DNA of 62,293 bases from the NCBI GenBank assembly GCA_046075565.1, contig JBJTQJ010000115.1, forward strand, positions 1 through 62,293, given 5' to 3'. The notes under the pieces are model-generated. The model was not told the DNA's origin. It saw nothing but the letters and a program-made list of their open reading frames with translations, and made no database searches. The stretch comes from Verrucomicrobiales bacterium (GTDB lineage Bacteria; Verrucomicrobiota; Verrucomicrobiia; Verrucomicrobiales; SLCJ01). Of the stretch, positions 1 through 62,293 are shown piece by piece (within the stretch, counting starts at the first letter, position 1; each line of letters begins with the position of its first letter). Made by a program: the position numbers and the translations under genes.

Positions 1-369
1 TTGCTTGCCCTCGCCGTTTTCGCCATCGCCGTGGTTGGACTGGCCAAATCCCTCAATGCGGCTTCGATCTACGCGCGCGAGGCGAGGATCATTTCCACGG
101 TCACCCGTAGCATGGAGAACGCGCTGGAGGAAGCCATCCACCGCCCGATCATCGAACCAGGGGAATGGACCTCCGATCCGGACAGCAGCGGGCTGATAGT
201 CACAACACGCATCGCCGAAGTGGAGATCGAAAACGAGGACGGCCAGATGCTGAATGGCATGTATGAAGTCACGGTGACTGGACTCCTGCCCGGTCGCGAC
301 CGCGAGGAAAACCGTCTTTGGGAATTGCGGACCCTTTGTTACCCACCACTCTATGCGGGCACACGCTGA
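1..369 (+). CDS. T2SS minor pseudopilin (GspI-like), 5'-truncated by window edge
   Basis: Starts inside a hydrophobic pilin helix (LLALAVFAIAVVGLA); short; overlaps the next pseudopilin at the head of a gsp operon. Confidence 0.7.
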   Translation: MLALAVFAIAVVGLAKSLNAASIYAREARIISTVTRSMENALEEAIHRPIIEPGEWTSDPDSSGLIVTTRIAEVEIENEDGQMLNGMYEVTVTGLLPGRDREENRLWELRTLCYPPLYAGTR

Positions 370-1168
370 ACCTCCACCTTCACTCCGGAATCGGCGTCCG
401 GCTGGCTTCACCTTGATCGAGGTGATGCTTGCCCTGGGGATTCTCGTGATCCTGGTGGGTGGATTGGCCGGAATCACGGCGGCCAGCGTGCGACTCGGGC
501 GCACCATCCTTGAAGCCCAGCAGGATGATTCGGTGCGGGACGGATTCGAGCGCATCATTCGCGAAAACCTCAGCGCGATTCCCCAGGATTCCCCCTTCCT
601 CCTGCGCCAGGAAGGCACGGGCGGAGCGCAAACCGTGATCTTCAGCAAAGCCTCCGGACTATTCCCGGTTTCCGGCCTGCCACTGGTGATGGACTCGGTC
701 TCCATCGAAGGCCGGCGTGGACGCGACGGATTCCTCACGCTGTGGTTGGTTTACTACGCCGGTGACCTCGCGCAAGCCATCCAGGACAACTCGGTTGAAA
801 CTGAAATGCTCGTGCAGATTCCCTTTAAAGACGGTCTGGAAATGCTGCAATGGCGCGTCTACGACCCGACTACCGACAAGTGGACCGAGGTCTGGGAGGA
901 AGCGGGTCGGCGTCCGCATTATCTGGAAATGAACTATCGCTTTGCCGGAGATCCGGTCGACCACCGGATGGTCTTTTGGCTCCCACGACTGCAAACGGCT
1001 CCCGGCGGCGGAGGGCAAGGAGGGCAAGGAGGGCAAGGCGGAGGTGGCCCGAACGGCGGAGGTGGTGGTGGACAAGGCGGTGGTGGCGGTGATCCCGGAG
1101 GCGGTGGCAACGGTCCTGGCACTGGTGACGGAGGACCGCCCAACATCCGAGTGGAGGTGCCCCGATGA
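353..1168 (+). CDS. gspJ: T2SS minor pseudopilin, GspJ-like, with Gly-rich C-terminal tail
   Basis: Prepilin cleavage/methylation motif G|FTLIEVMLAL; directly precedes gspK. Confidence 0.75.
   Translation: MRAHAEPPPSLRNRRPAGFTLIEVMLALGILVILVGGLAGITAASVRLGRTILEAQQDDSVRDGFERIIRENLSAIPQDSPFLLRQEGTGGAQTVIFSKASGLFPVSGLPLVMDSVSIEGRRGRDGFLTLWLVYYAGDLAQAIQDNSVETEMLVQIPFKDGLEMLQWRVYDPTTDKWTEVWEEAGRRPHYLEMNYRFAGDPVDHRMVFWLPRLQTAPGGGGQGGQGGQGGGGPNGGGGGGQGGGGGDPGGGGNGPGTGDGGPPNIRVEVPR
1010..1036 (+). repeat. Perfect 9-bp tandem repeat (GGAGGGCAA)x3 encoding GGQ GGQ GGQ
   Basis: Read directly from sequence. Confidence 0.9.
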
Positions 1169-2136
1169 TTCTTGCACCTCGCCCATTTTCCCGGCTGAAC
1201 CTTCGGCGAGGTTCGGCGCTACTGGCGACCCTGGCCGTGATCGCCGCACTTGCGCTCGTTGTCGCGCTGGTTTCCCGTGTGCTCCGGGAAGACCAAAGAT
1301 ATATCAAGGTCCGGCAAGAACGCCTCAATGCGCTCGCATGGGCTGAAGCAGGAGTCGCCATCGCCAGCCACCCGTTGATCAAGCGAGGAGACCCCACGCT
1401 CATCTGGGCCGGACCTGATGGTGAGGGCTACAAAGTGACCATCGAATCCGAAGATGCCCGCATCAATCCGGCGGTGGTGCTGCAACGCGAGGACGACATT
1501 TTCCTGGAGTCCCTCTTTGCCCTCTGGGGCATGGATCCGGATTCCTCGGCGGTGTTGATCGATTCCATGCGCGATTGGATCGATGATGATGACAGTGTCG
1601 GCCTCAACGGGGCCGAGGAGGGAGAATACGAGGGCTCGGGTATGCCCGGAGTTCCCCCGAACCGTCGCTTTCTTTCCGTAGAAGAAATCCGCCATGTCCG
1701 GGGGGCGCAGGCCCTCGATATGTTGCGTCCGGGCTGGGAATCGCTTTTCACCGTCCGCGGCTCGGGCGTGCTCGACCTCAAGGACGCCCCCGCCGAACTC
1801 ATCGCCGCTGCTTGCGGGGTCCCCATCGAGACGGCTCAACGTTTTGTGGAACTGAGACGGGGTCCGGACGGGATCCCCGACAACGACGACGATCCGCCCA
1901 TGACTTCGCTCAGCGACGCCCTCACCCTGCTCGGCCCGCCCGGCGTGTCCGAGGAAATCCTCAACAGCCGGGTCGGTGTGGGCTCGTCCACCCAACGCAT
2001 CACCAGTATTGGAAGCTTCGGAAAAACCTCCCGCACGCTGGCCGCCGTCATCCTCAAGGGCAATGCCCGCCCCGCCATGTTGTGGCGAGGCGAAGTGCCC
2101 AGTGTGCTGCCCGACGCCCCGAATCCCGGCGGCTGA
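1165..2136 (+). CDS. gspK: T2SS protein K (tip pseudopilin)
   Basis: RG|SALL N-terminus, AEAG, ESEDARIN, DWIDDDD Ca-binding motif, F.SVEEI..VRG. Confidence 0.88.
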   Translation: MILAPRPFSRLNLRRGSALLATLAVIAALALVVALVSRVLREDQRYIKVRQERLNALAWAEAGVAIASHPLIKRGDPTLIWAGPDGEGYKVTIESEDARINPAVVLQREDDIFLESLFALWGMDPDSSAVLIDSMRDWIDDDDSVGLNGAEEGEYEGSGMPGVPPNRRFLSVEEIRHVRGAQALDMLRPGWESLFTVRGSGVLDLKDAPAELIAAACGVPIETAQRFVELRRGPDGIPDNDDDPPMTSLSDALTLLGPPGVSEEILNSRVGVGSSTQRITSIGSFGKTSRTLAAVILKGNARPAMLWRGEVPSVLPDAPNPGG

Positions 2137-2193
2137 TTTGCCCGATGGACGAAACAGAAATCCGGTCCATAATATATCTTAATCAAGTCCCCT

Positions 2194-3435
2194 ATGTCAG
2201 AGAAACGCAGCGAAATCCTCATTTGCCCGTCCGCCGACGGTTGGACCCGATGGAAATCGGGAGAAGATGGCGTATGGGTCGCCGAGGAGTCCATCCCTGC
2301 CGAGTCTCCGGCTTGGGATGCAGCCTACCCCAAGCTCGCGTGGCAAATGGGCTTGCCCATGCGCGTGCTCCAGACCATGGCGCTGAAGATCTCTTCCTCC
2401 GACGAAACCACCACGGTGGATGACCTCGTCCCCCTCCGGCTGGAAGCGGCGGGCCTCTCTCTCGGGGAAGAAGGCGTCCGGCTCGCCGATTGGTCGGTCG
2501 CCGGCACCCGCAGCGATGCCAAGATCGTCACGGTCTGGTCCATGGAAGCGAACGCGCTTCTCGGTTGCCCCGGACCCCGCGTGCCCGCAAGCATCTGGCC
2601 GGCTTTTATGCGCTGGAAATGGCAAGCCCGCGAATTGGTTCTCTGGTGCGAAGCCGGCCGGTGGATTGCGGGTTTCTCCAGCGAGCATTGTCCGGTCCAT
2701 GCTCAACCCTGCCTTGGCACGGAGAATGTGCCACAGCTCGCCTCCGACCTCCGCGGCCAGGCTACCGCCTTGCTTCTTCGCGGTTTGACCGCCATGCCGG
2801 AACGCCTCGTCGTGCGCGGGACCTGCCCGCCTTTCGCCCGCGAACTCGCGACCGAACTTTCCCTGCCGCTGGTGGAAAAACCCGAAACCCCGGAGTTGCT
2901 CCCGGCGCAAGCCCGATTGATCGCCAGCGAGATGCAAACCGCCCGTGCCGCCGCCGTCGAGGCGCGCAAGTGGAGGCTGCGCATTATCGCTGCCGCCGCC
3001 CTCTGGGTGGCCGCCGCCATCTATGCCGGATTCGGTTATTTCCAGGCGAAAAGTGAGCTCGCCGATGCCGAAAAGCGCCACGAGGAGGTCACCCCGCGCG
3101 CCAAGGCCATGCGCGATGTACAAGTCCAACTCGACGATATCAAATCCGTCAATCTTCCCGACGCGTTGCCGGTAGATGTGCTCAACCGCATCGCCAAAAC
3201 CATGCCGCAAGGCGGAGGTTTCCGGCTCACCACTTTCACCGTCGAAGGTGACCGTGATGTTTATCTCAAGGGGAGTGCCGCCCGGGCCGATGTCGCGCTG
3301 CGCTTCGCCCAAGATTTGAAACGAAACAAAGACCTGACCGTTTACCAATGGGAAATTCCGCCACCCGTGCAGCAAAAAGACGGCCGGGCTGAATTCAGCT
3401 ACACGGGCAAATTCCGCGCCAATCTGAATCCATGA
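2194..3435 (+). CDS. T2SS assembly-platform protein, GspL/PilN-like
   Basis: Cytoplasmic N-domain, single TM at about aa 263-283, coiled coil, then PilN-like C-terminus; follows gspK. Confidence 0.65.
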   Translation: MSEKRSEILICPSADGWTRWKSGEDGVWVAEESIPAESPAWDAAYPKLAWQMGLPMRVLQTMALKISSSDETTTVDDLVPLRLEAAGLSLGEEGVRLADWSVAGTRSDAKIVTVWSMEANALLGCPGPRVPASIWPAFMRWKWQARELVLWCEAGRWIAGFSSEHCPVHAQPCLGTENVPQLASDLRGQATALLLRGLTAMPERLVVRGTCPPFARELATELSLPLVEKPETPELLPAQARLIASEMQTARAAAVEARKWRLRIIAAAALWVAAAIYAGFGYFQAKSELADAEKRHEEVTPRAKAMRDVQVQLDDIKSVNLPDALPVDVLNRIAKTMPQGGGFRLTTFTVEGDRDVYLKGSAARADVALRFAQDLKRNKDLTVYQWEIPPPVQQKDGRAEFSYTGKFRANLNP

Positions 3436-3977
3436 ACCCCCGCGAACAACGCCTTCTCGCCGCTTTTCTGCTGGTCATCGTGGCCATGGTTTCCTGGCTC
3501 GGTTATGGCCGGCTTCAGGACCGCCAGAATGAAATGCGCGAGCAAGCCACGAGCCTCCGCACCGCCGCCGAACGGGATCAAAGTTTTCTCGATGCCTACG
3601 AAGGGGAATTGAGCGGAGCCCGCGATTGGCTGGCCGAACGCCTTGGCCCGCCCCTCACACCCCAGCAAGCCGACATCAAACTCGTGAACGCCGTCGAAGA
3701 GAGCGCCAAAAGCGCGTCCCTCAGTCTCGTCACGCCGAAATTCCTCTCTCCTCTGGAAAAAGGAAGCCTGCGTCTCGCGCGTTACAGCGCGACGGTGACC
3801 GGCTCGGAGGGTTACATCTACCCATGGTTGGCCAATTTCCACAACCCCGAGAATCTTCGCTGTATCTCCGGATTGACCATCAAACCCGACAAGGACGACG
3901 AAACCATCGTGGTCTGCGAAGTGGAGTTCGGTCAGTGGTATTTGCCCGACTACGAAGAAGCCCTTGATTCCCCATGA
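3432..3977 (+). CDS. T2SS assembly-platform protein, GspM/PilO-like
   Basis: MNPREQRLL start typical of GspM, N-terminal TM, coiled coil; ATGA overlap with upstream gene. Confidence 0.65.
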   Translation: MNPREQRLLAAFLLVIVAMVSWLGYGRLQDRQNEMREQATSLRTAAERDQSFLDAYEGELSGARDWLAERLGPPLTPQQADIKLVNAVEESAKSASLSLVTPKFLSPLEKGSLRLARYSATVTGSEGYIYPWLANFHNPENLRCISGLTIKPDKDDETIVVCEVEFGQWYLPDYEEALDSP

Positions 3978-4555
3978 CCTTCCGTGCGCCCATCGCCCTG
4001 CTGGCTCTCGTGGCCATGATCGCTCCCGTCGTCGGCCAACCCGTCGCCGACAAAGGGCCGTCTGCCGCCTTTACTCCTCTCAAAGCCCCGGTGGTCTCTG
4101 ACTACAGTGGCTTGGCTGAGAACTCTCCCTTCACCATCCGTCCTGACCCCGTGGTTTCCACTCCTGAGGAACCATTCCCGGATATCAAACTCATCGGCTA
4201 CATGTCGCTCGGGGGGAAAATGAACGCATGGGTCCAGCCCGCCGACAAGGAAGACCCGATTCAACTCGTCGAGGGAATCCGCGACGAGGCCAGCGGACTC
4301 CTCCTTCTTGGAATCAAAGGAGCTGAAAACATGTTCACCGCCGCCGCCGAAATTGAAACGAACGGAAAAACCGGCACCCTGCGCTTCACCGAAGCCGGTA
4401 TCTCCCTCGCCTCCGGCGCTGGTGCCGCCAAACCCGCCGCCCAAGGCCAGAACCCGAACCCAGCTCCCAACCGCCCACCCGCGCCCGGCATGGAGCGCCC
4501 GTCCGGACCTCTGCCGACCACCACGCCCCGCCGTCGCATCGTTCTTCCCCAGTAA
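3974..4555 (+). CDS. T2SS-associated exported protein (GspC/N-like position)
   Basis: Signal or anchor sequence, small beta domain, Pro-rich tail; between the M-like gene and the secretin. Confidence 0.5.
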   Translation: MTFRAPIALLALVAMIAPVVGQPVADKGPSAAFTPLKAPVVSDYSGLAENSPFTIRPDPVVSTPEEPFPDIKLIGYMSLGGKMNAWVQPADKEDPIQLVEGIRDEASGLLLLGIKGAENMFTAAAEIETNGKTGTLRFTEAGISLASGAGAAKPAAQGQNPNPAPNRPPAPGMERPSGPLPTTTPRRRIVLPQ

Positions 4556-4597
4556 TCCACCGCCGTTTTTCTCTTCCTCCCTCACCTCCTACCCCCT

Positions 4598-7138
4598 ATG
4601 ACCCGCGTTCTCTCCCGTCTGACCCTCGCCGCCGCCTTGGCCTGGCCCCTCGCCGGTTTCGCCCAGAATGCCAATCCAAACCCGCCGCCCGGTGTGCCCG
4701 CTCCGCCTCCTGGAGTGCCTGCTCCGAATCCCGGTGGACCCGGCCAACCGCCCGGCGCTGGCGGCGCTCGCCCCGGCGGCAATAACAATGCCATCGTGGA
4801 CGGTCCCATCGAGGCCCCGCCTCCGACTGATATGTTGTTGCGCACCGGCATGGCCATGCCAAACGCCAGCATCATCAAGGTGATCCTGCCGATTTACCAG
4901 CAGCTGACAGGGAAACGTGTGGTGCTCGATACCAACATCGCCGACAACAACGTGCGTGTTGTCGTCTCTGGTCCCATCACCAAGGATGACCTGATTGATT
5001 TCATTCTGCGAAGTTTGCAGATGAACGGGTTTGTCTTTGTCCCCACCAACCAGGTGAACACGGTCAAACTGATCAACGCGCTTGCCGGTCAACCGCTCCG
5101 CGCCCAAGGCGGTCTCGTCTATACCGACGCCGCCTCCCTACCCTTCACCGATACCGTCGTCACCTACGTGATGAAGCTCGAGTATATCAAGTCCGAAGAG
5201 GCCGCCCGGATTTTCCCGCAGATCATCCAGCCCAATAGCTACGGCTCCATCGCCGCCGTGGACAACGCCTCGGCGGTCATCATCACCGACGACGTCGCCA
5301 TCGTGCGACAACTGATCGAACTGGCCAAAGTTGTGGACGTGCCATCGGCTCAAGTCTCGACGAAGTGGTTCGAACTCGAACGCGCCGATGCGGAGAGAGC
5401 CGCCGAGTTCCTCGCCGAAGTGCTGGATACCGGCACGGATTCCACCCCCGCCCGCGCCATCCGCGCAGGTAGCGAGGCCCCCGCTCCCACAGGTGCCCCC
5501 GGTGCCCCTGGTGCTACTCCGGGAGCCGCTGGTGCTTCCGCCGGAACCAGCGAAGGCCCGAGCGTGAAGATCGTCGCCGACACCCGCCGCAATGCCATCC
5601 TTGCGGTGGCCCGTCCGCTCGACATGCAATACATCGAGAGCCTGATCAAGGAATACGATTCCCCGAGCAAGGTGAAAACCTTCCTCAAGCGCCCGCTCAA
5701 ATTCATCGTCGCGAGCGAACTGCTCACACCTTTGCAAAACGCTCTCGAGCGCGAGAACGCCGGTGAAGGCGGCAGCAGCGGCGGCGGCGCGGCCACCAGC
5801 GGAGGTGGAACATCCAGCCGCACCAACACCAATGCCACCTCGCGCGGCAGCGGGTTGGGATCAAGAAACTCAAGTTCGAATTCTTCTTTCGGAGGGGGCA
5901 GCAGTGGCTTCGGTGGCAGCAGCGGTTTCGGAGGCGGCGGATTCGGCGGTGGAGGTGGAGGCGGTTCCCTTCTGGAGGCAGGAGATGCCCCGCCTGCCGC
6001 GGAATCGGTGGTCATCGGGAAGACCTTGCTCGTTGCTGATAACGAACGTAACGCCATCATCGTTTCTGGACCACCGGAAAGCATCCGCCTTGTCGAGGAG
6101 ATCATCGACCAGCTCGACGAACGCCCGCGCCAGGTGCTGCTTTCCACGGTTATTGGCCAGATGTCCCTCGGTAACGACCGCGAATACGGTCTGAATATCT
6201 TGAAGTCGCTGAGCGAAGTGAACGCGAACGAGGATCTCCTTGGCGCGGGCTCGCTGGGGGCCGTCAATTTTCCTGGTCGAACGACCACGAGTCCGGGGAC
6301 CGGAAACACGCCAGGAACATCCACCACCAACTTGATCGAATTCGAGGACCTGCTCAATCCCTCGAATTTGCCGGCGCTGTCCGGATTGAACCTCTACGGG
6401 AAAATCGGAGATGACCTCCGGGTTTACCTGAAGCTGCTGGAAAACCAGAACAAGTTCCGTGTTCTCCAGCGTCCTGTCATCTTCACCGCCAACAACCGCC
6501 AGGCGGTGATTTCCAGCGGCCAGCGGATCGCCGTGCCGACCAACTCCTTCACCAGCGGAGCCACCGTGGGCGCGACCCAGAGCACGAACATCGATTACCG
6601 CGATGTCGTGCTTCGTCTCGAAGTGGTTCCCCTCATCAACTCGGAGAACGAAGTGACATTGCGCATCGCCCAGGTGAATGACAAGGTCGTGGGAACGCAA
6701 ACGATCGATGACAATGCCGTGCCGATCATCGGAACGGAGGAACTGGAAACCACGGTCACCGTGACCAACGGCCAGACCGTCGTGCTCGGCGGCCTCATCA
6801 CCGAACGCACCGAGAAGACCATCAACGGGGTTCCGATCCTCATCCAAATCCCGCTCATCAAACACCTCTTCGGCACGACCAAGGAAGTAAAGAATCGCGA
6901 GGAATTGATGATCTTCATCCAACCGAAGATTCTCGACACCAACGCCCAGATTCTGAGCGAAAACGTCAGCGAAGTGAAGCGCGTGCCCCGCGGTGAAGAG
7001 ATCGTGGAATTTGCCGTTCCCGAATACCCGGAGATCAAAGCACAAGCCGAGGCGGCGGAGGCTGCCGCCCAAGGCAAACCGGTGCGCAAACGCCCTTCCG
7101 GCGGCCTGTTCCAGAAGATGAGGCTCTTCCCAGAGTGA
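4598..7138 (+). CDS. gspD: T2SS secretin GspD
   Basis: Signal peptide, repeated N-domains (ADTRRNAI, ADNERNAIIV), QLDERPRQV, secretin core (LGGLI, GVPIL.IPLI.LF, ELMIFIQPKI). Confidence 0.93.
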   Translation: MTRVLSRLTLAAALAWPLAGFAQNANPNPPPGVPAPPPGVPAPNPGGPGQPPGAGGARPGGNNNAIVDGPIEAPPPTDMLLRTGMAMPNASIIKVILPIYQQLTGKRVVLDTNIADNNVRVVVSGPITKDDLIDFILRSLQMNGFVFVPTNQVNTVKLINALAGQPLRAQGGLVYTDAASLPFTDTVVTYVMKLEYIKSEEAARIFPQIIQPNSYGSIAAVDNASAVIITDDVAIVRQLIELAKVVDVPSAQVSTKWFELERADAERAAEFLAEVLDTGTDSTPARAIRAGSEAPAPTGAPGAPGATPGAAGASAGTSEGPSVKIVADTRRNAILAVARPLDMQYIESLIKEYDSPSKVKTFLKRPLKFIVASELLTPLQNALERENAGEGGSSGGGAATSGGGTSSRTNTNATSRGSGLGSRNSSSNSSFGGGSSGFGGSSGFGGGGFGGGGGGGSLLEAGDAPPAAESVVIGKTLLVADNERNAIIVSGPPESIRLVEEIIDQLDERPRQVLLSTVIGQMSLGNDREYGLNILKSLSEVNANEDLLGAGSLGAVNFPGRTTTSPGTGNTPGTSTTNLIEFEDLLNPSNLPALSGLNLYGKIGDDLRVYLKLLENQNKFRVLQRPVIFTANNRQAVISSGQRIAVPTNSFTSGATVGATQSTNIDYRDVVLRLEVVPLINSENEVTLRIAQVNDKVVGTQTIDDNAVPIIGTEELETTVTVTNGQTVVLGGLITERTEKTINGVPILIQIPLIKHLFGTTKEVKNREELMIFIQPKILDTNAQILSENVSEVKRVPRGEEIVEFAVPEYPEIKAQAEAAEAAAQGKPVRKRPSGGLFQKMRLFPE

Positions 7139-7180
7139 TGGTCGAAGGAATGCACAAGCATTCCGGTGCTCTTTGTATCT

Positions 7181-7204
7181 GTAGCGGCACCGCTTCCGGT
7201 GCCG
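7181..7204 (+). repeat. REP-like palindrome GTAG-CGGCACCG-cttc-CGGTGCCG
   Basis: GTAG tetranucleotide plus perfect 8-bp stem, between convergent genes. Confidence 0.6.
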
Positions 7205-7244
7205 GACGAACGAGCCGCCGTGACCGTCTCGTAATCGCGTCACA

Positions 7245-7778
7245 CTATTCCCGTATCCGCAGGCTCTCCGCCTGCTCGTGATGTCCGAGTCCCTCGGCCA
7301 GGCGAATGCGGCATTGGATCACGCGCTCGCTATCCCAAATTTCTTCCGGGAGCTGCATGAGCACCTCTCCCGCTTCGGACCATGAACCGAGGTCAAGCAA
7401 CCCTTCGATCCGTTCGAGGTCGAGTTGGGGTGGCTCGGGTTCAGGAACATTGGTGAAGACCGCATCATGGCGGCCGGGTGCCTGCCCGCCCCGAACACGG
7501 GGTTCATCCTCCGCCAGATAAGTCCAACCGTCCCCTTCACGTTTCAATCGCCACGAGTTCCAGAGCACGACCAACGAGATGCCGATAAAAAAGACCGTGG
7601 TTTCCAGAAAAAACGGCGTGGTGACCACGGAGAAGGTGCCTTTGACAATTTCCTGGAACAATCCCTCCTCGCGCGAAATCACCCAACCAACAAGAACCAT
7701 CGCGGCAAGCGCCGCACCGGCCACGACCGACCAGAACACGGAATGATCTTTTTTCGATGGGGAGGCGGAGGAAGACAT
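7245..7778 (-). CDS. Hypothetical membrane protein (2 TM plus TPR-like C-terminal helices)
   Basis: Probable ATG at 7778 (MSSSASP); two hydrophobic segments; the longer ORF-track extension overlaps rhaM. Confidence 0.65.
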   Translation of the reverse strand: MSSSASPSKKDHSVFWSVVAGAALAAMVLVGWVISREEGLFQEIVKGTFSVVTTPFFLETTVFFIGISLVVLWNSWRLKREGDGWTYLAEDEPRVRGGQAPGRHDAVFTNVPEPEPPQLDLERIEGLLDLGSWSEAGEVLMQLPEEIWDSERVIQCRIRLAEGLGHHEQAESLRIRE

Positions 7779-7907
7779 CCGCCCACAGCATACACCCCCT
7801 GAGGCCAATGGACAAGTTCCTCCCTTGATTGGTAAAATCCAAGGAATGGAGATCCGTTCATAGGTCATACCGCTTGCGGCCGTGTCAATTCCCGCTTTTC
7901 TTGGACC

Positions 7908-8222
7908 ATGCCACGAGTCGCTTTCACCATGCGCCTGTTTCCGGGCCACGAGGAAGAATACGAACGCCGCCACCGTCCGATCTGGCCGGAACTGGCGGGC
8001 GTGCTGCGTGCCCACGGAGTCGAGGATTACGCGATCTATCTCGACGACTCGACGGGCACACTCTTCGGGCACGCTGTCGTGCGTTCCCTCGAGGATTGGG
8101 ATTCCATCGCAAAAGAAGAAGTTTGCCAACGCTGGTGGCAATACATGAAGCCGTTGATGGAAAGCCGCGAGGACGGAAGCCCGGTCGCCACCACGCTGCG
8201 CGAAGTATTTTGCCTGGAATAA
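7908..8222 (+). CDS. rhaM: L-rhamnose mutarotase
   Basis: RVAFTMRLFPG.EEEYERRH.IWPEL, CQRWW.YM, LREVF.L family motifs; 104 aa. Confidence 0.92.
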   Translation: MPRVAFTMRLFPGHEEEYERRHRPIWPELAGVLRAHGVEDYAIYLDDSTGTLFGHAVVRSLEDWDSIAKEEVCQRWWQYMKPLMESREDGSPVATTLREVFCLE

Positions 8223-8229
8223 ACCCGCC

Positions 8230-10194
8230 ATGGAAATCCGCGAGTTCGCCGAGCGTGTGCTCTTTGCCAATACCCTGGCGGACAAACTCGCGCCTCCGGC
8301 GGATCGATTGACCGACCTTGTGCCCGGGCAAGCCATCGGGTCCCCTGCCCTGCCGGGGCGTCCGGATTCATTACTGCCACGCCGCCGGGGCGAACCTCGC
8401 GTGCCATTTCCCGGCGAGGCGAAATTGATCGACGAGAAGTCCCGGGCGCGTCTATTGCACTTTTTTTGCAATCATGAATTGCTGGCCGTCGAATTGATGG
8501 CACTGGCCCTCCTGAAATTTCCGGATGCTCCGAAGGCCTTCCGCCGCGGTATCGCCCGCACCCTACAGGAAGAACAGGAACACACCCGCTGGTATATGCA
8601 CCGCATGGGCGATTGCGGATTGAACTTCGGCGACCTTCCGGTCTCGGGTATGATCTGGAATCATATCGCGGGCATGGAAAGCCCGCTCGACTTCGTCTCC
8701 CGATTGTCACTCACCTTCGAACAATCGAACCTCGATTACGCCCGCCATTTCGGCAACGTGCTCGCGACCGCCGGAGACGCCGAAAGCGCCGACATCCTCC
8801 AGCGCATCTACCGGGATGAAATCGCCCATGTCGGACACGGCCTCAAATGGCTGCGGCGATGGAAGCAAGACAAGGAATCCGATTGGGAAGCCTTCCGACG
8901 CGGACTGAAGTTTCCCCTTTCGCCAGTGCGGGCCAAAGGACTGGTCCCCTTCAATGCGGAAGGCCGCCGACTTGCCGGGTTGGATGACGATTTTATCTCG
9001 CGCCTGCGCGGCTTCGAACAGTCGCGGGGGCGCACGCCGGATGTGCGGTTTTTCCACCCCGCCGCGGAGGACGAATGGGCCGTGCATCGCATGGGCAAAC
9101 CATGGCATCCACGCAAGACGATGGAGGAGGTGTCCGCCGACCTGGAAATAGGATTCGCGCTGGCCATTCCCCGCGATGATGTCTTGCTCGCCCGGCGGAT
9201 GCCAACGGTTGAGCACCGCCTCCTGCTCGAGTCGGCCGGACTGTTTCTTCCGGAAATGTTGCCGATGGACGACGCGGCGGATCATCTGGGAGGACGCCGC
9301 TTGCACGCGCCGCGCCCGTGGGCATGGAGTCCATCGGTTGAAAATCTCCTCGATGCCTTGCCCGGTCCGTGGTCTGCCTCGCCACCCCGCACCGATCCGA
9401 TCTGGTTCGACAAGACCTTCGCCGCGTCCTTGGCAACCTCTCTGGAAAAGGAATGGCAATGCCCGGAAACACGAAACACGACCTCCGCCGACGAAGCAGT
9501 CGCGGAGGCGCAAAGGTTGCTAGCAGCCGGGTGGCCACGTGTGGTGGCGAAGGCGTCGTTAGGACTCGCCGGACGCGGGCATTTCCATTTCGCGGAAAAT
9601 ACGCCAGCTCCGCATTTGCCAGATGGGGCGTATCTCGTCGAACCCTGGCTGCCGCGTTGTTTCGACTTCTCGGCTCACTATGATGTGACCGATGGCAAAG
9701 CCCGTTGGGTCGGTCTGGCTCGCCAGTCGATTGATGCCCGGGGTCGTTGGCGCGCCTCGGCCACCGGACCGAAGTGGCTAAAGGGACTTTCACCCGATGT
9801 CGCATCCTTCGCCGACCTGCTTCTGCCCCGCGTTTACAATGGCCCGGTGCGGGAGATGCTCGATTATGCCCTCGCCCGCCACCCCCATGATGGCCCGCTG
9901 GGCGTGGACGCCTTCGTCTGGCAACTTCCCGGCGAAGCACCCCGTCTGCATGCCGTGGTGGAAATCAATCCCCGCTGGACCATGGGGCGCCTCACCATTT
10001 CCCTTTCCAAAAAGTCCCGACACCCCGGATGGACGACCCTCAGTCTGGTGGCCAAAGACAAAGCCCGTGACCTGCCATTGCCGGAAATCCGAGATGGCCA
10101 ATTGCGTTCAGGAAGCCTCCCGTTGACCGACCCCACAAACGCCTCCGGGCATCTACTGGTGCTGACCGTAGGTGCCGGGCCGGCTTTCGGGTGA
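8230..10194 (+). CDS. Ferritin-like (DUF455) di-iron domain fused to an ATP-grasp domain
   Basis: NHELLAVE, EEQEH, LTFEQSNLD, DEIAHVGHG ligand motifs; C-terminal VAKASLGLAGRG, LVEPW, GPLGVD, VVEINPR. Confidence 0.8.
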   Translation: MEIREFAERVLFANTLADKLAPPADRLTDLVPGQAIGSPALPGRPDSLLPRRRGEPRVPFPGEAKLIDEKSRARLLHFFCNHELLAVELMALALLKFPDAPKAFRRGIARTLQEEQEHTRWYMHRMGDCGLNFGDLPVSGMIWNHIAGMESPLDFVSRLSLTFEQSNLDYARHFGNVLATAGDAESADILQRIYRDEIAHVGHGLKWLRRWKQDKESDWEAFRRGLKFPLSPVRAKGLVPFNAEGRRLAGLDDDFISRLRGFEQSRGRTPDVRFFHPAAEDEWAVHRMGKPWHPRKTMEEVSADLEIGFALAIPRDDVLLARRMPTVEHRLLLESAGLFLPEMLPMDDAADHLGGRRLHAPRPWAWSPSVENLLDALPGPWSASPPRTDPIWFDKTFAASLATSLEKEWQCPETRNTTSADEAVAEAQRLLAAGWPRVVAKASLGLAGRGHFHFAENTPAPHLPDGAYLVEPWLPRCFDFSAHYDVTDGKARWVGLARQSIDARGRWRASATGPKWLKGLSPDVASFADLLLPRVYNGPVREMLDYALARHPHDGPLGVDAFVWQLPGEAPRLHAVVEINPRWTMGRLTISLSKKSRHPGWTTLSLVAKDKARDLPLPEIRDGQLRSGSLPLTDPTNASGHLLVLTVGAGPAFG

Positions 10195-10292
10195 TGAAGC
10201 GAAGGATTTTGGTCCCCGCCCCCTTCGGATTTGCCCTCCCACAAGCCGCTCACTTGAGCGCGGAGGGGCTTTGAAGGAGGTCGGAAAGATCA

Positions 10293-10321
10293 TTGGCAAT
10301 TTCCGCCCTTCTCCCTATGCT
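10293..10321 (+). promoter_or_regulatory. Putative sigma70 promoter for proBA (TTGGCA-N17-TATGCT)
   Basis: Consensus-like hexamers at 17-bp spacing, 32 bp before the proB ATG. Confidence 0.5.
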
Positions 10322-10353
10322 ATCGGGCTACCGCCGGAGCGGCCAGGGCATCC

Positions 10354-11127
10354 ATGAACAGGGAAAAACGCATCGTCATCAAAATCGGCACCGGGGTTCT
10401 GACCCGTCAGGACGGGATCCGCCTGGACGAGCCGGTCTTCGTGGATCTGGCCCGGGCCATTTCCGCCCTCCATGCCGATGGCTGGCACGCGGTGGTGGTT
10501 TCCAGCGGAGCCGTGGGGGCCGGGTTGATGGAATTCGGGCGCAACAAACGCCCGACCGAAACCGCCGAATTGCAGGCATTCGCCGCCATCGGGCAGGCCC
10601 GCCTGATGCAGACCTGGCGCACCCATTTGCAGGTCCGCGACCTCGCGGGAGCCCAATTGCTCCTCACTTACGACGATCTGGAATCCACGGACCGCCGCGA
10701 GCGCATCACCCGCACGCTCGACCACCTCCTTTCGATGGGAAATGTCATCCCGATCATCAATGAAAACGACAGCGTCGCCGTGGAGGAACTCCGCTTCGGC
10801 GACAACGACGCCCTCTCCGCACGGGTGGCTGGAATTGCCGGTGCCCACCTGCTTGTTCTCCTGACTTCAGTGGACGGGCTGATGGACGGGGATGGAAAGA
10901 TCATTCCCGTGGTGCCGGATATCGCCGCGTCGATGTCCCATGTGCGCGGTGACAAGGGGACTCTCTCGGTCGGCGGCATGGCCACCAAACTCCAAGCCAC
11001 CGCCCACGCCGTGGAAACCGGGATTCCCGTGATCATCGCCAATGGTAAAGAAGCCCACCGGTTGCCCGGCATCGTGGCCGGCACGGATCCCCTTTGCACC
11101 CGTTTTCCCTTGCCCAGACATGCCTGA
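10354..11127 (+). CDS. proB: Glutamate 5-kinase (no PUA domain)
   Basis: VIKIGT, SSGAV, AAIGQ, INEND, FGDND, GGM.TK motifs. Confidence 0.95.
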   Translation: MNREKRIVIKIGTGVLTRQDGIRLDEPVFVDLARAISALHADGWHAVVVSSGAVGAGLMEFGRNKRPTETAELQAFAAIGQARLMQTWRTHLQVRDLAGAQLLLTYDDLESTDRRERITRTLDHLLSMGNVIPIINENDSVAVEELRFGDNDALSARVAGIAGAHLLVLLTSVDGLMDGDGKIIPVVPDIAASMSHVRGDKGTLSVGGMATKLQATAHAVETGIPVIIANGKEAHRLPGIVAGTDPLCTRFPLPRHA

Positions 11128-12394
11128 GGATATCCCAGCCGCCATACGTTCCATGGCCGAGGCCGCCCGTGTGGCCTCGCGTGGTCTTGCCAACCTCGGC
11201 ACGGACGAAAAGAACCGCATCCTGATCGCCATCGCCGATGGCCTTGAGGCACGCGCGTTGGAAATCCTCGCCGCCAACCAACTCGACCTCGAGGCGGGAG
11301 AAAAAGCCGGACTCGCCCCCGCGATGATGGACCGTCTCCGCCTAACAAAAGAACGTATTTCCGCCAGTGCGAAAGACGTGCGCCATGTCGCGGGTCTGCC
11401 GGACCCGGTGGGAAAGGCGCTCGATGAATTCAACGGTGCCCAAGGCATTCTCATCCGCAAAGTCTCGGTGCCCATCGGCGTGATCGCGATTCTTTTCGAG
11501 AGCCGCCCGAATGTCACCATCGACGCGGCGGCGCTTTGTCTGAAAAGCGGCAACGCAACCATTCTACGCGGCGGCAAGGAGGCCCTGCATTCCAACCTCG
11601 CCCTCGCACGCGTGCTCCAGGAGAGCGGTCAAACGGCCGGACTTCCCGCCAATGCCGTGCAACTCGTGCCTTTCACCGACCGTTCGAGCGTGCCCGCTCT
11701 GGTCGGGCTCGACGGACTCATCGACCTGGCGATTCCGCGCGGAGGCCACGGCCTTATCGAAGCGGTGGTCAGTCATGCCCGCGTGCCGGTGATCAAACAC
11801 TATGATGGGATCTGCCATCTGTATCTCGACTCCGCCGCCGATGCCGGGATGGCCGCAGCCATTGCAGTGAATGCGAAGTGCCAGCGCCCGGGGGTTTGCA
11901 ACGCGGCGGAGTCCCTGCTCATCCACGCCGATGCGGCGGAGCGCCTCTTGCCCGTGGTCGGTCGTGCCCTCCTGGAAAATGGTGTGGAGTTGCGCGGAGA
12001 TGCAGACTCGCTCGCACTGCTTGAAAGCTGCGGAATCAATGCCGTCGCGGCGAAAGAAGAGGATTTCCGCACGGAATTCCTCGCGCTCATCATGGCCGTG
12101 AAGATCGTTCCATCCCTCGAAGAAGCGATTGCTCACATCAACAGCCATGGCTCCCACCACAGCGATGCCATCATCACCGGAGATGAAACCGCCGCCCGGC
12201 GCTTCCTCGCAGAGGTTGATTCGGCGGCCGTCTACTGGAATGCCTCGACACGCTTCACCGACGGCGGACAATTTGGATTCGGGGCCGAGATCGGCATCTC
12301 AACCGACAAACTCCATGCCCGCGGCCCCATGGGCCTGCCCGAACTGACTTCCTACAAATACCTTGTCACCGGCAATGGCCAAACCCGCGCTTAA
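11120..12394 (+). CDS. proA: Gamma-glutamyl phosphate reductase
   Basis: FESRPNVT, RGGKEA, IPRGG, GVCNAAE, NASTRFTDGGQFG, HARGPMGL. Confidence 0.96.
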   Translation: MPEDIPAAIRSMAEAARVASRGLANLGTDEKNRILIAIADGLEARALEILAANQLDLEAGEKAGLAPAMMDRLRLTKERISASAKDVRHVAGLPDPVGKALDEFNGAQGILIRKVSVPIGVIAILFESRPNVTIDAAALCLKSGNATILRGGKEALHSNLALARVLQESGQTAGLPANAVQLVPFTDRSSVPALVGLDGLIDLAIPRGGHGLIEAVVSHARVPVIKHYDGICHLYLDSAADAGMAAAIAVNAKCQRPGVCNAAESLLIHADAAERLLPVVGRALLENGVELRGDADSLALLESCGINAVAAKEEDFRTEFLALIMAVKIVPSLEEAIAHINSHGSHHSDAIITGDETAARRFLAEVDSAAVYWNASTRFTDGGQFGFGAEIGISTDKLHARGPMGLPELTSYKYLVTGNGQTRA

Positions 12395-12404
12395 ATCCCA
12401 TTTC

Positions 12405-13580
12405 ATGACCACCTCCCTCAAATCCATCAACCTTGTTGAAACGCTCCACAATATCGAGGAGATCGCGCAGAACTTTGGCATCGAAGGGGAATTAGTCGAA
12501 GGCGGTGCCTTCGGCAATGGTCTGATCAACGACACCCTCGCAGGCACGTTCGAGCGCGACGGCAAACGCCGACGCTACGTTTTCCAGCGGATCAACCACC
12601 ACGTCTTCAAGAATCCCATCGGGCTGATGGAAAACGTGGAGCGCGTTTGTGGACATGTCCGGTCCCGGCTTGAAACAGATGGAGTGGATCAACTGGACCG
12701 CCGCTGCCTCACGCTATTGAACACGCTTTCCAACGGCCCACTGCTGCACATTCCACTCAAGGATGAATACTGGCGTTGTTACCGCTACATCAACCACTGC
12801 ACGAGTTACGATGTGGTTAGCACGGAGGAACAAGCCTTCGAGGCGGCGCAGAAATTCGGGGAATTCCAGAAGCTCGTGGCGGACTTGCCCGGACCGCGTC
12901 TGACCGAAACCATTCCTGATTTCCATAACACCCCCAAGCGGTTCTCCGCTTTCGAGGCGGCCATCCAATCGGATCCTCTAGGACGGGCCAAGCACTGCCG
13001 GGCGGAAATCGAATTCGCGCTTTCGCGTCACGGGGTGGCGAAGCACCTGCTCGAACTGCACGCGCGCGGGGAAATGCCGGAACGCATCACCCACAACGAC
13101 ACGAAACTCAGCAACGTCCTCATCTGCGACATGACGGGCTCCGGCATGTGTGTCGTGGATTTGGATACCGTCATGCCGGGACTCTCGCTATACGACTTCG
13201 GCGACATGGTCCGCACCTGTGTGAGCCCCGGAGAGGAAGACACAAACGATCTGTCGACCATCCATGTCCGCATGCCTATGTTCGAAGCATTGGCCCGGGG
13301 CTTCATCAAGCAACTGGGAGGATTGCTGACGCCTGCGGAAAAGGCCAATCTCGCCTTCGCCGGAAAGCTGCTCACGTTCGAGGTCGGAATCCGTTTCCTC
13401 ACCGATTATCTTCTCGGTGACGTCTATTTTTCGACCAAACGCCCCGGTCACAATCTGGATCGCTGCCGCACCCAATTCCATCTCGTGCGTTCGATTGAAG
13501 CTTGTGAAGCCGATATGAACCGCTTCGTCGAGTCCTTGACCGGAGCCTGCGATGCCTCGCTGCGGTTTCGGGTCGATTGA
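12405..13580 (+). CDS. APH/phosphotransferase-fold kinase (N-acetylhexosamine 1-kinase-like)
   Basis: GNGLINDT, QRINH, THNDTKLSN, DLDTVMPG, YDFGDMVR. Confidence 0.85.
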   Translation: MTTSLKSINLVETLHNIEEIAQNFGIEGELVEGGAFGNGLINDTLAGTFERDGKRRRYVFQRINHHVFKNPIGLMENVERVCGHVRSRLETDGVDQLDRRCLTLLNTLSNGPLLHIPLKDEYWRCYRYINHCTSYDVVSTEEQAFEAAQKFGEFQKLVADLPGPRLTETIPDFHNTPKRFSAFEAAIQSDPLGRAKHCRAEIEFALSRHGVAKHLLELHARGEMPERITHNDTKLSNVLICDMTGSGMCVVDLDTVMPGLSLYDFGDMVRTCVSPGEEDTNDLSTIHVRMPMFEALARGFIKQLGGLLTPAEKANLAFAGKLLTFEVGIRFLTDYLLGDVYFSTKRPGHNLDRCRTQFHLVRSIEACEADMNRFVESLTGACDASLRFRVD

Positions 13581-13591
13581 TCCCCAGTTCC

Positions 13592-13800
13592 AAAAAGCAG
13601 CCTCCTCCTGCGGTGACTGAACCGCGCGAAAGCGCGGTGCCAAACCCACCGGCTGTACGTCCAAAAGGCACGCCCGTTCGAGTTCCGCTACCCCGCTAGT
13701 TGCCGCGTCAATGCCTTGATTTTCAAGAGAGACGACGAAGCTCGAGCCCTCTACAGATTCCAACCAGCCGGTAGTTGACAATTTCCAGTCAACAAGCTAG
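13592..13800. ncRNA. Candidate ~200-nt rod-shaped structured RNA (6S-like size and shape; family unassigned)
   Basis: Intergenic; nested complementary segments (ACCGGCTG/CAGCCGGT, TCGAG/CTCGA, CGTC/GACG, CTTGA/TCAAG, TGACTG/CAGTCA) plus CCGCGC-GAAA-GCGCGG side hairpin. Confidence 0.45.
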
Positions 13801-13803
13801 ATT
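13775..13803 (+). promoter_or_regulatory. Putative sigma70 promoter for rplY (TTGACA-N17-TAGATT)
   Basis: Perfect -35, 17-bp spacer, near-consensus -10. Confidence 0.65.
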
Positions 13804-13870
13804 TTCCGTCCCCTTGGGTCCTATGGCTCAAGTGGTTACAAGACATCCATTTACACTTCCGTACAGGCTT

Positions 13871-14509
13871 ATGGCCCAAAACCACGCTCTCTCCGCCACC
13901 CATCGTCGCCGCTCCGGCTCCGGAGCCCTCAAGGCCATGCGCCGGGAAGGTCTCGTTCCCGCCGTCATCTACGGCAAATCGGAACCGGCCCAGAACATCA
14001 AAGTGAATGCCCGCGAGTTCGCCACCCTTCTCAAGGATAGTGCCTCCGAGCACATCCTCGTTGACCTCGATCTCGAGGGCAGCAAAAAGCTGGCCATTCT
14101 CCAGGACATCCAGCACGACCCCATCTCCGGCGGCTTTGTGCACATTGATTTTCATGCCGTTTCCGCCAATGAAACCGTGCACGCGCAGGTTTCGGTCGAA
14201 ATCAGAGGCGAGTCCCCCGGTCTGAAAATGGGAGGAATGGTGGAAGTGCTCGTCCATGAATTGGACGTGGCCTGCTTGCCCAAGGATCTTCCAGAAACCT
14301 TCCTGATCGATGTTTCGAACCTCGAACTCGGTGGAACCATCCACGTGAGCGAACTCGTCCTGCCTCAGGGCGTGAAAGTCGAAATGGACCCGTCTCTTGT
14401 CGTGGTTCACGTGACCGAACCCAAAGTCGCTGTTGAAGAAGTGGCCGCCGCCGCTGGCCCCGCCGAGCCCGAAGTGCTCCGAGAGAAGAAACCTGCGGAA
14501 CAGAAGTAA
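13871..14509 (+). CDS. rplY: 50S ribosomal protein L25 (long Ctc form)
   Basis: RREGLVPAVIYG, IQHDPI, HIDFH, GG.VE, LPE...IDVS.LELG. Confidence 0.95.
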   Translation: MAQNHALSATHRRRSGSGALKAMRREGLVPAVIYGKSEPAQNIKVNAREFATLLKDSASEHILVDLDLEGSKKLAILQDIQHDPISGGFVHIDFHAVSANETVHAQVSVEIRGESPGLKMGGMVEVLVHELDVACLPKDLPETFLIDVSNLELGGTIHVSELVLPQGVKVEMDPSLVVVHVTEPKVAVEEVAAAAGPAEPEVLREKKPAEQK

Positions 14510-14552
14510 GATCTTCATCGGCCCGGAGCAAAACACTCTCCACGCTATTTCC

Positions 14553-14586
14553 AAACCGCCCGCGGGTTCGCCCCGGGCGGTTTTTT
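14553..14586 (+). terminator. Rho-independent terminator of rplY
   Basis: CCGCCCG..GGG-TTCG-CCC.CGGGCGG stem-loop followed by T6. Confidence 0.85.
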
Positions 14587-14600
14587 GTGGATGCCGCTTG

Positions 14601-14819
14601 TCCCACCCGGAGGAATACGATCCCGCGGGGCGGGTCCGTTATCCGCTCAAGCGGCGGGTCATGCCCAACGAATCGCTCCGTCGCTTCCGGAAAATCACGG
14701 CCGCGACCGCTAACGCGGATCCCGGCACTCCGGACTTTCATGTTTCCGGTCATCCCAACCGGAGGGACACGGTCCCGCAGGGCCGTGTCCGATATTCGCT
14801 CAATCGGTGGACCATGCCC
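14601..14819 (+). repeat. Two diverged ~66-bp direct repeats (14601-14666, 14753-14819), each with a GGAG-headed REP-like palindrome
   Basis: TCCCA.CCGGAGG.A.ACG.TCCCGC.GGGC...GTCCG.TAT.CGCTCAA.CGG.GG..CATGCCC shared by both copies. Confidence 0.7.
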
Positions 14820-14847
14820 TGCACTTCGCATCCGGACATCAAGCGAG

Positions 14848-15441
14848 TCACGCAGACTTGGCTTGCCGCCTTCTCCCCAAAAGCACACCGATGGCCAGGC
14901 CGAGAACGAGAGCAACCCCAGCTGCCACGGATAAGGCGCTCTTCGCGGTGTTGATAAGCGGGTTGTCGAGCACGTTCATCGAAATGTGATAGGCAGCAAG
15001 CTGCCATTGGCCATCCACTTTGACCAAAGTCGCAGTCCAGCGGCTTTTGATCTCGTAGTCTTTCCCTAGCAGTTTATATCCCGCGACGGTCTCACCAAAG
15101 GAGATCCCGGTGTCGCCTCCGTGGAGAATCGTCAGTTCATCCGGCGTGGGTGGAAGTTTGTAACCTTTGAAGGACTCCCGTCCGGTTTTTTCAAAGAAAT
15201 CTTTCAGCCCCTGCCGCCCCCGGCAGACCTGGGAATTCTGCCAGGTCACCACCACGTCCGGATGCACGTGTTTGAGCACCGTGTCGATGTCGCCCTTCAC
15301 GATGGCATCAATGATCGTTGTTCTGAGGGTGCGGAGCTCGTCGTGGGCCGGGTCTTCGGCGGCATGGGCGCCAGATAGAGCAAAAAGTCCGGCAAGAACA
15401 AGGAGGATGAGGCGGGAGAAACGGAACACGGCGGTGAGCAT
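14848..15441 (-). CDS. Exported NTF2/SnoaL-like (DUF4440-type) protein with C-terminal TM anchor
   Basis: Signal peptide (AHA|A), GDIDTV..HVHPDVVV, SRWTATLVK..GQWQLAAYH, C-terminal hydrophobic helix plus RRR. Confidence 0.75.
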   Translation of the reverse strand: MLTAVFRFSRLILLVLAGLFALSGAHAAEDPAHDELRTLRTTIIDAIVKGDIDTVLKHVHPDVVVTWQNSQVCRGRQGLKDFFEKTGRESFKGYKLPPTPDELTILHGGDTGISFGETVAGYKLLGKDYEIKSRWTATLVKVDGQWQLAAYHISMNVLDNPLINTAKSALSVAAGVALVLGLAIGVLLGRRRQAKSA

Positions 15442-15642
15442 GGCGGAAATCAGCGCCCGCATCAAGACAAAAACCGGGGGCCCGTCAACGACCTAGCGGC
15501 GCAGATGCGGCTGGCATGGCGGACTCGAGGTCATCCGAGCCTTTCGATGACAAGGGAGAATTGACCCCGAATCAAATGTTCGAGGAGAGTTGCCGGAGAC
15601 GTGCCGGACCAATGCGGGCTGGCCCAAGGGGCTCTTGGCCCC

Positions 15643-17082
15643 TCAAATTGTCCACGGTTTGCGGGCCTCGCGGGCGAGCATTGCCTGGACGTCCGCATCG
15701 GATGACGATTCGGCGTCCGGATCCCACGGGATCTTCGATTTTCCGAGTCGCAGGGCGATGTTGGCGAGATGGGACACCGAAATGCTGCGGTGGCCGACTT
15801 CGACCGGAGTGATCAAGGGTTTTCCGTCGTAAACGGCATCAAAGAAATTGCCGGTATGATTGCGGCTAACAAGAAGGCTTGTTTCTCCCGCATCTGCCTT
15901 GCGCCGGAGCACCTCGGTCGGATTCGCCATGATGACACCGCGGTTCACGTAGACCCATTGGCCATTCTCGCCTTCGAAGAGGATGCCGATGTGGTCGAAT
16001 TCTTTCCCGTCCTTCGCCATCAGTTCGGCAATCTCCGGCAAGATTTTGGCAGAGTCGTCGGCCACGACGATTTCCGCGCCATTGGCATACTTGGCCGTGA
16101 ACTTGTATTTCTTCGCCGTGTTGTAGAGTGCGTCCGCCGGTGGCATTTCGCCGCTTACTTCTTCCAGTGACACCGGCCCCGTGCTGTCCATCCCCAATCC
16201 CCAGTGGGCGATGTCGATATGGTGGGCACCGAAGTCAGTGACCATGCCGCCGGAGAAATGGAAATTGTGCCTCCAGTTGAGGGGCTGAAGCGCGGGCCGG
16301 TATTCCATTTCCGGCGCAGGCCCGAGCCACATGTCGAAGTCGAATCCTTCGGGCGGTGTTTCCGGTGCCTGTTTCATCCCGGAGCCATTCCAATCTTTGT
16401 GACCGCCCGGCAGTCCCACCCGCACGCGCTTGACCTTGCCAATCCACCCGTTGCGGGCGATCTCGCAGGCCTTCCGGAAAAAGTTGTCGGACCGCTGCTG
16501 GCTGCCGGTTTGGAAGACCACCCCCGCGTCCTTCACCGCAGCGACCATATTCTTGCCTTCATCGATGGTCAGCGAAAGCGGTTTCTGCGCGTAGATATGG
16601 CGCTTTTGGCGCGCGGCGAGAATGACTTGATAGGCGTGCCAATGATCCGGCGTGCAGATCTGCACGGCGGATGGATCTTCCTTCTCGAACATCTCCCGGA
16701 AGTCGGTGTAGGTCTGGCAAGTTTTGCTCGGCTTTTTCTCCTGCTTGCCGTAAAAGTCATCGACCATACGGCGGCCGACTTCGCGCCCGCCATTCAGTTC
16801 ACCGCGATAGCCGTAATGCGGGCTGTCCTTCACCAAATCGCAGACCGCGACCACCTGACAACGGGGATCATTCAGGAAGTTTCCGGTCCAGTTGATGGCG
16901 ATGGTTCCGAAGCCGAGCACGCCCACGGTGATGCGCTCGGAGGGAGCAGGGCGCCCGCCCTTGCCGATGGCGGTCGAGGGAATGATGGTCGGGAAACCGA
17001 GAGCGGCCGCGCCGGCGGCAAGAAAGCGACGGCGATTGGTCAGGGAAGAGGGCATTCGAAATGGTCCGGGTTGTGGAGTCAT
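15643..17082 (-). CDS. Tat-exported Gfo/Idh/MocA-family oxidoreductase
   Basis: NRRRFL Tat motif, VGVLGFG, CTPDHWH, QKPLS, QTGSQQRS, DFGAHHID; alternative start at 17055. Confidence 0.9.
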   Translation of the reverse strand: MTPQPGPFRMPSSLTNRRRFLAAGAAALGFPTIIPSTAIGKGGRPAPSERITVGVLGFGTIAINWTGNFLNDPRCQVVAVCDLVKDSPHYGYRGELNGGREVGRRMVDDFYGKQEKKPSKTCQTYTDFREMFEKEDPSAVQICTPDHWHAYQVILAARQKRHIYAQKPLSLTIDEGKNMVAAVKDAGVVFQTGSQQRSDNFFRKACEIARNGWIGKVKRVRVGLPGGHKDWNGSGMKQAPETPPEGFDFDMWLGPAPEMEYRPALQPLNWRHNFHFSGGMVTDFGAHHIDIAHWGLGMDSTGPVSLEEVSGEMPPADALYNTAKKYKFTAKYANGAEIVVADDSAKILPEIAELMAKDGKEFDHIGILFEGENGQWVYVNRGVIMANPTEVLRRKADAGETSLLVSRNHTGNFFDAVYDGKPLITPVEVGHRSISVSHLANIALRLGKSKIPWDPDAESSSDADVQAMLAREARKPWTI

Positions 17083-17227
17083 GTTCCTACGTTCGTCGGC
17101 GCTCGAATCTTCCGAGGAATTGCTTGCCGCCGCGGTTACTCGGAATCCGGGCTTCCCATTTGGCCGGGATGGTGCGAGACTGCCCCGAATCCTCTGTTTT
17201 GGCACTTCCTCCCGTTTCCATCCGCCC

Positions 17228-18037
17228 ATGAACCATCCGTATACCCGCCGCACCATTTTGCGCTCGCTGGCCGCCGCTCCACTCGGATTGGCGCTACCCG
17301 TGGAAGCGGTTGATGCCCCGAAAACCCGCAAAAAGGGATTCGCCGGTTGGGACAACGACTCTCGTTTGGCCTTGAAGGTCTCCTGGTATTACAACTGGGG
17401 TCCCGATGGGGCTCCCCATGATGGAATCGAATTCATCCCGATGGTCAAAGGCAAAGGCCGGATGGATGAGACGTTTCTCGATCGGGCCCGGGCGCATCGC
17501 GCTCGCGACGTGAAGAATCTGCTTGGTTACAACGAACCGGAACGCGCCGAACAGGGCAATCTCACCGTCGAGGAAGCGATCGAGGCCTGGCCTAAACTCA
17601 CCGGTCTTGGATTCCGAGTCGGCAGTCCGGCACCATCCTCGGATACCAAGGGCATGGACTGGCTTGATGCGTTCATGAAAGAGGCCGGGAAAAAGAAACT
17701 GCAAGTCGATTTCATCGCCCTGCACTGGTATCGGTCCGCCGATCCCTCGGCTTTCGAATCATGGCTTAAGGATGTCTATCGCGCCTACCGCAAACCCATC
17801 TGGGTCACCGAGTTCAACCCATGGCGCGGCCATGACGAGAAAGTCCATTGGGATTTCCTCCGCGGCGCGCTGCGGGCTCTGGAGAAGAATACATTTGTCG
17901 AGCGTTACGCCTATTTCAATCCGCGCGACGAAGGGAATTTATTCGCCAGTTCACCGGAAAACACGGCTGACGACTCCGGCCCAAAACCCTTGACGAAACT
18001 CGGCGTGCTCTACCGGGATATTGATCAGAAAAAGTGA
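17228..18037 (+). CDS. Tat-exported glycoside hydrolase (GH128/Glyco_hydro_cc-like)
   Basis: TRRTIL Tat motif, SWYYNW, LLGYNEPE, DFIALHWY, PIWVTEF, VERYAYF. Confidence 0.85.
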   Translation: MNHPYTRRTILRSLAAAPLGLALPVEAVDAPKTRKKGFAGWDNDSRLALKVSWYYNWGPDGAPHDGIEFIPMVKGKGRMDETFLDRARAHRARDVKNLLGYNEPERAEQGNLTVEEAIEAWPKLTGLGFRVGSPAPSSDTKGMDWLDAFMKEAGKKKLQVDFIALHWYRSADPSAFESWLKDVYRAYRKPIWVTEFNPWRGHDEKVHWDFLRGALRALEKNTFVERYAYFNPRDEGNLFASSPENTADDSGPKPLTKLGVLYRDIDQKK

Positions 18038-18126
18038 GGGAGGAAATGGGATGAGCCCGCCTGACCTGACGATTGCGCCAGCGACCTAGCTACGGTGCCT
18101 CGCACGCACGAGTCCTCTCGGTTCAG

Positions 18127-18211
18127 TGTTGGAGTCCGGGCTTTAGCCCGTCTCAGCGCGTCGGACCCTTGTCATTGCGGGATGCGACGGGCTAAAGCCC
18201 GGACTCCAACA
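18127..18211. repeat. REPIN-like element: perfect 26-bp inverted repeat with 33-bp spacer
   Basis: TGTTGGAGTCCGGGCTTTAGCCCGTC at 18127-18152 and its reverse complement at 18186-18211; each arm is itself palindromic. Confidence 0.85.
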
Positions 18212-18385
18212 AACCCGCTCGTCAACATCACCGACAACCGTGCCAATCGAATCGCGTGAGCGCCGCAGGCTCTTGGACTGCTGGGATTCTTCCCAGCTCT
18301 TGGGGGCGACAACGAGGCACGGTGATGATGAGCTACCCCTCGCTAGTCATGGGTTCAAAACCGCAGTGATGAAGCCATGGAAATC

Positions 18386-18949
18386 TCAATTCTTTTCAAA
18401 CTTCTGTTCCAGATGCTGGGTATATCCCGGTTGCTCATGCCAAGACCGCCCCTCCCCGCACGGGCGGATGAGCCGGAGCGTGCCGGGTTTCACCCACGGG
18501 TCGAGGACCCATCCGCTAACAAACGGCTGTCCCTTTGCGGCGAGCAGGACGCAGTTGTGTTCGAGGAACGTGCTGTTGTCGTCGCGCACGACGCAATGAA
18601 GATCAAAATGGCGCGGTTTTTCGCGAGTCAGACGGGTGAACATATCCTCCATGTATTGCCAACACAGGCCACGCTCCTTGAGCCCGGTGTTCACCAGGCA
18701 ATTGTGGAACCAAGCGGGCCCGGAGACACCATAAGAGATGGCAAGAGCCCGGGCTTCGCGTTCGGCGACGAGGGCGAGACGATTGGCTTCCTCGCGCACC
18801 GGTGCCGGTGGATTATCTCCGTGCAAGGACGCGAGTTTATCCGCTGTTGCCGCAACGGTGGCTGCGAGTGGCTCGGCCTGATGCGACTGGCAGGAAGCCA
18901 TGGCCAGCGCGAGGATCGGCAGGAACCAGCACGCGGGCAATGATTTCAT
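18386..18949 (-). CDS. Hypothetical lipoprotein with possible Cys-His-Asp triad
   Basis: Lipobox MAS|C; GLCWQY, EHNCV, VLDPW. Confidence 0.7.
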   Translation of the reverse strand: MKSLPACWFLPILALAMASCQSHQAEPLAATVAATADKLASLHGDNPPAPVREEANRLALVAEREARALAISYGVSGPAWFHNCLVNTGLKERGLCWQYMEDMFTRLTREKPRHFDLHCVVRDDNSTFLEHNCVLLAAKGQPFVSGWVLDPWVKPGTLRLIRPCGEGRSWHEQPGYTQHLEQKFEKN

Positions 18950-18985
18950 GGGGCAGGGTCGTAGCTCTGGCGCCTCTTGGATGCG

Positions 18986-21775
18986 TCACGCGTTCGACTT
19001 GAGGATCTGGGCGAGCACGTAGGGCAGAATACCACCGGCGCGGTAGTAATCGATTTCCACCGGCGTGTCGAGGCGCACGACGACGGGGATGTCGAAGGCG
19101 GCTCCACTGACCGGGGTCACGCGCAGGGTGGCTTTCGGCTGGGGTTTCACGCCGTTGCCAATGCCGATGAGGTCAAAGGTCGCGTCGGCGAGATCCTTGA
19201 CCTTGTCGTAATCTTCTTTGTTCACGAAGTTGCAAGGCAGCACACCCATGCCGACGAGGTTGGAGCGGTGGATACGCTCGAAGGACTTGGTTACAACGGC
19301 TTTCACGCCGAGCAGATTGGTGCCCTTGGCGGCCCAGTCGCGGCTGGAGCCCATTCCGTAATCCTCGCCGCCGATGACAACGGTCGGAGTGGCAGCGGCT
19401 TGGTAGGCCATGGCGGCATCGTAAATCGGCACCACGGGACCGTCGGCGCTTTCCGCGAAGCAGCGGGTCACGCCGCCTTCGGTGCCGGGCACCATCAGGT
19501 TCTTGATGCGCACGTTGGCAAAGGTGCCTCGGGTCATCACACGATCATTACCGCGGCGGCTGCCGTAGCTATTGAAGTCGCTCGTCTCAACCCCGTTTTC
19601 AATGAGGTATTTTCCAGCCGGACTGTCCTTCTTGATGTTGCCGGCGGGCGAGATGTGGTCGGTCGTTACAGAGTCGCTGAAAATGCCGAGCGGTCGAGCG
19701 CCATGGATTTCCGTGATGTCGCCGGGGGTCATCGAGAAGCTGGCGAAAAACGGAGGTTCCTGGATGTAGGTCGAGGCGCGATCCCAGTCATAGACATGGC
19801 CGATGGACGATGGGATTTCATTCCACTTCGGATTCTGTTCGGCGAAACCGGTGTAGAGTTTTTGGAACACCTCGGGGGCAAGGGCGCTGCTCATGGCGGC
19901 TCCGATTTCCTCGCTGGTCGGCCAGATTTCGGAAAGGAAAACCGGATCTCCATTGGCGTCGCTGCCAAGCGGTTCCGTGGTGAGATCGATATCAACAGTG
20001 CCCGCGATGGCGAAGGCCACGACGAGCGGAGGCGACATGAGGAAATTCGCCTTGATGCTCTGGTGGACGCGGGCCTCGAAGTTGCGGTTTCCGGAAAGCA
20101 CGGAGGCGGCCACGATGTCCTCGCCGCGCACCACATCTTCGATACCCTTGTCGAGCGGTCCGGAGTTGCCGATGCAAGTCGTGCATCCGTAGCCGACGGT
20201 TTGGAACCCGAGTTGATCCAGTTCTTTCTGGAGGCCGGTTTTTTGAAGATAATCGGTTACAACGCGGCTGCCGGGCCCGAGGCTGGTCTTCACGCTCGGC
20301 TTGACGGTGAGACCGCGGGAGTTGGCTTTTTGGGCGAGCAATCCGGCCGCGAGCATGACACTCGGGTTGCTGGTGTTGGTGCAACTGGTGATGGCGGCGA
20401 TGAGCACCGAACCATGGTTGATGGAATCCTTGATTCCGCCTTTGCTATCGACGGTCACTTCCCATCCTTCCAAATCGGTTTCCACTGTCACACCGACACT
20501 GCCTCCGAGGGCCTCGATGGCCGGGAGAGCATCCGGTTCGGCATCGAGGTTGACCGAGGGCGCGGCACCTTCTTTGCCGTAGCCGTCCGGTCCGGGAGCG
20601 GCGAGAAGCGTATTCCACTTCGACTTGAGGGCATCGAGGTCGATGCGATCCTGCGGACGTTTTGGTCCGGCGAGTCCCGGCACGACGCTTGAAAGATCGA
20701 GTTCCACCACCTGGGTGAACTCAATTTCGCCTTCATCGGCGATGCCCCAGAGCCCTTGGGCCTTGTAGTAATTTTCAACCGTCTGGCAAAGTTCCGCCGG
20801 GCGACCGGTCCCGCGCAAGTAGGCGACGGTAGCGTCGTCCCAACCGAAGAAGCCCATGGTCGCGCCGTATTCGGGAGCCATGTTGGCGATGGTCGCGCGA
20901 TCGGGCACACTGAGCGCGCGCGCTCCGGGGCCGAAGAATTCAACGAACTTTCCGACGACTTTGGTTTTGCGCAGCAGTTCGGTCACACGCAGGACGAGGT
21001 CGGTGGCGGTGACTCCGGGTTGCAGGGAACCGGTCAGGCGCACGCCTACGACTTCCGGCACGAGGAAAGTGACCGGTTGGCCGAGCATTCCGGCTTCGGC
21101 TTCGATACCGCCGACACCCCAACCGACGACGCCGAGGCCGTTGATCATGGTGGTGTGCGAATCGGTGCCGACGAGCGTGTCCGGGAAATACATTCCGTCC
21201 TTTTCGAGCACGCCTTTGGCGAGGTATTCAAGGTTCACTTGGTGCACGATGCCGATGCCGGGAGGCACGACCTTGAAAGTATCAAACGCTTGTTCACCCC
21301 ACTTCAGGAACTGGTAACGCTCGCGGTTGCGGTGGAATTCGAGTTCAAGGTTGCGGTTCAGGGACTCTCCCGTTCCGGCGTAATCGACTTGCACGGAGTG
21401 GTCCACCACCAGATCCACCGGCACGAGCGGCTCGATCATCTTCGGGTCCTTGCCCATGGCCGAGACGGCGGAGCGCATGGCCGCGAGATCAACCAGCAAC
21501 GGCACCCCGGTGAAGTCCTGCAGAACGATGCGCGCGACCACAAAAGGGATCTCATAATCGCCTGGGGACTTGGCATTCCAATTGGCGAGATTGCGCACGT
21601 CCTGCTCGGTGACCTTGAGACCGTCACAATTACGGAGCACGGATTCAAGGACGATGCGGATGGAAACGGGAAGACGATCCAGTTTTGGAGCCAGCCCGGC
21701 ATCCTTCAGTGCGGGAAGCGAGTGGTATTTGCCTTCGGTGCCTTGTCCGGTGCGGAACGTGCGCAGAGTATCCAT
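18986..21775 (-). CDS. acnA: Aconitate hydratase A
   Basis: [47 protein letters not shown]. Confidence 0.97.
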
Positions 21776-21894
21776 GATGATGAGGAAAAATGTAGTGAAT
21801 TTGCCTTCGCGGATGAACCCGCCACCCGGAAGGACCAAAAATGTAGCGGATCAAGGCCCGGCGGCAACCGGGATTGTCCTGCCCCGGGTATCTC

Positions 21895-23559
21895 TCAAAC
21901 GGCCACGGCGGCAGCCCGGATTTCCCGGCGTTTCCTGAACCAGACGACCAGAGCGTAAAGAGAAACCACTGCTTGGACGCTGAGACCACCGAAAAAAGCG
22001 ACATGGCCGTGAACCCCGGCCTCCGCCCATTGGGCATCGGTGGCGGTCATGGCACAAAACGGGGCCGACAAAGGGGAAAGGGCACCGAGGTAAAACCCGA
22101 TGCTCGCTCCTTGGTCGGAGGCGGCACCAAGCACGAGCATGACGAGCGCTGGCACGACCCAGAATCCCATGAGAACCGCAAATGTGCCCTTTTTTTCCCA
22201 TGCTTCGGTCGCGGCAACCACGGCGGTGAAGGCAAAAACCGGAAGCAAGGCGACCCACGGGACCATCTCGAGGGCGAACATTTTCCCTTCCAGCCAACGA
22301 CTGACGCCAAGCTCATGGCCGAAAATCCAAACGGCCGCCCCCGCCGCCAGACCAAAGACGGCGGCCCATGGAAGTGCGCTGGCCTCGTCGGCCCGCCACG
22401 GAAGACGACTTCGCCCTAGCCGAACCGAGCGCCGCCAGCCCCGGATCGCTTCGGCGCGCGTTGGTAGGATTTGGAGCAGGAGAAACACCCCTAGCAAAAG
22501 CAGAACCATGCTCAACAATCCGACAAGCATTCCCGCTTCCGCCGCCGAGGACTTCGGCACAAGCGAACGAAGAAGCACCCGGGTAAATCCGGGCCCGGAG
22601 GACTTCATCAAAGTGCTGGGAAAGACGCGGCCGTCCTGAATGAGCGGTAGCAGGTTGCCTAGAACGACCGCCGCGGTCCCGGCAAGCACCCCAAGCGCGG
22701 TGCCTTTCCCGATCGCATGGCGGCCGCCATCGATCCATTTCCTCCGGATCATGGAAAGGAACACCAGAATCAACGCACCCTGGATGGTCAGGGAAAAAAC
22801 AAACTGCGGCAACTCGAGCCCGTAGAAAGCGACTTCTGTTTTTTCATCGCGGGGAAGCTGGGGCGCGAAACTCTGGCGCAAGGGCAAGGAAAGTTGTTCG
22901 CGGAAAACCGGCCGGACCGTGAGATGCTCGAAGACAATGTATCCGAAATTCGAGAGCTGCGGCAGAGCGAGATAGAGCACGATCACGGCAGCTTGGACAA
23001 TACGCGCGCCGAAGCGGCGGGCACGGATGACAAACCCCGCGCAGTATCCGGTCAGATGGTAGAGCAAAGCCGAAGTGAAGAGCACGGCATAAACTTTGAG
23101 CAAAGACTCGATGGGCAACTTCCCCATCCATAAGCCGATCAAAGTGAAGGGTAGCGTGAGTGCGAAAAGAACATACTCGCGCACCGGCAAGCCGAAAAGA
23201 TAACCAACCATCTTCCATGCGGGTGGCAACGGGGTAAGCCGCTGGAATTCGATCATCCCCTCCTCTTCCTCTTGCAAAAGCGATGCAGTGACGGCTCCCG
23301 TTCCGGTGAGGAGGAGCAAAATCCCTTGGAAGACGAGAATCGGAATGAAGGCCGCCCGGGCGGCCGTGACGCTATCCTTGCCAATGCGGTTCTCCACCGC
23401 GTTGTAAACGGTTAGAAACAGAAAGGTTGCCAGCACGACCGTGACAATCGCCCATGGCACGAACACCCGCGCCCGCATGCGCGAGCGCCAACAACGGACG
23501 ACAATCGGATTGCGCCAAAGTGCCCACAGTGGCGGCGGAAAAGCCGGATGGTCAGACAT
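21895..23559 (-). CDS. ABC transporter permease (large multi-TM, ABC-2-like)
   Basis: NPIVVR N-terminus, about 12 TM segments, E.EEGM..F.RLTP; translationally coupled to an ABC ATPase. Confidence 0.75.
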   Translation of the reverse strand: MSDHPAFPPPLWALWRNPIVVRCWRSRMRARVFVPWAIVTVVLATFLFLTVYNAVENRIGKDSVTAARAAFIPILVFQGILLLLTGTGAVTASLLQEEEEGMIEFQRLTPLPPAWKMVGYLFGLPVREYVLFALTLPFTLIGLWMGKLPIESLLKVYAVLFTSALLYHLTGYCAGFVIRARRFGARIVQAAVIVLYLALPQLSNFGYIVFEHLTVRPVFREQLSLPLRQSFAPQLPRDEKTEVAFYGLELPQFVFSLTIQGALILVFLSMIRRKWIDGGRHAIGKGTALGVLAGTAAVVLGNLLPLIQDGRVFPSTLMKSSGPGFTRVLLRSLVPKSSAAEAGMLVGLLSMVLLLLGVFLLLQILPTRAEAIRGWRRSVRLGRSRLPWRADEASALPWAAVFGLAAGAAVWIFGHELGVSRWLEGKMFALEMVPWVALLPVFAFTAVVAATEAWEKKGTFAVLMGFWVVPALVMLVLGAASDQGASIGFYLGALSPLSAPFCAMTATDAQWAEAGVHGHVAFFGGLSVQAVVSLYALVVWFRKRREIRAAAVAV

Positions 23560-24526
23560 GGTCGCCCTCCTCTCCCCGGGTTGACTTCAACCCGAGCACG
23601 GCCCGCTCGAGGGCGGAACCAGCCTCGGAGAGTTGCCGGACCGGCACTCCCTCGAGGACCAAGCCGCGGAGGAAATCCGCCTCGTCCGCTGGCGATCCAT
23701 GAAAAAGGAAAAACACCCGGTCCCCATCGGCTTCGATACTGTCAGCGAGCGAACTCGCCGACAGCGCTTCGGCGAGACGCGGACCATGACCAGCCGGAGC
23801 AAGCGCGACAAAACGCCGGCTGCCTTGAGCCGCGCGATCGGCCACGTCGTGCACTGGACCGCTGTCCACCAGCCTGCCGTGTTGCATCAATCCGATGGTC
23901 GAGCACATGTCGGAGAGTTCGCCGAGAATATGGGAACTGATCACGACTGTGCTCCCGTGCCGCGCGAGCTTTTTCACGGTGGCCTTGAGCGCGGAACGCG
24001 AGACCGGGTCCATTCCGCTGGCGGGCTCGTCGAGCACAAAAACGCGGGGCATGTGCAACAGCGTTTTCGCAAGCACGAGCCGTTGTTTCATCCCGCGGGA
24101 TAGTTCGTTGCACAAAACATCGCGCTTCTCCACCAGCCGCACCTCCTCCAGACATTCCTGGCAACGCTCGCGGCGGTTGGTGACGATACCGTGCGACGCG
24201 GCGAAGATATCAAGGAATTCCCAAACCTTGAGATCGGAAGGCACGGGCGCGAGATCGGGCATATAGCCGAGCGCCGCACGTGCGGCTGCGGCAGCATCGG
24301 TGGTGTGATGACCGGCAATGCTCACGCGCCCGTAGGTCGGCTCCAACAAGGTTGCAAGCACACGGAAAGTGCTCGTCTTGCCTGCGCCATTCGGGCCCAC
24401 CAGCCCGAAAACCTCCCCGAATGGGATACGCAGGCAAAGGCCGTCCACGGCGACGGTCTCGCCATAATCGACGCGGAGATCGTCGATTTCGATGGCGGGC
24501 ACGTCCATGGCCGGGGATTCAATCAT
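23552..24526 (-). CDS. ABC transporter ATP-binding protein
   Basis: GPNGAGKTS Walker A, LSRGMKQR signature, VLDEP Walker B, SSH. Confidence 0.93.
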   Translation of the reverse strand: MIESPAMDVPAIEIDDLRVDYGETVAVDGLCLRIPFGEVFGLVGPNGAGKTSTFRVLATLLEPTYGRVSIAGHHTTDAAAAARAALGYMPDLAPVPSDLKVWEFLDIFAASHGIVTNRRERCQECLEEVRLVEKRDVLCNELSRGMKQRLVLAKTLLHMPRVFVLDEPASGMDPVSRSALKATVKKLARHGSTVVISSHILGELSDMCSTIGLMQHGRLVDSGPVHDVADRAAQGSRRFVALAPAGHGPRLAEALSASSLADSIEADGDRVFFLFHGSPADEADFLRGLVLEGVPVRQLSEAGSALERAVLGLKSTRGEEGDHV

Positions 24527-25643
24527 CGGTCGCGCGGGCACGTCCAGCGTCACGCGGCCGGGCCATGCGGGAGCGGCGCAATGGCACGGCGAGCGCGACT
24601 TCGAGGTGGGTCTCCAGTATATCCCCCATGGTCCGACATCGGGAGAACTTGTCCGTGCCATGGTAGGCGTCGAGTTCGCGGCCGAGGCGCGCGATTTTTT
24701 CGGAACTCGAATACGGGTGCTCCTTCATGCAGGTGAAGAGGTGCTTGAGACGCGAGTGGGAAAGCCGGTAGCGCCGCGCCATGAGCGTGCGCTCCTCCAT
24801 CTGGTATTGGTGGATGCTGCGCGAGCTGAGGAATTGGCGGCACAGATCGACCACCGGCTGGTTGTTCTCGAAATGGTGGGGAAGGTAGGTATCGAGATCT
24901 CCCTCGTAGGTCTGCTGGTCGAAGTCAATCGCCCGCACCCGGTATTGTTCGTCCTCGAAATCGGGTGTGATATCCACAACATAATTGTAACACCGCATGT
25001 CTCCCAGCAAACGCACGATACAGCGCTCGTTGAACTTCACGAATTCCTTGGCGATTCGCACGCGGTTGAGTGACCGGCGCTTGAAGTAGCGATCAATGAA
25101 AATATCACCCGGCACACCGGCGATGTGTTCTTCGATCAGAGTCTGGCCGTGCACCAGATAACCGATGCGGTTGGGTGAAAGCAGATGCTCGAGTTCCAGA
25201 CCGAAGACGCGGGAGGCATCGGCGCGTTTCACATAGAAATGATCGTAGTTGTCATTCTGGTGGTTGACGATGCGGACACGGAACGGCTGGGAATTTCCGA
25301 ACTCGCAGAAGTCAACGCGCTCTACGTAGAGGTGTTCCATGACGGATAGATCCCCGTCGGTGCGGATGGATGCGTAGACATTGCAGAGGCGGCGGTGGAG
25401 GTCCGCCTGGCGGGTGCCATCATATACCACGGAGCGCCAGAGGGTATCCACTCCCTGTTCGTCGAGCAGCGGGTAAGCCGCGCTGAATCCATGCAACTCG
25501 TCGTAGCTGATGTCGATTTCCGACAGCCGATCATGCCCGGAAAGATAATCCCTGAACATGTCCGTGATGGGATAAAACGGCTTCTTCTCCCGCGTGGGCT
25601 GCGCGATTCGGCGATCGGAGAACGAATTCTCCTCCGGACTCAT
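24519..25643 (-). CDS. Hypothetical protein with atypical (PI3K/HipA-like) kinase motifs
   Basis: FYVK..E, LIEEHI.G, LLGDMRCYN, AIDFDQ; overlaps both neighbours. Confidence 0.7.
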   Translation of the reverse strand: MSPEENSFSDRRIAQPTREKKPFYPITDMFRDYLSGHDRLSEIDISYDELHGFSAAYPLLDEQGVDTLWRSVVYDGTRQADLHRRLCNVYASIRTDGDLSVMEHLYVERVDFCEFGNSQPFRVRIVNHQNDNYDHFYVKRADASRVFGLELEHLLSPNRIGYLVHGQTLIEEHIAGVPGDIFIDRYFKRRSLNRVRIAKEFVKFNERCIVRLLGDMRCYNYVVDITPDFEDEQYRVRAIDFDQQTYEGDLDTYLPHHFENNQPVVDLCRQFLSSRSIHQYQMEERTLMARRYRLSHSRLKHLFTCMKEHPYSSSEKIARLGRELDAYHGTDKFSRCRTMGDILETHLEVALAVPLRRSRMARPRDAGRARATDD

Positions 25644-26503
25644 GATTCATCCTCCTCGCTGAAGGGCGATTCGATGCCCGCGCGCGTGCGCTGGGAAACC
25701 CAAGGCCGCGCAAAGCCATAGGTAATATAAGCGACGCAAATCACCGCCGGCATAACCTGGTAGAAACGCACCGTGACAAGGATGAGGAGGAAAATCACCG
25801 CCACCCACGGAAGCGAGGCCCGCGACCGCCAGTGCACCTTTTTGAAACTCGGATAACGGATGTGGCTCATCATGAGCAAAGCCAGACCAACCATCAACAC
25901 GGCAAGAAGGTATTTCCACGGCCCCAATTCACGCTCTCCCTCGGCCAGCCAGATCAGGAAAATGGTAATGGCCGCGATGGTTCCGGCGGCCATGGGGATG
26001 GGCAGACCGACGAATTCTTTCAGAGGTTGGCTTTCCTGTTCGGCGGACGCGCCAGTCGGTTCCACTTCTTCGCCTTTGGCGGCATCCTCTGCATCGGCGG
26101 CCATGCAATTGAAGCGGGCCAACCGCATCGCGCCGCATAGCAGATAAAGAAAGGCAATCATCGAACCCGCCATGTCGCCCGGAAGGTCAACGAGCACGAC
26201 TTTGAAAACCAGCAGGGCGGGAGCGAGACCGAACGACACCACATCCGCCAGTGAGTCAAATTCCCGCCCGAACGGCGATTCCCTGCCCCCGATACGGGCC
26301 ATGCGGCCATCAAGCAAATCAAAAATGCAGGCCCCGAATATGAAAAGGATGGCGCGGATGTAGTGCGGGTGGGCGGCCGCCGGGTCGGCGGGCGCGACGA
26401 GCATCCCTTTGAAGATGGCCAGCACCGCCATGAAGCCGCAAAAAAGATTGCCGGCCGTCATCAAATTCGGCAGGAGGTAGATCTTGGGTTCGCGCACCGG
26501 CAT
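25640..26503 (-). CDS. pssA: CDP-diacylglycerol--serine O-phosphatidyltransferase
   Basis: LPNLMT, DLLDGRMAR...FG.EFDSLADVVSFG CDP-alcohol phosphotransferase motif, RLARFN, F.GLPIP. Confidence 0.92.
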   Translation of the reverse strand: MPVREPKIYLLPNLMTAGNLFCGFMAVLAIFKGMLVAPADPAAAHPHYIRAILFIFGACIFDLLDGRMARIGGRESPFGREFDSLADVVSFGLAPALLVFKVVLVDLPGDMAGSMIAFLYLLCGAMRLARFNCMAADAEDAAKGEEVEPTGASAEQESQPLKEFVGLPIPMAAGTIAAITIFLIWLAEGERELGPWKYLLAVLMVGLALLMMSHIRYPSFKKVHWRSRASLPWVAVIFLLILVTVRFYQVMPAVICVAYITYGFARPWVSQRTRAGIESPFSEEDES

Positions 26504-26592
26504 GACGGTAATCATACACTCACCCGCCCCGCCGCGCAGGAAAAATCCACTGCCCCTTTACCGAGTGCGGATTCCTGCTAGGGTTTGGATCT

Positions 26593-27689
26593 ATGGTCGC
26601 ATCGGGCTCTGGCAAACCGGAATGGATCCCGGAAAACCCGGAGGGTGGCACCTATGCCAGCGAGGTCAAACCCGGCGTGACAGGCGGACACGACGGACTC
26701 CCCGGAATGACCCTCCGAAAAAGCAAAGGCGTGCGGCGAAAGCCGATCCCCCAAGCCACCGAAGCCGTGACGGGCGTGCTCGCGGGCGATCGCACCCTTC
26801 TCGCCCGCGCCATCACCCTCATCGAAAGCCGCGCCCCTGCCCATCAGGAACCCGCCCGCGCCATTCTCCGGGCCTGCCTTCCCCATGCCGGGAAATCGAT
26901 TCGCATCGGCATTACCGGCGTGCCCGGAGCGGGCAAAAGCACGTTCATCGAAGCCTTTGGTTCCATGCTGTGTGCAAGTGGCCACAAGGTTGCCGTGCTG
27001 GCGGTGGACCCCAGCAGCTCCGTGCACGGTGGCAGCGTGCTCGGGGACAAAACCCGCATGGAAGAGCTTTCGCGTCATCCCAATGCCTTCATCCGTCCCT
27101 CCCCATCCGGCGGCACCCTCGGAGGCGTCGCGCAGCGGGTTTCGGTGTCGTGCTGGTCGAGACCGTCGGCGTCGGGCAAAGTGAGGTGGCCGTGCGCTCG
27201 ATGGTCGATTTTTTCCTGCTCTTGCAAATCGCCGGAGCGGGAGACGAACTGCAAGGGATCAAAAAAGGCGTCATTGAAATGGCCGACGCGATTGTCGTGA
27301 ACAAAGCCGATGGCGACAATATCCCGCGAGCAAATCTGGCCCGTGTCGAATACTCGCGTGTGCTGCATTTCCTCCAGCCCTTCACCCCGGGATGGTCTCC
27401 GCGGGCGCTGACCTGTTCCGCTTTGCATGGAGAGGGCATCCAAACCATCTGGGAGGAAATCAACCGCTTCCGCCAGCATCTCGAAGACAAGTCTCTTTTT
27501 GATAGCCGCCGCCGCGAGCAAAACCGGCAATGGTTTCACTCCTTGCTTCGGGAAGCCGTGCTCGGGCAATTCCACCGCCGTCCTGAAATTATCGACGGTC
27601 TTCCCGGCCTTGATGCCCGCGTCGCCGCCGGTGAAATCCCGGTCATCGAGGCGGTCGAGGAGTTGCTGGCAGCTACGACGAAGCCGTGA
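26593..27689 (+). pseudogene. meaB: Methylmalonyl-CoA mutase-associated GTPase MeaB, frameshifted with an internal deletion near 27132
   Basis: Frame A gives [28 protein letters not shown]; frame B resumes at [32 protein letters not shown]. Confidence 0.85.
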
Positions 27690-27756
27690 GGCAAGACGGA
27701 ACGCCATGGCGTTCCCGACATGTTCTCGCCTCAGTCCGAGCTATCGGCAAATCCCT

Positions 27757-29172
27757 TCACCCTGTGATCCCGAAAACCTCGCGGGCATCAGAAATCACAC
27801 CGGTGACGGCGGCGGCCGCAACCATGACCGGGCTCATGAGCACCGTGCGCCCGATCGGGCTGCCCTGGCGACCTTTGAAGTTCCGGTTGCTCGAACTAGC
27901 ACAGAGTTGATCGCCGATGAGTTTATCGGGGTTCATGGCCAGACACATCGAACATCCGGCGCCTCGCCATTCGAATCCGGCTTCACTGAAGACCTTATCG
28001 ATCCCTTCATTCTCACAAAGCACGGCCACGATCTGCGAACCGGGAACGGCAATCGCCTTCACGCCCGCGGCGACTTTGCGTCCTTTGATGAAGCGCGCGA
28101 CTTCACGGAAGTCCGATAGACGCCCGTTCGTGCAGGAACCGACGAAAGCGACATCAATCGGAGTGCCCTTGATGGGAGTGCCGGCCGGAAGCTTCATGTA
28201 TTCGAGAGCTTCTTCGATGGAGGCTTTCTCGACCGGCGTGCCGGCAGCGGCGGGATCGGGAATCGTCTCATTGATGAAAATGCCATGGTCGGGGGAAATC
28301 CCCCACGTCACCGACGGGGCGATGTCCTCCGCGCGGATATTGACCACGTCGTCGTAAACGGCATCGTTGTCGGATGCGAAGGACTTCCACCGCCCGACTG
28401 CTTCGTCAAAAGCAGCGCCTTTCGGCACGTAGGGACGACCTCGGAGATAGTCGCAGGTCTTTTGATCCGGATTCACATAACCGCAGCGCGCCCCTCCTTC
28501 GATGGACATGTTGCAGACGGTCATGCGCTCTTCCATGGTGAAATTGTCGAATAGACTTCCACCATATTCATATGCGTAACCTATGCCGCCTTTGGCACCC
28601 AAGAGCTTGATGATGTGCAGAATGACATCCTTGGCGTAGACGCCGGGGCGAAGTTCACCATCCACATTGATCCGGCGCACTTTCATCTCGCTCATCGCCA
28701 TGGTCTGGGTGGCTAACACATCGCGCACCTGGGTGGTGCCGATGCCAAAGGCAATGGCTCCGAAAGCTCCGTGGGTCGCCGTGTGCGAGTCTCCGCAAGC
28801 GATGGTCGTGCCAGGTTGGGTGATTCCCTGCTCCGGACCGACCACGTGCACGATACCCTGTTTTCCGCTGCGGAGATCGAAATAGGTGATATCGAACTCA
28901 TCGGCATTGCGGCGGAGTTCTTTGATCATTCCAGCGGCCAGGGGATCGGCAAAAGGCTCCTCGACTTGGTCGGTGGGCACGATGTGGTCCACGGTCGCGA
29001 AGGTGCGCTCTGGAAAACGGACCTTCAGGCCCAGGTCGCGCAGCATGCCGAAAGCCTGCGGGCTGGTCACCTCATGGATAAGGTGGGTGCCGATGAGGAT
29101 TTGCGTCTGGCCGTTCGGGAGCACACGCACTTTGTGCGCGTCCCACACTTTTTGATAAAGGGTTTTGCCCAT
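27757..29172 (-). CDS. leuC: 3-isopropylmalate dehydratase large subunit
   Basis: [47 protein letters not shown]. Confidence 0.96.
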
Positions 29173-29214
29173 GGGTGAGTCGGAAAGAAGTTGGGGTCCA
29201 GATTGGGAGCGGAA

Positions 29215-29243
29215 ACCATACGCACGGGCCGCGGTTCTGTCCA
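29215..29243 (-). promoter_or_regulatory. Putative sigma70 promoter for leuC (TGGACA-N17-TATGGT)
   Basis: Consensus-like hexamers at 17-bp spacing on the minus strand. Confidence 0.5.
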
Positions 29244-29384
29244 CTTCATTGGCATTGATTCTGAGGGCCAGGGGTGGGCTGCCAATGCCGCCCCCTACCC
29301 TGCCGGCTTCCCAAACGTCCAAATTTCCGAAATCCCGGAAAACGGGGCTTGTCAAACCCTGCCGGATTGCGTTCGATGGGTCCC

Positions 29385-29933
29385 ATGCTTCAGAAATTCC
29401 TCACCCTCGTCCCCGTTTCCGCCCTGATTTCCCTCGCCATGGCCGGGGCCGCTTACGGGCAATCATCCACCGAGGACAAAGCCGTCATCGAAGCCAGACG
29501 GGAAATCATCCGCCTCGAAATGGAAGTCGAGCGCCTAAGCCCGCCTCTGGCGACCTCGAATCCGGCCCTCAAGGCGGCCATCGACGAGGCGAAAAACTCT
29601 TCCCTTGCCATGATGGAGGCGATTGCCGACGACCCATCGCTCCAAGCAGCTCGCCTGCGGCTCTCCGAGACCGAACAGCAAATGGCGAGTGCCATGAAAG
29701 CCGGCGACCAGACAGCCCGGGCTGCTGCCGATGATGCCGTGCGCAAAGCCACCGAAGCCCTCTACAACCAAGCCTACGCCATCCCGGCCATCGCCGCCCT
29801 TCGCGATGCTTCCGCAGACGCTGGAAAACGCCTGAGCGCCGCCCGCGAAGCCGCTGTCGCCTCGACCGCCGATGGCAAATCCATCGTTGAAAAACTCATC
29901 GCCGCCCGAGCCGTGCTCAAAGCTGAGCCCTGA
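29385..29933 (+). CDS. Secreted alpha-helical hypothetical protein
   Basis: Signal peptide (AYG|Q), Ala/Glu-rich helical sequence. Confidence 0.7.
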
Positions 29934-30047
29934 AGGCTAGATCTAGAAGCTCTTGCTGCGATTGATGATTGCTGATTTCCGCAATCAGATCGACTGTTTG
30001 CGGTGCGGTGCGTGAATCGAACCGTACTCCGCCAGATTCGAGCTTCC

Positions 30048-31832
30048 ATGTTCGCCAATATCGCCGCTTACCAATTCGCCCGCATGGATGGGCTCAAAGA
30101 ATTGCGCCCTCGCCTGCTCGAGCGGTGCAAGCATCTTGGATTAAAAGGCACCATCTTGCTCGCCCCCGAAGGCATCAATCTTTTCCTTGCGGGACAGCCC
30201 GATTCAGTCGAAACCCTGCTCGGAGAGTTGCGCTTGCTGCCGGGTCTCGGCGGCTTGAAACCGAAATACAGCGAGAGCGCGACCCAGCCATTCTCGCGGA
30301 TGCTGGTGCGCCTGAAAAAGGAAATCATCGCCTTTGGCGTTCCCGGTGTCGATCCCGCCACTTACACCTCCCCGCGCATCGAACCGCGCGAACTGAAACG
30401 CTGGCTCGACGAAGAGAAGCCGGTCATCCTTCTCGATACCCGCAACGATTATGAAATCAAGCTGGGCACCTTCCGGAACGCGGTTCCAGCCCGCATCAGC
30501 CACTTCCGCAATTTTCCCGCCGCCGTGGCCAAGCTGCCGGAATCGATGAAATCAATCCCCGTGGTGACTTTTTGCACCGGTGGTATCCGCTGCGAGAAAG
30601 CCGCTCCCTTTATGGAACAAGCCGGCTTTCAGGAAGTGTATCAACTCGAAGGCGGCATCTTGAAATACTTCGAGGAAATGGGTTCGGAGCATTATGAAGG
30701 TGAATGTTTTGTCTTCGACCAACGCGTCGGAGTTGATCCCGCACTCCAGGAAACAAGCTCGCATGTTTGCCATGCCTGCCAGACCCCGCTCACCGAAGCG
30801 GAACAGCAGGATCCTCGCTTCGTTGAAAATGTTTCCTGCCCGTATTGCTATCGCACCGACGAGGAAAAGAGCAGACAAAGCCAGGAGGAACTGCAAGGCA
30901 GGCTGGACGCCGTAAGTTCTCCTTTGCCGGGAAGCCAACCAGTGGAGAATCGCCGTCCTCTGCGTATACCCGGCGCTTTTGACGGACAGTCGCTCATCGA
31001 TGCTCTCGCTGGCATTTTTCACCACATTTCGCCGCAGACCTGGCAAGAACGAATCAACAGCGACCAGCTGCTCGCACCTTCAGGAAAACCCGCGAACGTG
31101 GATCAAATCGTCCGGTCGGGCGAGGAATTCATCCGCCTTTCTCCCGCCGAGATCGAGCCCGCCGTCAATGCACGGTTGCGTGTGATCCATCTGGATTCCG
31201 CGCTCCTCGTCTTGAACAAACCCGCACCCCTTCCCCTGCATCCTTGCGGTCGTTACCACCGCAACACGCTGCGCCAACTCCTCTCCCTCGCCTGTCATCC
31301 CGAGCACCCCCGCCCGGCCCACCGTCTCGATGCCAACACCACTGGTGTGCTGGTCTGCGCCCGCACACGGCATTTTGCCAAACTGCTCCAACCCCAATTC
31401 GCCCGCGGGGAAGTGGAAAAAGTCTACCTCGCCCGCGTCCATGGCCATCCCCAATCCGACGACTTCTCCGTGGATTCCCCAATTGGCACCACACCCGGAC
31501 CCATGGGCTCCCGCGAGGTCGATGATGACGATGGTCAGGAAGCAATCAGCATCTTTCGGGTGCTGCGGCGATCTCCCGATGGCACAAGCTTGCTGGAAGC
31601 GAGACCAACCACCGGCAGGACCAACCAACTCCGCCTCCACCTGTGCGACGCTGGATTCCCCATTGTCGGAGATCCGATCTACGGGGATGCCCGCGACTCC
31701 GGCGAGCCCATGACCCTCGACCTCTCCGCTCCTCCCATGTGCTTGCACGCCTTGCGCCTCTCATTCTTCCATCCCATCAGTGGCACCCGCGTCGAATTCT
31801 CGGCCGATGCCCCCGCATGGGCTATGGAATGA
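30048..31832 (+). CDS. trhO: TrhO (UPF0176 rhodanese, tRNA U34 hydroxylase) fused to an RluA-family pseudouridine synthase
   Basis: GTILLAPEGIN, LDTRNDYE, FCTGGIRCEKA, GGILKY, CFVFD; then NKP, HRLDANTTG, TGRTNQLR, IVGDP.YG, LHA. Confidence 0.9.
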   Translation: MFANIAAYQFARMDGLKELRPRLLERCKHLGLKGTILLAPEGINLFLAGQPDSVETLLGELRLLPGLGGLKPKYSESATQPFSRMLVRLKKEIIAFGVPGVDPATYTSPRIEPRELKRWLDEEKPVILLDTRNDYEIKLGTFRNAVPARISHFRNFPAAVAKLPESMKSIPVVTFCTGGIRCEKAAPFMEQAGFQEVYQLEGGILKYFEEMGSEHYEGECFVFDQRVGVDPALQETSSHVCHACQTPLTEAEQQDPRFVENVSCPYCYRTDEEKSRQSQEELQGRLDAVSSPLPGSQPVENRRPLRIPGAFDGQSLIDALAGIFHHISPQTWQERINSDQLLAPSGKPANVDQIVRSGEEFIRLSPAEIEPAVNARLRVIHLDSALLVLNKPAPLPLHPCGRYHRNTLRQLLSLACHPEHPRPAHRLDANTTGVLVCARTRHFAKLLQPQFARGEVEKVYLARVHGHPQSDDFSVDSPIGTTPGPMGSREVDDDDGQEAISIFRVLRRSPDGTSLLEARPTTGRTNQLRLHLCDAGFPIVGDPIYGDARDSGEPMTLDLSAPPMCLHALRLSFFHPISGTRVEFSADAPAWAME

Positions 31833-31916
31833 GCTATCCCTGTCTAACGTTCACGCTAACAAATGGTCGAGGAGGATTCAGCCGCGTCACCGCTCTCTTT
31901 CAATTCACCGGCCGCT

Positions 31917-32501
31917 TCATCTCCTCCTCAGCACCGCACCCCATTCCTCGCCGTCGCGACCGGGAAAGGTCGTGTGAACCGCTCCGGCGCGCACGACTTC
32001 GAAGTCGGCTGCAAAAATCGCGCGCCATTCGGGCTGCGGGCAATTCCAGGGCGGACCGGAGCCACCGTCGTCCAATTCGATGAAGAACACCCCGCAGAGA
32101 AATCCACCGGATGGCAGGGCACGGGCGGCGGCGGCGGCATAGGCCTCGCGTTGGGTCGGATGAATGGCGCAAAAGCAGGTGTGCTCCCAAATCAGGGCGA
32201 TGGGACCGAAGGTCGGGTCGATACCCCCGGAGAGGAAATCGCCAAGATGCGCTTCCACGCGGGGAAAATGCAGGTTGTTCTTCCGGGCGGCTTCGACGGC
32301 GCTCGGCGCGATGTCGAGGCCGATAATCCGGCGCGTGGAATGGGTTTCCGCGAGGGCGGCCAAATCCCAACCGGCTCCGCACCCGGGCGCGAGGATGGCC
32401 CCCTCGGGCAGGGTCTGGTTGGCCAGTTCGCCCGTCACGGGGTGGGATCTTCCTTTATCCCAGGGCGTGTCTTGGTTTTGGTAACGTGATTCCCAGTCCA
32501 T
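31917..32501 (-). CDS. Thiopurine/halide S-methyltransferase-family SAM methyltransferase
   Basis: W..RY...DTPWDKG, PGCGAG.D, EHTCFCAI.P, GPPW. Confidence 0.88.
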   Translation of the reverse strand: MDWESRYQNQDTPWDKGRSHPVTGELANQTLPEGAILAPGCGAGWDLAALAETHSTRRIIGLDIAPSAVEAARKNNLHFPRVEAHLGDFLSGGIDPTFGPIALIWEHTCFCAIHPTQREAYAAAAARALPSGGFLCGVFFIELDDGGSGPPWNCPQPEWRAIFAADFEVVRAGAVHTTFPGRDGEEWGAVLRRR

Positions 32502-32566
32502 GAAATTCTCTGATTTTTTTCGAACCCGGTATTGTCAGCGGGTCCGGGCCTTGCCATACTCCAGTC

Positions 32567-33280
32567 ATGAGGAATCGCAACCAAATCCTTGCCACGGTCG
32601 CTGGAGCGGTCGCCCTAGCGGCCATTCTCGGGGGCGCATGGTATTACAAACAGATCCAATTGGAAAGTTTGAAGGACCAGCGGGCTGGTGGTCCGGCCGC
32701 AAAGCCGCGGATTCTGAGCGAGTTCGAACCCGTGCGCGACAATGTCGCGGTGGCGGTTCCGGAAACCGCACTCGGCCATCGGGTGTCGTTGCGGGATGAG
32801 AAAAAGGAAGCGAGTTACCTGGTCTCCCAGTATTTCGTGGAATGTCCGCCGCTCACGGCGGATGAAGCCGACAAGGCGGCCTTAGCCCGCATCGCCCGTT
32901 ACTTCGGCGATGTGCCTCTCGAGAAACTTTTGGAAATGGGCCAGGCCGCGAAGGACTTCACGCTCCGCCAGTTGTCCACTCGACCCTTCAAGCTGGCCAC
33001 TCTTTTCCGCCAAACTCCCGACCGCCAAGGCATCTACGGGTTCATCATCCTGCGCGCCGAAGACGGCACGGAGGAACACCTCTCCGAGCTACTGGTCGCT
33101 GAAGGACTGGGCTCCATCACGGTTCAGGGCAACTATCTGCCCTACGGGGAGAGAGCGGAGGACTTCCGCAAACATCTCGTGAATCTTGAAAAGAAGGCCA
33201 AGGAGGAAAAACGCGGTATCTGGGCCTTTTCACGCAAGCCCGATGAAGCAGGGGCAAGCGGGGCGACCACCCAGCCGTGA
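32567..33280 (+). CDS. Membrane-anchored thermonuclease (SNase)-like protein with degenerate active site
   Basis: N-terminal TM; YFVECP, G..AKDFT, LSELLVAEGLG, EKKAKEEKRGIW. Confidence 0.7.
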   Translation: MRNRNQILATVAGAVALAAILGGAWYYKQIQLESLKDQRAGGPAAKPRILSEFEPVRDNVAVAVPETALGHRVSLRDEKKEASYLVSQYFVECPPLTADEADKAALARIARYFGDVPLEKLLEMGQAAKDFTLRQLSTRPFKLATLFRQTPDRQGIYGFIILRAEDGTEEHLSELLVAEGLGSITVQGNYLPYGERAEDFRKHLVNLEKKAKEEKRGIWAFSRKPDEAGASGATTQP

Positions 33281-33301
33281 ATTCTGGCCGTCGTCGCAAC
33301 C

Positions 33302-34450
33302 ATGTTCACTTTGTTACACGAGGATTCCGGCACGCGGGCACGGCGCGGGCGGTTGGTTCTGCCGCACGGCGAGGTGGAAACACCGGTCTTCATGCCGGTG
33401 GGCACACAAGGAGCGGTGAAGACCCTGCATCCTGATGACCTGCGCGGTCTCGGCGCCGGCATTATTCTTGGAAACACCTACCACTTGTTCCTGCGGCCCG
33501 GTTTGGATGTCTTGCGCGAGTTGCGCGGACTCCATGCCTTCAGCACCTGGGATCGTTGTTTGCTCACCGACTCGGGAGGATTCCAAGTGTGGTCGCTGGC
33601 GAAACTACGGAAGATCAGCGAAGAAGGCGTGCATTTTCAAAACCATCTCAATGGCGCGCCGATGTTCCTTTCGCCGGAAGTGTCGATGGAAATCCAGGGC
33701 GTGCTCGGCAGCGACATCGCAATGATCTTCGACGAATGCCCGCCTTATCCCTGCGACCGCGCCTATGCCGAAAACAGCACGGAGCTAACAACCCGCTGGG
33801 GTGCGCGCTGCCGGAAATGGATCGACTCGCATCGACCACAAAGCGGTGGCGGCCTCGGACGCCAGCACCATTTCGGGATTGTCCAAGGGTCCGTCTATGC
33901 CGACCTGCGGGAAAAAAGCGCCCGCGCGCTCGTGGACGTCGGCTTCGATGGTTACGCCATCGGCGGGGTGAGCGTGGGCGAACCGGAAGAGGAAATGCTG
34001 CGCGCCATCGATCATGCGACGCCATTTCTTCCGAAGGACAAACCCCGCTACGCCATGGGCCTCGGCACACCGCCGCAGATCCTCCGGATGGTCGCCCGGG
34101 GCGTGGACATGTTCGACTGCGTCCACCCCACGAGGGCGGCCCGGCACGGGCTCGCCTTCACCGCCGACGGACCGTTGAACCTGAAAAATGCCCGCTTCGA
34201 AAAAGATCCGGCCCCCTTGCACGAAGACACCCATGAAGCGGTGCGGCCGTTTTCCCGCGCCTACCTGCGGCATCTTTTCAAAGCCGGAGAGTTGCTCGCC
34301 TTGCGTTTGCTCACCTTGCACAACCTGCACTTTTATCTCGGTCTCATGGCTCAAGCGAGAGAGGCTATCGCGGCGAATCGATATGCGGAGTTTATGGAAG
34401 AAACCATTCTTCGCTACGAAAGACGCGGGCTGGCGAGTGATGGGGAGTGA
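33302..34450 (+). CDS. tgt: tRNA-guanine transglycosylase
   Basis: TPVFMPVGT, NTYHL, TDSGGFQV, DECPP, GIVQG, GGVSVGE, DMFDCV. Confidence 0.96.
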   Translation: MFTLLHEDSGTRARRGRLVLPHGEVETPVFMPVGTQGAVKTLHPDDLRGLGAGIILGNTYHLFLRPGLDVLRELRGLHAFSTWDRCLLTDSGGFQVWSLAKLRKISEEGVHFQNHLNGAPMFLSPEVSMEIQGVLGSDIAMIFDECPPYPCDRAYAENSTELTTRWGARCRKWIDSHRPQSGGGLGRQHHFGIVQGSVYADLREKSARALVDVGFDGYAIGGVSVGEPEEEMLRAIDHATPFLPKDKPRYAMGLGTPPQILRMVARGVDMFDCVHPTRAARHGLAFTADGPLNLKNARFEKDPAPLHEDTHEAVRPFSRAYLRHLFKAGELLALRLLTLHNLHFYLGLMAQAREAIAANRYAEFMEETILRYERRGLASDGE

Positions 34451-34498
34451 GTGGGAGGAAGGGCAAAACCGGGTCTACTTCGCCAAGGCTTCGAAGGC

Positions 34499-34589
34499 TT
34501 CAACGGTCTTGCTACGGCTCCGTTCGTCGCTCACAGACCAATTCCCCTTGAGTCTCCATGCCAGTCGTAGCAAGAGCGTCTCGCTCTTG
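34499..34589. repeat. GTAG-type REP pair (GTAGCAAGAGCG-tct-CGCTCTTG at 34567-34589, degenerate partner near 34499-34515)
   Basis: Palindrome read directly; a related copy lies at 53890-53911. Confidence 0.65.
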
Positions 34590-34621
34590 CCGCGGAAAGC
34601 ACTGGGCAACACGCCTCCACT

Positions 34622-35551
34622 TCACAACGGCAATCTTAGCTCCTCCGGCTTCGATCGTTCCTCCGACAACCTCTGGATCGCCAGTTTGTTATAGGCGGTG
34701 TCGAGTTCGATGCTAGTGCAGACGCGACCGAGTCGCCGGCAGGCGACGGCAGTGGTGCCGCTGCCACTGAAGGGATCGAGCACATGGTCCCCCGGCTTGG
34801 TGGAAGCGAGGATGATGCGCTGGATCAAGGCGAGCGGTTTTTGGGTCGGGTGTTTGCCGCCGCGTTTTTCTCCCGCTGACGCGGCCGACAGTTTCCAGAC
34901 CGACTTCATCTGCTTGCCACCGTTGGCCTTGCGCATGGCCTGGTAATTGAAGAGATGCCGGCTCTTCGCGTCGCGGGCGGCCCAGAGAATGGTTTCGGTG
35001 GAATGCGTGAAATACCGGCAGGAAAGGTTCGGCGGCGGGTTGGGCTTTTCCCAGGCGATGTCGTTGAGAACTTTCATCCCAAGCTGTTGCATGGCGAAGC
35101 CGATGGAAAAGATAACATGGTGCGTGCCACTGACCCAGAGGGTGCCGTCGGGTTTGAGCAGGCGTTGGCAGCGCTTGAGCCATTCGAGATTGAAGGCATG
35201 ATTTAAATCAGGTCCGCGCGATTGATCCCAGTCCCCCTTGTCCACTTTCACCATCTTCCCGGCCTGGCAGGTAATACCGCCATTGGATAGGAAATACGGC
35301 GGGTCGGCGAAGATGGCATCGAAAACCCCTTCCGGATGCGCATGGATAAAAGCGTCCAGCACTTCCAGAGAATTGCCCTCGTAAAGGCGAATCCCGCGTT
35401 TGTCATCCCGATAGGCCAGCGATGGCGCCGGGACACCCGGAGAGGGCTCCCCTTCCCCGGCCACGATATTCCCTTCCGCGTCCAGAAGATACGCGGGTGC
35501 GGGTTCGTCGCCGGTGGTCGCGGGAGGATTGGGCTTCGCTCGATTTTTCAC
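34622..35551 (-). CDS. Beta-class N6-adenine DNA methyltransferase, DpnA/M2.DpnII-like, orphan
   Basis: DPPYFLSNGGITC, KGDWD, W.KPNPPPNL, KHPTQKP, LDPFSGSGTT (catalytic motif before SAM motif); GTG start at 35551 inferred. Confidence 0.88.
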   Translation of the reverse strand: MKNRAKPNPPATTGDEPAPAYLLDAEGNIVAGEGEPSPGVPAPSLAYRDDKRGIRLYEGNSLEVLDAFIHAHPEGVFDAIFADPPYFLSNGGITCQAGKMVKVDKGDWDQSRGPDLNHAFNLEWLKRCQRLLKPDGTLWVSGTHHVIFSIGFAMQQLGMKVLNDIAWEKPNPPPNLSCRYFTHSTETILWAARDAKSRHLFNYQAMRKANGGKQMKSVWKLSAASAGEKRGGKHPTQKPLALIQRIILASTKPGDHVLDPFSGSGTTAVACRRLGRVCTSIELDTAYNKLAIQRLSEERSKPEELRLPL

Positions 35552-35674
35552 CGTGGCATTTAGCCGCAGGGCCGGGGCAAGGTCAAGAGGCCGGAAGCGG
35601 GGCCGGCATTTCCAAGGCAAAATGCCGCATCGGCGCTGGAAAGTTTCCTTTTCCCGCGCCATGTTGCGGGCTCC

Positions 35675-37261
35675 ATGTCCAAGCCGTATTACATCACGAC
35701 CGCGATTGACTACACCAATGGCGCCCCGCACATCGGCCACGCCTATGAAAAGGTGCTGGCCGACACGCTCGCCCGATACCACCGTTTCGCCGGGCGCGAG
35801 GTGTATTTTCTGAGCGGGGTGGATCAACACGGCCAAAAGGTCCAGCAGTCGGCAGAGAAGGAAGGCATCGCACCCAAGGAATTTTCCGAAAGAACGGCCG
35901 GGCTCTTCCGCGCCCTCTGGCAAAAACTCGGGGTCGTCTATGACGGCTGGGCCGCCACCACCGACCCGCGCCACCATCAGTGCGTGCAACGCGTCCTGAC
36001 CCTACTCAACGAAGAAGGCCAGCTCTACAAGAAAGCCCATCGCGGATTCTACTCGGTGCGCCAGGAGCAATTCCTCACCGACAAGGAACGCGGGCCCGAC
36101 GGCCAGTTTGGACCGGAATGGGGACAGGTGATCGAACTGGAGGAAGAGAACTGGTATTTCAAACTCTCCGAACATGTCGAGTGGTTGAAGGCTTACGTCG
36201 CCGGCCGCGAGGACAGCGTCATTCCAGGTTTCCGCCGCCAGGAACTGCTCAATGCCATTGAACGCGCGGAAGCTACCGACCTCTGCATTACCCGACCGAA
36301 ATCCCGCCTGCAATGGGGTATCGAAATCCCCTTCGACAGCGACTACGTGAACTACGTCTGGTTCGACGCGCTCATGAACTACGCGTCCTTCGCCGGATTC
36401 CTCGCCGACCCGGAAAGCGGACTGCCGGATTTCGAAAAACTCTGGCCGGCCGATCTTCAAATCATCGGCAAGGACATCCTCGTGCCCCCGCATGGCGTCT
36501 ATTGGCTCATTATGCTGCACGCCCTCGGCATCCCCAATGAGAAGATGCCGCGCCTGCTCGTGCACGGCTGGTGGAACCTGCGCGGACGCGACGGGCAGAG
36601 TGAAAAGATGTCGAAGTCACTCGGCAACGTGGTGGATCCCGATGCGCTGGCCGATGAATTCGGTGCCGATGGCTTGCGCTATTATCTGATGCGCGACATC
36701 GCAACCGGCCATGACGCCGACTTCTCACACGAGCGGCTTTTCTCGCGCTACAATGCCGATCTTGCCAACGATCTCGGCAACCTCGCCAATCGCACGCTGA
36801 ACATGATTCAACGTTACCGCGAGGGCAAAGTCACGCGCGGCAGCTACGACGACGAAAACTGCGCCGAGCTGCGCGGGCTCGCGTCAACCACTCTCGATGC
36901 TTACCGAACGGCCATGGAAAACCACCTGCCCCACGCTGCGCTCGAGGCGGTCTGGCATTGGGTGGTCGCCTGCAACCAGTTCATCGATAAAACCCAGCCG
37001 TTCAAGCTGGCCAAAGATCCCGAGGCCGCCGAACGTCTCGATGCCGTCCTTTACCACCTCGCCGACACAATATCTCGGGTGAGCCTGCTCGTCGCACCGG
37101 TTATGCCCGGTGCGGCGGTGAAGCTGATGGACCAACTCCAGCTCACTCCGGCCCAGCGGGCGCTCCGACTCGACGGGCTCGCGGAACCCATACTCCCGGA
37201 CGGCCACCTCACCGGTAAGCCGGAGCCGATTTTCCCACGCAAAGAGGTTCCCGCCGAGTAA
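35675..37261 (+). CDS. metG: Methionine--tRNA ligase (short form)
   Basis: YYITTAIDY.NG.PHIGH, YVWFDAL, IGKDI, KMSKS. Confidence 0.96.
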   Translation: MSKPYYITTAIDYTNGAPHIGHAYEKVLADTLARYHRFAGREVYFLSGVDQHGQKVQQSAEKEGIAPKEFSERTAGLFRALWQKLGVVYDGWAATTDPRHHQCVQRVLTLLNEEGQLYKKAHRGFYSVRQEQFLTDKERGPDGQFGPEWGQVIELEEENWYFKLSEHVEWLKAYVAGREDSVIPGFRRQELLNAIERAEATDLCITRPKSRLQWGIEIPFDSDYVNYVWFDALMNYASFAGFLADPESGLPDFEKLWPADLQIIGKDILVPPHGVYWLIMLHALGIPNEKMPRLLVHGWWNLRGRDGQSEKMSKSLGNVVDPDALADEFGADGLRYYLMRDIATGHDADFSHERLFSRYNADLANDLGNLANRTLNMIQRYREGKVTRGSYDDENCAELRGLASTTLDAYRTAMENHLPHAALEAVWHWVVACNQFIDKTQPFKLAKDPEAAERLDAVLYHLADTISRVSLLVAPVMPGAAVKLMDQLQLTPAQRALRLDGLAEPILPDGHLTGKPEPIFPRKEVPAE

Positions 37262-37402
37262 CCGGAGGCGGGCAAAAAACGTGGTGGCTCATCCCACCAC
37301 CGTCGGGGAACGCCGTAAAGGAAATCTCCTGCGAGGAGGCAAGAAAAGACGCCCATTCGTCCCCTTGACCACGGGGGGATGCTCGGGGAAATTGCCCGTT
37401 CC

Positions 37403-39103
37403 ATGAGCGACTCCATTTCCCGTCAGTATTCCTCCCAAGTGGTGGACGGCCCCGACCGCGCCGCCAGCCGCGCCATGCTTCATGCCGTCGGCTTCAAACG
37501 CGAGGATTTTTCCAAACCCAAGGTCGGCATCGCCTCCACCTGGAGCATGGTCACGCCGTGCAACATGCACATCGACGTGCTCGCCCGCGAATCCGCCAAG
37601 GGTACCGACGCCGCCGGAGGCAAGAGCGTCATCTTCAATACCATCACCATCTCCGATGGCATCTCGATGGGCACCGAAGGCATGAAGTATTCCCTCGTGT
37701 CGCGCGAGATTATCGCCGACTCCATCGAAGCCGTGGTCGGTTGCGAAGGCATGGATGGCTTTGTCGCCATCGGTGGCTGTGACAAGAACATGCCCGGCTG
37801 CATGATGGCCATGGCGCGGCTCAACCGTCCTTCCGTCTTCGTCTACGGCGGCACCATTCTGCCCGGTTGCCATGATGGAAAAAAACTCGACATCGTTTCC
37901 GTTTTCGAAGCCGTCGGTCAACACGCCAAAGGCGAACTCGACGATCAGGGACTACTCGACATCGAAGAGAATGCCATCCCCGGAGCTGGAAGCTGCGGCG
38001 GGATGTATACCGCCAACACCATGGCCAGCGCCATCGAGGCCCTCGGCATGAGCCTGCCCAATAGCTCGGCCCAGGCCGCTATCGGTGATGCGAAGCGCAT
38101 GGATTGCTTCGACGCGGGAGCCGCAGTCATGGAAATGCTGCGCCGCGGCATCCGCCCGAGCGACATTCTCTCGAAGGAAGCTTTTGAAAACTCCATCACC
38201 CTGCTCACCGCGCTTGGAGGCTCGACCAATGCCGTGCTGCACATGCTCGCCATCGCACACACCGCCGGCATTCCGCTTTCCATCGACGACTTCACCCGCA
38301 TCGGAAAACGCACGCCCGTGCTCGCCGACCTCAAACCGAGCGGCAAATATTTCATGAACGACCTCTGCGAAATCGGCGGCACGCTGCCGCTCATGCGCAT
38401 GCTGCTCGATGCCGGATTGCTGCACGGCGATTGCCTTACCGTCACCGGTCGCACTCTCGCCCAAAACCTGGAAAAGGTTTCTCCGAAATATCCGGAAGGC
38501 CAGACCATCATCCGGGGTTTTGACAATCCAATCAAAGAGGACGGCCACCTCGTCATTCTCTATGGCAACCTCGCCCCCGGTGGAGCTGTCGCCAAGATCA
38601 GCGGCAAGGAAGGCATGCGCTTCGAGGGCACGGCTCGCGTTTTCGACTCTGAGGAAGAAGGCATGAAAGCCATCCTTGGCGGCGAAATCGTCAAGGGCAA
38701 TGTCATCGTTATCCGCCGCGAAGGTCCGAAGGGCGGCCCCGGAATGCGGGAAATGCTCGGGCCCACAAGCGCGGTCATGGGACGCGGGCTCGGCAAGGAT
38801 GTGGCGCTCATTACTGATGGCCGTTTCTCCGGAGGCAGCCACGGCTTCGTGGTCGGCCACATCACGCCGGAAGCCCATGTCGGTGGTCCGCTCGCCCTGG
38901 TGCGCGACGGTGATGCCATTACCATCGATGCCGAGACCCGCGAGATCAGCCTGGGTGTTAGCGATGCCGAATTGGCCGCCCGCCGCCAGATCTGGAAAGC
39001 CTACGAACCGCGTTACACCCGTGGAGCCCTCGCGAAATTCGCCGCTCTTTGCACCTCCGCCAGCGAAGGAGCCGTGACCGACAAAGTCCTCCCTCCGCTG
39101 TAA
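37403..39103 (+). CDS. ilvD: Dihydroxy-acid dehydratase
   Basis: [45 protein letters not shown]. Confidence 0.96.
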
Positions 39104-39119
39104 GCCTATCATTCACACC

Positions 39120-40607
39120 ATGAGCGCCGACTCCGCCTATGATCGCCTGAGCGACCTCGCTGGCGAAATCCACGCGTTCAGCAGCAGCCTATCTCTCCTC
39201 TGGTGGGATGAGGAAACAGGCTTGCCGCCGAAGGCCATCTCGTGGCGAGCCCGCCAGACCGAGGCGTTGAGCTCGCACGCCCACCGGCTTTCCACTTCGG
39301 ATGACTTCGGGGATTTGTTGGCCCGTTGTGAGGACGAGGAAAAAACTCCCGACACCACCCGGGCGGCCAACCTGCGGCTCTGGCGGGAGAACTACGACCG
39401 CAACCGCAAGCTACCGGCGAGTTTCGTTGCCGAAGAAGCATCGACCGGCACCCACGCCCGCACAGCCTGGGCCACCGCTCGGTCCCAAAACAACTTCGCC
39501 ACTTTCCTTCCCTGGCTGGAAAAACAAGTCGAATTGCGCCGCCGCAAGGTGGATTACCTCGGCTACGAGGAACACCCCTACGACGCATTGCTCAATCTTT
39601 ACGAGCGCGGTATGAAAGCCAGCGAAGCTGGCACCGTGTTGGGAGACTTGCAGAAGCGGCTCGTCGAATTCCTGCCCGCCGCCCTCGAACATGCGAAGTC
39701 CGTGCCCTCCGATCTCCTGGATGGTGACTATCCGATCGAAAAACAGACGGCCTTCAACCGCGAGGTGCTCGCATCCCTCGGATTCGATTTCGAAGCAGGC
39801 CGACTCGACACCACGACCCATCCGTTCTGCTCGCGTATCACCCCCGGCGACGTGCGCCTGACCACCCGCTACAATGAGTGCAATTTTTCCGATGCCTTTT
39901 TCGGTTGCCTGCATGAAATGGGACACGGGCTTTATGAACAAGGCCTGCCGGAGGATGAAGCCACACGCCCGGTTGGCCAGAGTGTATCCCTCGGCATCCA
40001 CGAATCGCAGAGTCGGCTCTGGGAAAACCACGTCGGGCGCAGTCCGGAATTCTGGGAGAAATGGCTGCCGCTAGCGGCAAAGTATTTCCCCCACCTCGCC
40101 CGGCGCACCCCGGAAGAGATGACCCTCGCCCTCAACCGTGCCGAACCGGGTTTCATCCGTGTCGGTTCCGACGAAGCCACGTATGACCTCCACATCTGCC
40201 TCCGCTTCGGACTCGAACTCGATCTCGTCACCGGCGATCTCGCGGCCCGCGACTTGGCTGGGGAGTGGAACCGCCGCTTCAAGGAATTGACCGGGCTTGA
40301 TGTGCCGGATGACCGCCGTGGCTGTCTCCAGGATATCCACTGGTCCATGGGTGCCATCGGTTACTTCGCGACTTACAGCCTTGGCAATCTGCTCGCCGCC
40401 CAACTCATGGAAAGCGCCCGTTGTGAACCCACCATCGCCGCCGCTTGTGACCGTGCCGACTACGCTCCTTTGTTAGGCTGGCTCCGCGATCATATCCACG
40501 GCCCGGGCAGCATGTATACACCCGGAGAATTAATCCTCCGGGCCACGGGCAAACCTCTCGCCGCCGACGCCTTCCTAAACCATCTTCGCCGCCGTTACAC
40601 GCGCTGA
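39120..40607 (+). CDS. M32 carboxypeptidase (Taq-type)
   Basis: HPF, DVRLTTRY, HEMGH, HESQ, IRV.SDE, GCLQDIHW, GYF.TY. Confidence 0.94.
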   Translation: MSADSAYDRLSDLAGEIHAFSSSLSLLWWDEETGLPPKAISWRARQTEALSSHAHRLSTSDDFGDLLARCEDEEKTPDTTRAANLRLWRENYDRNRKLPASFVAEEASTGTHARTAWATARSQNNFATFLPWLEKQVELRRRKVDYLGYEEHPYDALLNLYERGMKASEAGTVLGDLQKRLVEFLPAALEHAKSVPSDLLDGDYPIEKQTAFNREVLASLGFDFEAGRLDTTTHPFCSRITPGDVRLTTRYNECNFSDAFFGCLHEMGHGLYEQGLPEDEATRPVGQSVSLGIHESQSRLWENHVGRSPEFWEKWLPLAAKYFPHLARRTPEEMTLALNRAEPGFIRVGSDEATYDLHICLRFGLELDLVTGDLAARDLAGEWNRRFKELTGLDVPDDRRGCLQDIHWSMGAIGYFATYSLGNLLAAQLMESARCEPTIAAACDRADYAPLLGWLRDHIHGPGSMYTPGELILRATGKPLAADAFLNHLRRRYTR

Positions 40608-40625
40608 GGCAAGCCAACCGACCCC

Positions 40626-41363
40626 ATGCCTGCTCCCGCGCTCGCTTACCTCGTCTGTGCAACCCACCGCAGCGGTAGCAACCTGCTATGCCAGATGCTC
40701 TGGCACACCGGCCTTGCCGGATACCCGCAGGAGGCTTTCTCTCCCACACGGCGCTCCATCATCGCGAGACAACATGGGCTCAAAACCGATCCGGAAAAGG
40801 ACTTCGCCGGCTACATCCGGGAGTTGATGAAAATCCGCCAAACCCCGAATGGCGTTTTCGGCGCGAAAATGATGTGGAAACATCTGCCTGGTTTCTGCGA
40901 GGCCTTTGGCGGTGATCCCGCCCGTCCTTGGCTGACACTGAAATCTGAACTTCCCTCTCTCCGCTGCCTTTGGGTGCGCCGCCGTGATGCGGTCCGTCAG
41001 GCCATTTCCCTCGTCAAGGCCAAACAAAGTAAAGTCTATAATACACTCCAATTGCAGGAAGGCACGAAACAGGAAACGGCACAAATCCACTACGATTTCG
41101 CCGCCATCGACAAGGAAGTGAAACGCTTCCGCAACGAAGACGAGGCGTGGGCCGGATTCTTCCGCGAATCCGGCATCGCGCCTGCCGAGGTGATCTACGA
41201 GGACTTCGCCCGTGATTTCGACGGCCACATCCGCCGGGTGCTCGCCCATCTCGAGGTCACGATCCCGGCAGACTTCAGGTGCCCCACCACCACCTACACC
41301 CGCCAGAGCGACGCCACCAATGACGAATGGGCAAGCCGCTACGAGGCGGAACGCTCGCACTGA
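40626..41363 (+). CDS. Stf0-family PAPS-dependent sulfotransferase
   Basis: RSGSNLL 5'-PSB, TPNGVFG.K.M, RRD.VRQAIS 3'-PB, YEDF. Confidence 0.87.
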   Translation: MPAPALAYLVCATHRSGSNLLCQMLWHTGLAGYPQEAFSPTRRSIIARQHGLKTDPEKDFAGYIRELMKIRQTPNGVFGAKMMWKHLPGFCEAFGGDPARPWLTLKSELPSLRCLWVRRRDAVRQAISLVKAKQSKVYNTLQLQEGTKQETAQIHYDFAAIDKEVKRFRNEDEAWAGFFRESGIAPAEVIYEDFARDFDGHIRRVLAHLEVTIPADFRCPTTTYTRQSDATNDEWASRYEAERSH

Positions 41364-41412
41364 CTCCCCTCGCGCATCGTGCAATCCCTCCCTGGAACAG
41401 GAAAAAAGCTTC

Positions 41413-41440
41413 TTGCACCCTCTCCGGCCCCTGCTATAGT
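41413..41440 (+). promoter_or_regulatory. Putative promoter of tRNA-Tyr (TTGCAC-N16-TATAGT, extended TG)
   Basis: Consensus-like hexamers 39 bp before the tRNA. Confidence 0.6.
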
Positions 41441-41479
41441 CTCCCTTCCGGCGCGAAAGCGTCGCCGATGTCACATCGG

Positions 41480-41565
41480 GGGTAGGTTCCAGAGCGGCCA
41501 AACGGGGCAGACTGTAAATCTGCTGGCTTACGCCTTCGCTGGTTCGAATCCAGCCCTGCCCACCA
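41480..41565 (+). tRNA. tRNA-Tyr (GTA), CCA encoded
   Basis: GGGTAGG/CCTGCCC acceptor stem, GCAGA-CTGTAAA-TCTGC anticodon arm, long variable arm, GGTTCGAATCC. Confidence 0.97.
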
Positions 41566-41679
41566 TCTTTTCGAGTCAATATACGCAACGGGCTGGATGA
41601 GAACCAGCCGCGAGCGCAGCGAGCAACGATGGTTCGCACCGAGGCCGCAGGCCGACACACAACCGACGGCAAGTCGGGC

Positions 41680-41702
41680 AATCCAGCCCTGACCACCATC
41701 TT
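41680..41702 (+). repeat. Duplicate of the tRNA-Tyr 3' end (23 bp, 1 mismatch to 41547-41569)
   Basis: AATCCAGCCCTGaCCACCATCTT versus AATCCAGCCCTGcCCACCATCTT. Confidence 0.85.
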
Positions 41703-41871
41703 ACTTGGGGTTCTCCTCGTGTCTCAATTCCGCTTCCATCACACGAAGAGAGACGCTTTCAACCGTCGATATTGTTTTGAATCGCCGCCTAGAGCTGGCG
41801 ACACAAAACTGCTAACACCCGCGGATTCGTTTTGCAGGTGGCGCACCACGAGACTTCCCACTTGGAGACTC

Positions 41872-42912
41872 TCAAACCGGGATGGCACCAGGCGGCTTCG
41901 CAAATCTCGCGCTGTGACAGGAAAATCCCGCGCCGAAGGACGAGAGGATCCGCTCTCCGGTCTCCGGAGCTGACTGCAGGTCGTGCTCCAAGGCGAGGAG
42001 GACCGAAGGCGACGAGCAATTGCCGACGCGGCGCAGGATTTCCCGGCTGGCCGCGTTTTCGTGATCCGGCAGGGCGGTAGCGAGGGCATCAAGCACATCG
42101 CGTCCTCCGGCGTGGCTGATCAGTTTCCCCGGTGGCTGGGCGGCGAGCAATTCGGCCACGGCACCGGCGGCGAGGGCGGGTACGGACCGGTCCAAGCGGT
42201 TGCGGAGGTAGCCCTTTTCGTTGGCAAAGCGGATCTTCTCCCGATGTTCCGGACGATGCAGCGTGCGAAAGTCGGAGAAGGTGCCAATGACACCTGATTT
42301 CTCGGTGCCGCCGACAATCACCGCAGACGCCGCATCGCCAAATAGACAAAGCGAGATCAGAACGGCCGCATCGTTGTCGAGATAGAATGCGGCGGAACAA
42401 ATTTCAACCGCGACCACGGCGACCTTTGCTTCAGGTTGCGCGGCAACCATTCCTTCGGCCACCCGCAACGCGGGTATGGCCGCACCGCAACCAGCGCCTA
42501 CGAGATCGGTTAAGGCTGCGTCAGCACGCAGGCCCAGGCGTTCGGAGACATGGCTCGAAAGCCCGGGGCAGAGGTATCCGGTGCATGTGCAGATCACGAG
42601 ACCATCGAGTTCGTCTGCTTTCAGCCCCGCCTTTGTGAGGGCCTTTTCGAGGGCCTTCGCGGCGAGTTCCGGCGCCTCCGCTTCAAAGTAGGCGTTCAGT
42701 TCGCCCGCGTGTTTGGGAAAGAGTCGGGCGGGGTCAGGTTCCGCGAAGTGCCGGGTCTCGATGCCTCCTGGACCCAGCAGCACCTTTTCCAGTAAAACGG
42801 CGGCGCGTGGGCTCAGGGCCCGTCCCTCTGGTGAAGTCCGCAGGATTTCCCACACCTCCGCCTGGGTAAAGACGGATGGAGGCAAGGCATGGGCAATCGA
42901 ACGGACAAACAT
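41872..42912 (-). CDS. Type III polyketide synthase (chalcone/stilbene synthase family)
   Basis: CTCTGY..PG, catalytic triad GAGC / HAGG / GNCSS, EICS, LFGDAA, FGAG. Confidence 0.92.
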   Translation of the reverse strand: MFVRSIAHALPPSVFTQAEVWEILRTSPEGRALSPRAAVLLEKVLLGPGGIETRHFAEPDPARLFPKHAGELNAYFEAEAPELAAKALEKALTKAGLKADELDGLVICTCTGYLCPGLSSHVSERLGLRADAALTDLVGAGCGAAIPALRVAEGMVAAQPEAKVAVVAVEICSAAFYLDNDAAVLISLCLFGDAASAVIVGGTEKSGVIGTFSDFRTLHRPEHREKIRFANEKGYLRNRLDRSVPALAAGAVAELLAAQPPGKLISHAGGRDVLDALATALPDHENAASREILRRVGNCSSPSVLLALEHDLQSAPETGERILSSFGAGFSCHSARFAKPPGAIPV

Positions 42913-42926
42913 AGCGGGCGGAAATT

Positions 42927-43967
42927 TCAGTGGGTAAGACGGAAGAGCAAGTGGAAGGGCAAAAGACCTGTCCGCGCCAACCATGCGACAACTCTCTGCC
43001 CGGCCGGATGCAAGAGCATGGGGTGGCCCAAACCCGACCAACGCATGCGGCTTTGGAATTCCTTGTGCAATTCGCCGCGCGAACGGGCAACCGCCTGGGG
43101 CCAGGAAATCCGTCCTCTCGCCCATGCCTCGGCGTGCGGCACGATGGCGCTACCGGCCTGAATGGCCATGGTCATTCCATTGCCGGTAAAGGGAGGAATC
43201 ATGGCCGCGGCATCACCAATGGCGAGTGCGGAAGCATCGTTCCCTTTGTTTTGCCATCCGAGGGATGCCGCGGCACATCCGGCCACCGAGCTATCGTCCC
43301 AATTGGCATCGCGCAGTCGACACGCGAGGTTTGTTAGGCCGATGGCCCCGGCCGCCGCCACCAGTTTGCGTTCGTCGCGTCCGGTCGAACGAAACGCCGC
43401 CGCGGGGAACAATCCGCACGCATTCACTTTCCCCGATTCAATACGCGCCAAGCCGATGTAGCCGCCACGACCGAGATGGACTTCAAGATCCGCGGCGAGG
43501 CTTTCTCCACGCAAATGGGCTTTGAGCCCGACCCATTTCGGCGGCCCGCCGGCAGGCCGTCCGCAGGCAATGACTTTTCCCTCGCCAGGTTTTAGGTCGG
43601 CGCGCTCCCCGCTGCTCAATTTGCCACCTGTTTCGGCAAAAGATTCAGCTAACCGCTGGTCGAGAAGAAAGCGCGATATCCCGAGCACGGGACCAGGCAA
43701 CTCGGTCGTGTGAAAGGGCAGCTTTGAATCGAGAAACCAAGCGCAAGTCCGGTTGCGGGCAGCACCGGAAAACATCGGACCGAGATTGTGTTCGGCAATC
43801 CAGCTCTCGTCCAGTCCGCAAAGGAATTCCCCGCAGACCCGGTGGCGCGGATAGGACGCGGCCTCGCGCAGATGAACTGGAATCCCCCTTCGCCGTAAAA
43901 GCAACCCGGCCACCAGCCCGGCCAAGCCGCCGCCGATGATTTCAACGCTCTTTGGGTTTCCTTCCAT
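42927..43967 (-). CDS. FAD-dependent oxidoreductase/monooxygenase
   Basis: IIGGGLAG, HRVCGEF, SR..LD, IGDAA..IPPFTGNGM.MA. Confidence 0.88.
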   Translation of the reverse strand: MEGNPKSVEIIGGGLAGLVAGLLLRRRGIPVHLREAASYPRHRVCGEFLCGLDESWIAEHNLGPMFSGAARNRTCAWFLDSKLPFHTTELPGPVLGISRFLLDQRLAESFAETGGKLSSGERADLKPGEGKVIACGRPAGGPPKWVGLKAHLRGESLAADLEVHLGRGGYIGLARIESGKVNACGLFPAAAFRSTGRDERKLVAAAGAIGLTNLACRLRDANWDDSSVAGCAAASLGWQNKGNDASALAIGDAAAMIPPFTGNGMTMAIQAGSAIVPHAEAWARGRISWPQAVARSRGELHKEFQSRMRWSGLGHPMLLHPAGQRVVAWLARTGLLPFHLLFRLTH

Positions 43968-44026
43968 ACGTAAGATTTATCTACATTTGCCAGACGCCCT
44001 CAGAACCGGGAAGATGTTTCGCTCCC

Positions 44027-44749
44027 CTATTTGATATTCGCGCGTTTTTTCCTGTCCTTGGTCTTGGTGATCCCGAAAGCGCGGGCAACAGACTCCTGCC
44101 GTTCCGCTATCCAGGGATCGTCTTTCCACTTGTGCGAACTCAGACCATCCCCGAGATAGTTGCAGACAACGACTGGAATGTATCTGATGCGAGCTTCGGG
44201 CCGCGAGAAAAAGCGCACATTGAACTCATAATCCGAAAGCACGGGATACATCGTTTTGAAACCACCCATATCGATCACCAGTTCCCGGCGATAAAACAGC
44301 GCTTGTTGGCAGACGTTGTAACGGAAAAAATCCTGGGGTTTGAACTCCCCGAAGTATCGCGTCTTGGACTCCATCATCCAGACATCTCCATAAACGGCGT
44401 CCAATGGCGGCGCTTCCCGAAGATGGGGCAGCACCTCTTCCAAAACACCCCGTCGAAGGGTATCGCCCGCTCCAAGCACCAAGACATATTTTCCCTTGGC
44501 CCGCGAGATGGCACGGTTTATGCCGTAATAGACACCATTGTCGGGAAGCGATTCGATCCGAGTGGATGGAGGCATCAAGTCCATGCCGTCCGGTGTGTCG
44601 GGCTTTTTGCCGCCGTGTTGAACTAGTATTTCCACCTCGGCCCCAAGATTCCCCGGAATCGAACCCAAGGTGGCCGAAACCGCCTTGTCGAGGGCCAGCG
44701 TCGGAATCACAACGGAAACAAAGGGAGAATTCTCGGCTCGAGGCTTCAT
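44027..44749 (-). CDS. GT2 glycosyltransferase (WcaE-like)
   Basis: VSVVIPT, PDNGVY.GIN, LGAGD, VYGD, SDYEF. Confidence 0.85.
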   Translation of the reverse strand: MKPRAENSPFVSVVIPTLALDKAVSATLGSIPGNLGAEVEILVQHGGKKPDTPDGMDLMPPSTRIESLPDNGVYYGINRAISRAKGKYVLVLGAGDTLRRGVLEEVLPHLREAPPLDAVYGDVWMMESKTRYFGEFKPQDFFRYNVCQQALFYRRELVIDMGGFKTMYPVLSDYEFNVRFFSRPEARIRYIPVVVCNYLGDGLSSHKWKDDPWIAERQESVARAFGITKTKDRKKRANIK

Positions 44750-44849
44750 GCAGGTGGCGCAAGGTCACGGTGTTTTCAGGGGCTGACAAGGAAAATCCGG
44801 CAAAATCTTGCCCGCTTGCGGGAAGCCCGTTTTCCGGCGACTTTCCGCC

Positions 44850-46376
44850 ATGTCCCCTGCCCCGATTTTCTGGACCCGCCGCCGCCTCCTCGGCGGAATT
44901 GCCGGCACGCTGGTCGCTCCATCATTGTTCGCCGGGAAAGCCCCCGCCCCGGGGTTGAAAACGATCAGCATCATCCACACCACGGATTTGCACGGCCATA
45001 TCCTGCCTACTGAAAACTACGACGGTGTGGGAGATCTCGGGGGTTTCGCCCGCTGCTCGACCCAGATCGCCCGCTGGAGGCAAGAATGTCCGGCGAACTT
45101 GCTCGTCGATCTCGGTGACGTCTATCAAGGCACACCGGAATCACTCGCCAATCGCGGCCAACTCATGATGCGCATGTTCAATCATTTGAATTACGACGCA
45201 TGGGTGATCGGCAACCACGATCTCGATTGGGGACGGTCCGCCCTCGAAGCGAATCTCGCCACCTCTCGCTCCCCGGTTCTCACCGCGAATCTCTTGGTGG
45301 ATGGCAAGGAACCCGCAACTATGCCCGCACCGTGGGAAAAAGTGAAGCCATGGATCCTGCGGGAAATCGACGGACTGAAGATTGCCTTCATCGGTTTGAC
45401 CACCCCTGGAATGCCGATGTGGCTTGCTCCCGAAACTTTGGGCGGCATTGAAGCCAATGATCCAATTGCACGGCTCAAGTCGCTCCTTCCCGAACTGCGT
45501 GCTGCCAAACCGAATGCTATTGTCGTGCTCGGTCACATGGGGTGGAAATTCCAAGACGACAACGACAATCCGGTGCGTGAGCTGCTGGAGGCCGAGGATG
45601 GCATCGATGTCTATCTCGGCGGACACAGTCATCAGGACCAACCATCATGGAAGTGGAAAGGCGTGCAATGCAGCCAGGCCGGCTACTACGGAATCTGGTG
45701 CGGACGTTGTGATCTGCATTTCCATGAGGAGAGCGGGAAACTCTATCAGGCACGTGCCATCACCATGCTCATGGACGAGCGCATCCCCGCGGATCCGGAG
45801 GTGCTGAAAATCGCGGCCGAAGATGTGGAAAAAGCCCGTGCGGAGGAAAAACGCGTGCTCCGGGAAATACCAGAGGCCATCGACGGCAAAGGACGCGAGA
45901 GCGGCTTGAACCGGATGTTCGCCGATGCCTTCTCTGATGCGCTCAACAACAGAAGCATCAAGGTGGATGGTGTTTTCCATGGAACTTTCGGCAGCGGGGA
46001 GATTCCTGCAGGTCCGATCACCGTCGGGGACGTCTGGCGCATCATTCCCTACGAGAACCTGCTATCGACCGCCCTTCTAACTGCAGATGACTTGCTCGCC
46101 ATTGTGGCCGAGGAAAAAACAATCAGCCGATCCGACCGCAAGCTCAGTGGATTCGACATCATTGAAAAGGATGGCATATCCACACTCATCCACCAAGGCA
46201 CCCCCGTGAACGACAGGACACGACGATTCACCATCGCTTTCAACAGCTACGACGGACAATCCGGCGGAGGAAGATTGAACAAGTTGAAACGCCGGATCTA
46301 CGAACCCGCCGCCAAACGCTCCGTCACGGATATCGAAACCCGCGAGGCACTCATCACCTGGCTCGGGAAAAAGTGA
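44850..46376 (+). CDS. Tat-exported metallophosphoesterase/5'-nucleotidase
   Basis: TRRRLL, HTTDLHG, DLGD, GNHD, GHMG, GGHSH, IPYEN. Confidence 0.9.
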   Translation: MSPAPIFWTRRRLLGGIAGTLVAPSLFAGKAPAPGLKTISIIHTTDLHGHILPTENYDGVGDLGGFARCSTQIARWRQECPANLLVDLGDVYQGTPESLANRGQLMMRMFNHLNYDAWVIGNHDLDWGRSALEANLATSRSPVLTANLLVDGKEPATMPAPWEKVKPWILREIDGLKIAFIGLTTPGMPMWLAPETLGGIEANDPIARLKSLLPELRAAKPNAIVVLGHMGWKFQDDNDNPVRELLEAEDGIDVYLGGHSHQDQPSWKWKGVQCSQAGYYGIWCGRCDLHFHEESGKLYQARAITMLMDERIPADPEVLKIAAEDVEKARAEEKRVLREIPEAIDGKGRESGLNRMFADAFSDALNNRSIKVDGVFHGTFGSGEIPAGPITVGDVWRIIPYENLLSTALLTADDLLAIVAEEKTISRSDRKLSGFDIIEKDGISTLIHQGTPVNDRTRRFTIAFNSYDGQSGGGRLNKLKRRIYEPAAKRSVTDIETREALITWLGKK

Positions 46377-46487
46377 GAGGGCGCGCATGTCTGCGGCAGA
46401 CATGCGGCTGGTGTGATAAGTCCCCACTTTTGAGTATGGAGATAAAACTGACCCTCGCCATTCGGCTCCAGCAATCGACCATGAAAA

Positions 46488-46563
46488 TGGAGCCGCCGAT
46501 CGGACTCGAACCGATGACCTGCTGATTACAAATCAGCTGCTCTACCAACTGAGCTAAGGCGGC
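46488..46563 (-). tRNA. tRNA-Thr (TGT), CCA encoded
   Basis: GCCGCCTTAGCTCAGTTGGTAGAGC...CTGAT-TTGTAAT-CAG...GGTTCGAGTCC...GGCGGCTCCA. Confidence 0.97.
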
Positions 46564-46573
46564 AAAGAGTGCT

Positions 46574-46602
46574 AGTCTAGCGCCGCTAATTGCGGATGGC
46601 AA
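46574..46602 (-). promoter_or_regulatory. Putative promoter of tRNA-Thr (TTGCCA-N17-TAGACT)
   Basis: Consensus-like hexamers 10 bp before the tRNA. Confidence 0.6.
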
Positions 46603-46697
46603 GGGCGGATGCGCAACCTCATCCGACAACGGCCCGGGGGAGGAGCCGTCGTGGAGGAGGTTGCCTCCGGGATCTTGGAGAAAGCAAGGGGCGCCTC

Positions 46698-49600
46698 TTA
46701 CTCACTCGGCGGGGCGACCTCGCGGGTGGCGGCACCGTTGGTTTCGCTCAGGATCAGGATGGAGAATTTCTCGATTTGCGACAACTCGGCGGGTTTGAGC
46801 ATCTGGAAATCGAGTCCGTTGGATGGAGCGGGCGCGGAACGGGCGACAGGTTCCGGCATTGGGACCGCCGCTCCCGAGCTGTTCAGGCTCGCGTAGTCGA
46901 AGCGTCCGCGCAGGTCGGTGTAGCCGTCCTTGAAGAAGCGGACGGTTCCATCCTGGAGCCGGACATAGACTTTGACGTAGGCCTTGCTGACCGCAGCGTT
47001 GCTGGCACTATCGCGGGCCTCCAGACGGCCGTAGTTTTCCGAAAACGCGAGCCTCAGGGTATTGGAATGATAGGCCTGGGCTTTGCGTTGGCCGGTTGCG
47101 ACAATTTCCACGAGGACATTGGCCTTGGCGAATTCGCCGGGCAAGGGCACATTCAACGTGTCTTTGTCCTTGGGCAGCTTCTGCACGGCCGAGCGGTTCG
47201 GCTTGATGATGCTGAACCGGCTGGCATCCTCGCTGACAAACGGGTTGCTGCTGAACGAGAATTCGGGGTCCATCAGGTAATAGTTCAGGGTGACCTCGCT
47301 GAGGTTGCGGTAGGTCAGGTTGATGTTCCTGTTTTCGACCTTGAATTCGAAACCTGGTTCGGTGGCGGCGAGTTCCGATTGTTGTTTCTCACGATCGGGC
47401 TGGGTGCCGGTCTGCACTTTCACCTCCTTCCCTTCGATCTCGTCGAGTTGGGTCGTCACATTGGCAAAGAGCAGACGCCAGCGTTCGATCGGGTAGTCGG
47501 AGTAACCCGAGGCGATTCCGCGCGCTTCGTTCAGGTTGACTTCATAGAATCCGGCGTAACAGCGGAAGTAATCGTGCTGCAAACGCGTGGGCAGATCCTT
47601 CGGTTCGACTTTGCCAAATCTCGCCAGGGCATCTTCCACCCGATCCTGCAGGAACAGGTAATAGGTTACGGTCATGTGATCGGCGGAATCGAGTGCCGGC
47701 TTATGGGCGAGGATATTCAGCAAGGCCTGGTATTGGGCGAGCACGGCCGGGTTGGCGATGCGATGCTCGCTGCCGAGACGGTGGGCCCGCTGGTTGACCA
47801 AGGGGCTGTATTCCAAGTGTTCATAGGCGCGGCGTTCGACCGGGTCGAGCAGGACCAACGGGCTGGCAAGGAATGGTCCGCATTGTGCGACAAATCCGTC
47901 CTGGTGTCGGATCCACTCGCGCAATGCATCGCGGTCGTTGTGAAGCAACGCGTAGCTGAAGATAACGGGATCCCAGATATGCTGCTGGTTCATGAAGGCG
48001 CAGAGTTTCTTGAAAAACGCGGCGTCATGGCAGCGCCACGCCACCCGCTGCATGGAGAGGGCGGCCAGATTGTTCTGTCCGAGGAAGGCGAAGACTTCAT
48101 CCTCGGTGCCGTATTGCGAGATGTAATCCCATGATGCCTTGTCCACTTGGGTGAGTTTGGTGACGACGTTGAACTCAAATGGTTTGGCGGAACCGGCGAC
48201 TTGGCCTTTGACGGCGACGGTAACCGGGAAGTGTTTGAACTTTTCCTTGCCTGCGGTGGCGGGGAAGTAGAAGAAATACTCGAAAGTCTGGGTGGTATAA
48301 GGCTCAAGGCGGACCGAGCGCGAGTTGGTGCTTCTGGTGCCGAGAACAGGCATGGCACCCCGGGGGATCTGCAGCAGCACTTCAGATTTGGCGGGCACGC
48401 TGGTCGGATTGGTCACCACGATGTTGGCACCGTAAACCGTGCCGGTCAGGAACTCGAAGGTCACGTATTTCTCGAACTTCTCATTGCCTTCCATCCGGAA
48501 GCGATCCCCATTCAGGAAGAAGCTCTGGGAGACGAGCAGTGGAACCGACTGCGCGTCGTCGGCGGGCGGGTTCGAGGGTTTGATCTCCTTATGGTAGGCG
48601 ATGAGCGGACCACCTGCTTTGAGTTCAAAACGACCGGCGGCGGTTTTACCTTCGTGTTCGGGCGCATCAAAGGGAAGGTCGAGCACGGCGAGGGCGAGCA
48701 TCATCTCGGTGAAGTTGCGGGAAGCTTCGGCCACGTTGGGCGAGATGAACGCTCCCTGTGAACCTTCGGCAACCCATGCGGCGTAGTCGCGCCAGAAGGC
48801 ATTGACGGGTATCAGGCTGCCATTCTGCTCGGTGATGCGCAGGTGGTAGTAGTTGTTTTCCGCCCATTCCTTGGTGGGCCCGAGCTGACGGTAATAGATT
48901 CGAACCTGGGCCCGGCTCGCCGTGGCGGTTTCTCCACCGAAGTAGGCGATAGACTCCCCAAGCTCATCGCGTCCGAGGGCAACGTCATCCTTGAGGGCCA
49001 ACTGCCGATCGACAGCCATTTTTTTGGCCGACTTGGCTTCCTCTTGCGCGAAGAATTTGTCTTCTCCATTTGCAGCTAGGTCCGCGAGCATCTCGCCTTC
49101 AGCGGCATGGAGCGACAGGCCTTTTGCCAATTTCCCGTCAACCTCGCGCAGCCTGCGCTCGAGGGATGGTCTTAATTCCCCTGGTTTGGCGGGTGGCGCG
49201 GAGGCGGCGGGAGCCGCAGCGGTCTCGGACATCGACCGCAGTTGGTCGACGGCCTCACTCTTGAGCAGTTCTTTCTGCTTCTTCATTTCACCCGACCATC
49301 CCGGTGCGCCGCCGACTTCGAGGGCACGGCCGCGGAGAGCGGTTTCGAACAACTGGTCCTGCCAATCCGGGTTGGGAGGAAGCAATTCCCACAACTCGCG
49401 CAGGTGGCGGGCGGCGGACGCGCCTTCCCCCTTCATCCGTTGGGCGAGCAAGGCGCGCTCGACCACATTCAACCGAGCGAAGGCGTTGGCACTCAAGTAA
49501 GCGCCGAGGTCACGCCCGAGCAAGAAATCATCCATGAACGTTTTGTCCTTCTTGTTCGCCAAAGCCGGTTTCACGACTTTTTCAAAGAATGCCGGATCCT

Positions 49601-52600
49601 TGCGGGCGAGGAAGAAGTTCAACTCATGGCACGCGAATTCAGAATACTTGGCGAGTTTTTCCTCATCCTTGAGCTGCGGCCATTGCAGGATCCAGGCGAA
49701 TTGGGCGAAGGTTGGATTGTTGCTCAGGGTGCTGAAGAGGGAATGAATGCCGCCGAGGGTATCATAGGTCTCGAATTCGCTGGTCAGGATGTCTTCAATC
49801 GCCAGAGTTTGCCCCTTGGCCAGCACGGTGACTTCCTTGCGTTGGGTGAAGGGTTTGGCGTGGTCAAAGTTGCGGGCGAGGCGTTGATCGGCGAAGGGCG
49901 TGGGGACTTCGCCGAGAGCAAATGATTGCCAGGCGGCATTGGTGAGGTCCTCGGCATAGACCTGGATATGCTGGCGGTCGCCGAGTGCCTTGCGTTCGAT
50001 CCGGACCAGGCCGTCCTTGTCGGGCAGGAGATTAAAAATGGCGGGCGCACTGGTGGCGAGGAAATCGAGATTGCTCTCGCCGGCCGCACCAGCATTACCG
50101 TCGCGGTTGCTGGGCATGGGATCCATTTCCGCGCCGTTGCGACGTTCGCCCCGACCTCCACGGGTCACCCCGGCCTGTTGCATGGCGGCGAGAGAAAGTT
50201 GATCGATATCGGTATCACGGATGGCCCATGGGTTGAGCAAAAGCCCCGGACGAGTAAGCATGTTGCCGGGATAGATTTTTCCGTAGCGGCGTTCGAGGAT
50301 GTAGCGGTATTCGTCGCCGATTTGGCGACCGGCCGAATAGAGGTTCGGTTGGTTGGCCGGAAAACCGGAGGCCACGCCAAAACGAGTGAAGGCACCCAGG
50401 CCGGTGAAGATGCCACGGCCGGGCTCAAAGCGGCTGGCCGCGATGTGCACGCGGGTGAAGGGAGTGGTGTTGGCCAACTTGATGGTGACGAACTCATCTT
50501 CGGCGGCCAAGCTGGTGATCTGCAAGGGCGCGGTGTTTTTCAATTCGAGGTTGCGGGACTTCCCTAACAACCACCCGCCAACTGTCTTACCCTCGCCGAT
50601 CTTGATGGTGAAGTCGCGATCTTCCCCGCGCATACGCAGCGAGTAATCTCCGGGAGCGAGACCGGTGATCTCGATGAATCCGTCCTTGAAGGCAAGTTTG
50701 CCCGCATGATCGGCGGTAAAGGTGTCCGCCTTGATTTCGAGCAGGGAAATTTCCGCCTGCGGGGAGGCATCGTTCGCCTGTGCGCCCACGGGAATGATGC
50801 CGCCATCGCGGGGAATCCGCACCACGGCATCGTTCGCCACGTGGAGGTCGGACGACCAAGTGCGCTCGCTGTCATCGAGCTGCCAGGAGGAGTTGCGACC
50901 ATTGGGGAAGCTGGCCTGGACTTGGATGATACCGGGAAGGGCGCCCAGGTTGATGCGGCCATTTTCATCGGTCTTCAGGGCGATATTTCTCTGGTTGGTG
51001 AAGCCCAGGTGGGAGAAGATGAAAACAATCTGCTGGTCGGCCACGGATTCGCCATTTTTCCCGAGCAGCTCGAAGACATAATCTTTGCCGAACTTCGAAA
51101 TGTGGCCGTCGTTGGTGGCTTCGGTTTTGTCGATGCCATTGAGTGACCAGCTTCGGGTAGCACTGAGCTCGCGTTTCACACCACCAGTGCTCAACTCGGC
51201 GATCTTCCCGCTGAGGACAACCGTCAGCGAGGCCAGACGTTCGGGCACGCTGAGCGTGTGGGTGAGCACGCTGCCGGCGCTGAGCTTGAGATCCTTGACT
51301 TCGCTGATGGTGGAAATGCCGTCGAGGTTGGTCGAGGCAATGGTGAGCTTGGGCTCGATAAGGAGGGCCGGGTCGAGATGGGCTTCGCCGAGAAGCAGCG
51401 AGGCACGCACAGCGAGCGTGGCGTCACGTCGGGCCAACAATTGCTCGCGTTCGATATGGAATTGGGCGTCGAGGGTATAGGACTCCGCGTGATGGTCGAA
51501 CTGGGTGAGCGTGGCGAATCCACCCGCGGGGTCGCTGACGACGATTGGCCGTGTTCCCGGGTTGGCGGTGAAGGGAATCACGAAGCGGTCGAGTTTCTCG
51601 TCGCGGGTGAACTTGCGCCCATCGAGCCAGACGACGGCGTCTTTGACCGGCTTTTGTTTTTCGTCGACCACGAGCAGGAGATCGCCGCCCGGGCCGGTTT
51701 GCTGGATGACCTGCCATTGGCCGACACGCACGAGGGCGCGGCTGCTGCGACCGGTGCCGATGAACTCGATGATCCACGCGCCCCGTTTGCCCTTCAACTC
51801 GGGAAATTTGAAGGTCTTGCGGGTGCGTTTGAACGGGCCGGTGTCGAAGCCATGGGTTTGTTCAGTGTTGGCGACCAGTCCATCGAGGTTCAGATCGGTG
51901 TTGAGTTGGCGCTTTTGGGTCTGGAAAAAGTTGAGCGCGTTGAGTTCATAGATTTTGACGATCAGTTTCGGCGTGTTCTTGACCACCACGTCGAATTCGG
52001 CGGCTTCGCCCGGTTGGAAGTGCGGGGAATTGGTGGCGGGAAATTCGATGTCCACCCGCTCCTTGAGTTGCTGGAAGGCGGTGGGGTTGAGCAGAGCGGC
52101 CCACTGCTCGGGTGTGCCGTGTCCACCGGTGATGAGGGCTTCCGCGAGCACGGGTTTGAGCCAGGAGTCGATGATGTAATCCGTGTAGGGAGCCATCATC
52201 TGCACCCCGAGTTGGGTGGGATTCTCCTTGGCGGCTTGATCAAAAAGCGCGAGGAAATATTCACGAACGAGCGGCTCGTCGTTGCCAATGGGCCGGTTGG
52301 CAAGCAGGGCGGCACTGAGGTCGGCGTTGAGGTCGCATTGTGGTTCGCTAATCGAAGCGCGTTTCTCCAACCACCGGGGATTCACATAACCCATGCCGCG
52401 CGGGAGTTTGAGGTATTCGAGAAAGCGGGCCGAATCATAGACACCTTTCGCACGGTCGTGGTCGAGCCGTTGGTAGAGGATATGTGCCTTGTAGGTGTTA
52501 AAGGCGGGGGGCAAGGTTTTTGCGTAGTCCCATACTCTTTCCAACCACGCTTCACGGGCCACGGGATCAAATGCGATATCCACATCGAGAGAGGGCGCCA

Positions 52601-53357
52601 ATTTGCGCATCCGGGTATCGACATAAACCGAGTTGGTGGCAAGTGCGGGGATGGCGGCGACAAGAACGTCGAGTTGCTCCGGTAGGAGGGCACGGTGGAT
52701 GGCAAACTCGCCGAAGCCGCTCGAGTCCCCGCTCTTCAGGTCGGCAATAATGAGTTCAGGAAGGTTCTGGACATCCGGCCGCTGAAGCCGGGAGAGCAAG
52801 GCCCGTCGCTGTTGCTTGTTGATGGCGACTTTGTTGCGAACCAGTGTTTCGAGGGCAGACTGGGAGAGGCCACCGAGGGAATCGTCGTGGCGGAGCGCCT
52901 CGCTCTGGAAGACATCCCGCGTCACCAAATTGGGATCGAGCACGCTCGGCAGATTGGGTTTCCGGTCGCGGACTTCCTGCTGGTGGTGGTGCGTCACGCC
53001 GAGGTGGTGCTTGAGATAGTCGAGCGTCGCCTGCGGTGTGGCATCGTAAACAAGGAGGGCCTGGCGGTTCTCGATGATTCTCCGCCGGGCATTCTCATTG
53101 GGGTAGCGCTCGCCCCATTGCTTCATGAATTCGGCGTATTTCGCGGCATTCCCGGAGTTTTGGTAGTGGAGGCAGTGGAAAAAGTAGTAGTCCTCGCTGC
53201 CGGGCACCAATTCAGCGAGCACGGCTTCGCGGTTTTCGGCGAGAGCAAAGCGCTCGATGTATCCGATTTCGTTCTCGGCGTGAACTCCGGAGGGAAGCAG
53301 AAAGCCGGCCGCGAGAGCGGTGGCGCAAACTATGGACAAGGAGCGATGCGTTTTCAT
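46698..53357 (-). CDS. Giant (2219 aa) secreted hypothetical protein
   Basis: Uninterrupted ORF, signal peptide (VHA|E), alternating helical and beta-rich blocks; no recognisable catalytic motif. Confidence 0.85.
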   Translation of the reverse strand: MKTHRSLSIVCATALAAGFLLPSGVHAENEIGYIERFALAENREAVLAELVPGSEDYYFFHCLHYQNSGNAAKYAEFMKQWGERYPNENARRRIIENRQALLVYDATPQATLDYLKHHLGVTHHHQQEVRDRKPNLPSVLDPNLVTRDVFQSEALRHDDSLGGLSQSALETLVRNKVAINKQQRRALLSRLQRPDVQNLPELIIADLKSGDSSGFGEFAIHRALLPEQLDVLVAAIPALATNSVYVDTRMRKLAPSLDVDIAFDPVAREAWLERVWDYAKTLPPAFNTYKAHILYQRLDHDRAKGVYDSARFLEYLKLPRGMGYVNPRWLEKRASISEPQCDLNADLSAALLANRPIGNDEPLVREYFLALFDQAAKENPTQLGVQMMAPYTDYIIDSWLKPVLAEALITGGHGTPEQWAALLNPTAFQQLKERVDIEFPATNSPHFQPGEAAEFDVVVKNTPKLIVKIYELNALNFFQTQKRQLNTDLNLDGLVANTEQTHGFDTGPFKRTRKTFKFPELKGKRGAWIIEFIGTGRSSRALVRVGQWQVIQQTGPGGDLLLVVDEKQKPVKDAVVWLDGRKFTRDEKLDRFVIPFTANPGTRPIVVSDPAGGFATLTQFDHHAESYTLDAQFHIEREQLLARRDATLAVRASLLLGEAHLDPALLIEPKLTIASTNLDGISTISEVKDLKLSAGSVLTHTLSVPERLASLTVVLSGKIAELSTGGVKRELSATRSWSLNGIDKTEATNDGHISKFGKDYVFELLGKNGESVADQQIVFIFSHLGFTNQRNIALKTDENGRINLGALPGIIQVQASFPNGRNSSWQLDDSERTWSSDLHVANDAVVRIPRDGGIIPVGAQANDASPQAEISLLEIKADTFTADHAGKLAFKDGFIEITGLAPGDYSLRMRGEDRDFTIKIGEGKTVGGWLLGKSRNLELKNTAPLQITSLAAEDEFVTIKLANTTPFTRVHIAASRFEPGRGIFTGLGAFTRFGVASGFPANQPNLYSAGRQIGDEYRYILERRYGKIYPGNMLTRPGLLLNPWAIRDTDIDQLSLAAMQQAGVTRGGRGERRNGAEMDPMPSNRDGNAGAAGESNLDFLATSAPAIFNLLPDKDGLVRIERKALGDRQHIQVYAEDLTNAAWQSFALGEVPTPFADQRLARNFDHAKPFTQRKEVTVLAKGQTLAIEDILTSEFETYDTLGGIHSLFSTLSNNPTFAQFAWILQWPQLKDEEKLAKYSEFACHELNFFLARKDPAFFEKVVKPALANKKDKTFMDDFLLGRDLGAYLSANAFARLNVVERALLAQRMKGEGASAARHLRELWELLPPNPDWQDQLFETALRGRALEVGGAPGWSGEMKKQKELLKSEAVDQLRSMSETAAAPAASAPPAKPGELRPSLERRLREVDGKLAKGLSLHAAEGEMLADLAANGEDKFFAQEEAKSAKKMAVDRQLALKDDVALGRDELGESIAYFGGETATASRAQVRIYYRQLGPTKEWAENNYYHLRITEQNGSLIPVNAFWRDYAAWVAEGSQGAFISPNVAEASRNFTEMMLALAVLDLPFDAPEHEGKTAAGRFELKAGGPLIAYHKEIKPSNPPADDAQSVPLLVSQSFFLNGDRFRMEGNEKFEKYVTFEFLTGTVYGANIVVTNPTSVPAKSEVLLQIPRGAMPVLGTRSTNSRSVRLEPYTTQTFEYFFYFPATAGKEKFKHFPVTVAVKGQVAGSAKPFEFNVVTKLTQVDKASWDYISQYGTEDEVFAFLGQNNLAALSMQRVAWRCHDAAFFKKLCAFMNQQHIWDPVIFSYALLHNDRDALREWIRHQDGFVAQCGPFLASPLVLLDPVERRAYEHLEYSPLVNQRAHRLGSEHRIANPAVLAQYQALLNILAHKPALDSADHMTVTYYLFLQDRVEDALARFGKVEPKDLPTRLQHDYFRCYAGFYEVNLNEARGIASGYSDYPIERWRLLFANVTTQLDEIEGKEVKVQTGTQPDREKQQSELAATEPGFEFKVENRNINLTYRNLSEVTLNYYLMDPEFSFSSNPFVSEDASRFSIIKPNRSAVQKLPKDKDTLNVPLPGEFAKANVLVEIVATGQRKAQAYHSNTLRLAFSENYGRLEARDSASNAAVSKAYVKVYVRLQDGTVRFFKDGYTDLRGRFDYASLNSSGAAVPMPEPVARSAPAPSNGLDFQMLKPAELSQIEKFSILILSETNGAATREVAPPSE

Positions 53358-53567
53358 GGCGTTGGGGTGCGGGAGATGGAAAGTCGGAGACGCGGGGGAT
53401 CCAACGCCCATGCGCGGAACCACCCAGTATGACCTCCAAATGGTATGACACGGGAGACAGGGATTTCTTGGAAATTTTTTCCAAAACCGCCAGCAGCGGC
53501 CAAAAACCGGCTCTTCGTGGCCGGAGCGGGTAGCGGGTGGTCCGGGGACGGGTGCCGGGAGGCTGTT

Positions 53568-53717
53568 TCATCGGGATCGAAATCGGTCTGGTAGGCCGGG
53601 GACTCTTCCCGCACAGTATAGCCAAGTTGCTCCAAGACGACTCACCATCCCTGCCATCCGGGACACGTAGCCAATGGCCGAGTGATAAACGTCCAGCTTT
53701 TTGAGTCCCAAGGCCAT
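53568..53717 (-). pseudogene. Internally deleted four-helix-bundle (S23/IVP-like) gene remnant
   Basis: MALGLKKLDVYHSAIGYV joined directly to SRMAGMVSRLG, then frameshifted GYTVREE..Y.TDFDPD; (A)TCGA(A)-rich flanks. Confidence 0.65.
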
Positions 53718-53827
53718 GCGTTTTCGATTTCGATAGCGATCCCGATTTCGATTTGGATTCTTTTTCCCAATGTAGCGTCCTGGCACCCCGCTACGGGCCT
53801 GCGCCCGAGCAAAAACAAACGACTTCT

Positions 53828-54280
53828 CAGTTGTATTGTTCCGGCATCTACCGGTCATGGACGCTGCCTGTGAGCATTCATCGGAGTCCTAGCAAGACCG
53901 TCCCGGTCTTGCCCTGGGACCTGTAGCCGGAAAGTCCAGAAAGACATCAAGATATCGACCTTGCGGAAGCGGTCGGCGAAGTGATTCCGGAATGACGATT
54001 GGTTGAATCGGGTTCGACATCCGTCCTCAAAGCGGTGTCGTGCTGCGCTTGCCACCGCACTCCGACACACTCGCTTGGGCAGTCGCTGTGTTGGACTGCG
54101 CCACCTGTGACGGTGCCTTCGGTTGTGGAGCACGGCGACTCGTACTGCACCTCGCACGAACTGGTCACTCTCACTTGTAGCGATTGACATGGAGTCTCAT
54201 TGGGAAGTTGATTGTTTTTGCTCTGCGGCGGCGTTTTTCACCAAACCAATTTTCCAGTTGTATTGTTCCGGCATCTACCG
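53828..54280 (+). repeat. Perfect 26-bp direct repeat CAGTTGTATTGTTCCGGCATCTACCG (53828-53853, 54255-54280)
   Basis: Read directly from sequence. Confidence 0.9.
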
Positions 54281-54364
54281 CTGAGGGTTGTTGATAATTC
54301 GCTTGGAAATCCCAGGGTAGCCCCGCAAGCGGGGCTTCCACACCCAGGTCGGCCACCACAAGGA

Positions 54365-54468
54365 TGTTCGGAGCAACCACAATCCTGTGGTTGCAGAAGA
54401 GGCGGGGAAGATTGCCAAGCATTCGCAGCGCTCCTGCTGCCACGACAGAGGTGTCGTGGCCCCGAACA
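54365..54468. repeat. Inverted pair of REP-like palindromes
   Basis: TGTTCGGA-GCAACCACA-atcc-TGTGGTTGC and GCCACGACA-gagg-TGTCGTGGC-CCCGAACA. Confidence 0.7.
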
Positions 54469-54501
54469 AGAACCCACCCGATTTCACGAAGAGCCCAAAC
54501 C

Positions 54502-56232
54502 TCAATCGTGGTGGCGGCGCCCGGTTTCCCCGATGATGGCGGCGAGGGTTTCAGCCTCGGCCGCGAGTTCGGGATTCTCCGCAAGGACGGAGGTGGTCCA
54601 GGGCAGGCGGGTGCGCCAGTTGCGTTCGTCGAGCACGCCGGGGACGTTGAAGCGGTCTTCCATGCCGAAAAGGTCGGTGATCATGAAGGCGGCGTAGCGG
54701 CTGTTGCTGCGGAGCAGGGAGGCGAGCAGTTGCCATTTCACTCCCTGGCTGTAGGGCGGGAATTGGTCGTCTGGGGCCCAGATGGAGGCAAAGTCGGATA
54801 GCAGGCGGAGGTCGCGACGGGCTTTCCAATGATCATCCTGGTCGCCTCTTTCGCCCTTGGCTTCCGCGCGCATTCGTTCCCAAAGCGCCTTCATCGCCTC
54901 GTGGTCATGCGTGCAGATGGTGGTGAAGCTGCATTCGGGATAATCGGAGCCGGGAATCACCCGACCGTCATCTTGGGTTTCCCAATGGGTGATCTTGAAG
55001 CCGGGGATGCCGAGTTCCAACAAATGGGGCCGCACGTAATCCGGGACCATGCCGAGATCCTCGGCCACGACCTCGGCTCCGGCGGCCGCCTCGCGGATAA
55101 CCCGCAGGTATTTGTCGCCGGCGGCACGGTTGGCGGCCTTGTGTTCGTCTGAGTCGTCTTCGTTTTCCTTGAAGTGGGGCAAGCGCCCTCCCGTGCGGGC
55201 GGCCGCTTCCTCGTGGGTGAGCGGGAGGAATTCCGCATTGCGCTGGGGACGCCAGGGGAAGCTGTAGATGCGGTAGAAACCGAGCACGTGGTCGATGCGG
55301 AAGATGTGGAAAACATCGGTGAGTTTGCGGATACGGCGTCTCCACCACGGGAATCCTTCCTTCTCCATGTCCTGCCAACGGTAAAGCGGGATTCCCCAGT
55401 TCTGCCCCCACTTCTGCACGAATGGATCATCCTTGAAGATGGTCTCGGGAGGAGCGCCCCCGCACCAATCGAGGTCAAATTGCTCCCGTTGGAAAAAGAC
55501 ATCCACGCTGTAGTAACTGACGCCGATCGGGATGTCGCCCATGAGGCGAACGCCCCGGCTTTCGGCATGACGGCGGACCGCCTTCCATTGCGTGAAGGCG
55601 ACCCATTGCACGAAGGCATGGAAACCGAGGGCGCGGGTGGTCGCGGCGCCATCACGGGCGCGTTCGGCTTCAATAAAGGCGCGGGCTTTTTCGGGGGTAT
55701 TGTAGCTGTCGGACCAGGTGTCCCAGGTCTCGCGTCCTTGCTCCCGGTCCATAAGGAAACGGAAAGCCACATAGTCAGGGAGCCAGTCATTCTCGCTCGT
55801 CAGGAAGGCCTCGAAGGCTTCCTTCTCCGCTGCGACGGGAGTGGATAGAAAACTTGCGTAGGCGGTCTCCAGCAATTGGCGCTTCACCGAACGCACCGCC
55901 GGGTAATCGACAAGCGGCCCCTCGAGTGCGCTGGCTGGCATGGCCGCGCGGGCGGCGGCGACATCCGCAGCGGTCAAGCCAGGGACGACTCCGGGTTCCA
56001 TTTCCAAAAGCAACGGGTCGAGGGCAACCGAGCTGATGGCATTGTAAGGACTGACATCCGGTCCGGTTTCGTTGATGGGCAGAAGCTGGACGAAGCCGAC
56101 GCCGAGACCACCGGCCCAGTCGCAGAAATCCTTGAGCGCGCCCGTGTCACCAATGCCGAGATCGCCGGCGCGGCGGAGGGAAAAAACAGGAACCAGAATA
56201 CCGGCGGAGCGGCGGGCAGCGGAGTGGGTCAT
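54502..56232 (-). CDS. malQ: 4-alpha-glucanotransferase (amylomaltase, GH77)
   Basis: GIGD, QLLPIN, SPY, MGDIPIGV, QNWG.P.Y.W, FRIDH..GF, AEDLG, THD, R.NVPG...NW. Confidence 0.94.
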   Translation of the reverse strand: MTHSAARRSAGILVPVFSLRRAGDLGIGDTGALKDFCDWAGGLGVGFVQLLPINETGPDVSPYNAISSVALDPLLLEMEPGVVPGLTAADVAAARAAMPASALEGPLVDYPAVRSVKRQLLETAYASFLSTPVAAEKEAFEAFLTSENDWLPDYVAFRFLMDREQGRETWDTWSDSYNTPEKARAFIEAERARDGAATTRALGFHAFVQWVAFTQWKAVRRHAESRGVRLMGDIPIGVSYYSVDVFFQREQFDLDWCGGAPPETIFKDDPFVQKWGQNWGIPLYRWQDMEKEGFPWWRRRIRKLTDVFHIFRIDHVLGFYRIYSFPWRPQRNAEFLPLTHEEAAARTGGRLPHFKENEDDSDEHKAANRAAGDKYLRVIREAAAGAEVVAEDLGMVPDYVRPHLLELGIPGFKITHWETQDDGRVIPGSDYPECSFTTICTHDHEAMKALWERMRAEAKGERGDQDDHWKARRDLRLLSDFASIWAPDDQFPPYSQGVKWQLLASLLRSNSRYAAFMITDLFGMEDRFNVPGVLDERNWRTRLPWTTSVLAENPELAAEAETLAAIIGETGRRHHD

Positions 56233-56302
56233 GGCCGCAAATCATGCCAGTGAGCAGGGTCCCGCGCAAGCTGGAAGCGGCTTCGCCTTTCGGATTCCGG
56301 GT

Positions 56303-59300
56303 TCAGGCTTTTTCCTGATATCCGGCCTCGCCCGGAAGCGGATGATAGTGTTCGTCTTCTTCGTGTTCGCGACGGAACTGCTCATCCATTTCCACCACCT
56401 TCTCGGGACGGAAAAGAAGATTGCGGATGTCTTCCATGATGAGATACACGCAGGGAACGAGGAAGAGGGTAATGACCGTGGCGAAGGCGATGCCGGCGGC
56501 CAGCGAAACAGCCATGGGGATGAGGAACTGGCCCTGGATGTCCGTTTCGAAAACCATGGGCGCGAGTCCCGCCACGGTGGTGGCGGTGGTGAGGAAGACA
56601 GCGCGGAAACGTTTCCTGCCCGCCTGCAGGGCGGCCTCATGCATGGATTCACCTTTGGCGCGCATGCGGTTCACGTAATCGACGAGCACAAGGCTGTCAT
56701 TCACGACCATACCCGCGAGGGCGACGATACCGCACATGCTCATGATGCTCAGCTCCAGATTCAGGAGGATGTGCCCGGCAACCGCACCGATGATGCCGAA
56801 GGGAATGACGGCCATGACGATGAGGGGCTGGGTGTAGGAGCGCAGGGGTATGGCCAGGAGGATGTAGATACCCAGCAACGCGAGAAGCCCGTAGAACTGG
56901 AGCTCCTCCATGGCCTTGCGCTGGTCACGCTGTTCACCTTGGAAACTCCACGCGCTGCCCGGGAAAAGTTTCGGAAGTTCGTCGAGCGTCTCTTTTGTAA
57001 AAGTCTCCACCACTTCGTTGGCGTTGGCATCGGGATTGGACTTGTCGATATCGGCGGTCACCCGGATGCTGCGTTTCCGGTCGGCTCGCTGGATAACAGA
57101 ATAGCCGCGACCATAATCGAAGGTGGCGACGCGGGCGAGAGGGACCTCACCTCCATCGGGAAGCCGGATGCGCGCACTCTCGAGGTCACCGGCCGTCTCG
57201 CGTTCGGACTTCGGATAACGGACCATCACTTTCACCTCGTCGCGCCCTCGCTGAAGCCGCTGCGCTTCTTCGCCATAGAAACCCTGACGGAGCTGGCGCG
57301 CGACATCCTCGAGCCGGAGCCCGAGGGATTTGCCTTCGGCGGTCAGTCCGGTGAGCCGGATTTCGCGTTTGCCCTCCAAATCGGTATCGGCAATATCGGT
57401 GACACCGTTGAAGGTGGCGAGTTTCGCTTTCACATGGGAAACAGCCTTGTCGAGCACGTCGAGATTTTCGCCGGCAATTTCGACATCGATGGGCAGACCA
57501 CCTCCGGCGGCGAGCGTCTGGAATTTCAAATCCACCGCACCGGGAATTCCCCCCGTCAATTCGCGCCATTTGGCGGCGAGTTCATCGGCTTTCACGTCGC
57601 GTTCGGAGGCGGAGCGAAGTTCGAGTGTGACCTGCCCGATGTTATTGGCTTTGGGGGAACCGGCCTGGAATGAGATCTGGAATGGTTGGGTGCCGGCTGT
57701 TGCCAGCAAATGCAGGACCACGGGATTGCCGTCGCGATCCTTGTAGATTTCTCCCAGTTTCATGGCGGCCTTTTCCATCCGATCGACGGCGGCGGCTGTC
57801 TCTTCAAAAGCAGCCCCGCGGGGCATGGTCACGCTGGCGGAGATGACGTCGGCCTCGACCTTCGGGAAAAACGAGGTCTTCACCCATCCCGCGCCGACAA
57901 CCCCAACGGTGAGGAGAATCATGGCCACGAAAATGGAAGCGGTTACGTAGCGGGCTTCAGTGGCCAACCTCAGGACGGGTGTGTAGATCCGGTCGATAAA
58001 CCAATGGAGTCCGACCTCAACCGCATGGAGGACGCGCCCGACGGGGGTTTCATCATCTTCCTTGCGGTAGGGTTTGAGCGCGGCGAGGTGAGCGGGGAGG
58101 ACAAGGAAACATTCGGCCAGCGAAAAGAGCAGCACGGGGATGACCACGAGCGGGATGTTCGGCCAGATCTTGCCGCTTACGCCGCTGAGCAAAAGCATGG
58201 GCACGAACGCGGCCACCGTGGTCAGCACGCCGAAGATGACCACGACGGCCACTTCGTGGGTGCCTTTCCATGCCGCCTCGCGCGGGGGTTCACCGGCCTG
58301 CATGCGCGTGTAAACATTTTCCCCGGCCACCAAGGCGTCATCCACCACGATGCCGAGCACCATGATGAAGGCGAAAAGGGATATCATGTTGATGGAAACA
58401 CCGAGCCATGGCATGAGCATGAGCGCTCCCGCGAAGGAGGCCGGGATACCGAGGGCGACAAAGAACGCGATGCTCGGGCGCATGAAGAAAGCGAGGATGA
58501 TCAGGACGAAGACGAATCCCATGCCCGCGTTGCGGGCGAGCAATTCCATGCGGCCTTTGAGATAGAAGGATTGGTCATTCCAGACCTCCAGAGTCACTCC
58601 CGAGGGCAGAAAGTCTTTTGAATCGGCGATGTATTCGCGGACGGCTTTGGCGACGCGCAGGGTATCCTCGTCTCCGACGCGGAAAACATTGACCACCACG
58701 GCGGGGCGGCCATCGAAGCGCGTGCGCACGTCATCCTCTTCAAACCCATCACGCACGGTGGCGACATCGGACACGCGAAGCGTGGAACCATCCGGCCTTG
58801 TTAGAATGGCGATATCTCCGATTTCGCGGGCGGTGTATTTCCTCGCGCTGGTGCGGATGAGAATCTCACCGGCAGCACCGCGCACGGAGCCGCCGGGGAG
58901 ATCAACGGAGGTCCTGCGGATGGCCGATGCGATGGCATCGAAAGTGAGGCCGTGCGAGCGCAGGGTTTGCTCGGAGACTTCGACGGAAATCTCGTAGGGA
59001 CGAACACCGGCGAGTTCGGCCTGGGTGATGTCGCCACTGGCCAAAAGGCCGTCACGCACGCGTTCGCCGAATTTGCGCAGGGTGCTTTCATCGGTGTCGG
59101 CCGAAACCGTGACACTCATCACCTCGCGTTTGATCTTCAATTCCTCCATCTCCGGCCGCTCGGCATTCTCGGCGAAGTTGTCGATGGCATCGACGCGCGT
59201 CTTCAGGTCATCCATGATGTTGCGCACCAGATAGTTGGTAGCCACTTCCACGGTGACAACCCCGTATCCCTCGGCGGAAGTCGAACTGATGCGCTCGATA

Positions 59301-59530
59301 CCCTCGACATCGGCAATCGCCTCTTCCACGGGAATGACCGCGCCTTTTTCGACTTCCTCGGGCGTGGCATTCGGGTAAGGGATGCGGATGCTGACCGCAT
59401 TGATGGATGTCTCCGGGAAAATCTCTTTCTTCTGCGATACCCAACCCACGATGCCGCCGATAAACACAGCCAGCACGATGAAATTGGCCGCGACATGGTT
59501 GCGCGAAAACCAGCGGATGAGATTTTGCAT
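56303..59530 (-). CDS. RND efflux transporter permease (AcrB family)
   Basis: 1075 aa, 12-TM pattern, GIVVDDA, RFRAV.LT. Confidence 0.93.
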   Translation of the reverse strand: MQNLIRWFSRNHVAANFIVLAVFIGGIVGWVSQKKEIFPETSINAVSIRIPYPNATPEEVEKGAVIPVEEAIADVEGIERISSTSAEGYGVVTVEVATNYLVRNIMDDLKTRVDAIDNFAENAERPEMEELKIKREVMSVTVSADTDESTLRKFGERVRDGLLASGDITQAELAGVRPYEISVEVSEQTLRSHGLTFDAIASAIRRTSVDLPGGSVRGAAGEILIRTSARKYTAREIGDIAILTRPDGSTLRVSDVATVRDGFEEDDVRTRFDGRPAVVVNVFRVGDEDTLRVAKAVREYIADSKDFLPSGVTLEVWNDQSFYLKGRMELLARNAGMGFVFVLIILAFFMRPSIAFFVALGIPASFAGALMLMPWLGVSINMISLFAFIMVLGIVVDDALVAGENVYTRMQAGEPPREAAWKGTHEVAVVVIFGVLTTVAAFVPMLLLSGVSGKIWPNIPLVVIPVLLFSLAECFLVLPAHLAALKPYRKEDDETPVGRVLHAVEVGLHWFIDRIYTPVLRLATEARYVTASIFVAMILLTVGVVGAGWVKTSFFPKVEADVISASVTMPRGAAFEETAAAVDRMEKAAMKLGEIYKDRDGNPVVLHLLATAGTQPFQISFQAGSPKANNIGQVTLELRSASERDVKADELAAKWRELTGGIPGAVDLKFQTLAAGGGLPIDVEIAGENLDVLDKAVSHVKAKLATFNGVTDIADTDLEGKREIRLTGLTAEGKSLGLRLEDVARQLRQGFYGEEAQRLQRGRDEVKVMVRYPKSERETAGDLESARIRLPDGGEVPLARVATFDYGRGYSVIQRADRKRSIRVTADIDKSNPDANANEVVETFTKETLDELPKLFPGSAWSFQGEQRDQRKAMEELQFYGLLALLGIYILLAIPLRSYTQPLIVMAVIPFGIIGAVAGHILLNLELSIMSMCGIVALAGMVVNDSLVLVDYVNRMRAKGESMHEAALQAGRKRFRAVFLTTATTVAGLAPMVFETDIQGQFLIPMAVSLAAGIAFATVITLFLVPCVYLIMEDIRNLLFRPEKVVEMDEQFRREHEEDEHYHPLPGEAGYQEKA

Positions 59531-59559
59531 GGTTGTTGCGGGTTTGGTAGCTTCCGCTC

Positions 59560-60759
59560 TCAGTTAGGGGTGACGGCGACAGGTGCGGGTTGATCCGGTG
59601 GCGGCGGCTGTTTCTCCGGCTTCTCATTGGCTGGCTGGACGAGTGTCTCGCCATCAATCACCGACTCCACGGTGGTGATGCAAACCCGCTCGTCCGGCTC
59701 GAGTCCGCCGGACACATAGATATCCTTGCGGTCGCTCCAGGCGATTTCGACATCGCGGAAACGAAGCTTGTTTTCCTTGTCCACGATCAGCACACGCCGG
59801 TCATCCAATAATGCGACGCGGGGCAGACGGGTGACTTTTTCGAGCACACGCCCTTCAATGGCGGCATCCACGAACAATCCCGGAAGCAAGGGAATGCCGG
59901 TGTCGCTCGTCATGTTCGACGAGGGAATGGAACCAACAAACTGCAAGGAGCGGCTGGTCCGATCCACATTTCCTTCGGTGCGCACGACTTCGCCTTTCCA
60001 CTCCGCCCTGCGACCGCCGGCAGATGTGAAAAACCGCACGGCCGGAGCCTTTCCATCATTGCGCTGCACCCGCACGGCATCATCAATCGGCACGGAGAGC
60101 CTGATCTTGTAGCCCTCGGTCGAGAACATTTCGGCCACGGGCGTGCCTGGAGAGACGACCATGCCGGTTTCGACAAGTTTGGCCCGGACACGACCGGCGA
60201 ACGGCGCCCGGATGGTGGCGCGGCGCACATCGAGTTCTGACTTGGCGACCGCTGCTTGGGCGGCAGCGAGACCGGCACGCGCGGAGGCAAGCTGCGGCTC
60301 GCGGAGGGAAAGCGGGGTTGGTTCACCACCGAGGCCGAGACGCTCCCAGTCGCGTTTCGCCTGCGCGGCGGCTGCTTCCTCATTGGCCAAAGCGAGTTCG
60401 GCTTCGGCCAGCCGCGCGCGGGCGCTTTCGAGAGCGGCTAACAAGTCGGCGGTATCAAGCTCGACGAGGGTTTCACCTTCCGCGACATCGGAGCCGGCTT
60501 CAAGTTTGGGGGAGACGGCTCGCACCCGCCCACCCACTTCGGCGGCCAGCTTCGTTTCCCGCCACGGCTCTACCAAGCCCTGGCTCGGAATCTCAATGGG
60601 CGTATCGGCGGGTCGGACGACCAGCACCTCCACTACCGGTATGGTGCGCTCGATGGCTATCTTCTCCGGCGGTTTGCGCGATTTGATGAGCAGGTGGGTA
60701 ATGCCTCCCGCGGCAAGCAAGATGAGGATCGAGAGAATGGTGATCGCGGAGCGTTTCAT
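59560..60759 (-). CDS. RND periplasmic adaptor (MFP)
   Basis: N-terminal anchor, AEVGGRV, helical hairpin, IRAPFAGRV, PGLFV. Confidence 0.92.
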   Translation of the reverse strand: MKRSAITILSILILLAAGGITHLLIKSRKPPEKIAIERTIPVVEVLVVRPADTPIEIPSQGLVEPWRETKLAAEVGGRVRAVSPKLEAGSDVAEGETLVELDTADLLAALESARARLAEAELALANEEAAAAQAKRDWERLGLGGEPTPLSLREPQLASARAGLAAAQAAVAKSELDVRRATIRAPFAGRVRAKLVETGMVVSPGTPVAEMFSTEGYKIRLSVPIDDAVRVQRNDGKAPAVRFFTSAGGRRAEWKGEVVRTEGNVDRTSRSLQFVGSIPSSNMTSDTGIPLLPGLFVDAAIEGRVLEKVTRLPRVALLDDRRVLIVDKENKLRFRDVEIAWSDRKDIYVSGGLEPDERVCITTVESVIDGETLVQPANEKPEKQPPPPDQPAPVAVTPN

Positions 60760-60771
60760 CGGGGGAAAGGA

Positions 60772-62214
60772 TCAGGGAGTGAAATCGCCGCCGAGGGCGA
60801 GGTGGAGATTGATGCGGTTTTCGAGGCGAACGAGTCGGGCGACGGCGAGTTGGCGCCTGTTCTGCACGAGCCGGGTCTGGGCGGTGAATACCGTGAGGGC
60901 ATCACCGCGTCCTTCGCGATAATCGGAACGCGCTTCGCGGTCGGCCTCACCGGCAAGACGGGTGGCTTCCTCCAATTGGAAGACCCTCTCGGCGAGCAGG
61001 GCCTCGGAGGCGAGGGCGGTTTCCACTTCACCGAAAGCCTGGAGCACGGATTTTTGGAATGCCGCCTGTGATTCGCGTTCCTCGGCCCGGCGTTTGTTTT
61101 GTTCGGCCTTGATTTCGCCGCTGTAAAAGATTGGCTGCACGATGCCGCCAGCCAGCGACCAGACCCCGAAGTCACTCTCGAGCAGACGTTGCAAATCATC
61201 GGTCGAATATCCGGAAGAACCGGTAAGCGAAAGGGTCGGGAAAATAGCGAGACGGGCTTCCTTGGCCCGCGCGCCTTGCGCGGCGAAGCGGCGTTCGGCG
61301 GCAATGAGGTCTGGTCTGCGCAAGAGCAAACCGGAGGGCAGACCAGATGGAGGCGGCGAACCGGGATTCGGAAGAACGGCATCGCCAAGCAACTTGCCGG
61401 AAGGGTATCTGCCTAACAAAACCTCGATCCTGCGCACGGCCTGGTCGCGCGAACGCCGCACATTGGCGAGTTCGGCCTTGGCCGCACTTTCATCAGTCAT
61501 GGCAAGCCGGAGATCGGTGCCGGTGCCACGGCCGGTTGCTTGACCGGCTTCAAAGCGTTCACGGATGGAGCGGACGGTATCGGCAGTGATACGGGTGGTT
61601 TCTTCCGCCAAGCGAACTTGTTCGTCGGCTTCGGCGAGGGCGAACCACGCCTTGCAGACCTCTGCCGCCAGGGAAACCCGCGCCCCGGCAAGATCGGCCT
61701 CGCTGGCCTGCACCGCGGCGATGGCAGCACTTTCCCCGGCCCGGATGCGACCCCAGAGATCGAGCTCCCACTTGATATTCAACCCGGCTTCATACCCTTC
61801 CACGATGTTGCCGACCACCGGCGGTTCTCCCCCACCCTGTTGGGTCGGTTCATTGCCGAAGGGAAAACCGAGGAAGTTTTGTTTGCGTCGGTTGGCGGAA
61901 AGATCAGCATCGATTTTCGGCCCCCGTTGCGAACGCACCGAGCGCGCGGTGGCTTTGGCTTGGTCCACCCGCGCAGCCGCTGCTTTCAAATCAGGGTTCG
62001 CGGACAATGCCTCCGCGACCAACTGGTTCAGCGCCGGACTATGGAAACGGCGCACCCAATCCATATCGGGTTCCCCCGGCATGGAAGGCGCACCTTTCCA
62101 TGCCGAAGGGACTTCGACTCCATTTTCCGTGGTCCGATCGGGTGGCGGCGTGGCAACACATCCGGCGGCCGCGAGCGCCAGTCCCAGCAGCCGGATGGTT
62201 CGGGAGCAGATCAT
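60772..62214 (-). CDS. Outer-membrane efflux lipoprotein (NodT/OprM family)
   Basis: Lipobox AAG|C, ANPDL, WELDLWG, PS.LL.RRPDL.AAE, LALGG. Confidence 0.92.
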   Translation of the reverse strand: MICSRTIRLLGLALAAAGCVATPPPDRTTENGVEVPSAWKGAPSMPGEPDMDWVRRFHSPALNQLVAEALSANPDLKAAAARVDQAKATARSVRSQRGPKIDADLSANRRKQNFLGFPFGNEPTQQGGGEPPVVGNIVEGYEAGLNIKWELDLWGRIRAGESAAIAAVQASEADLAGARVSLAAEVCKAWFALAEADEQVRLAEETTRITADTVRSIRERFEAGQATGRGTGTDLRLAMTDESAAKAELANVRRSRDQAVRRIEVLLGRYPSGKLLGDAVLPNPGSPPPSGLPSGLLLRRPDLIAAERRFAAQGARAKEARLAIFPTLSLTGSSGYSTDDLQRLLESDFGVWSLAGGIVQPIFYSGEIKAEQNKRRAEERESQAAFQKSVLQAFGEVETALASEALLAERVFQLEEATRLAGEADREARSDYREGRGDALTVFTAQTRLVQNRRQLAVARLVRLENRINLHLALGGDFTP

Positions 62215-62293
62215 CTCAGGCTGGTGGCAACCCGTTCATCCAAGGCGGAACTTTCATCCACGCCACCGCGCAAACCGGCGGCGCTGAAGGAAA

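Follow-up and report, generated by a model that had tools for sequence, protein, structure and literature searches.

A DUF455 ferritin-like domain fused to an ATP-grasp ligase in oxygen-respiring Verrucomicrobiota: a candidate bifunctional enzyme of amino-acid chemistry

Ferritin-like di-iron enzymes such as MiaE and AurF carry out O2-dependent hydroxylation or N-oxygenation, and ATP-grasp enzymes form amide bonds. The ATP-grasp enzyme BesA makes a gamma-glutamyl dipeptide that is later hydroxylated; it, PGM1 and the Streptomyces enzyme 8ynd belong to natural-product pathways, and PGM1 and 8ynd use peptides as the nucleophile. DUF455 is a ferritin-like family of wide distribution for which, to our knowledge, no reaction has been described, and the literature we found mentions it solely as a domain of unknown function. 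The L-amino-acid ligase LdmS joins two free L-amino acids, L-Asp and L-Met, and in the available text of that report ldmS has a second gene, in an hmrA/ldmS operon, as its partner, not one for a di-iron protein (PMC9486568). An O2-activating di-iron enzyme is paired with ATP-grasp ligases in the case of the heme-oxygenase-like di-iron oxidases (HDOs), for example mangotoxin MboA with MboC/MboD; as far as the available part of the report goes, HDOs act on amino-acid-derived molecules beside such ligases (PMC13185094). The HDO fold differs from the ferritin-like one, however, and HDO and ligase are separate proteins of biosynthetic gene clusters, whereas the gene described here unites the domains for both activities in a single polypeptide and lies outside any such cluster.

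This gene lies in a contig of a Verrucomicrobiales bacterium, of which we analysed a stretch of 62,293 nucleotides (the window; Table 1). A first-pass annotation made from the letters alone had proposed an open reading frame encoding a di-iron ferritin-like domain joined to an ATP-grasp ligase. The frame is present with its ATG start, the same initiator methionine is found in full-length relatives (alignment of 42 sequences), and both domain assignments hold, one by a Pfam match and the other by a structural model of a complete ATP-grasp module. Every motif quoted for the iron half occurs in the translation (N81-H82-E83...E88, E114-E115-Q116-E117-H118, F163-E164-Q165 and D196-E197-I-A-H200), as does every motif quoted for the ligase half (K441...G445-L-A-G448-R-G450, V470-E471-P-W473, G558-V-D560 and E578-I-N580-P-R582). 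These residues vary little or not at all across the 42 aligned relatives and across 109 cluster representatives (full-length members of 50%-identity clusters, 30-50% identical to the query), and the motifs are therefore far beyond chance. The fusion of DUF455 and ATP-grasp is thus confirmed as real, and AlphaFold2 predicts it as a single confident two-domain model (pLDDT 94.0, pTM 0.87); a complex prediction with the halves split at residue 262/263, run without controls, scored 0.00, which speaks neither for nor against contact between the domains. Ahead of the bundle, helices are modelled at residues 3-12 and 16-20, and A7, L11 and K19 are invariant in the 42 sequences. A literature search returned no paper on the function of the fusion and no characterised enzyme of such architecture, as the first-pass annotation had supposed.

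Table 1. Features of the fusion gene and its immediate surroundings, in window coordinates
Feature	Coordinates	Strand	Details
Promoter-like site upstream of rhaM	7809..7838	+	TGGACA-18-TAAAAT, 10/12 matches, TG extension
rhaM (L-rhamnose mutarotase)	7908..8222	+	TIGR02625, E 1.2e-38
DUF455 / ATP-grasp fusion gene	8230..10194	+	654 aa, ATG start, stop codon included; from ORF list
N-terminal helix	8230..8304	+	aa 1-25 (MEIREFAERVLFANTLADKL...); conserved, retained in some bundle-less relatives
DUF455 ferritin-like four-helix bundle	8377..8997	+	aa 50-256; PF04305, E 1.2e-45
ATP-grasp carboxylate-amine ligase module (predicted)	9031..10191	+	aa 268-654; N-, central and C-domain
proB	10354..11127		after 159-nt gap from the fusion; followed by proA

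The ligase half is a sequence-divergent branch of the ATP-grasp fold, as judged from family searches. No Pfam or NCBIfam model matches residues 257-654 at E<=1, although one homologue (P0123) has a weak PreAtp-grasp match (PF18604, E 2.6e-4, below the cut-off); a phmmer search of the PDB with the protein gave no match at E<=10, and a search with the 42-sequence profile gave only weak ones, to DcsG (E 0.063) and 7r8p (E 0.27, 78 positions). An Atlas feature search pointed to the LdmS_N cluster at 0.92, which we treat as a lead only. Residues 260-654 are modelled with pLDDT 94.7 and pTM 0.92, Foldseek gives at least 500 matches at E<=0.001, and all among the matches listed are ATP-grasp enzymes, including 8ynd (E 4e-16), 3wvr, 8yi6 and 7r8q, with E values from 4e-16 to 2.5e-13 for PGM1 and 8ynd. 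In VIA-align many ATP-grasp families match residues 266-654, with Z from 27.2 down to 13, and the three-domain fold is plain. The four best structures, 3wvq (Z 27.2, 344 aligned, rmsd 3.4), 8ynd (25.4), 8yi6 (23.4) and 7r8p (22.1), are all amino-acid or peptide ligases and stand 4-9 Z above PurD and PurK (Z about 17-18). The residues expected of an ATP-grasp enzyme are also there, namely two lysines, a hinge glutamate, an aspartate and Glu-x-Asn-x-Arg, and among the 109 representatives they are kept in 105 (K395), 108 (K441), 102 (E471), 109 (D560), 107 (E578), 109 (N580) and 109 (R582); we presume their roles by analogy with known ATP-grasp enzymes and not by superposition.

PGM1 (3wvq/3wvr, titled 'ATP grasp protein') and 8ynd ('peptide ligase') are the best matches over the whole C-half and have the three-domain layout and an ExNxR-type catalytic motif in common with it. 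They are, however, only 14-17% identical to it and are free-standing proteins without a fused metal domain. They are unlikely to share substrates with the fusion, and the C-half resembles PGM1-like peptide ligases in structure without being a member of their sequence family. The L-amino-acid ligases BesA (8yi6) and LdmS / SAOUHSC_02373 (7r8p/7r8q) match over residues 268-654 at 11-15% identity and lack a ferritin-like domain.

Full-length relatives of the protein are 41-87% identical over 90-100% of its length, and the best 120 full-length matches all have 607-732 aa. In species genomes 588 of 600 candidate stretches encode relatives, the best 80 of which are fusions, whole or truncated at the end of a contig, and among the 150 best C-half representatives 109 have at least 600 aa. 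Larger fusions (1146-3270 aa) were not found, which is weak evidence, and the C-half had no match on plasmids. The same architecture in hundreds of independent assemblies rules out an artefact of misassembly or read-through. The gene is vertically widespread across several orders of one phylum yet patchy, being present in 18 of 401 sampled genomes. All 18 carry COX1, the haem-copper oxidase gene, as against 122 of the 383 others, a co-occurrence drawn from related genomes and not an independent statistical test; within this sample the fusion is confined to genomes with a haem-copper oxidase, a link to aerobic life. It is, then, a conserved and unstudied protein of many oxygen-respiring Verrucomicrobiota.

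The iron half matches DUF455 well above the gathering threshold (156.5 bits against 34.3 in the Pfam scan, over profile positions 37-246 of 247; 159.6 bits at 8350-8997 in a search of the genome itself). Long helices at residues 69-96, 102-128, 152-180 and 184-211 of the AlphaFold2 model form a four-helix bundle, and on it lie the putative di-iron ligands E88 (or E83), E115-x-x-H118, E164 and E197-x-x-H200, of which E88 is kept in 108 of the 109 representatives and E115, H118, E164, E197 and H200 in every one. This E / ExxH / E / ExxH pattern on a four-helix bundle is that of ferritin-like di-iron proteins, the di-iron oxygenases included, and the first-shell-like residues H77, N81, H82, E83, Q116 and D169 are likewise each found in 107-109 of the 109. 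At the level of sequence families the half stands outside MiaE, AurF and ADO, whose Pfam models gave no match at E<=1. Besides DUF455 the only Pfam hit is EncFtn-like (PF22277, E 0.0015), and the only NCBIfam hit is an encapsulin-ferritin model (TIGR04535, E 1e-4), both of them weak matches over residues 178-217. Stand-alone DUF455 proteins of about 270 aa (from Sinorhizobium, Ralstonia, Sphingomonas and others) have the same conserved helices and are 29-34% identical over 81-98% of residues 1-259, but they come without a ligase module and in other gene contexts than the fusion. Stand-alone members are found in proteobacteria and in eukaryotes.

Structural comparison of this half is less decisive than that of the ligase. 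VIA-align scores here lie at Z 13-15, barely above chance level for helical bundles, and at that level residues 64-221 best match the Dps-like protein PA4880 (8w1d; Z 15.2, rmsd 1.8, 141 aligned) and a mini-bacterioferritin (Z 14.6), together with several further Dps and bacterioferritin chains, while among oxygenases the N-half matches the aldehyde-deformylating-oxygenase-like 5ux2 (Z 14.3, 186 aligned) and, with it, 6d9f, 8fhc and 5uwz (172-187 residues, Z 12.8-14.3), and the toluene monooxygenase hydroxylase 1t0q (Z 14.1). Storage-type ferritins and Dps thus equal or exceed the di-iron oxygenases; the top matches are iron-storage or Dps-like rather than oxygenases, which counts against an oxygenase reading. 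They favour an alternative to which we give perhaps one chance in several, whereby DUF455 deals with peroxide, iron or redox state much as rubrerythrin, Dps or bacterioferritin do, sensing or detoxifying an oxidant and so gating or protecting the ligase, and the product of the ligase might itself be an amino-acid conjugate that serves protection or repair during oxidative stress. The encapsulin-ferritin matches are consistent with such a role, as is the restriction of the fusion to COX1-bearing genomes of the sample. So are two features of gene context: a peroxiredoxin gene lies directly upstream, on the same strand, of stand-alone DUF455 in 5 of 9 proteobacterial loci, all five alpha-proteobacterial and from several orders, and a gene for MsrA (methionine sulfoxide reductase) stands beside the fusion in 11 of 80 related loci. 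Ten of these 11 come from one syntenic clade, however, so that they reduce to about two independent arrangements, and neither the window nor any of 160 related loci has a peroxiredoxin gene close to the fusion. Moreover, Dps and ferritins form cages, whereas the DUF455 domain here appears buried in the predicted two-domain monomer, and the invariant polar residues H77, N81, H82, E83, Q116, Q165 and D169 would be more in keeping with a substrate pocket than with the site of a ferroxidase.

We favour, at a probability of roughly one half, a bifunctional small-molecule enzyme that combines an ATP-grasp amino-acid ligase with an O2-dependent di-iron oxidase. The C-half (residues 268-654) would be a carboxylate-amine ligase of the PGM1 / BesA / LdmS structural branch, converting the carboxylate of an amino acid or similar acid into an acyl-phosphate with ATP and Mg held by K395, K441, E471, D560, E578 and N580; R582 would stabilise the acyl-phosphate intermediate, and the activated carboxylate would then be coupled to an amine, that of another amino acid or of a short peptide. 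The DUF455 half (residues 50-256) would bind two irons at its classical E / ExxH / E / ExxH site and, with O2 and an external reductant, oxidise the substrate or the product of the ligase, most likely by hydroxylation. No reductase or ferredoxin is fused to the protein or found consistently beside it, which speaks against this reading. The first-pass annotation had spoken of oxidation and ligation in one machine, and that picture would follow if the two halves share a target molecule, as we infer.

Repeated loss of the bundle from proteins that retained the ligase makes the latter look like the core of the unit, to which the di-iron domain would add a coupled tailoring step. A ligase without the ferritin bundle occurs in 8 of 80 metagenome loci, and on a FastTree tree the presence or absence of the bundle changes state 8 times, with good branch support for no fewer than 7 of these changes, although many long branches are flagged and the loss count is approximate. 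In five bundle-less relatives (P0172, P0222, L128, L143 and L158) the N-terminal helix motif directly precedes the ATP-grasp part. Since bundle-less ligases recur in several lineages and DUF455 stands alone in proteobacteria, each module would be able to work without the other in cis, a point against coupling of the two reactions on one molecule. Among the bundle-less loci inspected, a divergent creatininase-family gene accompanies L084 and an Amidohydro_3 gene lies upstream of L103 on the same strand; no such amide-cleaving neighbour was seen at L128/L130, L141 or L143, and these loci are too few to support an association.

The surroundings of full-length fusions bear on two further alternatives. 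No neighbour is conserved among 80 related loci, so that gene context gives no hint of the substrate, and no conserved gene cluster surrounds the fusion in those genomes or in the window, where the genes around it have housekeeping functions (rhaM, proBA, ribosomal protein L25 and type II secretion genes). Clustering of flanking ORFs in the 80 loci gives no neighbour in more than 11 and recovers, besides MsrA, an M29 peptidase in 9 (almost all in one syntenic clade), an ArsR-HTH/SAM-methyltransferase in 7, and a DeaD-type DEAD-box RNA helicase in 6, where it adjoins the fusion on either side; an APH-like kinase gene is nearby in one. It is typical of modification enzymes that their gene stands alone, without metabolic neighbours that are conserved. 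A macromolecule modifier, which would attach an amino acid to the end or a side chain of a protein, or to a group linked to a nucleic acid, before di-iron hydroxylation, has models in RimK and EpmA, which add amino acids to proteins, and in MiaE and EpmC, which hydroxylate the modified site. The titles of the closest structures (3wvq and 8ynd) and their use of peptides as nucleophile fit, and a helicase also recurs near DUF455 outside the fusion, in S. meliloti, where the second gene downstream of the stand-alone DUF455 encodes a DEAD/DEAH helicase. We nevertheless regard this alternative as improbable. The helicase association is weak at 6 of 80, the patchy distribution is narrower than would be expected of an enzyme that modifies core translation factors or the ribosome, chains of the LysX and RimK type score much lower than the best ligases (LysX/ArgX 5k2m, Z 12.8 in VIA-align), and no RimK, MiaE or tRNA-related family matches at E<=1, so that the link to tRNA and MiaE entertained earlier finds no support.

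Still less probable, in our view, is a tailoring enzyme of a secondary-metabolite cluster that makes a small peptide natural product, in the manner of clusters with an HDO and an ATP-grasp enzyme. PGM1, BesA and 8ynd, its nearest relatives of solved structure, would speak for it, and pairings of a di-iron oxidase with ATP-grasp enzymes are, in the available part of the report, common in such clusters (PMC13185094). Against it stand the housekeeping surroundings, with no conserved cluster in the window or the 80 genome loci, and the vertical spread of the gene over several orders of one phylum.

If the favoured reading of a bifunctional ligase and oxidase is correct, the fusion might, more tentatively, make a new metabolite of aerobic Verrucomicrobiota, a ligated and hydroxylated or N-oxygenated amino-acid conjugate formed in either order, such as a dipeptide bearing a hydroxyl group or an amide of the hydroxamate type. 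This would be the first reaction for the DUF455 family, and the peroxiredoxin and MsrA genes beside its members would in that case suggest that it helps cells to withstand oxidants. If the halves act on one molecule, the protein would parallel, with a ferritin fold, the HDO and ATP-grasp pairings that recently gave new amino-acid chemistry. In our sample it occurs only in oxygen-respiring members of a phylum that has been little studied. The fusion to a ligase also narrows the search for DUF455 substrates to the carboxylates and amines of amino acids or peptides, and it offers one protein for expression and screening, and the natural bundle-less variants are ready controls for the contribution of each half.

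The first-pass annotation had drawn attention to rhaM and proBA as context; their order in the window stands, with rhaM ending 7 nt before the ATG and proBA following, but it is not conserved, rhaM being nearby in none of the 80 related loci and proB in two, and we regard the association as incidental. No terminator-like site lies at the junction of rhaM and the fusion, and in this genome the two are probably co-transcribed, judging from their arrangement. The promoter-like site upstream of rhaM, a pattern match from a consensus scan, is a candidate promoter for that transcript.

As the best-supported reading, to which we give a probability of about one half, we propose that the product of the fusion gene couples a ligase for amino acids or peptides, structurally of the PGM1/BesA/LdmS branch, to a di-iron domain that activates O2 and tailors the molecule on which the ligase acts; ligation would fall to the ATP-grasp half, and O2 activation and tailoring of that half's molecule to the di-iron half. 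The first-pass annotation had likewise pictured a single protein that oxidises and ligates. Its domain calls stand, borne out by the DUF455 HMM match and by the ATP-grasp fold and residues, and the mechanism that would connect them is one that we infer. The motifs it quoted all occur in the translation in the order it gave, both in the first half (N81-H82-E83...E88, E114-E115-Q116-E117-H118, F163-E164-Q165, D196-E197-I-A-H200) and in the second (K441...G445-L-A-G448-R-G450, V470-E471-P-W473, G558-V-D560, E578-I-N580-P-R582). Regardless of mechanism, this is an unstudied combination of two known kinds of domain: our literature search, thin on subscription journals, returned no function for DUF455, only mentions of it as an unknown domain, and no treatment of a ferritin-like/ATP-grasp fusion protein. 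With the fusion, finding a first function for DUF455 becomes practicable.

In the N-terminal half, Pfam DUF455 (PF04305) covers residues 50-256 (E 1.2e-45). Structural alignment pairs residues 64-221(263) with the Dps-like PA4880 (8w1d; Z 15.2, rmsd 1.8, 141 aligned), MJ0754 (3q4o; Z 14.6), a mini-bacterioferritin (Z 14.6), an aldehyde-deformylating-oxygenase-like protein (5ux2; Z 14.3, 186 aligned) and toluene monooxygenase (1t0q; Z 14.1), and because helical bundles, as the alignment tool warns, attain Z of about 13 through their common arrangement alone, the DUF455 HMM and the ligand pattern weigh as heavily in the ferritin-like assignment as the scores do. The four long helices of the model (69-96, 102-128, 152-180 and 184-211) bear E88 (or E83), E115xxH118, E164 and E197xxH200, putative ligands in the classical di-iron carboxylate pattern, in which the helix-A glutamate may be E88 or, alternatively, E83.

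The C-terminal half, with zero Pfam or NCBIfam matches on residues 257-654 at E<=1, is assigned by its fold. The model of residues 260-654 (mean pLDDT 94.7, pTM 0.92, from a 42-sequence alignment) gives at least 500 Foldseek matches in the PDB at E<=0.001, led by 8ynd, an 'ATP-grasp peptide ligase from Streptomyces' (E 4e-16), and followed by 3wvr/3wvq, BesA (8yi6), SAOUHSC_02373 (7r8q/7r8p), and then PurK, PylC and biotin carboxylases. An independent structural search of the full-length model (pLDDT 94.0, pTM 0.87) against representative chains places residues 268-654 closest to 3wvq (Z 27.2, 344 aligned, rmsd 3.4), 8ynd (Z 25.4), 8yi6 (Z 23.4) and 7r8p (Z 22.1), with PurD, PurK and PurT at Z 16.6-18.1. 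7r8p is LdmS, which joins L-aspartate and L-methionine (PMC9486568).

Across 42 full-length relatives (41-83% identity), each motif residue of either half is unchanged throughout or found in no fewer than 90% of the sequences. For a wider view we took the best 150 representatives of 50%-identity clusters from the C-half search (959 matches at E<=0.001), 109 of which are at least 600 aa long, at 30-50% identity to the query. Among these 109, the di-iron set is kept in nearly every protein (E88 108; E115, H118, E164, E197 and H200 109 each), as are its polar neighbours (H77 108, N81 107, H82 108, E83 108, Q116 109, D169 109). The ATP/Mg residues, whose lack of conservation in homologues would have refuted the first-pass annotation, are retained in 102-109 of the 109 (K395 105, K441 108, E471 102, D560 109, E578 107, N580 109, R582 109). 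Since both sets are conserved across these relatives, both halves look catalytically competent.

The nearest functional precedent is the frequent adjacency, reported in PMC13185094, of heme-oxygenase-like di-iron oxidases and ATP-grasp amino-acid ligases (1447 sequences, spread over at least 25 cluster types that include mangotoxin). Those pairings, as described there, involve separate proteins and the heme-oxygenase-like di-iron fold, whereas here the fold is ferritin-like and one polypeptide carries both domains. A natural-product role for the fusion enzyme strikes us as improbable.

The main rival is a redox- or peroxide-handling role for the ferritin-like bundle, and it is the stand-alone DUF455 genes that bear on it. 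These occur in 12 proteobacterial-replicon records of a plasmid collection, at 28-34% identity to residues 1-259, and none of the 12 carries the C-terminal half. Five of nine loci inspected, from alpha-proteobacteria of several orders (Sinorhizobium, Shinella, Pseudorhodobacter, Tistrella and Sphingomonas, where the two genes overlap by 4 nt), have a peroxiredoxin gene immediately 5' of the DUF455 gene and in the same orientation; it is missing from both Ralstonia loci and from those of Azospirillum and Geobacillus. This looks like a conserved gene pair, and it is a lead towards oxidant handling. Neither the window nor any of 160 related loci has a peroxiredoxin near the fusion. We regard this role as rather unlikely.

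Coordinates of the fusion gene, its surroundings and related loci
Feature	Sequence	Position	Strand	Remarks
DUF455/ATP-grasp fusion gene	window	8230..10194	+	ORF, ATG start, 654 aa
rhaM	window	7908..8222	+	TIGR02625, E 1.2e-38; stop 7 nt 5' of fusion ATG
proB	window	10354..11127		159 nt 3' of fusion, then proA
Promoter-like site 5' of rhaM	window	7809-7838
Promoter-like site 5' of proB	window	10293-10321
Peroxiredoxin-DUF455 pair	L162	4435-5747
Peroxiredoxin-DUF455 pair	L164	4426-5702
Peroxiredoxin-DUF455 pair	L167
Peroxiredoxin-DUF455 pair	L168
Peroxiredoxin-DUF455 pair	L169
Bundle-less ligase gene with N-terminal helix	L128	4999-6513
Bundle-less ligase gene with N-terminal helix	L143	1795-3258
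Bundle-less ligase gene with N-terminal helix	L158	591-2018

The ligase part also occurs without the bundle. A metagenome scan seeded with nine apparently stand-alone ligase sequences gave 80 loci: in 65 an in-frame DUF455 immediately precedes the ligase part or the locus is cut within DUF455, six reach a contig end too early to tell, and eight (L082, L084, L103, L128, L130, L141, L143, L158) contain no DUF455 at all, their ligase part being preceded by a stop codon. In the one remaining locus, L152, contiguous DUF455 (1325-2095) and ATP-grasp (2096-3403) parts of a 1325-3403 stretch lie in different frames; the gene is split, or else a frameshift or assembly error separates the two parts. Three of the eight loci (L128, L143, L158) and two proteins (P0172, P0222) keep the fusion's N-terminal helix ('MELRDxAEPVLFATTLDxKL...') directly before the ligase part, so the helix belongs with the ligase module and the bundle behaves like an excisable insert; these genes look as if the whole bundle had been cleanly excised. 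On a quick, unrooted FastTree of the ligase part with many long branches (108 fused and 17 bundle-less rows, 125 in all, some of the latter known only as predicted proteins), the state must change eight times, and branches with SH-like support >=95 force at least seven of these changes. Repeated loss is the simplest reading, because fused forms are the large majority. The neighbours of bundle-less genes are varied, like those of the fusion: creatininase family and PhzF (L084), Amidohydro_3 (L103), VIT1 (L128), a radical SAM gene overlapping the ligase stop with its start (L143) and rhodanese (L141). Of six distinct bundle-less loci, two (L084 and L103) have an amide-cleaving enzyme gene as neighbour, a count that speaks neither for nor against a link.

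A word-indexed protein search scored 8000 candidates, of which 2948 were relatives at E<=0.001. The best 120, all 607-732 aa at 90-100% coverage, come from Luteolibacter, Haloferula, Sulfuriroseicoccus, Akkermansiaceae, Chthoniobacteraceae and other Verrucomicrobiota, and where named are called only 'DUF455 family protein' or 'ferritin-like domain-containing protein'; C-half matches mostly start near residue 260 in proteins of 610-740 aa. Entry names alone suggest relatives in Myxococcota, Methylomirabilota and Acidobacteriota, most of them marked partial. Among 600 pattern-matched stretches listed (contigs, one genome per species), at least 588 encode relatives, and the two-domain gene is present, whole or truncated where the contig ends, in each of the best 80 loci. 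The gene is present but not universal across the phylum: of 401 evenly sampled genomes with a completeness of 90% or more, 18, G000 among them, contain an open frame of 648-743 aa with a strong DUF455 match, all 18 also match the C-half, and one genus (0/28) and two families (0/55 and 0/27) lack it. A hand cross-tabulation gives a match to COX1 (haem-copper oxidase subunit I) in 18/18 fusion-bearing genomes versus 122/383 others, which fits an O2-dependent function, with related genomes counting as non-independent trials.

The first-pass annotation had also placed the gene between rhaM and proBA, an arrangement that is not kept among the best 80 genome loci (rhaM 0/80, proB 2/80). Clustering all flank ORFs of these loci gave methionine sulfoxide reductase (MsrA) as the commonest neighbour (11/80), ten of the 11 in a single M29-MsrA-fusion synteny of marine Akkermansiaceae-like assemblies and L057 arranged differently. 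An ArsR-HTH/SAM-methyltransferase gene directly adjoins the fusion in seven loci, same strand, on either side, and a DeaD-type helicase gene is found in six. Such flank genes are too weakly recurrent to name a pathway. We consider a macromolecular substrate for the enzyme unlikely. In the window's own genome, rhaM and the fusion are probably co-transcribed, because a promoter-like site precedes rhaM and a scan of the window DNA found no terminator-like site between the two.

Several minor observations concern the window. Its proB is short (257 aa) and without the C-terminal part of the TIGR01027 model, since the match covers only positions 1-244 of 363. The longest proA ORF, from 11042 (proBA spanning 10354-12394), overlaps the proB end by 86 nt, so the true start is probably further downstream. 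An APH-type phosphotransferase-family gene (12363-13580, 405 aa, PF01636 E 4.6e-10) overlaps the proA end by 32 nt; an APH-like kinase lies near the fusion in one of the 80 genome loci (L044). Upstream of the fusion are type II secretion genes, T2SS-K-like (1165-2136) and a secretin (4598-7138, 846 aa) in which a long low-complexity insert rich in Gly, Ser and Pro separates the N domains from the secretin domain. AT skew reaches 0.258 in the 2-kb bin 22001-24000 and is <=0.12 in every other bin.

In the phylum sample, a second, weaker DUF455-like class (E about 1e-12 to 1e-14, profile positions about 70-228) has an architecture other than the fusion, in open frames of 445-590 aa, often with two to three copies in a genome. 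The class clusters in one family (13/35 genomes), and its carriers include G060, G117, G144, G156, G177, G180, G213, G234, G237, G252, G282, G291, G366 and others. Two COX1 matches contain in-frame TGA codons, 10 in G070 (C3:14026-15366) and 14 in G391 (C232:3038-4378), and a second G070 copy has none, which suggests contigs from a source, organism or organelle, in which TGA is a sense codon, or else contamination.
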